Assembly (NCBI GenBank): GCA_016839605.1
Contig: JAEOTX010000165.1
Location: forward strand, 1-26,797
Source: Candidatus Thorarchaeota archaeon
GTDB lineage: Archaea > Asgardarchaeota > Thorarchaeia > Thorarchaeales > Thorarchaeaceae
Length of the DNA: 26,797 nucleotides
Direction of reading: 5' to 3'
Below are positions 1 to 26,797 of the stretch, piece after piece. The notes under the pieces are model-generated. The model had not been told where the DNA came from. It saw only the letters and a program-made list of their open reading frames with translations, and searched no databases. Both the position numbers and the translations under genes were made by a program. How positions within the stretch are numbered: position 1 is the stretch's first letter; every line of letters begins with the position of its first letter.

Positions 1-2
1 CT

Positions 3-233
3 GGCGGACATGACATCGGAATCCTCTTGGCTCAGGATGGAGTCTATAGCATTGACAAGGGCTGCAATACTTCCAGCGATATTAAGAGTCTTGGAGTCCC
101 TGTATTCGCAATAAAGCATCATGTAGAAGAACGCGGCCTGGGAGACCGTTTGGCTGTTAATGCCAAGTTAATCGAATATGATGGCGCTGTCGACCTAATA
201 ATGGAAAAGTACGACAAAGTAATCTCACTATGA
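3..233 (+). CDS. TusB/DsrH-like (DsrE/F/H superfamily) sulfur-relay protein, 5' truncated by the window edge
   Basis: The frame is open from position 3 (GGHDIGILLAQDGVY...). The LLxQDGVY motif, the 'HVEERGL' segment and the C-terminal 'IEYDGAVDLIMEKYDKVISL' are typical of DsrH/TusB-like proteins. DsrE and TusA lie nearby. Confidence 0.7.
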   Translation, partial: GGHDIGILLAQDGVYSIDKGCNTSSDIKSLGVPVFAIKHHVEERGLGDRLAVNAKLIEYDGAVDLIMEKYDKVISL

Positions 234-353
234 GCCAGTCTGACTCGCTGACTCACATTCTCTGGCTGCAGACACACTCTATATACACAAATCGAGGTCT
301 CTGCAAATGTTGAAAAAGGAGCAGCACAATATTTGAAGACCAGGTGTTCAATC

Positions 354-644
354 ATGGCGTGGAAGAAACACTCAAAGAAGATTTCGGACCTCAAGGACTC
401 CAATACTCAGATTGACATGACGGTTAGAGAGCGTCTAGAAGAGATGGCGAAAGAGCTCACTGATCAAGATGTCGCCGTGAGTCTGGAGTTTCTTAAGGAG
501 CACCTTCATCTCCAGAAGGAAGATGATGACGCAGTAGATGAGCTCAAGTTTCATCTGAGATTAATGGATGATTTCCATTATAGCGTGATAGCGGATGATA
601 CCGATCAGTCGATATACATCTATTTCACGAAAAGCAGAGAGTGA
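354..644 (+). CDS. hypothetical protein (acidic, about 96 aa)
   Basis: ORF 333..644. ATG at 354 is preceded by the SD-like CAGGTG. Composition is protein-like; no family recognised. Confidence 0.65.
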   Translation: MAWKKHSKKISDLKDSNTQIDMTVRERLEEMAKELTDQDVAVSLEFLKEHLHLQKEDDDAVDELKFHLRLMDDFHYSVIADDTDQSIYIYFTKSRE

Positions 645-675
645 AGAAAACTTCCGTAAGTGAAGAAAACGCATT

Positions 676-708
676 GGAGAGAACAGGAGTGAATCCTGAG
701 TTCTCTCC
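676..708. terminator. stem-loop between convergent genes, possible bidirectional terminator
   Basis: GGAGAGAAC-AGGA-gtgaa-TCCT-ga-GTTCTCTCC lies between the convergent stops at 644 and 720. On the minus strand it is followed by TTTTCTT tracts. Confidence 0.5.
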
Positions 709-719
709 GTTTGCTAGTT

Positions 720-1082
720 TTAGAAGAACATGACTCTGTCATGCTTTAGGGTGTCGTCGATCATTGTGGCTGCGCCAGCAATCTCGATATCCTGGTTTCT
801 GAGGTCTTCCTGCTTGATTCCTCGGAACTCAACGGAGTTTGAACACACCTGGATCTTGCCACCAGCTTCTTGGAATGCGTCAATCAAATCCGGGAGTGGC
901 GGAAAGCCTGGGGCCTTCACCTTCTCAGCTGCACCCTTCTTCATAAGGTAGACTGCATCCATCATCAAGAATATGTTTGTATCAACATCCTGAGCTTGAG
1001 CAGTCGTACCTGTCACAAATGGACCGTAACAACGTTCAGCTGCTTCGGGTCCCCACTGACCAATAATGTATAGACTTGCCAT
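720..1082 (-). CDS. DsrE family sulfur-relay protein
   Basis: 'ERCYGPF', 'IFLMMDAVYL' and 'GGKIQVCSNSVEFRG' (conserved DsrE Cys), ending in 'AGAATMIDDTLKHDRVMFF'. SD GGAG upstream. Confidence 0.85.
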   Translation of the reverse strand: MASLYIIGQWGPEAAERCYGPFVTGTTAQAQDVDTNIFLMMDAVYLMKKGAAEKVKAPGFPPLPDLIDAFQEAGGKIQVCSNSVEFRGIKQEDLRNQDIEIAGAATMIDDTLKHDRVMFF

Positions 1083-1098
1083 ATTGTAATCATCTCCA

Positions 1099-1494
1099 TT
1101 ACAGAATTGCTAGTTCAGCGTAGTACAGGACTAGTGCCAAGGACAGGAACGTAGTCACAATCAGATTCGTGATGTGTGAGCTGTGCATTGGTGCACCCTG
1201 CATCGTCTTCATCAGAATTGGAACAATCTGTAAGAACTCCATCAAGAATCCAAGAAGGAAAAAGATGAAGTCTGCGATTAGTAGTAATTGCACCAAGTCC
1301 ATGAACCCAAGTGAGAACGTTGGGGCAAAGAGGCCCACAAGCAGAGTCACAAGACTCAACATCATCCCCAGCATGAGCATCATGACCTGTGGCATCAAAA
1401 TATATCCCATTCTCCTTGCTGCAAAGAATCCGCTGAACATTGTCGCGAATCCCAAGGCGAAGAGAACGAATAGTAATAGTTGAAACACTGCCAT
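1099..1494 (-). CDS. 4-TM membrane protein of unknown function, probably co-transcribed with the DsrE gene
   Basis: Four hydrophobic segments; 16-nt gap to the DsrE start on the same strand. Confidence 0.7.
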   Translation of the reverse strand: MAVFQLLLFVLFALGFATMFSGFFAARRMGYILMPQVMMLMLGMMLSLVTLLVGLFAPTFSLGFMDLVQLLLIADFIFFLLGFLMEFLQIVPILMKTMQGAPMHSSHITNLIVTTFLSLALVLYYAELAIL

Positions 1495-1650
1495 AATAGT
1501 TCACCCAAGTTGCAGTTTCGGGAATTTCTTCCATTGATAAGGATGTCGGAAATGGTACAAAAAGCGACCTTCGAATGTGCGTTATCGCACAATCGTGGAA
1601 TCGTAAGCCTTTAAACCGTAACTTACTGAGCCCGCTCGTAGGTTTTGAAC

Positions 1651-1887
1651 ATGACCCACGACGTAGCGCGAACATTTGATGCTTCTGGTATGAGGTGCCC
1701 AATGCCCATACTCAAAACGAAGAAAGAAATTGGTCAAGTTGAAATTGGCCAGATCCTCCAAGTCATCGCAACAGACATCGGGACCAAGAAGGACTTCCCC
1801 GCTTTTGCAGCAAGGACAGGTCACGAGATTGTCGAACTAGTTGAAGAGGGCGACAGGCTCGTCTGGTATCTCCGACGTACTAAGTAA
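1651..1887 (+). CDS. tusA: sulfurtransferase TusA/SirA family
   Basis: FDASGMRCPMPILKTKK contains the CPxP motif, followed by 'GQILQVIATDIGTKKDFPAFAARTGHE'; about 78 aa. Confidence 0.92.
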   Translation: MTHDVARTFDASGMRCPMPILKTKKEIGQVEIGQILQVIATDIGTKKDFPAFAARTGHEIVELVEEGDRLVWYLRRTK

Positions 1888-1904
1888 TGTCTTCTCAAGA
1901 AAGG

Positions 1905-2312
1905 TTATGCCTTCTTTCCTGGGACGATTAGAATTTGTCCTAGCATATCACCCTTCATGACAGAGGCTTTTAGTCTCGACTGAAACATGGCCATGTTGGC
2001 AACTCGTTCTTCAGTATATGATTTGTATTCGAGGGCCCCCACACAGGATATGTGTCCCATTCCATTTGCTCCATAGAATGATTGAAGCACCATACCATAT
2101 GCTGGAATTCTGATTGGTCGTATTGGAACTATTCGTGTTTCCCCCTCGGCAAACGGGACTTTCTCGTTAGCCACAACGGGAGCCAATCTAGCTTTCCCCC
2201 AATCCACCGCTATTTCGACTTCTTCCAGACCCTCTACTGCAGATCTGATTCTGTCCATTCCCATATCTGCGAGGTCCTGTCTACAGCTAATGACATAGAT
2301 CTTTTCTGACAA
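1905..2312 (-). CDS. DUF22-like archaeal protein
   Basis: 'PVVANEKVPFAEGETRIVPIRPIRIP...GH...EER...VMKGDMLGQI' resembles the archaeal DUF22 pattern. TTG start with SD AGGAG. Confidence 0.65.
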   Translation of the reverse strand: MSEKIYVISCRQDLADMGMDRIRSAVEGLEEVEIAVDWGKARLAPVVANEKVPFAEGETRIVPIRPIRIPAYGMVLQSFYGANGMGHISCVGALEYKSYTEERVANMAMFQSRLKASVMKGDMLGQILIVPGKKA

Positions 2313-2510
2313 ATTGAGTTCTCCTTTCTACCCATTAAGATGCATATGGTCTATTGAACTCGCTGGCTAAAAAGCTTAAGTAGTTTTCGAATCATGATTC
2401 ATTATTGAGTAGACAGCCGCAAGTGATCAATTTTCCACAAGCTAGTCGTTTGCCGGATTTCTAGGAATCCTATTTATGTTGGTCTTTAGTTATAGCGATG
2501 AGTGAGAACT

Positions 2511-3341
2511 ATGGATACCGCTGAGATAATGGAGATTGCACTTGAGATGGCTGAATTAGATGAGATTCCTGGGGACTCAGCCATCCATGTGCCTGGGAAG
2601 GACATCAAGCGCGTACTGATAGGCATAGACATGTGGACCTCGGAACTGCTTCTTGCTAGAGAGCTGAATTATGACCTGGTCATCGCGCATCATCCTCCTG
2701 GAGGTGTCGCTAGAATAAACTTCGATCAAGTGGTCTTAAGACAGATCCAGCAAATGACAGAGGCAGGCATACCTCCGCACCTTGCTGAGAAGGCTCTAAA
2801 GCCGCGTCTGGATGTCACGAGAGCGAATATACATACAAGCAACTACGACAGATTTGTGTCTGCAGCCCGCTTGATGGAGATGCCTTTCATGAATATTCAT
2901 CTCCCCTTGGACATAATCTGTAGACGACGGTTCATCAAAGCGGTTGAGGACGGAACAAAGAAAGTAACAGAGCCTCTTGTTCAGCATGCTATTGATGCAA
3001 TGAACCAGATACCTGAGATGAAGATGGGTATGACTGAACCTATGGTTCACGTTGGTTCGGCCAAGAATCTACTTGGCAAGTGGATTGTGGCAATGGCTGG
3101 AGGAACAAATGGAGGGGCTGGAGTTGCAAAGGCATACTTTGATGCAGGATATTCAACAGTGATCTACATGCATCTCGGTACTGCCGACAAGAAGGAGCTT
3201 GCTCAATACGATAATGCAGGCAATTTGGTGGCAACAGGGCACATCGCATCAGACTCAGTTGGCATTGCACCTTTTGTTAAAGAGCTACGTGAGAGGGGCC
3301 TCGAAGTAACACCGATGAGTGGAGTTTTTGTCCCTGAATGA
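2511..3341 (+). CDS. NIF3 (YbgI/SbnA-unrelated, GTP cyclohydrolase 1 type 2 homolog)-like dinuclear metal protein
   Basis: 'IKRVLIGID', 'YDLVIAHHP', 'NIHLPLD' and 'VATGHIASD' give the NIF3 metal-ligand pattern. Confidence 0.75.
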   Translation: MDTAEIMEIALEMAELDEIPGDSAIHVPGKDIKRVLIGIDMWTSELLLARELNYDLVIAHHPPGGVARINFDQVVLRQIQQMTEAGIPPHLAEKALKPRLDVTRANIHTSNYDRFVSAARLMEMPFMNIHLPLDIICRRRFIKAVEDGTKKVTEPLVQHAIDAMNQIPEMKMGMTEPMVHVGSAKNLLGKWIVAMAGGTNGGAGVAKAYFDAGYSTVIYMHLGTADKKELAQYDNAGNLVATGHIASDSVGIAPFVKELRERGLEVTPMSGVFVPE

Positions 3342-3357
3342 GGAAACGGATACTCAG

Positions 3358-4254
3358 TCATAAGCCCCTCAGATAGCCAGGACGAAGTGACTTTTCGTCA
3401 CCCATGTCTAGCACTGACTCAATGACCTGTATAATCTTCTCCCTATCTCTGTTCAGAGTGCCCCCAATTGGCAAGTAATTTGATGCGTGATTTGTCCGAA
3501 ACACACACTCACTAAGATGCAGCTGCTCAACAAGTTTCTTCAGTTCGTTTAGAATCTCGAAAGGATCCATGGGTGTGAATTCATTCCGCTCGGTCATCTC
3601 AAAGAGTGGTGTCCCTGGAGGGATCATCAGAGTCAAAGCTCCAATATATTCAGGGTCTATCTTGTTCAAGGCTTCAGCTGTGAGTCTGGCATGTCTGTCC
3701 GAATTTTCCAGACCTCCCAATCCGAGGATAATTGTTAGAGAGAGAGGTATCTCCGCGTTCCCTATTTTCAAACAAGCCTCAACATTCTCGTCTGTCGTGA
3801 CACCTTTTCGGGACCATCGAAGCAAATCGTCATCGCCAGTTTCCAAACCAAGATATATAATTCCTAGACCCGACTTCTTCATTGTCTTAAGATCATCTAC
3901 CGATTTGTCACGAACATCCTTGGCATAACCGTAGGTTCCAACTCGCTCCAACTGTGGCAGCTCTGAATATAGCAAATCAAGGACGTTGTTCAAGTCCTCA
4001 GTATTCATGGCTAACGCATTGCCATCCGCTAGAAAGACTCTTTTCACACGGTTTCTAGTATGATGATCTAATGACTCCAGGTCTTTTCTGATTCCTAGAA
4101 CACCTCTGACTTTGTACTTCTTTTGCTTATAGGATACACAGAATGTGCATGCATTGTGAGAGCAGCCTACTGTAGCTTGAAGTATCAGACTCCGTGCTTC
4201 ACTAGGCGGTCTCCAAATCGAGCCTTCGTATTCTATCACAAGTAGCCACGACAC
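3358..4254 (-). CDS. radical SAM protein
   Basis: CxxxCxxC motif GCSHNACTFC, plus 'VFLADGNAL', 'IYLGLETG', 'PPGTPL' and 'FRTNHASNYLPI'. Confidence 0.9.
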   Translation of the reverse strand: MSWLLVIEYEGSIWRPPSEARSLILQATVGCSHNACTFCVSYKQKKYKVRGVLGIRKDLESLDHHTRNRVKRVFLADGNALAMNTEDLNNVLDLLYSELPQLERVGTYGYAKDVRDKSVDDLKTMKKSGLGIIYLGLETGDDDLLRWSRKGVTTDENVEACLKIGNAEIPLSLTIILGLGGLENSDRHARLTAEALNKIDPEYIGALTLMIPPGTPLFEMTERNEFTPMDPFEILNELKKLVEQLHLSECVFRTNHASNYLPIGGTLNRDREKIIQVIESVLDMGDEKSLRPGYLRGL

Positions 4255-4553
4255 TATTTAGGAGTAATAGCGCCTCTAGTTGTTACATTCGAATAAATCT
4301 TGTTCATAAGCCAAATCGAGGATAGTAAACCGGACACCCAGAGATAGGGTGCCATCTGAGCTCCTACATCGATGTGGAGTGCTGGAGCAGAGCCGCTGAC
4401 ACAACAGTAGAAGAAAATCGTCACCATCCAAGAGAGAGCGAGTAATATAGAGAGGATGTTCTTCCAAAGTCCAACTTCTTCCACAATCACTTCTTCTTTC
4501 TCTTCATGTGTGTCCCATTGATAATGCTCCATTTCCTGCATTATAGTCCACAC
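4254..4553 (-). CDS. small 2-TM membrane protein (paralogue A)
   Basis: Acidic N-terminus followed by two hydrophobic helices. The stop overlaps the radical SAM start. Ungapped similarity to 4658..4960. Start codon uncertain. Confidence 0.65.
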   Translation of the reverse strand: MWTIMQEMEHYQWDTHEEKEEVIVEEVGLWKNILSILLALSWMVTIFFYCCVSGSAPALHIDVGAQMAPYLWVSGLLSSIWLMNKIYSNVTTRGAITPK

Positions 4554-4657
4554 CTATGATATATCATCCATATACCAGTTGCTTCACTTAATAGGCTGTA
4601 TTTTCAGCGCAATCTAATGTAAATATCAAAACGCGAGGGCCGGGAAATATGGAGGGA

Positions 4658-4960
4658 CTAGGAGCGACTCTTGTATATTTTGAATTTCCTGTAGATCCAG
4701 AATATAGTGATAGCAATAGCTGCTATCAGATATGGAGAGAACTGGGCTAAGACATCAATATTGAATGACAATGATGCCCAAGAGATTTGGATTCCGAAAT
4801 AGATTGTGATGAACCAGGTTATGACTAGAAGGCCTGTGCAGACATCCATAGATTCTCCTTGCTTAGGAGATTCTCCTCTTTCTCGAGGATGATAGCTTGG
4901 TTCTGTCACTATTCCATTTCCTCCTTCTGGTTGGTTGCCCACTATTCCATCAAAGGACAC
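4658..4960 (-). CDS. small 2-TM membrane protein (paralogue B)
   Basis: Polar N-terminus and two TM helices; shares WxxTIxF...IDVxAQxxPYL...W with 4254..4553. Confidence 0.65.
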   Translation of the reverse strand: MSFDGIVGNQPEGGNGIVTEPSYHPRERGESPKQGESMDVCTGLLVITWFITIYFGIQISWASLSFNIDVLAQFSPYLIAAIAITIFWIYRKFKIYKSRS

Positions 4961-5069
4961 TAAAGGGATGTTCGCTCTGAGAATTAGCTACTCTGACCGA
5001 TTTTAGCAATACTCATCTTCATAGCGCTCCTTATGATATCTCGAATATCACAATTGCGAGGAACTCAAT

Positions 5070-5612
5070 TTGTCAGTGCCAGCTTACAAAGTACTTCTTG
5101 TGGGAGATGCAAACGTAGGGAAATCTTCCTTGATTCGAAGAATGTTGCTTGGTGAGTTTGACCCTGACTATACTGCAACGGTTGGTGTAGATTTAAGTGC
5201 CATAGCTATCAATGTCGATCCCATAACTCCTGTGATATTGACAGCAATTGACTTGGGAGGACAAGAGGACTTCAGTATGCTAAGAACGCAATATTACAAA
5301 GGCGCTCACTATGCAATGCTAGTGTATGATATCACCAATCGAGTGTCATTTACGAACATACCTGATTGGATTGAGGGTTTGATGATCAATGTGATCTCGA
5401 GAGATAGGAAGGGATTTCCATGCATGCTTGTGGCCAACAAGGTAGACAGAATTGATGCCAGGGCAGTGACATCTGCGGAGGGCAGAATCTTAGCCGATGA
5501 ACGAGGACTGCCTTTCTATGAAGCAAGCGCGAAGACTGGCGAAAGAGTGGATGAGATGTTCACGAGAATAGCAAAGCATCTCTTTGCATTGTATCCGCCG
5601 ATTAGAAAATAG
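5070..5612 (+). CDS. Rab-like small GTPase (Ras superfamily)
   Basis: G1 GDANVGKS, G2 YTATVGVD, G3 DLGGQ, Rab-like YYKGA and LVYDIT, G4 NKVD, G5 EASAK. No C-terminal prenylation Cys. Confidence 0.93.
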   Translation: MSVPAYKVLLVGDANVGKSSLIRRMLLGEFDPDYTATVGVDLSAIAINVDPITPVILTAIDLGGQEDFSMLRTQYYKGAHYAMLVYDITNRVSFTNIPDWIEGLMINVISRDRKGFPCMLVANKVDRIDARAVTSAEGRILADERGLPFYEASAKTGERVDEMFTRIAKHLFALYPPIRK

Positions 5613-5770
5613 TCGTTATTATCTACTCTACAGGTGCAGAATAGGAATTCAGAGAACTAAGGAAGTTAGAACCCTTCTGTTCACAAGATTAAAGAAGTCG
5701 TAACTCTGGCATATTCGGGCTGTTATAGCTGACTAGAATTTGCTAGTTCGCCCGCAGGAAGGAATTTCTA

Positions 5771-7228
5771 ATGACTGATGCGCCCGTACTTAAGAATTAC
5801 ATCGATGGAGAATGGGTTGAGTCCAACTCCAATGAGATTAGAGAAGTGTTGAATCCCGCGACTACTGAAGTCATTGCCAAGGTTCCAATGAGTACAGTCG
5901 AGGAAACAGAACTCGCGATCAAAGTGGCTAACAAAGCTTTTGCTAGATGGAGACGAACGATACCCATCACCCGGGCTAGGTATTTCTTTGATTTGAAAAC
6001 CGTCATGGAGGAGCGATTCGAAGAACTAGCTAGACAAGTAGTCATTGAGAATGGCAAGACAATTGATGAAGCTCGAGGCGAAATTCGACGCGGAATTGAG
6101 AATGTGGAAGTAGCTACAGGCATCCCTACTCTTATGATGGGCTATAATGCTGAAGACGTTGCGGTTGATATCGACGAAATGGTCATTCGGCAGCCTATGG
6201 GCGTATTCTTCACTTTGGCTCCCTTCAACTTTCCAAGCATGGTCCCACTATGGTTCCTTCCTACGGCAGTAGCATGTGGAAACACCTTCATTCTGAAACC
6301 TTCTCCAATAGCACCAGTGAGTTCTATGAAACTCTTCGAGTTGATTGACGAAATCGGATTTCCCCCCGGAGTGATTAATCTAGTTCATGGAGATGTGGAT
6401 GTGGCAAATGCCCTTCTTGATAGTCCAGGTACAAAGGGTGTATCTTTTGTAGGCTCAACTCCCATTGGGAGAAAAGTCTATGAGAGAGCTGCGGCACATG
6501 GAAAACGAGCTCAGGTGCAAGCAGGTGCGAAAAACTTCTTACTAGTAATGCCTGATGCTGATCTTGAACGCACCGCTTCTGCATTAATGACTTCCTGCTA
6601 TGGTTGCGCTGGTGAAAGATGTCTTGCTGGCGCTGTTATCCTTGCCATGGAAGATATTCATGAATCCTTGGTCAAGATACTTGTAGACAAGGCAAAAATG
6701 ATACGAGTCGGAGATGGACTCAAGGAAGGAGTCCATATGGGACCTGTGATAACAGCCAAGTCCAAAGCTCGAACAATCGATTTCATTGAACGTGCATTGA
6801 AAGAAGGAGCAAATCTCCTACTTGATGGCCGAGAGGTTGAGATTGAAGGCAATCAAGATGGATTCTTCGTGGGTCCGACGATATTCGATGAAGTCACTCC
6901 GAATATGTGCATTGCACAAGAAGAGATCTTTGGACCAGTAATGTCGATTGTGAAAGTAAAGAGCTATGAGGAGGCGTTGGATATCATCCATGCAAATCCT
7001 TTTGGAAATGCTGCGTCCATATTTACTTCCAGCGGCAAGTGGGCAAGAAAATTCAGTTATGAAGTACAAGCAGGAAACATTGGGATCAATATTGGAATAG
7101 CCGCTCCCGTAGCTCACTTCCCCTTCTCTGGAATGAAGGATTCATTCTTTGGAGATCTCCATGGGCAGGGCCAAGATGCGATACGATTCTTCACAGAGGA
7201 CAAGGTTGTTATTACACGATGGTTCTAG
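5771..7228 (+). CDS. mmsA: CoA-acylating (methyl)malonate-semialdehyde dehydrogenase
   Basis: ALDH motifs PFNFP, CGNTFILKPS, SFVGSTP, 'GAKNFLLVMPDA' (the MMSDH-type AKN), catalytic GERC, EEIFGPV, 'FSGMKDSFFGDLHGQG' and the VITRW terminus. Confidence 0.9.
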   Translation: MTDAPVLKNYIDGEWVESNSNEIREVLNPATTEVIAKVPMSTVEETELAIKVANKAFARWRRTIPITRARYFFDLKTVMEERFEELARQVVIENGKTIDEARGEIRRGIENVEVATGIPTLMMGYNAEDVAVDIDEMVIRQPMGVFFTLAPFNFPSMVPLWFLPTAVACGNTFILKPSPIAPVSSMKLFELIDEIGFPPGVINLVHGDVDVANALLDSPGTKGVSFVGSTPIGRKVYERAAAHGKRAQVQAGAKNFLLVMPDADLERTASALMTSCYGCAGERCLAGAVILAMEDIHESLVKILVDKAKMIRVGDGLKEGVHMGPVITAKSKARTIDFIERALKEGANLLLDGREVEIEGNQDGFFVGPTIFDEVTPNMCIAQEEIFGPVMSIVKVKSYEEALDIIHANPFGNAASIFTSSGKWARKFSYEVQAGNIGINIGIAAPVAHFPFSGMKDSFFGDLHGQGQDAIRFFTEDKVVITRWF

Positions 7229-7253
7229 ATGAATTGAGGGGTTAAGAACAGCA

Positions 7254-7688
7254 ATGGATTTGGGAACCACTGGAGCAATTCTTAGTTTTGCTCTTGAGCT
7301 AGAGAAGGAAATTGGTGATTTCTATTCCATGCATCATTCTGGGATGCAAGATACAAGTATCAAGGAACTGTTCGAAACTCTACGAAAAGCTCAGATGAAA
7401 CGGGAACGCATATTGAGTAGATTCAGACGAGAGAATGTAACTGAGATGATTCTTGAGCCAATCCACGGTTTTCAAAGTGAGGAGTTTAAGCTTGGAATCT
7501 CAATGAAAGGTTCTCAAGAGGAAACTAACCCTGTTGAAACGGCAATTAGGATCGAAAATAACTCTCGGGAGTTCTTTCTGAAAGCGTCAGAGAAGACAGC
7601 ATTTCTGCCAGAAGTAAGTGAAGAGTTCAAGAGACTAGCTGATAGAGCAGACAGACATATCGAGCTGCTGAAATCAATAAAACGATAG
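7254..7688 (+). CDS. ferritin/rubrerythrin-like four-helix protein
   Basis: Duplicated pattern 'ALELEKEIGDFY...LFETL' and 'AIRIENNSREFF...FKRLADRADRH'. Confidence 0.65.
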   Translation: MDLGTTGAILSFALELEKEIGDFYSMHHSGMQDTSIKELFETLRKAQMKRERILSRFRRENVTEMILEPIHGFQSEEFKLGISMKGSQEETNPVETAIRIENNSREFFLKASEKTAFLPEVSEEFKRLADRADRHIELLKSIKR

Positions 7689-7773
7689 CAATAAGAGGGT
7701 AGATTTCATTTACTATATTAGAGGAACAACACACGCATTGTTCCAGAAGACATTGTTGACGGAGGTGGCAACA

Positions 7774-8283
7774 GTGTCACAGGCCAGTGAACAACTGAAA
7801 GTTTGCATTCTTGGTGAAGAGGGAGTAGGAAAGCGAACAATACTGGGTTGCTTCAAGGGAGATGAATTGTCAGATGAGATTCTATCTGTTGAGAAGATGG
7901 TGAAGGACTTCTCATCAAAGGACTCAGCGCTTTGCGAAGTGTTGCTGTGGCGCTGGCCTTTTAATAATGGACCTCGCGATATGGAGAGCTATTTCAGTAA
8001 TGCGAAAGGAATCATTCTAGTCTTCGACATATCTAGAGGGAATACGTTTGATACCATTAGTAGGTGGGCAGAGCTTGCTGAGAGTCAAACTTTCGAAGAT
8101 GTTCCGATGGTACTCATCGCCAACAAATCAGACCTCACTCCTGAGGTCGATAGAGATGCCATTCTTGAAGTAGCACTAGCACTTGATGCTCCTTGCTTCA
8201 TGACAAACGCAATGACAGGGGAAAATGTTAGGGAATCAATCGAGACTGTACTGGAGATCATTTGTGAACAAGGCCGTGTATAG
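7774..8283 (+). CDS. degenerate Rab-like small GTPase
   Basis: KVCILGEEGVGKRT, 'YFSNAKGIILVFDIS', 'VLIANKSDL' and 'TNAMTGENV'. No DxxG. GTG at 7774 follows SD GGAGGTG (the ORF track begins at 7738). Confidence 0.8.
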   Translation: MSQASEQLKVCILGEEGVGKRTILGCFKGDELSDEILSVEKMVKDFSSKDSALCEVLLWRWPFNNGPRDMESYFSNAKGIILVFDISRGNTFDTISRWAELAESQTFEDVPMVLIANKSDLTPEVDRDAILEVALALDAPCFMTNAMTGENVRESIETVLEIICEQGRV

Positions 8284-8341
8284 ACCGAGCTCTTTCTTGA
8301 AATTCCGGACACCACACATTGAGTGGGTTTTCTAGAACTGA

Positions 8342-9217
8342 TTAGAAATCAAAGATACTAGTGCTGAACTCGTCGTCGCCAACATCAATGCTAAGCTTGA
8401 GAGGAATTTCAATAACTCTATCAAACCGCCATGGAACGTCCAAGGTGACCTTTAGAATGTAAACGCACTCTATTAGTTCGGTCTTGAAGGGTTCAGGCCA
8501 ACTATCATCAGTTTTGATTGTCACATCCACCCAGCTCTCTCTGGGAACTCTATACTCTTCCCAGTACTGTAGATCCATCTCCGTATCGTAAGATGTTTCT
8601 CTTCCCTTAGGTGCAACATTTTCTCGTCGGAGAAGCTCAGTTCTTGCTCCTCGGATGTTTGCTTCGGTGCCAACCAGGAATCTGAAGCGAATATCTTCTC
8701 CCCGTTGAAAGGTGTCACTCTCTCCTTCCACTCGAAACAGATGCATACCCTCCTCCATATGCTCCTCCTGAATCATCATCGGTTCAAGACTAGCTGTTAT
8801 CCTTGTTGGCGCCTTGACGATAATGGTTTGCTCAACCTTTGGGTCAAGCGCCCACTTGACCTCTATCTTTCCTTTGATTATATATCGAATCCAACTGTAG
8901 TATCCCTCAAAGCTAGATACAGATTCTTCAGGGATATCAAAAGTGAACTCGTAGCGTGTTTCTCCCTCCAATACCCTTGACTGGTTGAGTAGTTCAAGGA
9001 ACTGCTCGAAATACTCATGCTCTTCCAGATATACTCGGCGATGCTTGCCGCTCCCCACTACGACCCTTGATTGCTCTTGGCAAGAAAATACCAAGTTTAC
9101 TGACTCACAATCAAAGTCCTCATCACTGAGGATAATGGCATGCCCCTCAACCCTTTCACCCGGAGAGTATTCAGATTTTGATAGATGTAACGATATCTCT
9201 CTCAATGCTGTCAACAC
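8342..9217 (-). CDS. arrestin-fold (alpha-arrestin/Spo0M-like) protein
   Basis: 'YSPGERVEG', 'GETRYEFTFDIP..SSFEGYYSWIRYIIKGKIEVKW..D' and a second repeat 'WPEPFKTELIECVYILKVTLDVPWRFD..IEIPL' match arrestin N and C beta-sandwiches. Confidence 0.8.
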   Translation of the reverse strand: MLTALREISLHLSKSEYSPGERVEGHAIILSDEDFDCESVNLVFSCQEQSRVVVGSGKHRRVYLEEHEYFEQFLELLNQSRVLEGETRYEFTFDIPEESVSSFEGYYSWIRYIIKGKIEVKWALDPKVEQTIIVKAPTRITASLEPMMIQEEHMEEGMHLFRVEGESDTFQRGEDIRFRFLVGTEANIRGARTELLRRENVAPKGRETSYDTEMDLQYWEEYRVPRESWVDVTIKTDDSWPEPFKTELIECVYILKVTLDVPWRFDRVIEIPLKLSIDVGDDEFSTSIFDF

Positions 9218-9313
9218 TTTCCTGACAAAACCAATCTAAAGACACCATAGTCCTTCATAGTCTTGAGACTATTCGGAAATGAACGCTGAAAAACACTTGC
9301 TAAGAATGCCGAG

Positions 9314-9337
9314 GATGGACCAACGATATGGTCCATC
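9314..9337 (-). terminator. perfect 9-bp hairpin downstream of the carboxypeptidase gene
   Basis: GATGGACCA-acgata-TGGTCCATC, 12 nt beyond the stop at 9350. Confidence 0.45.
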
Positions 9338-9349
9338 GTGCAGTATGAA

Positions 9350-10864
9350 TTAGAACCCGAACATTTGGGAGTACTTGTGTTCTAAGAAGTCAAGAAACGG
9401 ACTCGCATCCAAATCGCTACCCGTTACATGTCTTACAAGGTCTGCAGGATCGTATAGTGAAGCTTTGTTCATGATCTTCTTAGCCAACCAACTAATAATG
9501 GGATCAAGCTCACCCTTTGTGATATTGCTGCTCCATTCTGGCATGTCTTTGTTCATTTGCTGAACCCATTGACCATCGTAAACATTTCCAAGTGCATAAC
9601 TTGGGAAGTAGCCATAAGCTCCGCCTCCCCAGTGAGAGTCCTGTAGCACTCCTTCTGTATCATCCTTAACCTCTACACCGAGATACTCTGCATATTTTTC
9701 ATTCCACACCTGTGGCAACTCTGAAACCGTTATCTTGTCGGCGAAGAGAGCCTTCTCGATCTCAAACCTGATGATTACATGTAGTGAGTAGGTGACTTCA
9801 TCAGCTTCTATACGGATTTTTGATGGCTTTACCAGATTTACGCCTCTGACAAAATCGATGAGATCAATGTCTGAAAAGGCATTGCTTGTGAGATTGTTGA
9901 GCCTAGGGAGATAGTACTCCCAGAATTGCGGAGTTCTCCCTATGACATTCTCAATAAACCTGGACATCGACTCATGAATACCATAACTGGCAGCTACCCC
10001 TATGGGTTGATACATGTAATCCCTATTCAAGTTCTGTTCATAAAGCGCATGCCCTCCCTCATGAAGCATTGCGTAGATCGATGATGGGAGATTGTCTTCA
10101 TAATAATGGACAGTCACCCTGACGTCATCGTAATATCCAGATGTGAATGGATGCTCAACTTCGTCTATACGTCCTCCAGCTTTGTCTGAAGTAGTATCAT
10201 ACCCAATGAGATTTCCCAAGTCAGTGGCTATCTTGCGTTGAACATCAATTGGAATCTTCCTTGATAGAAAACTCGCATCTACATCTTCTGATGCATCTGC
10301 ACATTTCTGAACCAACGGTACAAGACGGTCTCTGAGTTGTGAGAACACCTTGTCAATCATGTCAGCTGTCATGTTCCTCTCGAATTGGTCAAGCATAGAA
10401 TCATAGATAGTGGAGATGCCTTTAACCTGCATTGCTATCTCTTCTTTCTCGAGGGAAACATCAATGAGCTTCTGAAGCTCTGGTTCGAACATCTTCCAGT
10501 CCTTTGCAGCCTTTGCTTTCTTCCATACATCGTTGGCTATTGCTTGCTGCTTTGAAAGACGTCCTACCAACTCCGAAGGTATCTTCGTGTCTATGTCGTA
10601 TTCCCTTCTAGCCAGGAATAGGTTCCGCTTCTGCACTTCATTCATCGAGTCCTTTTCTTTCTCAGCTGCTTCCAAGAGATTCCCTATCTCAGGTGTGGTT
10701 GACTTCTCGTGTCCTATTTTGCTGAGTACTGAAAATTGCTCACTCCTCAATTGGATGCCCGCAGGTGGCATGTAGGTCTCGAGGTCCCAGTAAATCACTC
10801 CTATAGAGGTTCCAATCAGAGCGATTTCCTTGAGCTTTTCCATCAATTCATCATATGCATTCAT
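9350..10864 (-). CDS. M32 family thermostable carboxypeptidase (Taq/Pfu type)
   Basis: HPF, HEGGH (HEXXH), HESMS, IRIEADEVTY, GVLQDSHW and GYFPSYALG motifs. Confidence 0.95.
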   Translation of the reverse strand: MNAYDELMEKLKEIALIGTSIGVIYWDLETYMPPAGIQLRSEQFSVLSKIGHEKSTTPEIGNLLEAAEKEKDSMNEVQKRNLFLARREYDIDTKIPSELVGRLSKQQAIANDVWKKAKAAKDWKMFEPELQKLIDVSLEKEEIAMQVKGISTIYDSMLDQFERNMTADMIDKVFSQLRDRLVPLVQKCADASEDVDASFLSRKIPIDVQRKIATDLGNLIGYDTTSDKAGGRIDEVEHPFTSGYYDDVRVTVHYYEDNLPSSIYAMLHEGGHALYEQNLNRDYMYQPIGVAASYGIHESMSRFIENVIGRTPQFWEYYLPRLNNLTSNAFSDIDLIDFVRGVNLVKPSKIRIEADEVTYSLHVIIRFEIEKALFADKITVSELPQVWNEKYAEYLGVEVKDDTEGVLQDSHWGGGAYGYFPSYALGNVYDGQWVQQMNKDMPEWSSNITKGELDPIISWLAKKIMNKASLYDPADLVRHVTGSDLDASPFLDFLEHKYSQMFGF

Positions 10865-10922
10865 GCTGAACACCAGAATACGTCAGTGGTCTTTGAACTG
10901 ATTCTGCGGGACTTAGGCTTAG

Positions 10923-11849
10923 TTATCTTTCTTCCGAAATGGGTGCAGTGTCATCATTGCTCTCAGGGAAATTGATGATGAGAATCCCACCAATGACAAG
11001 TGCCAGTCCCAGAGCGAATGTCCAGTAGATGACTTCGTTAAGGATCAAAAATGATAGGGAAGTCCCGAAGACCGGTACTAAATTGATGAAGCCTCCCGTC
11101 TTGGTAGCACCTATCTGTTTTATTGACTCGAAGTAGAACAGGAATCCAATGAAGGTGACGAAGGCTCCCAAATAGAGAACGTTGAACCAAAACAGCGGAT
11201 CTATCATGGCAGGGAGCATCCAAAACTCCTCAGTTATTGCACTTAGACCAAATAGCACACAGCCCACAAAGACACCAGCGGCTGTTACCTCGAGAGAAGA
11301 CATTGTTTTCATTGCTTCTTTTCCGATAGAGGAGTATAGCCCCCACGTCATCATAGCACATAAGATGATGAGATTCCCAATCAGATAATCTAGTCTGAAA
11401 TCAATGAGTGCTTGGATTCCTACGACAAAGATGATTCCAGCAAACGCCAAGGCGAATCCAGCATATTGCCATTTCTTGGCGAGACGTTCTCTGTGAATGA
11501 TGTGTGCGAATAAACTCACCGTTGCAGGATTGAACCCAGCTATTATTGACCCTTGCGCTGCTGTGGTGAATTGCATACCTGTCAGAAAGAATACTCCATA
11601 TCCAAATACCCCTGTAAGTCCAACAAGGAGCAAAATTTTCGCACGCTCTTTTGTGAACAGCTTAAGTGGTGATGGGCCTCTAATAGCCATCAGTACAAGA
11701 AACAATATGCCTGCAATGAGAAATCTGAAGAAGCCAATTGTGAGCGGCGGAGCTATCGCCACCAGCACTTTGGCAGATACCCATGAACCACCCCAGAAGA
11801 ACATTGCAATAATCAGAAGTGCATAAGATTTCCTTGGGTCAGATGGCAT
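10923..11849 (-). CDS. DMT/EamA family transporter
   Basis: About 10 TM helices in two EamA repeats: 'FWGGSWVSAK', 'FRFLIA', 'FINLVPVFG...LILNE'. Confidence 0.92.
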   Translation of the reverse strand: MPSDPRKSYALLIIAMFFWGGSWVSAKVLVAIAPPLTIGFFRFLIAGILFLVLMAIRGPSPLKLFTKERAKILLLVGLTGVFGYGVFFLTGMQFTTAAQGSIIAGFNPATVSLFAHIIHRERLAKKWQYAGFALAFAGIIFVVGIQALIDFRLDYLIGNLIILCAMMTWGLYSSIGKEAMKTMSSLEVTAAGVFVGCVLFGLSAITEEFWMLPAMIDPLFWFNVLYLGAFVTFIGFLFYFESIKQIGATKTGGFINLVPVFGTSLSFLILNEVIYWTFALGLALVIGGILIINFPESNDDTAPISEER

Positions 11850-11923
11850 GGATTAGCATCATCCTGAATGATTGTTTATGCAGAATGACGTCAATTTAAG
11901 CTCGACTGTGTACGAATCGAGAC

Positions 11924-12142
11924 TCAATGCTGCTCCTTTATCCAGACTCGAAGGCACCAGCAAAGTAGAGAAATGGCACCCACCATGGAACCAATGATTG
12001 ATAAAGTCAGGATGACCCACCCGGTTGCATTCTCAGGGAATGAACCTTCCCATGTAGCCAGAGTCAATAGTCCAATCCCAAGAAGTATAGCAATGATTAT
12101 GATCCATATTACTGTGAGACCATCGACAATCTTCCTATTCAT
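11924..12142 (-). CDS. small 2-TM membrane protein
   Basis: MNRKIVDG... (72 aa), ATG preceded by GGGAG, two hydrophobic helices. The upstream extension in the ORF track looks non-coding. Confidence 0.55.
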   Translation of the reverse strand: MNRKIVDGLTVIWIIIIAILLGIGLLTLATWEGSFPENATGWVILTLSIIGSMVGAISLLCWCLRVWIKEQH

Positions 12143-12334
12143 TTCTCCCAAGAGAAACCATCCTAACTCCTTTTCCTGTGAGAAGCTATGTATTGAATAA
12201 CCATAAACTTGATGCTCATCCCTCTGTTTATTTCCGACATCTTGGCACATTCTATTCCATACTAGACTACTCCCTACCGAAGAGTTCATATTCGGTTGTG
12301 CAGGAGCTCTACACACTCGCAGTGGGGATTATTC

Positions 12335-12757
12335 ATGCTTAACGATGATGATCTAGAAGCAATACGGCGCAGGAAGATGGAGCTCTTGATGGAGAAAGCA
12401 GCAGCGCCACAAATCGAAGAGCCTCTCTCTCAGGGGCAGGTGCAGCTTCTCACTGATTCGACCTTCTGGAATACAGTTTCCCAGACCAAGACTGCCCTTA
12501 TCGATTTCTTCGGTGAGTGGTGTGCTCCCTGCAAACAACTCACTCCGATTTTCAACCTTCTTGCTTCAGACTACAAGGGGAAGGTCTACTTTGCCAAGAT
12601 TGACATTGACAGGAATCCGCGCACTACAGCACAGTTTGGAGTGCAGTCAGTCCCCATGGTCATAGGCTTTAAACATGGAAAGCCTGTGGGCAAGCTTCCT
12701 GGGTTAAGACCTTATGATGAATACGATATCGTAATTGAGAAGCTCTTGGCAGCTTAA
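12335..12757 (+). CDS. trxA: thioredoxin with N-terminal charged helix
   Basis: DFFGEWCAPCK active site and 'FGVQSVP' cis-Pro loop; N-terminal DDDLEAIRRRKMELL extension. Confidence 0.9.
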   Translation: MLNDDDLEAIRRRKMELLMEKAAAPQIEEPLSQGQVQLLTDSTFWNTVSQTKTALIDFFGEWCAPCKQLTPIFNLLASDYKGKVYFAKIDIDRNPRTTAQFGVQSVPMVIGFKHGKPVGKLPGLRPYDEYDIVIEKLLAA

Positions 12758-12768
12758 TGGTCATCCAT

Positions 12769-13626
12769 TCATTTCGTGTAGGAACTGATATTTCCCAAAT
12801 CCTCTGCAATAACAGATGTGGGCATTGCTTTGGCATTTGTAGCCTTTGACCATCTTCCATCCTTATCCGCCATGACTAACCCTGCCTCACTTCCTGTCTT
12901 GGTTTCAAAGAGATCCATTGCTTTCTCTGCAGCCTTTTGAAGGTCGATTCCTTGCTCAACATAGAGCACTGCCATCCTAGTGAGTGTAACCCTCATGATG
13001 TTCTCTCCCCACCCTGTAGCTGTTGCTCCGCAAATCTCATTCGCGAAGGCTCCTGCACCCATAACAGGAGAATCTCCAACTCTTCCTGGTAGCTTCTTTG
13101 AGATGCCACCAGTAGATGAAGTTGCTGCGATATTGCCCTTAGAATCAACGGCAACACACCCAACAGTATCTGCTCCAAAAACCTCAAAGTGTGGCTTGAT
13201 TACACCCGGTTCTCTCTCCTCTCGATAGCCTTCCGATATCATCTGTTGGTAGATGCGGTTCGCGTTGTTTCCAGCAAAGAAAGCATAGTCCGTCTTCTCC
13301 ATGATATAGCGTGCAAGTGATACAGGATTCTGGATATCACATACTGCTGCAACTGATCCGAATGATAGAGTTTCTCCATCGACTATCATCGCATCAAGCT
13401 CTCTCACACCATCGAGATTGGCTCTTGCTCCAAGTCCCGCGTTGAGCTGGCCGCAGCTCTCCATGAATACAGTACAAGCCTCAGCTGCATCAAGAGCTGA
13501 ACCCTCTTTTTCAAAAACACCAAAGCCCGCTCTTGCGGCTTTCTCAACGTATTCCATGCCTACCGGAATCCTCTCATCCTTCCAGTTCCCAGCTCCACCG
13601 TGTACAATTATCATTGGCAGACTCAT
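12769..13626 (-). CDS. iaaA: isoaspartyl peptidase / L-asparaginase (Ntn hydrolase)
   Basis: IIVHGGAG, NAGLGA, ELDA, D-TVGCVA autocleavage site, SSTGG, GRVGDSP and TGWGE. Confidence 0.92.
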   Translation of the reverse strand: MSLPMIIVHGGAGNWKDERIPVGMEYVEKAARAGFGVFEKEGSALDAAEACTVFMESCGQLNAGLGARANLDGVRELDAMIVDGETLSFGSVAAVCDIQNPVSLARYIMEKTDYAFFAGNNANRIYQQMISEGYREEREPGVIKPHFEVFGADTVGCVAVDSKGNIAATSSTGGISKKLPGRVGDSPVMGAGAFANEICGATATGWGENIMRVTLTRMAVLYVEQGIDLQKAAEKAMDLFETKTGSEAGLVMADKDGRWSKATNAKAMPTSVIAEDLGNISSYTK

Positions 13627-13736
13627 TGCTCTCAAGTAGTCGCTCCTGCTTAACCCATTACTAAGGGTTTTCATCACTTCATTATGATACTCTGGAGCGT
13701 GGCTATTTTTATATCGTTGCAGGAGAGGTAATCTCT

Positions 13737-14345
13737 ATGACGCTTGACCTCGCTATGAGAATCATCTTTCTGTTGTCTTGGATCATCTTTGGAGGAATCC
13801 GCATTTACTATGGTCGCGAGTCTCCTTGGGCCAAGCAGTCTAGGAGTGAGAGGTTTGAATCGATTAAAAAGGATGGTCTTGCTGGAGGAATCCTTCTTCT
13901 CGTGTTGTTCTACAGCTTTTTCATCGTAGCGTTCCTGTACTTGATTGACTTCCCCCTTATCTCTTGGTCCTACTTCCCTCTACTTCCTGAAATTCGAATA
14001 ATCGGTGCGATATTGGGTGTGTTGAGTTTTCCCTATATTCACTGGGCACACAAGACCCTAGGAAGCGCATTTTCAGCTACAATCCAAACTCAAGAAGCTA
14101 GTGTGTTGGTAACAAAAGGCCCGTTTGCCAGAGTTCGTCACCCTATCTATAGTTCTCACACTCTCTTCAATTTCGGATTGGTGCTAGTATCTGCAAATCT
14201 CCTGATTCTGGCTTATCTGTTGGTGGGCATCCCGTTCACATACAAGAGAATGTTCAAGGAAGAGAAGACCCTCTTAGATGATTTTGGAGAAGAGTATGAA
14301 GAATATATGAAGCGGACTGGTCGTATCTTTCCAAAGCTGTTCTGA
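13737..14345 (+). CDS. isoprenylcysteine carboxyl methyltransferase (ICMT/PEMT) family membrane protein
   Basis: TM helices plus 'LVTKGPFARVRHPIYS' and 'EEKTLLDDFGEEYEEYMKRTGRIFP'. Confidence 0.88.
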   Translation: MTLDLAMRIIFLLSWIIFGGIRIYYGRESPWAKQSRSERFESIKKDGLAGGILLLVLFYSFFIVAFLYLIDFPLISWSYFPLLPEIRIIGAILGVLSFPYIHWAHKTLGSAFSATIQTQEASVLVTKGPFARVRHPIYSSHTLFNFGLVLVSANLLILAYLLVGIPFTYKRMFKEEKTLLDDFGEEYEEYMKRTGRIFPKLF

Positions 14346-14366
14346 ATATCTATGAGGCAATTATCT

Positions 14367-14573
14367 ATGAGCAATAACAATGAGGCCATTGATGCAGAGG
14401 CAAAGGAACGCCTTTCATTCTGGTCGAAATTTCTAAACACCGAAGAAGGCCGTTTGATTGTTGGCGATCTTGGTGAAGATGAAATCAAGCATTTTCATGC
14501 AGATGGCTTTCTGTTCGAACTTTCTATGGGAGTAGACGAACAGATTTGTGTTGAACTTGTAGGAAAGGAATAG
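14367..14573 (+). CDS. small hypothetical protein
   Basis: Fills the gap between the ICMT and kinase genes; acidic, protein-like composition. The start may be 14352 instead. Confidence 0.5.
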   Translation: MSNNNEAIDAEAKERLSFWSKFLNTEEGRLIVGDLGEDEIKHFHADGFLFELSMGVDEQICVELVGKE

Positions 14574-14583
14574 TGTCTGCATT

Positions 14584-16893
14584 TTACTCTATGATGGCTG
14601 GAATAGTAACAGTGAACACCGTACCTTTGGTGTAATCTCCTTCTACTCTATCATCAACAGTAATAGTTCCGCTATAGGTTTCCGTCAGCGCATAGACCAT
14701 TGACAGCCCTAATCCAGTTCCTTCTGCACCTTCCATAAAGCGTTGGAATAGGGTGGCCTTCTTCTCAGGTTCGATTCCTTTTCCAAAATCAATGACTCTA
14801 GTTGCCCAAAACGAATTCCCGCCTGTTTCTGTTGGTTCTATCTCCACTACTATTCTTCTATGGTCTCGAGAATAAGCGATTGCATTCCTGAACAGGTTGT
14901 AGAAGAGATCACTGAGAAGGCCATTGGCTGTAACGAAGCACTCACTAGTATCTCTGTTTACAAGTATCTCTACTGTTTGATCTGGGAGTTCCATGAGAAC
15001 TTGCTCAATTGCATGGTCAATTGAACTGACTAAATCAATTGGCTCGAGAGGTGGAGGGCCATCCAAATCAGTCATCCCGAGACCTCTCACATTCCTAACG
15101 AGTTGATCAGCACGTCTGAGGCATCCACGGGCATCTTGCAATGCCATATCTTGCATATCCTGAGGCAATCCATCCATGTCCATCAATCCAAGCGCAACGG
15201 TCATGGCCTGATGTAGGTTTGAAATATCATGAGCCAAAATGTCAGAGTATAAAGTTGCTCTACGACGTGCCTCATCTGAACGAAACATCTCTTGAAGGTA
15301 TAACACACCTATCAGTGCTGGTCCAAGCAGCAGTCCAATGAGCAAGAACACTTCCGCAGCCCACCATCCTAAAACCCAATCATCGAAATTACCCTTCAGG
15401 AAGTTTGGAATTATCCAGATTGCTAGAATGCCAACAGAGAATCCTTCGATAGAACTCCATCGTTTGCGTTTCTCTGCCTGTAGATAGGCTAGATACGTAA
15501 ATGCAAACACTGCTACAAAATTGACGGAAAGCAGAATGACCCGGCCCAGTGGACTGCCGGATAGCCCTGGAGTTCCTGCAAGAATTCTCTCTTCAATCAG
15601 TTGTCCTCCGAATAGCATGATAATGATAATTCCTACACGAGAAGCAATCCAAAACTCTGAGTTTGCCATGTCGCCCTTAGGACTCTTACGAGTCCAAATG
15701 ATGCCTCTCACCAAGCAAACTACTGATGCAATACTACCCACAATGTAGGGGACTACCGATTCTCCCCAAATCATTAGGAGGCTAACATCTGCGAAGAGAA
15801 CTATATGCAGTTCGATATATGTCCAGCAGAAGAACAGGAGTATCAGAGGATAATGCACCCATTCTGGCTTATGCTTGTGATACGAATACGCCAAGAAACC
15901 CATTATGCCAGATAGGATAGCAGCTCCGAAGTGCGTTATAAAGTAGGCACCTAATTCAATAGCGTAGAAATCAGGAGCCCAAGAAGTTGCAATGATGCTA
16001 ATCATAAATGGGATAAAAGTAAGCATGCTCAGGAACACCGGGATAGCGAAAGCAGTGCGTCTGCTCATTCCCCATTTCAGCTGCATCGGTGCTGCAATGG
16101 CAATAGTGATCGCTAAGAATCCAAATGACTGCAAAACCATTCCATATGCCCAGAGAGAGCTTGGACTTAGCAGGGAGAATACAAGTGGGATGGTTGCGGC
16201 GGCAAATATGCAGAAGCTGATGAGAAGCAATGAAGTTTGACGGTCATTAGTTATGAAGGGACCTCGCGAACGCAAATAACTGGCGAGTGGGAGTGTGAAA
16301 ATCGCAATTAGAAAGAACAGTAGTCCCAGCTGCAATACTACTGCTTCATCCAGCATTGGCATCAGAAGATTCACAACAACGCCGTCTAATGATAGTTCCA
16401 GAATAATCAGAATTAGAGCCATAAACCAAGGGACCTTGGCATTAGGATTTCTCCTATAAGCAACCGCTGCAAGAAGCAAGACTAATCCCAACAGAGCCGA
16501 TTCAAAGAGGTCAAGTGACACATTTAGGATCGCATCATCAAGGAAGGAAGTTTCAGGTGCGAAAGCGAACTCGAATGAAGCACCCAAATGAATAATGGCT
16601 CTAGATACTAGGATAGAGAATATACCCATCTCATAGACAGGAAGTCGTCCCGTAGTTTCACTTACTGTCCATGCAGCAGCCATAATTGCTAGGAATGCAA
16701 GTAAGGAGTGAAACGCCACGCTTACTATAGCTGTATCCCATGAGGGTATTACGGGCAAATAGAGGGCAGTCGAAGCTAGAACGGTAACTATTATGCCATT
16801 TGGAACATCCCGACGTAGTTCACGGGGAGAAGCTAGTTCCGACTGCACTTGAAGTCCCTTCTTAGTTCGGGCCAGATTGAATTCCTCAGGCAT
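14584..16893 (-). CDS. membrane sensor histidine kinase with about 16 TM helices
   Basis: H-box 'ILAHDISN', N-box 'FYNLFRNAIAY', G1 'DFGKGI', F-box 'LFQRF' and G2 'GTGLGL', preceded by about 530 aa of polytopic membrane domain. Confidence 0.92.
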   Translation of the reverse strand: MPEEFNLARTKKGLQVQSELASPRELRRDVPNGIIVTVLASTALYLPVIPSWDTAIVSVAFHSLLAFLAIMAAAWTVSETTGRLPVYEMGIFSILVSRAIIHLGASFEFAFAPETSFLDDAILNVSLDLFESALLGLVLLLAAVAYRRNPNAKVPWFMALILIILELSLDGVVVNLLMPMLDEAVVLQLGLLFFLIAIFTLPLASYLRSRGPFITNDRQTSLLLISFCIFAAATIPLVFSLLSPSSLWAYGMVLQSFGFLAITIAIAAPMQLKWGMSRRTAFAIPVFLSMLTFIPFMISIIATSWAPDFYAIELGAYFITHFGAAILSGIMGFLAYSYHKHKPEWVHYPLILLFFCWTYIELHIVLFADVSLLMIWGESVVPYIVGSIASVVCLVRGIIWTRKSPKGDMANSEFWIASRVGIIIIMLFGGQLIEERILAGTPGLSGSPLGRVILLSVNFVAVFAFTYLAYLQAEKRKRWSSIEGFSVGILAIWIIPNFLKGNFDDWVLGWWAAEVFLLIGLLLGPALIGVLYLQEMFRSDEARRRATLYSDILAHDISNLHQAMTVALGLMDMDGLPQDMQDMALQDARGCLRRADQLVRNVRGLGMTDLDGPPPLEPIDLVSSIDHAIEQVLMELPDQTVEILVNRDTSECFVTANGLLSDLFYNLFRNAIAYSRDHRRIVVEIEPTETGGNSFWATRVIDFGKGIEPEKKATLFQRFMEGAEGTGLGLSMVYALTETYSGTITVDDRVEGDYTKGTVFTVTIPAIIE

Positions 16894-17090
16894 TCCCGTC
16901 GGTCCCTGGCCAAGCCCTGACTCCTGAAATAGACAACATTCCCGTCCCCTAAATTTAAGGGTATTCTGATTGCAGTGTCTTTATGCTTTGCTGGCTATTT
17001 GTGCCAATCTTGTGGTTTTACTAATGGACTGCTGGCCCTGATGGGATATGATATGCAAGAAGAAGCAATTGGAAGAGTCCAAAAGTATCG

Positions 17091-18128
17091 TTAGAATCGC
17101 TTTCTTCGCTTGGGATAGGCACTGAAGGGAGTCTTCGGTGTCTGGCTCACCCAATCCTTTTCGTCATCAATACGAGATAGGGAGCGAACGATATCGAAGG
17201 TGACCCACCGAGTTGCTTCAGGTCGAGGCTGATATTCCCAGAGGCCATAGGGTCCTTGTTGTACCTCAAACCAACTGACCAAATCCCTTACTCGTTCATC
17301 ATTTCTGTCTGCTCCTATCCTCCATGACAGATCTAGAATGAGCCCTGGGTCAAATCGTGCGTGATATGTGAAATGGCCACGATGTTGTTCAAATCCTATG
17401 AGGCGGGCGACATTGAGACCGACAGTCTTTCTATCTCTTGTTTCTCTTCCTAGGAGTAGATTCAATGCATGTTTAGCCTGAGGACTGGTTCTTCTAGAGG
17501 GATGATGAGCAAGAGCAGTAAGCGCAAGGGTTGTGTTTGTACGGCAAGCCCAGTCGGAGTGAGGCATCCTCCGATAGCCTGCCCTATAGCCAAGTACATC
17601 TCCTACCTTTCCCGTTGGCCAAGCTCCATCATCGAGTCGCTGGTCAATAAGCCAGTCATAAGCCATCTCTGCTCTCTTATCTGTTGCATGACCTGAAGCT
17701 GCGATCCCGAGCAAGGGAATGGATGTCTGAAGGGGAACCATGGTGTATACCCCTCCATCAAGGCTGCTTCCGTCGTATGTTTGAGGAATACCCCAGGAAC
17801 CATCTGTTCTCTGTAGCGAGAAAATGTATTCGACACCACTCTCTATAGCAGGATGATCCAGAGGGAGACCAATGTATCCAAGTCGTTGAAGTGCAAATGA
17901 TGTGGGACGAACTCTTTCTTTGGTTTCAGTGCCGCCAATGTCTATGTTCTTCCAAGACCCATCACTATTCTGTTTTTCCAGAAGACTATCCACCAGAGGA
18001 TCCTTCATGATGAGTTCTTCCAGTTCCATTACTTCAGGATCATCATCAGAACGACCTAGGAGCTCTTTGAGTACAAGTCGGCGTAGGCTTGGAGATCTAT
18101 CAGCCAGAAGAAGGGGGATCCAAGTCAT
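17091..18128 (-). CDS. QW-repeat prenyltransferase/squalene-cyclase-like alpha/alpha-barrel protein
   Basis: Repeats QNSDGSW, QRTDGSW, QRLDDGAW and QGPYGLW. ATG at 18128 overlaps the UvrA-like stop (ATGA) and is preceded by SD GGAGG. Confidence 0.8.
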   Translation of the reverse strand: MTWIPLLLADRSPSLRRLVLKELLGRSDDDPEVMELEELIMKDPLVDSLLEKQNSDGSWKNIDIGGTETKERVRPTSFALQRLGYIGLPLDHPAIESGVEYIFSLQRTDGSWGIPQTYDGSSLDGGVYTMVPLQTSIPLLGIAASGHATDKRAEMAYDWLIDQRLDDGAWPTGKVGDVLGYRAGYRRMPHSDWACRTNTTLALTALAHHPSRRTSPQAKHALNLLLGRETRDRKTVGLNVARLIGFEQHRGHFTYHARFDPGLILDLSWRIGADRNDERVRDLVSWFEVQQGPYGLWEYQPRPEATRWVTFDIVRSLSRIDDEKDWVSQTPKTPFSAYPKRRKRF

Positions 18129-21100
18129 GACACGCCCTCCAAGATTTCTTTCAAATATGGTGCTGTGGGCGTGTCCATCTGAGCTACTTCTCTGGGAGAT
18201 CCAGTGGCGATTACTTTTCCTCCCTTTGGTCCTCCAACAGGTCCAAGCTCCACTAGCCAATCACACGCCGCTAGGACATTTGGATGGTGTTCCACAACAA
18301 TGACAGTGTTGCCTTCTACAACAAGCCGCTGCAGCACACTGACGAGGCGGTCAACATCCTCTAAATGCTGGCCAACAGTAGGCTCATCAATGATGTAGAG
18401 TGTGCCAGACGAGTTCTTCTTTGAGAGTTCTTGTGCAATCTTGAGTCTCTGTATCTCTCCGCCAGATAGTGTCACACTTGGTTGCCTGAGGACCAAGTAT
18501 TCCAGACCCACATCTAATGCCATCTTTAGCTTTCTAGACACTCTTTCATCATCTTTGAATAGCTTGTAGATCTTGCCTAGGGTCATGCTATTTAGTTCTG
18601 GTAGGGAGACTCCCTTGACTCTCACATCCCATGCTTCAGGAGACCTCCCAGTCCCCTTACATGTTTCACACGGTGTGAATACATCTGGAAGGAACCCCAT
18701 CTCAGTCCTTATGCGTCCCCGTCCTTCGCATACCGAACATGGTATTGTGAGACTCTTGTAATTGAGACCTAATGCTTCAGCATCCTCACTCTCAGCATAT
18801 ATCTCTACGAGCGGCTTGAATAGGCCAAGAGCATGCCCAGGGCTACGAATCCCTTTCCGTCCTTGGCCAAGTATCACAACACGGTCTGGCCTCCCTGAGA
18901 TTGATTCGTGATCTCCGGGTTCAAGTGGTACATATGAAACGCTTGTAGTGAATTTCGTGGGGGCAAGGGCTCTGCCAATTGTGTCTATAACTAGAGTACT
19001 CTTCCCAGAGCCAGAGGTCCCGCATATCCCGATAAGGACTCCTAAGGGGAACTCAACTGATACGTTCTTGAGATTGTTTGCCTTTGCACCCTTGATCTTC
19101 ATCCATGCAATCGGGTCACGTGTTTCATCGCTAATAATAGGCACTCTGTCACCACGGAGCCATCGCGCTGTGATTGTGTCTGTCTTAATTATTTCAGGAG
19201 GAGTGCCAATAGCAACAATCTTTCCGCCCGATTCGCCTGACTTGGGACCCATGTCCACTAGAACATCAGCTGCTTTGATGACACCTAGATCATGTTCCAC
19301 GACAATCACTGAGTGTCCTTCATCCCGAAGTTCTCTCAATGCATCAACAAGAGCATCGACCTCAGATGGATGCATTCCTCGCGTGGGTTCATCGAGTAAG
19401 ACAGTTAGAGATGTCAGACCACTGCCCAAGAGCGACGAGAGAATGACTCTCTGCGATTCGCCAGCAGACAATGTGGCGGCCTCTCGATTCAAGTGGAGAT
19501 ATCCTAGACCTACCTTCTCCAGAAAGCCAAGCCGCTTGATTATTCTCTCAAGACTACCTCTAGCAATCTCTCCTTTCTTGGCTAATTTGATGGCACCAAG
19601 GACTTTCCTCAATTCAGAAATTGGAAGTCCATTCAATTCGTTGATAGTCATGCCTCGAAGCTGAATCTTCCGGAATCTCTCGCGAAGCCCGCTACCTTCA
19701 CATGCCTTGCAGGGTTCTCTCTTTGTGTATGTTCCCCCAACATCCCAATCACTGACCCATCGATAGAAACCGCTCCAATGTCCTTTCGAACTTCTCTCGA
19801 CACGTTTTCCTCTGCTAGTTCCAAGATAGGTTATCTCAAGTGGTTCTGGATTGGGGTCTCCGTGTAGAAATGCATTTTGAGCATATTCTGTGATTTCATT
19901 CCAAGGTGTGGTCTTCGGGTCGAATCCATACCGTTCTGCAAATGCATTGAGTGCGCCTCCAGCCCAGCTCGTTGGAGTACAGAAATAGCCCCTTGGGAAA
20001 TACCCTGGAGAGTACATGGCTCCTGCGCAAATTGGTTTATCAGGATTGATTATCAGCTTCTCAGGAATTGGCACCTGACGATGTCCGACACCACTACAGT
20101 CTACACAGGCTGATGTGTATGTTCTCGAAGAGAAGTCCCTAGGCCTCAATAATGGTGTCTGCGTGTGACAAATGGGGCATTCCAATGTTACCTCTCGTTT
20201 CATCATATTGCCGCACTTATCGCAGGGGACTCTCCCAATTGTTGCAAACAATGCAGCAAGGTGATTTGAGACCTCAGTCACAATTCCTACAGTTGTTCTG
20301 ACAGCATAGACTGACCAGAATCCAGCCCCTCTTCGCCGCCTCGATGTAATTGACATCGTCACGCCTAGTCCACTGACTGATTCAACAGGAGCCTCAGGAC
20401 CCTCCTTAGTCCCCTGCCTCTCATATACAGACAGGGACTCATAGTACCTTCGCTCTGCTTCAGCCTGCAGCACATCTCTGACCAACGAGCTCTTTCCAGA
20501 TCCAGATGGACCAGTCACAACGGTTAATTTTCCCTTAGGAATGTCCAGACTAACTGCTTTCAGGTTGTTTGCAGTAGCCTTCTTCACCTGGATGGAATCC
20601 GACACCCGTCCACTCTTTTCAGATTTTGTTCTCGGCGATAGTGTATGTTCTTCTTTTAGCGCACGGGCTGTCAATGATTTCTTGACTTTGCTAAGTTCAG
20701 TTGGTGCCCCGGCAAACAGCAGCTCTCCTCCATCAGGACCTGCACCCACACCAAGGTCAATAACCCAATCAGCAGAACGTACGATGTCAAGATTATGTTC
20801 AACAACAACAATGGTTGCTCCTGCTTCGACGAGGGTATTCAAAACACTCAGGAGACCGTGAAGGTCTGCAGCTGAAAGACCTGTAGAAGGTTCATCGAGG
20901 ATGAGCAGGCTATCTGAGAGCCCTCGTTTTCCAAGGAACTTGGCCAGCTTTACTCTTTGTGATTCGCCACCAGAGAGCTGAGGGGATGGTTGTCCAAGCT
21001 TAAGGTATCCAAGTCCTATAGTAACGAGAGCCCCGAGAATGTTGTTCGCTGACCGCTTCTTATTTTGAGGGAGTCGCTCTTCTTGAGCCAAGAGCGATTG

Positions 21101-23017
21101 AACTTCTTTGATGGAGAGCTGATAGAAGTCAGCTATAGTTAGATGCCTGCTACCAAACTCCACTTTGCTCTCAAGGACTTCAGGATTGAAGCGTTTTCCT
21201 TCACACACTGAGCAAGTGATCCATATAGATGGGAGATACCGCATCTTGACCTCTACAGCGCCCATGCCTTTGCAGGCGGGACACATACCTTCCGGCCTAT
21301 TGAATGAGAAATGAGATGCTGAGAGCTCGGACTCAGATGCGTAGAGGTCTCTCACAATGTCTGATAGTTTCGTGTAAGTAGCAGGATTTGAACGCGGATT
21401 TCTCCCTATTGGCCTCTGGTCCACAAGAACAGGCTTGAGTTGGTCACCCACAATGTCAGCGCATCCAATAGGCTCTTTCTTTTCCAATGAGGGAACAAGT
21501 ACATGTTCTACAAGCGTACTCTTTCCAGAACCAGATATTCCTGTTATGACAGTCAGACGTTTCAACGGTATATGAACATCAATGCCTTTGAGATTGTGTT
21601 TGGCAGCTTCTTTGATGACGAGGAATTCTTCTGGCGAATCCCGCTCACTCTTGATGGGCACGCTCTCGTGGAGACTGAAGTACCTCCCTGTAGTGGTGTC
21701 AGCTTTCCATAGCTCTGCAGGCGTACCAGCGAATACCACCTCCCCACCACTCTCCCCAGCTGCTGGTCCCATGTCTATTGCCCGATCTGCTTCTGCGGCT
21801 GCCATGCGATCATGTTCAACATAGATGACAGGACCTGGAAGTTCTCTAAACGCGGGAAGGAGCTTTTTGACATCAGCAGCACTCTGCCCTATTGTGGGTT
21901 CGTCGAGTACATGCACGACATCTTCCAGTCTATTAGTAAGTGAAATTGCCAAGCGAACCCTCTGACTCTCACCTCGAGAAAGACTTGGAGCTGGACGGTT
22001 GAGTTGAATATATCCAAGTCCTACTCTGAGCAAAGCGTCGAGTCTTTTCACTATCTCAAGCTTTAGTCTATTAGCAGTAGATGGCAGAACAGCTACCCTG
22101 AAGACTTTCCTAGCCTCATCGACTGTGAGTGCCATCAGTTCATCAAAACGGTGATCCTGCCATTTTACCATGGCTGCCTGGGAGTGCATTCCAGTGTAAC
22201 TACACACCTCACAGCCGCCACCACTGCATTCAGCACACTTCATTCGGAAGTGCTTTGGTTCTAGCTCATCCACCCACTTGCCGCACTCACTGCACTCTCC
22301 AGTTCTTGAGAGTCCAATATCTCCAGTTTTTGACTGGACAGCCACAGAATTTGCACCAAGAGCTGGAGCAATCCCCACACTCTCGCGAATCTGCTTTCTT
22401 GTTGCTTTTCCTTTGTATCTTCCAATGATGATCGAAATATCATGCTCTAATAATGGAGCTAATCCCTTCCTTTTCCATGGTTTGCCATCAACTATCAATG
22501 ACTCGATACCAAATTCATTACTAAGGAGATTGAGAATTGTAGAGTGACTTCCAGCGACTCCTCTCATCAATGGTGCAGTGAGTGTGATATCTTCTTTCTT
22601 GGATAGTTTCTCAATTCTCTCAACAATCTCGTCTTCAGTCATCTTTGAGAGTGATGCCCCGCACTGAACGCAGAATCTAGTTCCAAATCTTGTGAATAAT
22701 AGCCTGAGGAATGGATGGATGCCTGAAGCAGATGCTAGAGTTGAAAGCGGATTTCGATTTAGCAGATTCTGCCCAACAGCTACTGTCGGGCCGATGCCTG
22801 TTATGGAATCAACATTTGCAGGAGCAAGTCGGACCGTAGAGCGACCTGCATTAAACACCTCGAGAAATCTCCGACGAGCCTCATGATACATTGTATCGAA
22901 AACAAGTGAAGTCTTTCCAGAACCACTAATCCCCGTGACCACAGTGAGACCATCTTCTATATCAACATCAATGTCTTTGAGATTATTCTCACGGGCTCCG
23001 CGGACTCTGATCTTCAT
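18125..23017 (-). CDS. uvrA: tandem-duplicated (double-length) UvrA-family ABC ATPase
   Basis: Starts KIRVRGARENNLK. Four Walker A motifs (GISGSGKT, GISGSGKS, GPSGSGKS, GTSGSGKS), four signatures (LSRGESQR, LSGGESQR, LSAGESQR, LSGGEIQR), four DEP Walker B motifs with VEH, several CxxC zinc pairs, and PRSNPATY/FSFN. Confidence 0.92.
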   Translation of the reverse strand: MKIRVRGARENNLKDIDVDIEDGLTVVTGISGSGKTSLVFDTMYHEARRRFLEVFNAGRSTVRLAPANVDSITGIGPTVAVGQNLLNRNPLSTLASASGIHPFLRLLFTRFGTRFCVQCGASLSKMTEDEIVERIEKLSKKEDITLTAPLMRGVAGSHSTILNLLSNEFGIESLIVDGKPWKRKGLAPLLEHDISIIIGRYKGKATRKQIRESVGIAPALGANSVAVQSKTGDIGLSRTGECSECGKWVDELEPKHFRMKCAECSGGGCEVCSYTGMHSQAAMVKWQDHRFDELMALTVDEARKVFRVAVLPSTANRLKLEIVKRLDALLRVGLGYIQLNRPAPSLSRGESQRVRLAISLTNRLEDVVHVLDEPTIGQSAADVKKLLPAFRELPGPVIYVEHDRMAAAEADRAIDMGPAAGESGGEVVFAGTPAELWKADTTTGRYFSLHESVPIKSERDSPEEFLVIKEAAKHNLKGIDVHIPLKRLTVITGISGSGKSTLVEHVLVPSLEKKEPIGCADIVGDQLKPVLVDQRPIGRNPRSNPATYTKLSDIVRDLYASESELSASHFSFNRPEGMCPACKGMGAVEVKMRYLPSIWITCSVCEGKRFNPEVLESKVEFGSRHLTIADFYQLSIKEVQSLLAQEERLPQNKKRSANNILGALVTIGLGYLKLGQPSPQLSGGESQRVKLAKFLGKRGLSDSLLILDEPSTGLSAADLHGLLSVLNTLVEAGATIVVVEHNLDIVRSADWVIDLGVGAGPDGGELLFAGAPTELSKVKKSLTARALKEEHTLSPRTKSEKSGRVSDSIQVKKATANNLKAVSLDIPKGKLTVVTGPSGSGKSSLVRDVLQAEAERRYYESLSVYERQGTKEGPEAPVESVSGLGVTMSITSRRRRGAGFWSVYAVRTTVGIVTEVSNHLAALFATIGRVPCDKCGNMMKREVTLECPICHTQTPLLRPRDFSSRTYTSACVDCSGVGHRQVPIPEKLIINPDKPICAGAMYSPGYFPRGYFCTPTSWAGGALNAFAERYGFDPKTTPWNEITEYAQNAFLHGDPNPEPLEITYLGTSRGKRVERSSKGHWSGFYRWVSDWDVGGTYTKREPCKACEGSGLRERFRKIQLRGMTINELNGLPISELRKVLGAIKLAKKGEIARGSLERIIKRLGFLEKVGLGYLHLNREAATLSAGESQRVILSSLLGSGLTSLTVLLDEPTRGMHPSEVDALVDALRELRDEGHSVIVVEHDLGVIKAADVLVDMGPKSGESGGKIVAIGTPPEIIKTDTITARWLRGDRVPIISDETRDPIAWMKIKGAKANNLKNVSVEFPLGVLIGICGTSGSGKSTLVIDTIGRALAPTKFTTSVSYVPLEPGDHESISGRPDRVVILGQGRKGIRSPGHALGLFKPLVEIYAESEDAEALGLNYKSLTIPCSVCEGRGRIRTEMGFLPDVFTPCETCKGTGRSPEAWDVRVKGVSLPELNSMTLGKIYKLFKDDERVSRKLKMALDVGLEYLVLRQPSVTLSGGEIQRLKIAQELSKKNSSGTLYIIDEPTVGQHLEDVDRLVSVLQRLVVEGNTVIVVEHHPNVLAACDWLVELGPVGGPKGGKVIATGSPREVAQMDTPTAPYLKEILEGVS

Positions 23018-23129
23018 GCTTTCGCGCCGCCAGCTCTTCAATCAAGTGTTCAGTATATATCAATCTCTCGAAAACACCGAGTAAGTTGAGTTTGAAAACG
23101 CGTATATGTAAATCCGATATAGAATAATT

Positions 23130-23750
23130 ATGGTCATTCCGTGGTTGAATCTCATCTCTCTACATATCAGCGCCTTTCTTTTCGGCTATCTCTCAATTCT
23201 GAGCACGATGCCTGTGACTCTGGAGGAACAGCGAGGAGAGGAGGCATGGGACTACTGTAGGAGAATTCGCTATTGGTCGTTCGGTTTTGCGGCGATTATG
23301 GTTCTCAACGTAATTCTATGGGCATGGTTTCCTGTACCAGAGCTTAGCTGGCAGCTCAACCCGGATCCCATGTTTGGAATCGTAGTAGGATTGATCATAG
23401 CTATACCTTGTCTTGTGATCTTGATAATAGCAATGCGAGATGCAGGAGCTGAGATGCATGCTCCAGATAAGGAAACGACTCTGCATGGAGGAATCTACAA
23501 GAAAATCAGACATCCAGGTGCTCTGGGGGAAATGCCCCTTTATGTAGTCCTAGCAATGTTTGTCAACTCATTGTTTCTGGTCCTATGGATGATAGTCTAC
23601 GTCAGCATCTACACAGCAATAAACATCTATTATGAAGAGAAAGATCTGGTGAAGAGATTCGGAAGTGACTATATCGAGTATAGAGAGAGAACTCCTGCGC
23701 TTCTACCCGGATTCCGAAGAAAGGGATTAACGACGGAAGACAATATCTAG
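23130..23750 (+). CDS. ICMT/PEMT family membrane methyltransferase (second copy)
   Basis: TM helices plus 'GGIYKKIRHPG' and 'EEKDLVKRFGSDYIEYRERTPALLP'. Confidence 0.85.
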   Translation: MVIPWLNLISLHISAFLFGYLSILSTMPVTLEEQRGEEAWDYCRRIRYWSFGFAAIMVLNVILWAWFPVPELSWQLNPDPMFGIVVGLIIAIPCLVILIIAMRDAGAEMHAPDKETTLHGGIYKKIRHPGALGEMPLYVVLAMFVNSLFLVLWMIVYVSIYTAINIYYEEKDLVKRFGSDYIEYRERTPALLPGFRRKGLTTEDNI

Positions 23751-23769
23751 GATATTTTCACTCTTACCG

Positions 23770-24975
23770 TTAGATGTTGTTTTTCAACTCAGTCAGAACC
23801 CTCGTTTCACTTTCACTGACCTGCTTGAGTAAATCACATACAGGGGTGATGAATTCCGAGAAATCAGAAATCTCGTCCTTTGCCGCGGTGTCAATCAAAT
23901 CGGGAACCTTCTTTGCTCGTTTCCCAACTTTATCGAGTGCGCTCAGTCCATGAGTTTCAAGATCCTGATTGATGGACCACTGAATCTCCCTCAATTCTTT
24001 CAACGCAGAGTACTCTTCAGGGAGAAGTCCAGCCGCAATCTCCTTCCACAGCTCAACTATCGTTTTGAATTCCTCTGCTGCTTGTAGCATATCAGAGCTA
24101 TTCATTAATTCACCTGCTTCCAGCAGAAAATCTCTGTATATCTGTCTGAAGATGGCTCCTCCAGAGCCTCCTGTTTCGATGTATACGTAATGCATCATTA
24201 AGGCATGGACTAGACTTCTTGGGTCTGGAAACATCCTTGGATATTTGACTAGTTCCTTACTCCATCTCACCATTCCTTTCACTCCAACATTGGAGATTGG
24301 AGGATTGAGTAACGCATCCGCATTCTCTCGAATTGCGTCGGGGATTATGTCCTCAAGAGGAGTCAATGATTCAGGGAATACGAACCGCACCATCTGATTC
24401 ATAGCTGGGAATGGAGCGTATTCTGAAGCCCGAGCTTTTTGCAGTTGAGTGAGAGTCATCTCGGTCGTGCCATGGAATCGGTCTGAGATGTAGGCCTTGT
24501 TAGTTGGTTCATCAATTCCGAAAACAAGGAAATTATGTTCGCCAAAATGGTCGTCTTCGCCAGTCAGTAAATGGTCGAGATAGGCCATGTCTACACATAC
24601 AAGCCCTGGCTGGTTTTGCTTCAGTGTATCCTTGAGGAAAATGTGTGCTTTCTTCACACTCTTGGTTAGGATTGATTCAAAGTCGCCACCTAGACGTTTC
24701 GCAGCCTTTCCAAGAATCCCTGGAAACTTTCTGCAGTCTGACCTGTTCATCCCTCCAACTATTGGGTATGGCATTTTCTTCATGAACCAATAGATGAATC
24801 CCATTCCAGCTGAGATTCCTACTAGCATTGGTTCGCTGATGTCATGCCCAAGATGGTGCATCAGTCGCTGCATTGAACTAGTTTGACAGTTTTTGCCATC
24901 GCCAAAGTGCTTGAAGTCGAGCATAATTCTTTCATCTTCAATGCCAGCTGGTTTGAACTCCTTTTTCTTACTCAT
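23770..24975 (-). CDS. BtrH-N / DUF4872-like putative papain-fold peptidase
   Basis: 'KNCQTSS', 'SEPMLVGISAGMGFIYW', 'VDMAYL', 'HFGEHNFLVFGID', 'ISDR' and 'ETGGSGGAIFRQIYRDFLLEA'. SD AGGTGA overlaps the PadR stop. Confidence 0.75.
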   Translation of the reverse strand: MSKKKEFKPAGIEDERIMLDFKHFGDGKNCQTSSMQRLMHHLGHDISEPMLVGISAGMGFIYWFMKKMPYPIVGGMNRSDCRKFPGILGKAAKRLGGDFESILTKSVKKAHIFLKDTLKQNQPGLVCVDMAYLDHLLTGEDDHFGEHNFLVFGIDEPTNKAYISDRFHGTTEMTLTQLQKARASEYAPFPAMNQMVRFVFPESLTPLEDIIPDAIRENADALLNPPISNVGVKGMVRWSKELVKYPRMFPDPRSLVHALMMHYVYIETGGSGGAIFRQIYRDFLLEAGELMNSSDMLQAAEEFKTIVELWKEIAAGLLPEEYSALKELREIQWSINQDLETHGLSALDKVGKRAKKVPDLIDTAAKDEISDFSEFITPVCDLLKQVSESETRVLTELKNNI

Positions 24976-24980
24976 GATAT

Positions 24981-25652
24981 TCACCTGCTACCTTTTCGAA
25001 AGAGAAATCCTGCTTCATCTTTCTCTATCTTCAACACCAGATCTTCTAGCCATTTCCTCTCACATTTCAGTCTGACATGCGGTCTCTCAAACAATGCTAG
25101 AACTACTCCCAAGTGAGCATCCGGTGGAATCTCAGATGCCTTCACTCCTCCAACGATTCGATCAGGGTCAACTTCACGTATTCTTTCTAGGTTTCTAAGA
25201 ACCTCAGCATTGCTACCAAGAAATTGAATCTGCTCGCTTAGATTGGTCAATCGTTTCTTGAGTGAATCCACAGCTTCTTCTTTTGTCAACTGGAAGATTG
25301 CAGACATTCCTAAGTCGAATAGACTGTTTGCTTTTGGAGGATCGACTAAGCATCTCACAATTTGATTCCGAAGCAGGCTAGAGCCTTTCCTGGTGATGGA
25401 GTATGTCTTCTTGGATGGCTGCATCTTCACGTCAGATTTCTGGCCCTTGATTAGACCCTTTATTTCCAGCTCCTTTAGAGCCTTGTATATCGATGAGAAT
25501 TTGATGTCTACCCAGTTCCGATATCCACGTTGCTCTAGAATCTGGTTTATCTCGTAGCCGTATTTCGCCCCTGCTCCGATGAGTGAAAGAACTGCGAGAT
25601 AGGTCGAGGGCAATAGATCTGGTTGCTGCAATTCTGATTTGGTCTGTGCCAT
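24981..25652 (-). CDS. PadR family transcriptional regulator
   Basis: 'VLSLI..GAKYGYEI', 'SSIYKALKELEIKGLI' and 'KKTYSITRKG' wHTH, followed by a C-terminal dimerisation helix 'ERKWLE'. Confidence 0.9.
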   Translation of the reverse strand: MAQTKSELQQPDLLPSTYLAVLSLIGAGAKYGYEINQILEQRGYRNWVDIKFSSIYKALKELEIKGLIKGQKSDVKMQPSKKTYSITRKGSSLLRNQIVRCLVDPPKANSLFDLGMSAIFQLTKEEAVDSLKKRLTNLSEQIQFLGSNAEVLRNLERIREVDPDRIVGGVKASEIPPDAHLGVVLALFERPHVRLKCERKWLEDLVLKIEKDEAGFLFRKGSR

Positions 25653-25670
25653 CGAATCAATCCTGTTGAG

Positions 25671-25718
25671 TATTCTACTAGTATAATAGGATATATTCTA
25701 CTAGTATAATAGGATATA
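25671..25718. promoter_or_regulatory. two perfect 23-bp direct repeats, each containing an 18-bp near-palindrome; putative PadR operator
   Basis: TATTCTACTAGTATAATAGGATA at 25671-25693 and 25694-25716; core TATT-c-TACTAGTA-t-AATA; 18 nt upstream of the PadR start. Confidence 0.7.
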
Positions 25719-25787
25719 AGTCTTCTTCCGTAGGGGGATTCGAGCTTCAAAGCACATAAAGCCTAGATTGGGGAAGACGCGCTTGCC

Positions 25788-26543
25788 TTGACATCAGATC
25801 CAAGAGTGCTCTATCCTGTGTCGTGGATTAGCGAAAGCCAATCTGTGATGGAATATCTCAGCAGACAGATTTCAGTGGATGATGCCGAGGAGTTTCATAT
25901 TGCCGATTTCGCTTCAGGGGAGAATGACAAGATACCAAATTTCATTCATAGAGTGTTACCTGATTTCATTCCAGAATTGGATTTCTCAGCTAGAAGGATC
26001 ATAACATATAGTACCGATCTGCATGGTTTGCGTTTGGATAGTCTCTTTGGATTATTTGAGGAGCAGCGCATAGAGAATCGTTCTAGAGCTGTTCATGCCC
26101 GTCTAGAGAGCATGGTGACTGAAGCATCATTTCGACAGGATCAGGCTGAGTACCTGAATGAGCACCAGCAAGAGCAGACAATTCTAGATAGAAGAATCGT
26201 TGAGGAACAACGTATCGGAGAAGATGCATTCGACCTTGGATTCTTGAACAACGATGTCATAGGCTATTTGTTTGAGTACTACAAGGCATATACTGATGCA
26301 TTGGCTAGTCTCGAGGAGGTTCGAAAGACAATGCGATCAGGTAGCCTTCTAATTGTGACACAACCATGCTCACTCTATCCGGTAGACAATCTGGATGTTC
26401 TCAGTCGTGTGGGATTCTCTTTCATAGAAGGAATTGATGTCGAATTAAAATCTGGAGAAGTTTCACTCATTGGCAAAGATTCAGAATCGGACACACTGAG
26501 CAGAATGGGTCATTACACATATCTGGTTCTAAGGAAGGCTTGA
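25788..26543 (+). CDS. putative class I SAM-dependent methyltransferase-like protein
   Basis: Motif-I-like 'IADFASGE', 'YSTDL', 'DAFDLGF' and 'LEEVRKTMRSGSLLIV'; divergent. Confidence 0.5.
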   Translation: MTSDPRVLYPVSWISESQSVMEYLSRQISVDDAEEFHIADFASGENDKIPNFIHRVLPDFIPELDFSARRIITYSTDLHGLRLDSLFGLFEEQRIENRSRAVHARLESMVTEASFRQDQAEYLNEHQQEQTILDRRIVEEQRIGEDAFDLGFLNNDVIGYLFEYYKAYTDALASLEEVRKTMRSGSLLIVTQPCSLYPVDNLDVLSRVGFSFIEGIDVELKSGEVSLIGKDSESDTLSRMGHYTYLVLRKA

Positions 26544-26603
26544 ATGTTATGAGACTTATATGGGCTACAACCTATTCCCCTGAACTTGATGGGGCGAAAA
26601 TAG

Positions 26604-26797
26604 ATGCGATTTGGGGTACAGGTTGAACCACAGTTTGGTTTCAGTTACAATGATGTTCTTGAGATAGCTGATGCAGCTTTGGGAAATGGGTTTGAAGTAG
26701 TCTGGTTCTCAGACCATTTCATGCTGGATGCAGATGCTACTGACAGAGAGCTTCTTGACCCTTGGCTGTTGATGGCAGCATTGGTCCGTGATAATGC
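26604..26797 (+). CDS. LLM-class (probably F420-dependent) oxidoreductase, 3' truncated
   Basis: Manual translation MRFGVQVEPQFGFSYNDVLEIADAALGNGFEVVWFSDHFM...LLDPWLLMAALVRD contains the LLM 'GF..VW.SDHF' and 'DPW..LAAL' motifs. Absent from the ORF track because it has no stop in the window. Confidence 0.85.
   Translation, partial: MRFGVQVEPQFGFSYNDVLEIADAALGNGFEVVWFSDHFMLDADATDRELLDPWLLMAALVRDN

Follow-up and report, generated by a model that had tools for sequence, protein, structure and literature searches.

A two-gene module pairing a fused, asymmetric double UvrA with an alpha/alpha-toroid protein in Asgard archaea and bacteria

Introduction

UvrA has long been studied as a sensor of DNA damage. 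Two questions are open in the UvrA field, namely how the dimer discriminates damaged from normal DNA and what role is played by the paralogues that do without UvrB. With regard to the latter, class II UvrAs confer resistance to DNA-binding drugs without UvrB or UvrC (PMC9328131), and those of class IIa have been described as having no first zinc finger (PMC9328131). A natural asymmetric UvrA dimer in one chain could reveal which half does what.

Here we describe a locus at positions 17091-23017 of a stretch of DNA from a Candidatus Thorarchaeota archaeon (GCA_016839605.1, contig JAEOTX010000165.1, positions 1-26,797 of the forward strand; this whole stretch of 26,797 nucleotides is referred to as the window). 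A fused double UvrA is encoded there directly upstream of a protein with an alpha/alpha-toroid fold. A first-pass annotation had read the two as a protection or detoxification module that handles a DNA-binding compound or adduct outside nucleotide excision repair, an interpretation that as a whole is partly supported by our analysis. A literature search, the results of which were crowded by UVRAG and Ames-test papers, returned no description of the pair or of any fused, asymmetric UvrA. We conclude that the pair is a real, undescribed two-protein module that probably functions in DNA surveillance.

Results

Both genes lie on the minus strand. Translation places the UvrA reading frame between an ATG at 23017 and a TGA at 18127-18125, and that of the toroid between an ATG at 18128-18126 and a stop at 17093-17091. 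An in-frame TTG at 23041 was ruled out as the UvrA start, since the N-termini of the orthologues begin at the ATG. The features of the locus are as follows.

23054-23060, minus strand: ATATATA, a putative archaeal TATA box 37-43 nt upstream of the UvrA ATG (read from the sequence)
18125-23017, minus strand: gene for the fused double UvrA, 1630 aa, four ABC modules (open reading frame and translation; TIGR00630 in four pieces)
20603-23017, minus strand: UvrA half 1, aa 1-805, with a UvrB-binding-type domain and with the insertion domain deleted (TIGR00630 match and alignment to canonical UvrAs)
22232-22684, minus strand: zinc module 1 and UvrB-binding-type domain of half 1, aa 112-262 (PF17760)
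18128-20602, minus strand: UvrA half 2, aa 806-1630, with an insertion domain and with the UvrB-binding domain missing (TIGR00630 match and alignment)
19688-20227, minus strand: zinc modules and insertion domain of half 2, aa 931-1110 (PF17755)
18135-18140, minus strand: GGAGGG, Shine-Dalgarno-like, within the UvrA coding sequence and 6 nt before the toroid ATG (read from the sequence)
18125-18128, minus strand: ATGA, the stop/start overlap of UvrA and toroid (read from the sequence)
17091-18128, minus strand: gene for the alpha/alpha-toroid partner, 345 aa (translation; PF13243)

No uvrB or uvrC was found within the window, as had been noted at first pass. A canonical uvrB-uvrA-uvrA cluster and uvrC are present on other contigs of the same genome, where the uvrB and uvrC matches fall only on C172 and C258. 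With two canonical uvrA copies, uvrB and uvrC thus encoded separately, the double UvrA is an extra, non-canonical paralogue, which is what had been suspected.

Pfam recognizes four ABC_tran domains in the 1630-aa protein, together with UvrA_inter and UvrA_DNA-bind. Half 1 covers positions 1-285 and 406-923 of the TIGR00630 profile and half 2 positions 2-128 and 251-924, and alignment to the genome's own canonical UvrAs confirms the domain layout of both. The losses are complementary: half 1 has lost the insertion domain and half 2 the UvrB-binding domain. This complementary loss, which was absent from the first-pass annotation, is more informative than any other feature of the ATPase, and judged by its layout the double UvrA is a lopsided single-chain pseudo-dimer. 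The separate TIGR00630 matches score 536, 490, 174 and 99 bits, all under the cut-off of 729.8, and each half alone is likewise below it; the protein reaches a total of 1346 bits only because it contains two units.

Both accessory domains score below their canonical counterparts. In half 1, PF17760 matches aa 127-229 with 38-42 bits (cut-off 23.3) as compared to 128 in the canonical UvrA of the same genome, and no part of the protein is less conserved than the UvrB-binding-type domain, whose mean identity is 0.41-0.60. The insertion domain of half 2 scores 30 bits against PF17755 as compared to 82 in canonical UvrA; this variant occurs only in proteins of ~1620 aa or in truncated records, and residues 961-1050 match the ATPase cores in conservation (0.72-0.79). 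In 36 orthologues there is no variation in the Walker A, Walker B, signature or H-loop residues at any of the four ATPase sites, nor in the cysteines of the zinc modules or of the two C-terminal zinc fingers. On the strength of these motifs and cysteines the double UvrA is predicted to be a working ATPase and DNA binder.

A lone ATGA overlap is commonplace in operons. In the raw sequence the UvrA TGA sits inside an ATGA whose ATG opens the toroid gene, and the GGAGGG overlies the UvrA codons L-E-G, so that both the shared ATGA and the Shine-Dalgarno sequence within the 3' end of the ATPase gene had been read correctly at first pass. The junction (ATGA, GTGA or TTGA) and the internal GGAGG, which is encoded by the conserved L-E-G at the UvrA C-terminus, are kept in 28 of 30 Asgard loci, and the 4-nt overlap is preserved in 60 of 80 loci drawn from archaea and bacteria. 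Judged across these loci, the conservation of the UvrA/toroid junction, unlike one ATGA overlap alone, exceeds chance. A shared mRNA and translational coupling suggest that the two proteins are made in near-equal amounts.

The toroid carries three to four QW-type repeats (QNSDGSW at 53, QRTDGSW at 106, QRLDDGAW at 163 and QGPYGLW at 291) and ends in the basic tail PKRRKRF, of which the K-R-[FY] ending is conserved in the family. It scores 43.7 bits against PF13243, and its AlphaFold2 model has a pLDDT of 87 and a pTM of 0.88. The repeats, the tail and the lack of a DxDD motif had all been recognized previously and are confirmed in the sequence, with the fold being an alpha/alpha toroid. Foldseek against the PDB returned only low TM-scores of 0.3-0.5; a wider structural search, in which matches to complement TED domains and squalene cyclase reached Z 14-15, confirmed the fold and yielded no function, and a search of a protein atlas retrieved only the toroid's own family. 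This family is tight, with ~12 full-length clusters at 50% identity. A candidate fusion involving the toroid (741 aa on a 2.8-kb contig) was rejected as it looks like a frameshift, with out-of-frame sequence replacing the last ~45 UvrA residues.

The DxDD of squalene-hopene cyclase aligns to the near-invariant P132-L-Q134-T135 (PLQT) of the toroid. No conserved DxDD was found among 36 family members, though in two of them the motif occurs by chance within a variable loop, and the CGEQ thioester motif is missing from all 36. Scores against the cyclase families TIGR01507 and TIGR01787 are 38 and 39 bits, as compared to cut-offs of 431 and 323. The protein has a terpene-cyclase fold without the catalytic acid and, by its sequence, is not a cyclase. 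In a comparison with prenyltransferase beta subunits PF00432 was unmatched, GGTase-III beta gave a fold match with Z 11.4, and C195 was invariant and H209 near-invariant. The invariant residues are polar and Arg-rich (Q134, T135, Y185, R186, C195, R196, N198, T199, T200, D260 and R279), and helix boundaries taken from the model would place them at the N-terminal ends of the inner helices, on one face of the ring. The protein is near neutral (pI 6.8), and no recognized nucleic-acid-binding or nuclease domain was found in it.

The toroid has a patchy distribution, being present in ~105 of 400 Asgard genomes and also in Bathyarchaeia, Chloroflexota and a few other bacteria. The immediate upstream neighbour of the toroid gene is a double UvrA in 28 of 30 Asgard loci, in all 16 loci of another set and in 73 of 75 informative loci, and the arrangement extends to the most distant representatives of the toroid family. 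There are two exceptions: at L107 no UvrA lies within 6 kb, and at L133 a gap of 1.4 kb intervenes. Conversely, five toroid-less genomes of the same family, at 92-98% completeness, are also without the double UvrA. The first-pass proposal of a conserved, translationally coupled pair thus holds in both archaea and bacteria. No third conserved neighbour gene was found across the loci, where the neighbours are heterogeneous and the PadR/BtrH-like, histidine-kinase and AlkZ-like ones are lineage-specific. The loci compared, among them those retrieved with a 6-sequence alignment, indicate that the module has moved across phyla and domains as a two-gene unit without uvrB, and that it is horizontally mobile.

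UvrA and toroid have the same mean column identity (64%), and their pairwise distances correlate with r = 0.91. Beyond the rest of UvrA, the toroid correlates with UvrA residues 931-1110 at a partial r of 0.52 (jackknife 0.47-0.58), a statistic that is exploratory, being drawn from 36 related sequences in which shared lineage-specific rate shifts could inflate it. For comparison, the highest partial correlation among 45 segment pairs inside UvrA was 0.39. The insertion domain ranked top in 294 of 300 random half-samples, and the toroid side of the signal comprises residues 121-240. Prediction of a complex of UvrA 806-1295, UvrA 112-262 and the toroid scored 0.72, equal to a control in which chain 1 was replaced, and 0.00 when the toroid was replaced. 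This outcome weighs neither for nor against binding. In the reading proposed below, UvrA and the toroid would bind each other physically.

Discussion

We propose, with a probability of roughly 0.5, that the pair is a self-contained two-protein DNA-surveillance module working beside canonical UvrABC. The fused UvrA would scan DNA for distortions or bound adducts, like UvrA dimers, and the toroid, made from the same mRNA, would be a dedicated subunit of the ATPase that recognizes, holds or processes what the ATPase finds. The insertion domain is the DNA-proximal domain of UvrA, and since it is this domain that the divergence of toroid residues 121-240 tracks, the toroid may act at the lesion. 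More tentatively, we speculate that the toroid is a new UvrA client that replaces UvrB, docking on the fused sensor, with its conserved polar face gripping or chemically processing a bulky adduct or a flipped-out nucleotide.

Alternatively, the locus might encode a specialized front end for excision repair, in which the fused UvrA recruits one UvrB and the toroid only tunes the choice of damage or the loading. The half 1 domain passes the Pfam UvrA_inter threshold, and 322 of 400 Asgard genomes, as well as the window's own, carry uvrB, although this gene is so nearly universal that its co-occurrence with the module is uninformative. Given this domain and the presence of uvrB in nearly all hosts, a hand-over to UvrB may occur. 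It was this point that weakened the analogy to DrrC drawn at first pass: half 2 indeed has no UvrB-binding domain, yet a diverged one survives in half 1, and the analogy therefore does not establish that the double UvrA is independent of UvrB. Nevertheless, a front end of this kind is unlikely, as the half 1 domain is the least conserved (42 bits as compared to 128), two canonical uvrA genes already adjoin uvrB, and the module travels between phyla as a gene pair without it.

The module might instead confer genotoxin resistance in the manner of DrrC or Ecm16, with the ATPase displacing a DNA-bound compound and the toroid cavity capturing or modifying it. Class II UvrAs do provide such resistance without UvrB and UvrC (PMC9328131), half 2 has their layout, and one Asgard family has a class II-type UvrA gene immediately upstream. 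The toroid fold, moreover, typically encloses hydrophobic ligands, and among the neighbours are a few members of the glyoxalase/bleomycin-resistance superfamily (4/110) and AlkZ-like glycosylases (5 loci). We consider this quite improbable, however: the pair was not located in biosynthetic clusters, its neighbours are heterogeneous, the toroid's invariant positions are polar and rich in Arg, not hydrophobic, and no compound is known.

A role in defence against foreign DNA, with the UvrA-like ATPase sensing phage or plasmid DNA and the toroid as effector, would suit a compact two-gene operon with a patchy distribution and a history of transfer across phyla and domains. ABC ATPases are frequent in defence systems, and in PADLOC 2.0 the UvrA matches mad3 and mad8. 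These matches are generic ABC homology, MAD3 being an OLD-type ATPase (PMC13662399), and the toroid matches no model. Furthermore, the neighbours are not defence genes, a plasmid collection held no toroid orthologue (only squalene-cyclase paralogues), and ~55% identity between domains of life is unusually conserved for a defence gene, all of which makes this role very improbable. That the toroid is a lipid or isoprenoid enzyme merely sharing a transcript with UvrA, as its weak similarity to squalene-cyclase repeats might hint, is hardly credible with DxDD missing, scores far below the family cut-offs, and a strict adjacency, overlap and co-variation with UvrA in two domains that would be hard to explain.

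If the toroid is indeed a client replacing UvrB, the pair would represent a third UvrA-dependent pathway, apart from excision repair and drug displacement, in Asgard archaea, Bathyarchaeia and Chloroflexota. The toroid brings in a fold that had not been connected with DNA before, and work on the pair could bring to light a way of repairing or protecting DNA that is common among archaea and bacteria of sediments, the Asgard relatives of eukaryotes among them.

Comparison with known systems

As in class I UvrA (TIGR00630 / NF001503), each half of the double UvrA has two ABC modules, zinc modules 1 and 2 and a C-terminal zinc finger, and the whole protein has one UvrB-binding-type and one insertion domain. 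Class I UvrA, however, is a homodimer of ~940-aa subunits as compared to one fused 1630-aa chain here, and has both accessory domains in each unit where each half of the double UvrA is without one; the double UvrA has a dedicated toroid and coexists with true class I UvrAs.

Class II UvrAs (DrrC, Ecm16 and Deinococcus UvrA2) resemble the double UvrA in being accessory paralogues beside a canonical UvrA and, like half 2, have no UvrB-binding domain (PMC9328131, PMC3167621). The double UvrA differs in its fusion, in its partner protein, in the diverged UvrB-binding domain kept by half 1 and, with regard to class IIa, in the zinc module 1 cysteines kept by half 2. The Chlamydia-type double UvrA (NF001885 / PRK00635, 1809 positions) shares the double length and the four ABC modules; assignment to this family was rejected, with 861 bits as compared to a cut-off of 3054.

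The partner shares the alpha/alpha toroid and QW repeats with class II terpene cyclases (squalene-hopene cyclase, drimenyl diphosphate synthase and MstE), and differs in being a single 345-aa toroid with PLQT in place of the squalene-hopene cyclase DxDD. The best likeness in fold is to the TEDs of complement C3/C4/C5 and alpha-2-macroglobulin (Z 13-15 over ~250 aligned residues), non-enzymatic toroids that serve as binding modules. The partner differs from these in lacking CGEQ, in an identity of 13-16% and in being a stand-alone cytoplasmic protein.

A fused UvrA and its overlapping partner gene

The pair consists of a gene for a fused UvrA-like ATPase, referred to here as the double UvrA, and directly downstream of it a gene for an alpha/alpha-toroid protein, the partner. 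The first-pass annotation had placed the stop of the ATPase and the start of its partner within a shared ATGA and a Shine-Dalgarno sequence inside the 3' end of the ATPase gene, and both can be read in the sequence.

23017-18125, minus strand: double UvrA gene, ATG at 23017 to TGA at 18127-18125, 1630 aa (open reading frame and translation)
18128-17091, minus strand: partner gene, ATG at 18128-18126 to stop at 17093-17091, 345 aa (open reading frame and translation)
18128-18125, minus strand: ATGA, stop/start overlap of the two genes (raw sequence)
18140-18135, minus strand: GGAGGG, inside the upstream UvrA coding sequence, 6 nt 5' of the partner ATG (raw sequence)

An in-frame TTG at 23041 would lengthen the UvrA reading frame and was rejected as its start, since orthologues begin at the ATG at 23017.

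The genome assembly is Asgard (Thorarchaeota-type), 3.08 Mb and 80% complete. The first-pass annotation proposed to check for separate canonical uvrABC genes, and the genome has them: on contig C172 (loci L001, L002 and L009) uvrB precedes a tandem pair of canonical uvrA genes, whose reading frames of 966 aa and at least 932 aa both score above the TIGR00630 cut-off, and uvrC is on contig C258. The genome has three UvrA genes including the fused double-length one, which, with canonical uvrA, uvrB and uvrC elsewhere, is therefore an extra paralogue.

Conservation and spread

Of 400 Asgard genomes, about 105, spread over several families, have an orthologue of the partner (46-100% identity over the full length); a further 34 have only paralogues at about 27% identity. 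The partner start abuts the UvrA C-terminus in 28 of 30 fetched Asgard loci, the two exceptions being one ended by a contig edge and one with a gap. The junction in Asgard loci is ATGA, GTGA or TTGA preceded by GGAGG, which is encoded by a conserved L-E-G of the UvrA. All 16 of the longer Asgard loci have a double UvrA of 1620-1642 aa and the 4-nt overlap, although one looks degraded, and the most distant partner-family representatives also have a long UvrA gene upstream with the overlap present. The double UvrA was likewise not found in five near-complete genomes of the same family that do not have the partner.

A wider scan, with one genome per species, gave partner relatives in 203 genomes, of which the best 80 were examined. 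These 80 (48-87% identity) belong to Thor-, Heimdall-, Hod- and Hermod-archaeota, Bathyarchaeia and Chloroflexota (Anaerolineae, Thermoflexales), with single bins of Zixibacteria, Aminicenantes and Spirochaetales. The adjacency across archaea and bacteria that the first-pass annotation proposed to look for is there: among the best 80, a UvrA lies directly upstream of the partner in 73 of the 75 loci whose upstream DNA is long enough to tell, and 60 of the 80 have the 4-nt overlap. Some long-read assemblies have frameshifted UvrA genes. Adjacency fails in a Chloroflexia bin (locus L107, on a 1.24-Mb contig), where no UvrA lies within 6 kb upstream of the partner, and in a Hodarchaeota bin (locus L133, the same as L043), where about 1.4 kb separates the two genes. 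One protein record from a 2.8-kb metagenome contig (P0273, 741 aa) appears to fuse a UvrA C-terminal fragment to the partner; it was rejected as a true fusion because out-of-frame sequence stands in for the final ~45 residues of the UvrA, probably through a frameshift or assembly error.

Asgard, Bathyarchaeia and Chloroflexota interleave in the partner tree, which points to transfer of the module between phyla and domains, although the single odd bins could be binning errors.

Gene neighbourhood

No third conserved gene was found by clustering of flanking reading frames or in a Pfam tally of 110 immediate neighbours, where no family had more than 5 members. Downstream neighbours are mostly convergent to the partner, so the operon normally ends with it.

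Some recurrent or unusual neighbours deserve mention. Upstream of the UvrA, at 23770-25652 (minus strand), a PadR regulator overlaps a BtrH_N/DUF4872 protein; in the three closest relatives (loci L064, L065, L067) 121 nt separate the end of the BtrH-like gene from the UvrA, and in the window a 206-aa reading frame with weak phospholipid methyltransferase similarity (23130-23750, plus strand) lies between them on the opposite strand. A same-strand gene that begins 197 nt past the partner encodes a 769-aa histidine-kinase-like protein (14584-16893, minus strand; HATPase_c only), and relatives at 40-70% identity occur near the pair in several Thorarchaeota-type loci, in some with an intervening opposite-strand gene. 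Four Thorarchaeota-type loci (L073, L074, L078, L097) have AlkZ-like DNA glycosylase genes within about 4 kb downstream of the partner (PF06224, E 1e-49 in the one gene scanned), and locus L100 has a 108-aa AlkZ-like fragment about 3.6 kb upstream. One Asgard family shows a three-gene arrangement (L046, L047, L050, L051, L052, L056, L057; for instance L047:14103-16610, minus strand) in which a class II-type UvrA of about 835 aa, without TIGR00630 positions ~129-251, that is, the UvrB-binding domain, directly precedes the double UvrA. At 8342-9217 (minus strand) the window encodes a 291-aa protein with Arrestin_N (E 2e-18) and Arrestin_C, a eukaryote-type fold in an Asgard genome.

Architecture of the double UvrA

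Pfam and NCBIfam both find UvrA twice over in the 1630-aa protein, and the UvrA profile TIGR00630 matches it in four pieces: positions 1-285 and 406-923 in half 1 (aa 1-805), and 2-128 and 251-924 in half 2 (aa 806-1630). By alignment with the canonical UvrAs of the same genome, half 1 has retained the UvrB-binding domain, and its insertion domain is missing through a clean deletion that falls between the cysteine pairs of zinc module 2. Half 2 is the converse: the insertion domain is there, and a deletion between the zinc module 1 cysteine pairs has removed the UvrB-binding domain. No variation was seen among 36 orthologues at the Walker A lysines (K35, K499, K842 and K1339), at the Walker B, signature or H-loop positions of any of the four ATPase sites, or at any zinc-module cysteine. 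Judged by these residues, the ATPase is intact at four sites and has the DNA-binding zinc fingers of UvrA. Given this complementary domain loss and the invariant ATPase and zinc residues, the protein is a UvrA pseudo-dimer in a single chain, carrying one of each kind of accessory domain.

The two accessory domains are themselves far from canonical: UvrA_inter scores 42 bits against 128 in the genome's canonical UvrA, and UvrA_DNA-bind 30 against 82. Within the family, conservation is lowest in the UvrB-binding-type domain (mean identity 0.41-0.60), and the initial portion of the insertion domain is on a level with the ATPase cores (0.72-0.79). In a protein search, this half-2 insertion-domain variant was seen only in proteins of about 1620 aa or truncated records (245 clusters, all from metagenome bins).

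A toroid without the cyclase DxDD motif

The partner matches the squalene-cyclase repeat family PF13243 weakly (43.7 bits) and scores far under the NCBIfam cyclase cut-offs. Its family is tight: when 1.84 billion representative proteins were searched, roughly a dozen full-length clusters reached E < 1e-70, and below them came a gap before generic repeat proteins appeared at ~1e-13. The AlphaFold2 model is all-helical and confident (pLDDT 87, pTM 0.88), with a disordered tail. By structural comparison it belongs with the alpha/alpha toroids, and scores are highest (Z 14-15) against complement thioester domains, squalene-hopene cyclase and drimenyl diphosphate synthase. When solved structures were searched with a profile, squalene-hopene cyclase was matched through the QW repeats only.

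The protein had been described as a QW-repeat protein without DxDD, and this holds across the family: three to four QW repeats are retained, and the 36 members have neither a conserved DxDD nor a CGEQ thioester motif. The cyclase DxDD aligns to the near-invariant P132-L-Q134-T135, an approximate equivalence in a stretch scoring just 11.5 bits. The partner is thus excluded as a canonical class II cyclase. Among the invariant residues are D109/G110/W112, D167/G168/W170, Y185/R186, C195/R196/N198/T199/T200, D260, R279 and W326; going by the helix boundaries of the model, many would lie at the N-terminal ends of the inner helices, the usual working face of alpha/alpha toroids. Archaeal and bacterial members share a conserved N-terminus (MTWxPLLL) and C-terminus (K-x-K-R-[FY]).

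Co-variation of the two proteins

Over the same 36 genomes both proteins have a mean column identity of 64%, with r = 0.91 between the two matrices of pairwise distances. When partner distances were compared with each UvrA segment, controlling for the rest of UvrA, residues 931-1110 (half-2 zinc modules and insertion domain) gave a partial r of 0.52 (Spearman 0.59; jackknife range 0.47-0.58) and ranked top in 294 of 300 random half-samples. The value for the UvrB-binding-type domain was 0.16, and the maximum over the 45 pairs of UvrA segments among themselves was 0.39. The signal maps to partner residues 121-240, comprising the PLQT helix and the GYRR...CRSNTT stretch, and is absent from UvrA segments of similar evolutionary rate. 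It is also absent from the C-terminal ATPase module, which is coded between the insertion-domain region and the partner gene, so 3'-end recombination is an unlikely cause. This suggests that the partner is functionally coupled to the half-2 insertion-domain region, although the statistic is exploratory, uses related sequences and does not prove contact.

Interpretation

The pair is strictly conserved, co-translated and co-evolving. We propose that the double UvrA would sense DNA distortions as UvrA does, and that the toroid would be its subunit, acting at the lesion. Because it is the two genes together that pass between archaea and bacteria, the module should depend on no host-specific factor apart from DNA and perhaps UvrB, which is widespread.

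The foremost alternative, a specialised UvrB-dependent sensor, is unlikely though it merits consideration: half 1 retains a UvrB-binding domain, which is also the part most variable within the family. The presence of uvrB in 322 of 400 Asgard genomes makes its co-occurrence with the module uninformative either way. Somewhat less probable still is the earlier suggestion of genotoxin resistance of the DrrC/Ecm16 type, with the toroid binding or modifying, as a sink, a hydrophobic DNA-binding compound or adduct that the ATPase removes. A defence system is improbable, and that the toroid is an unrelated enzyme is barely credible beside such constant adjacency.

A literature search found no paper on the pair. 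Public records name the UvrA 'excinuclease ABC subunit A' or 'ATP-binding cassette domain-containing protein', and the partner 'hypothetical protein' or 'prenyltransferase/squalene oxidase repeat-containing protein'. Among known systems, a dumb-bell arrangement of the UvrB-binding and insertion domains has been described (PMC3167621), and class II UvrAs such as Ecm16 work without UvrB or UvrC (PMC9328131).
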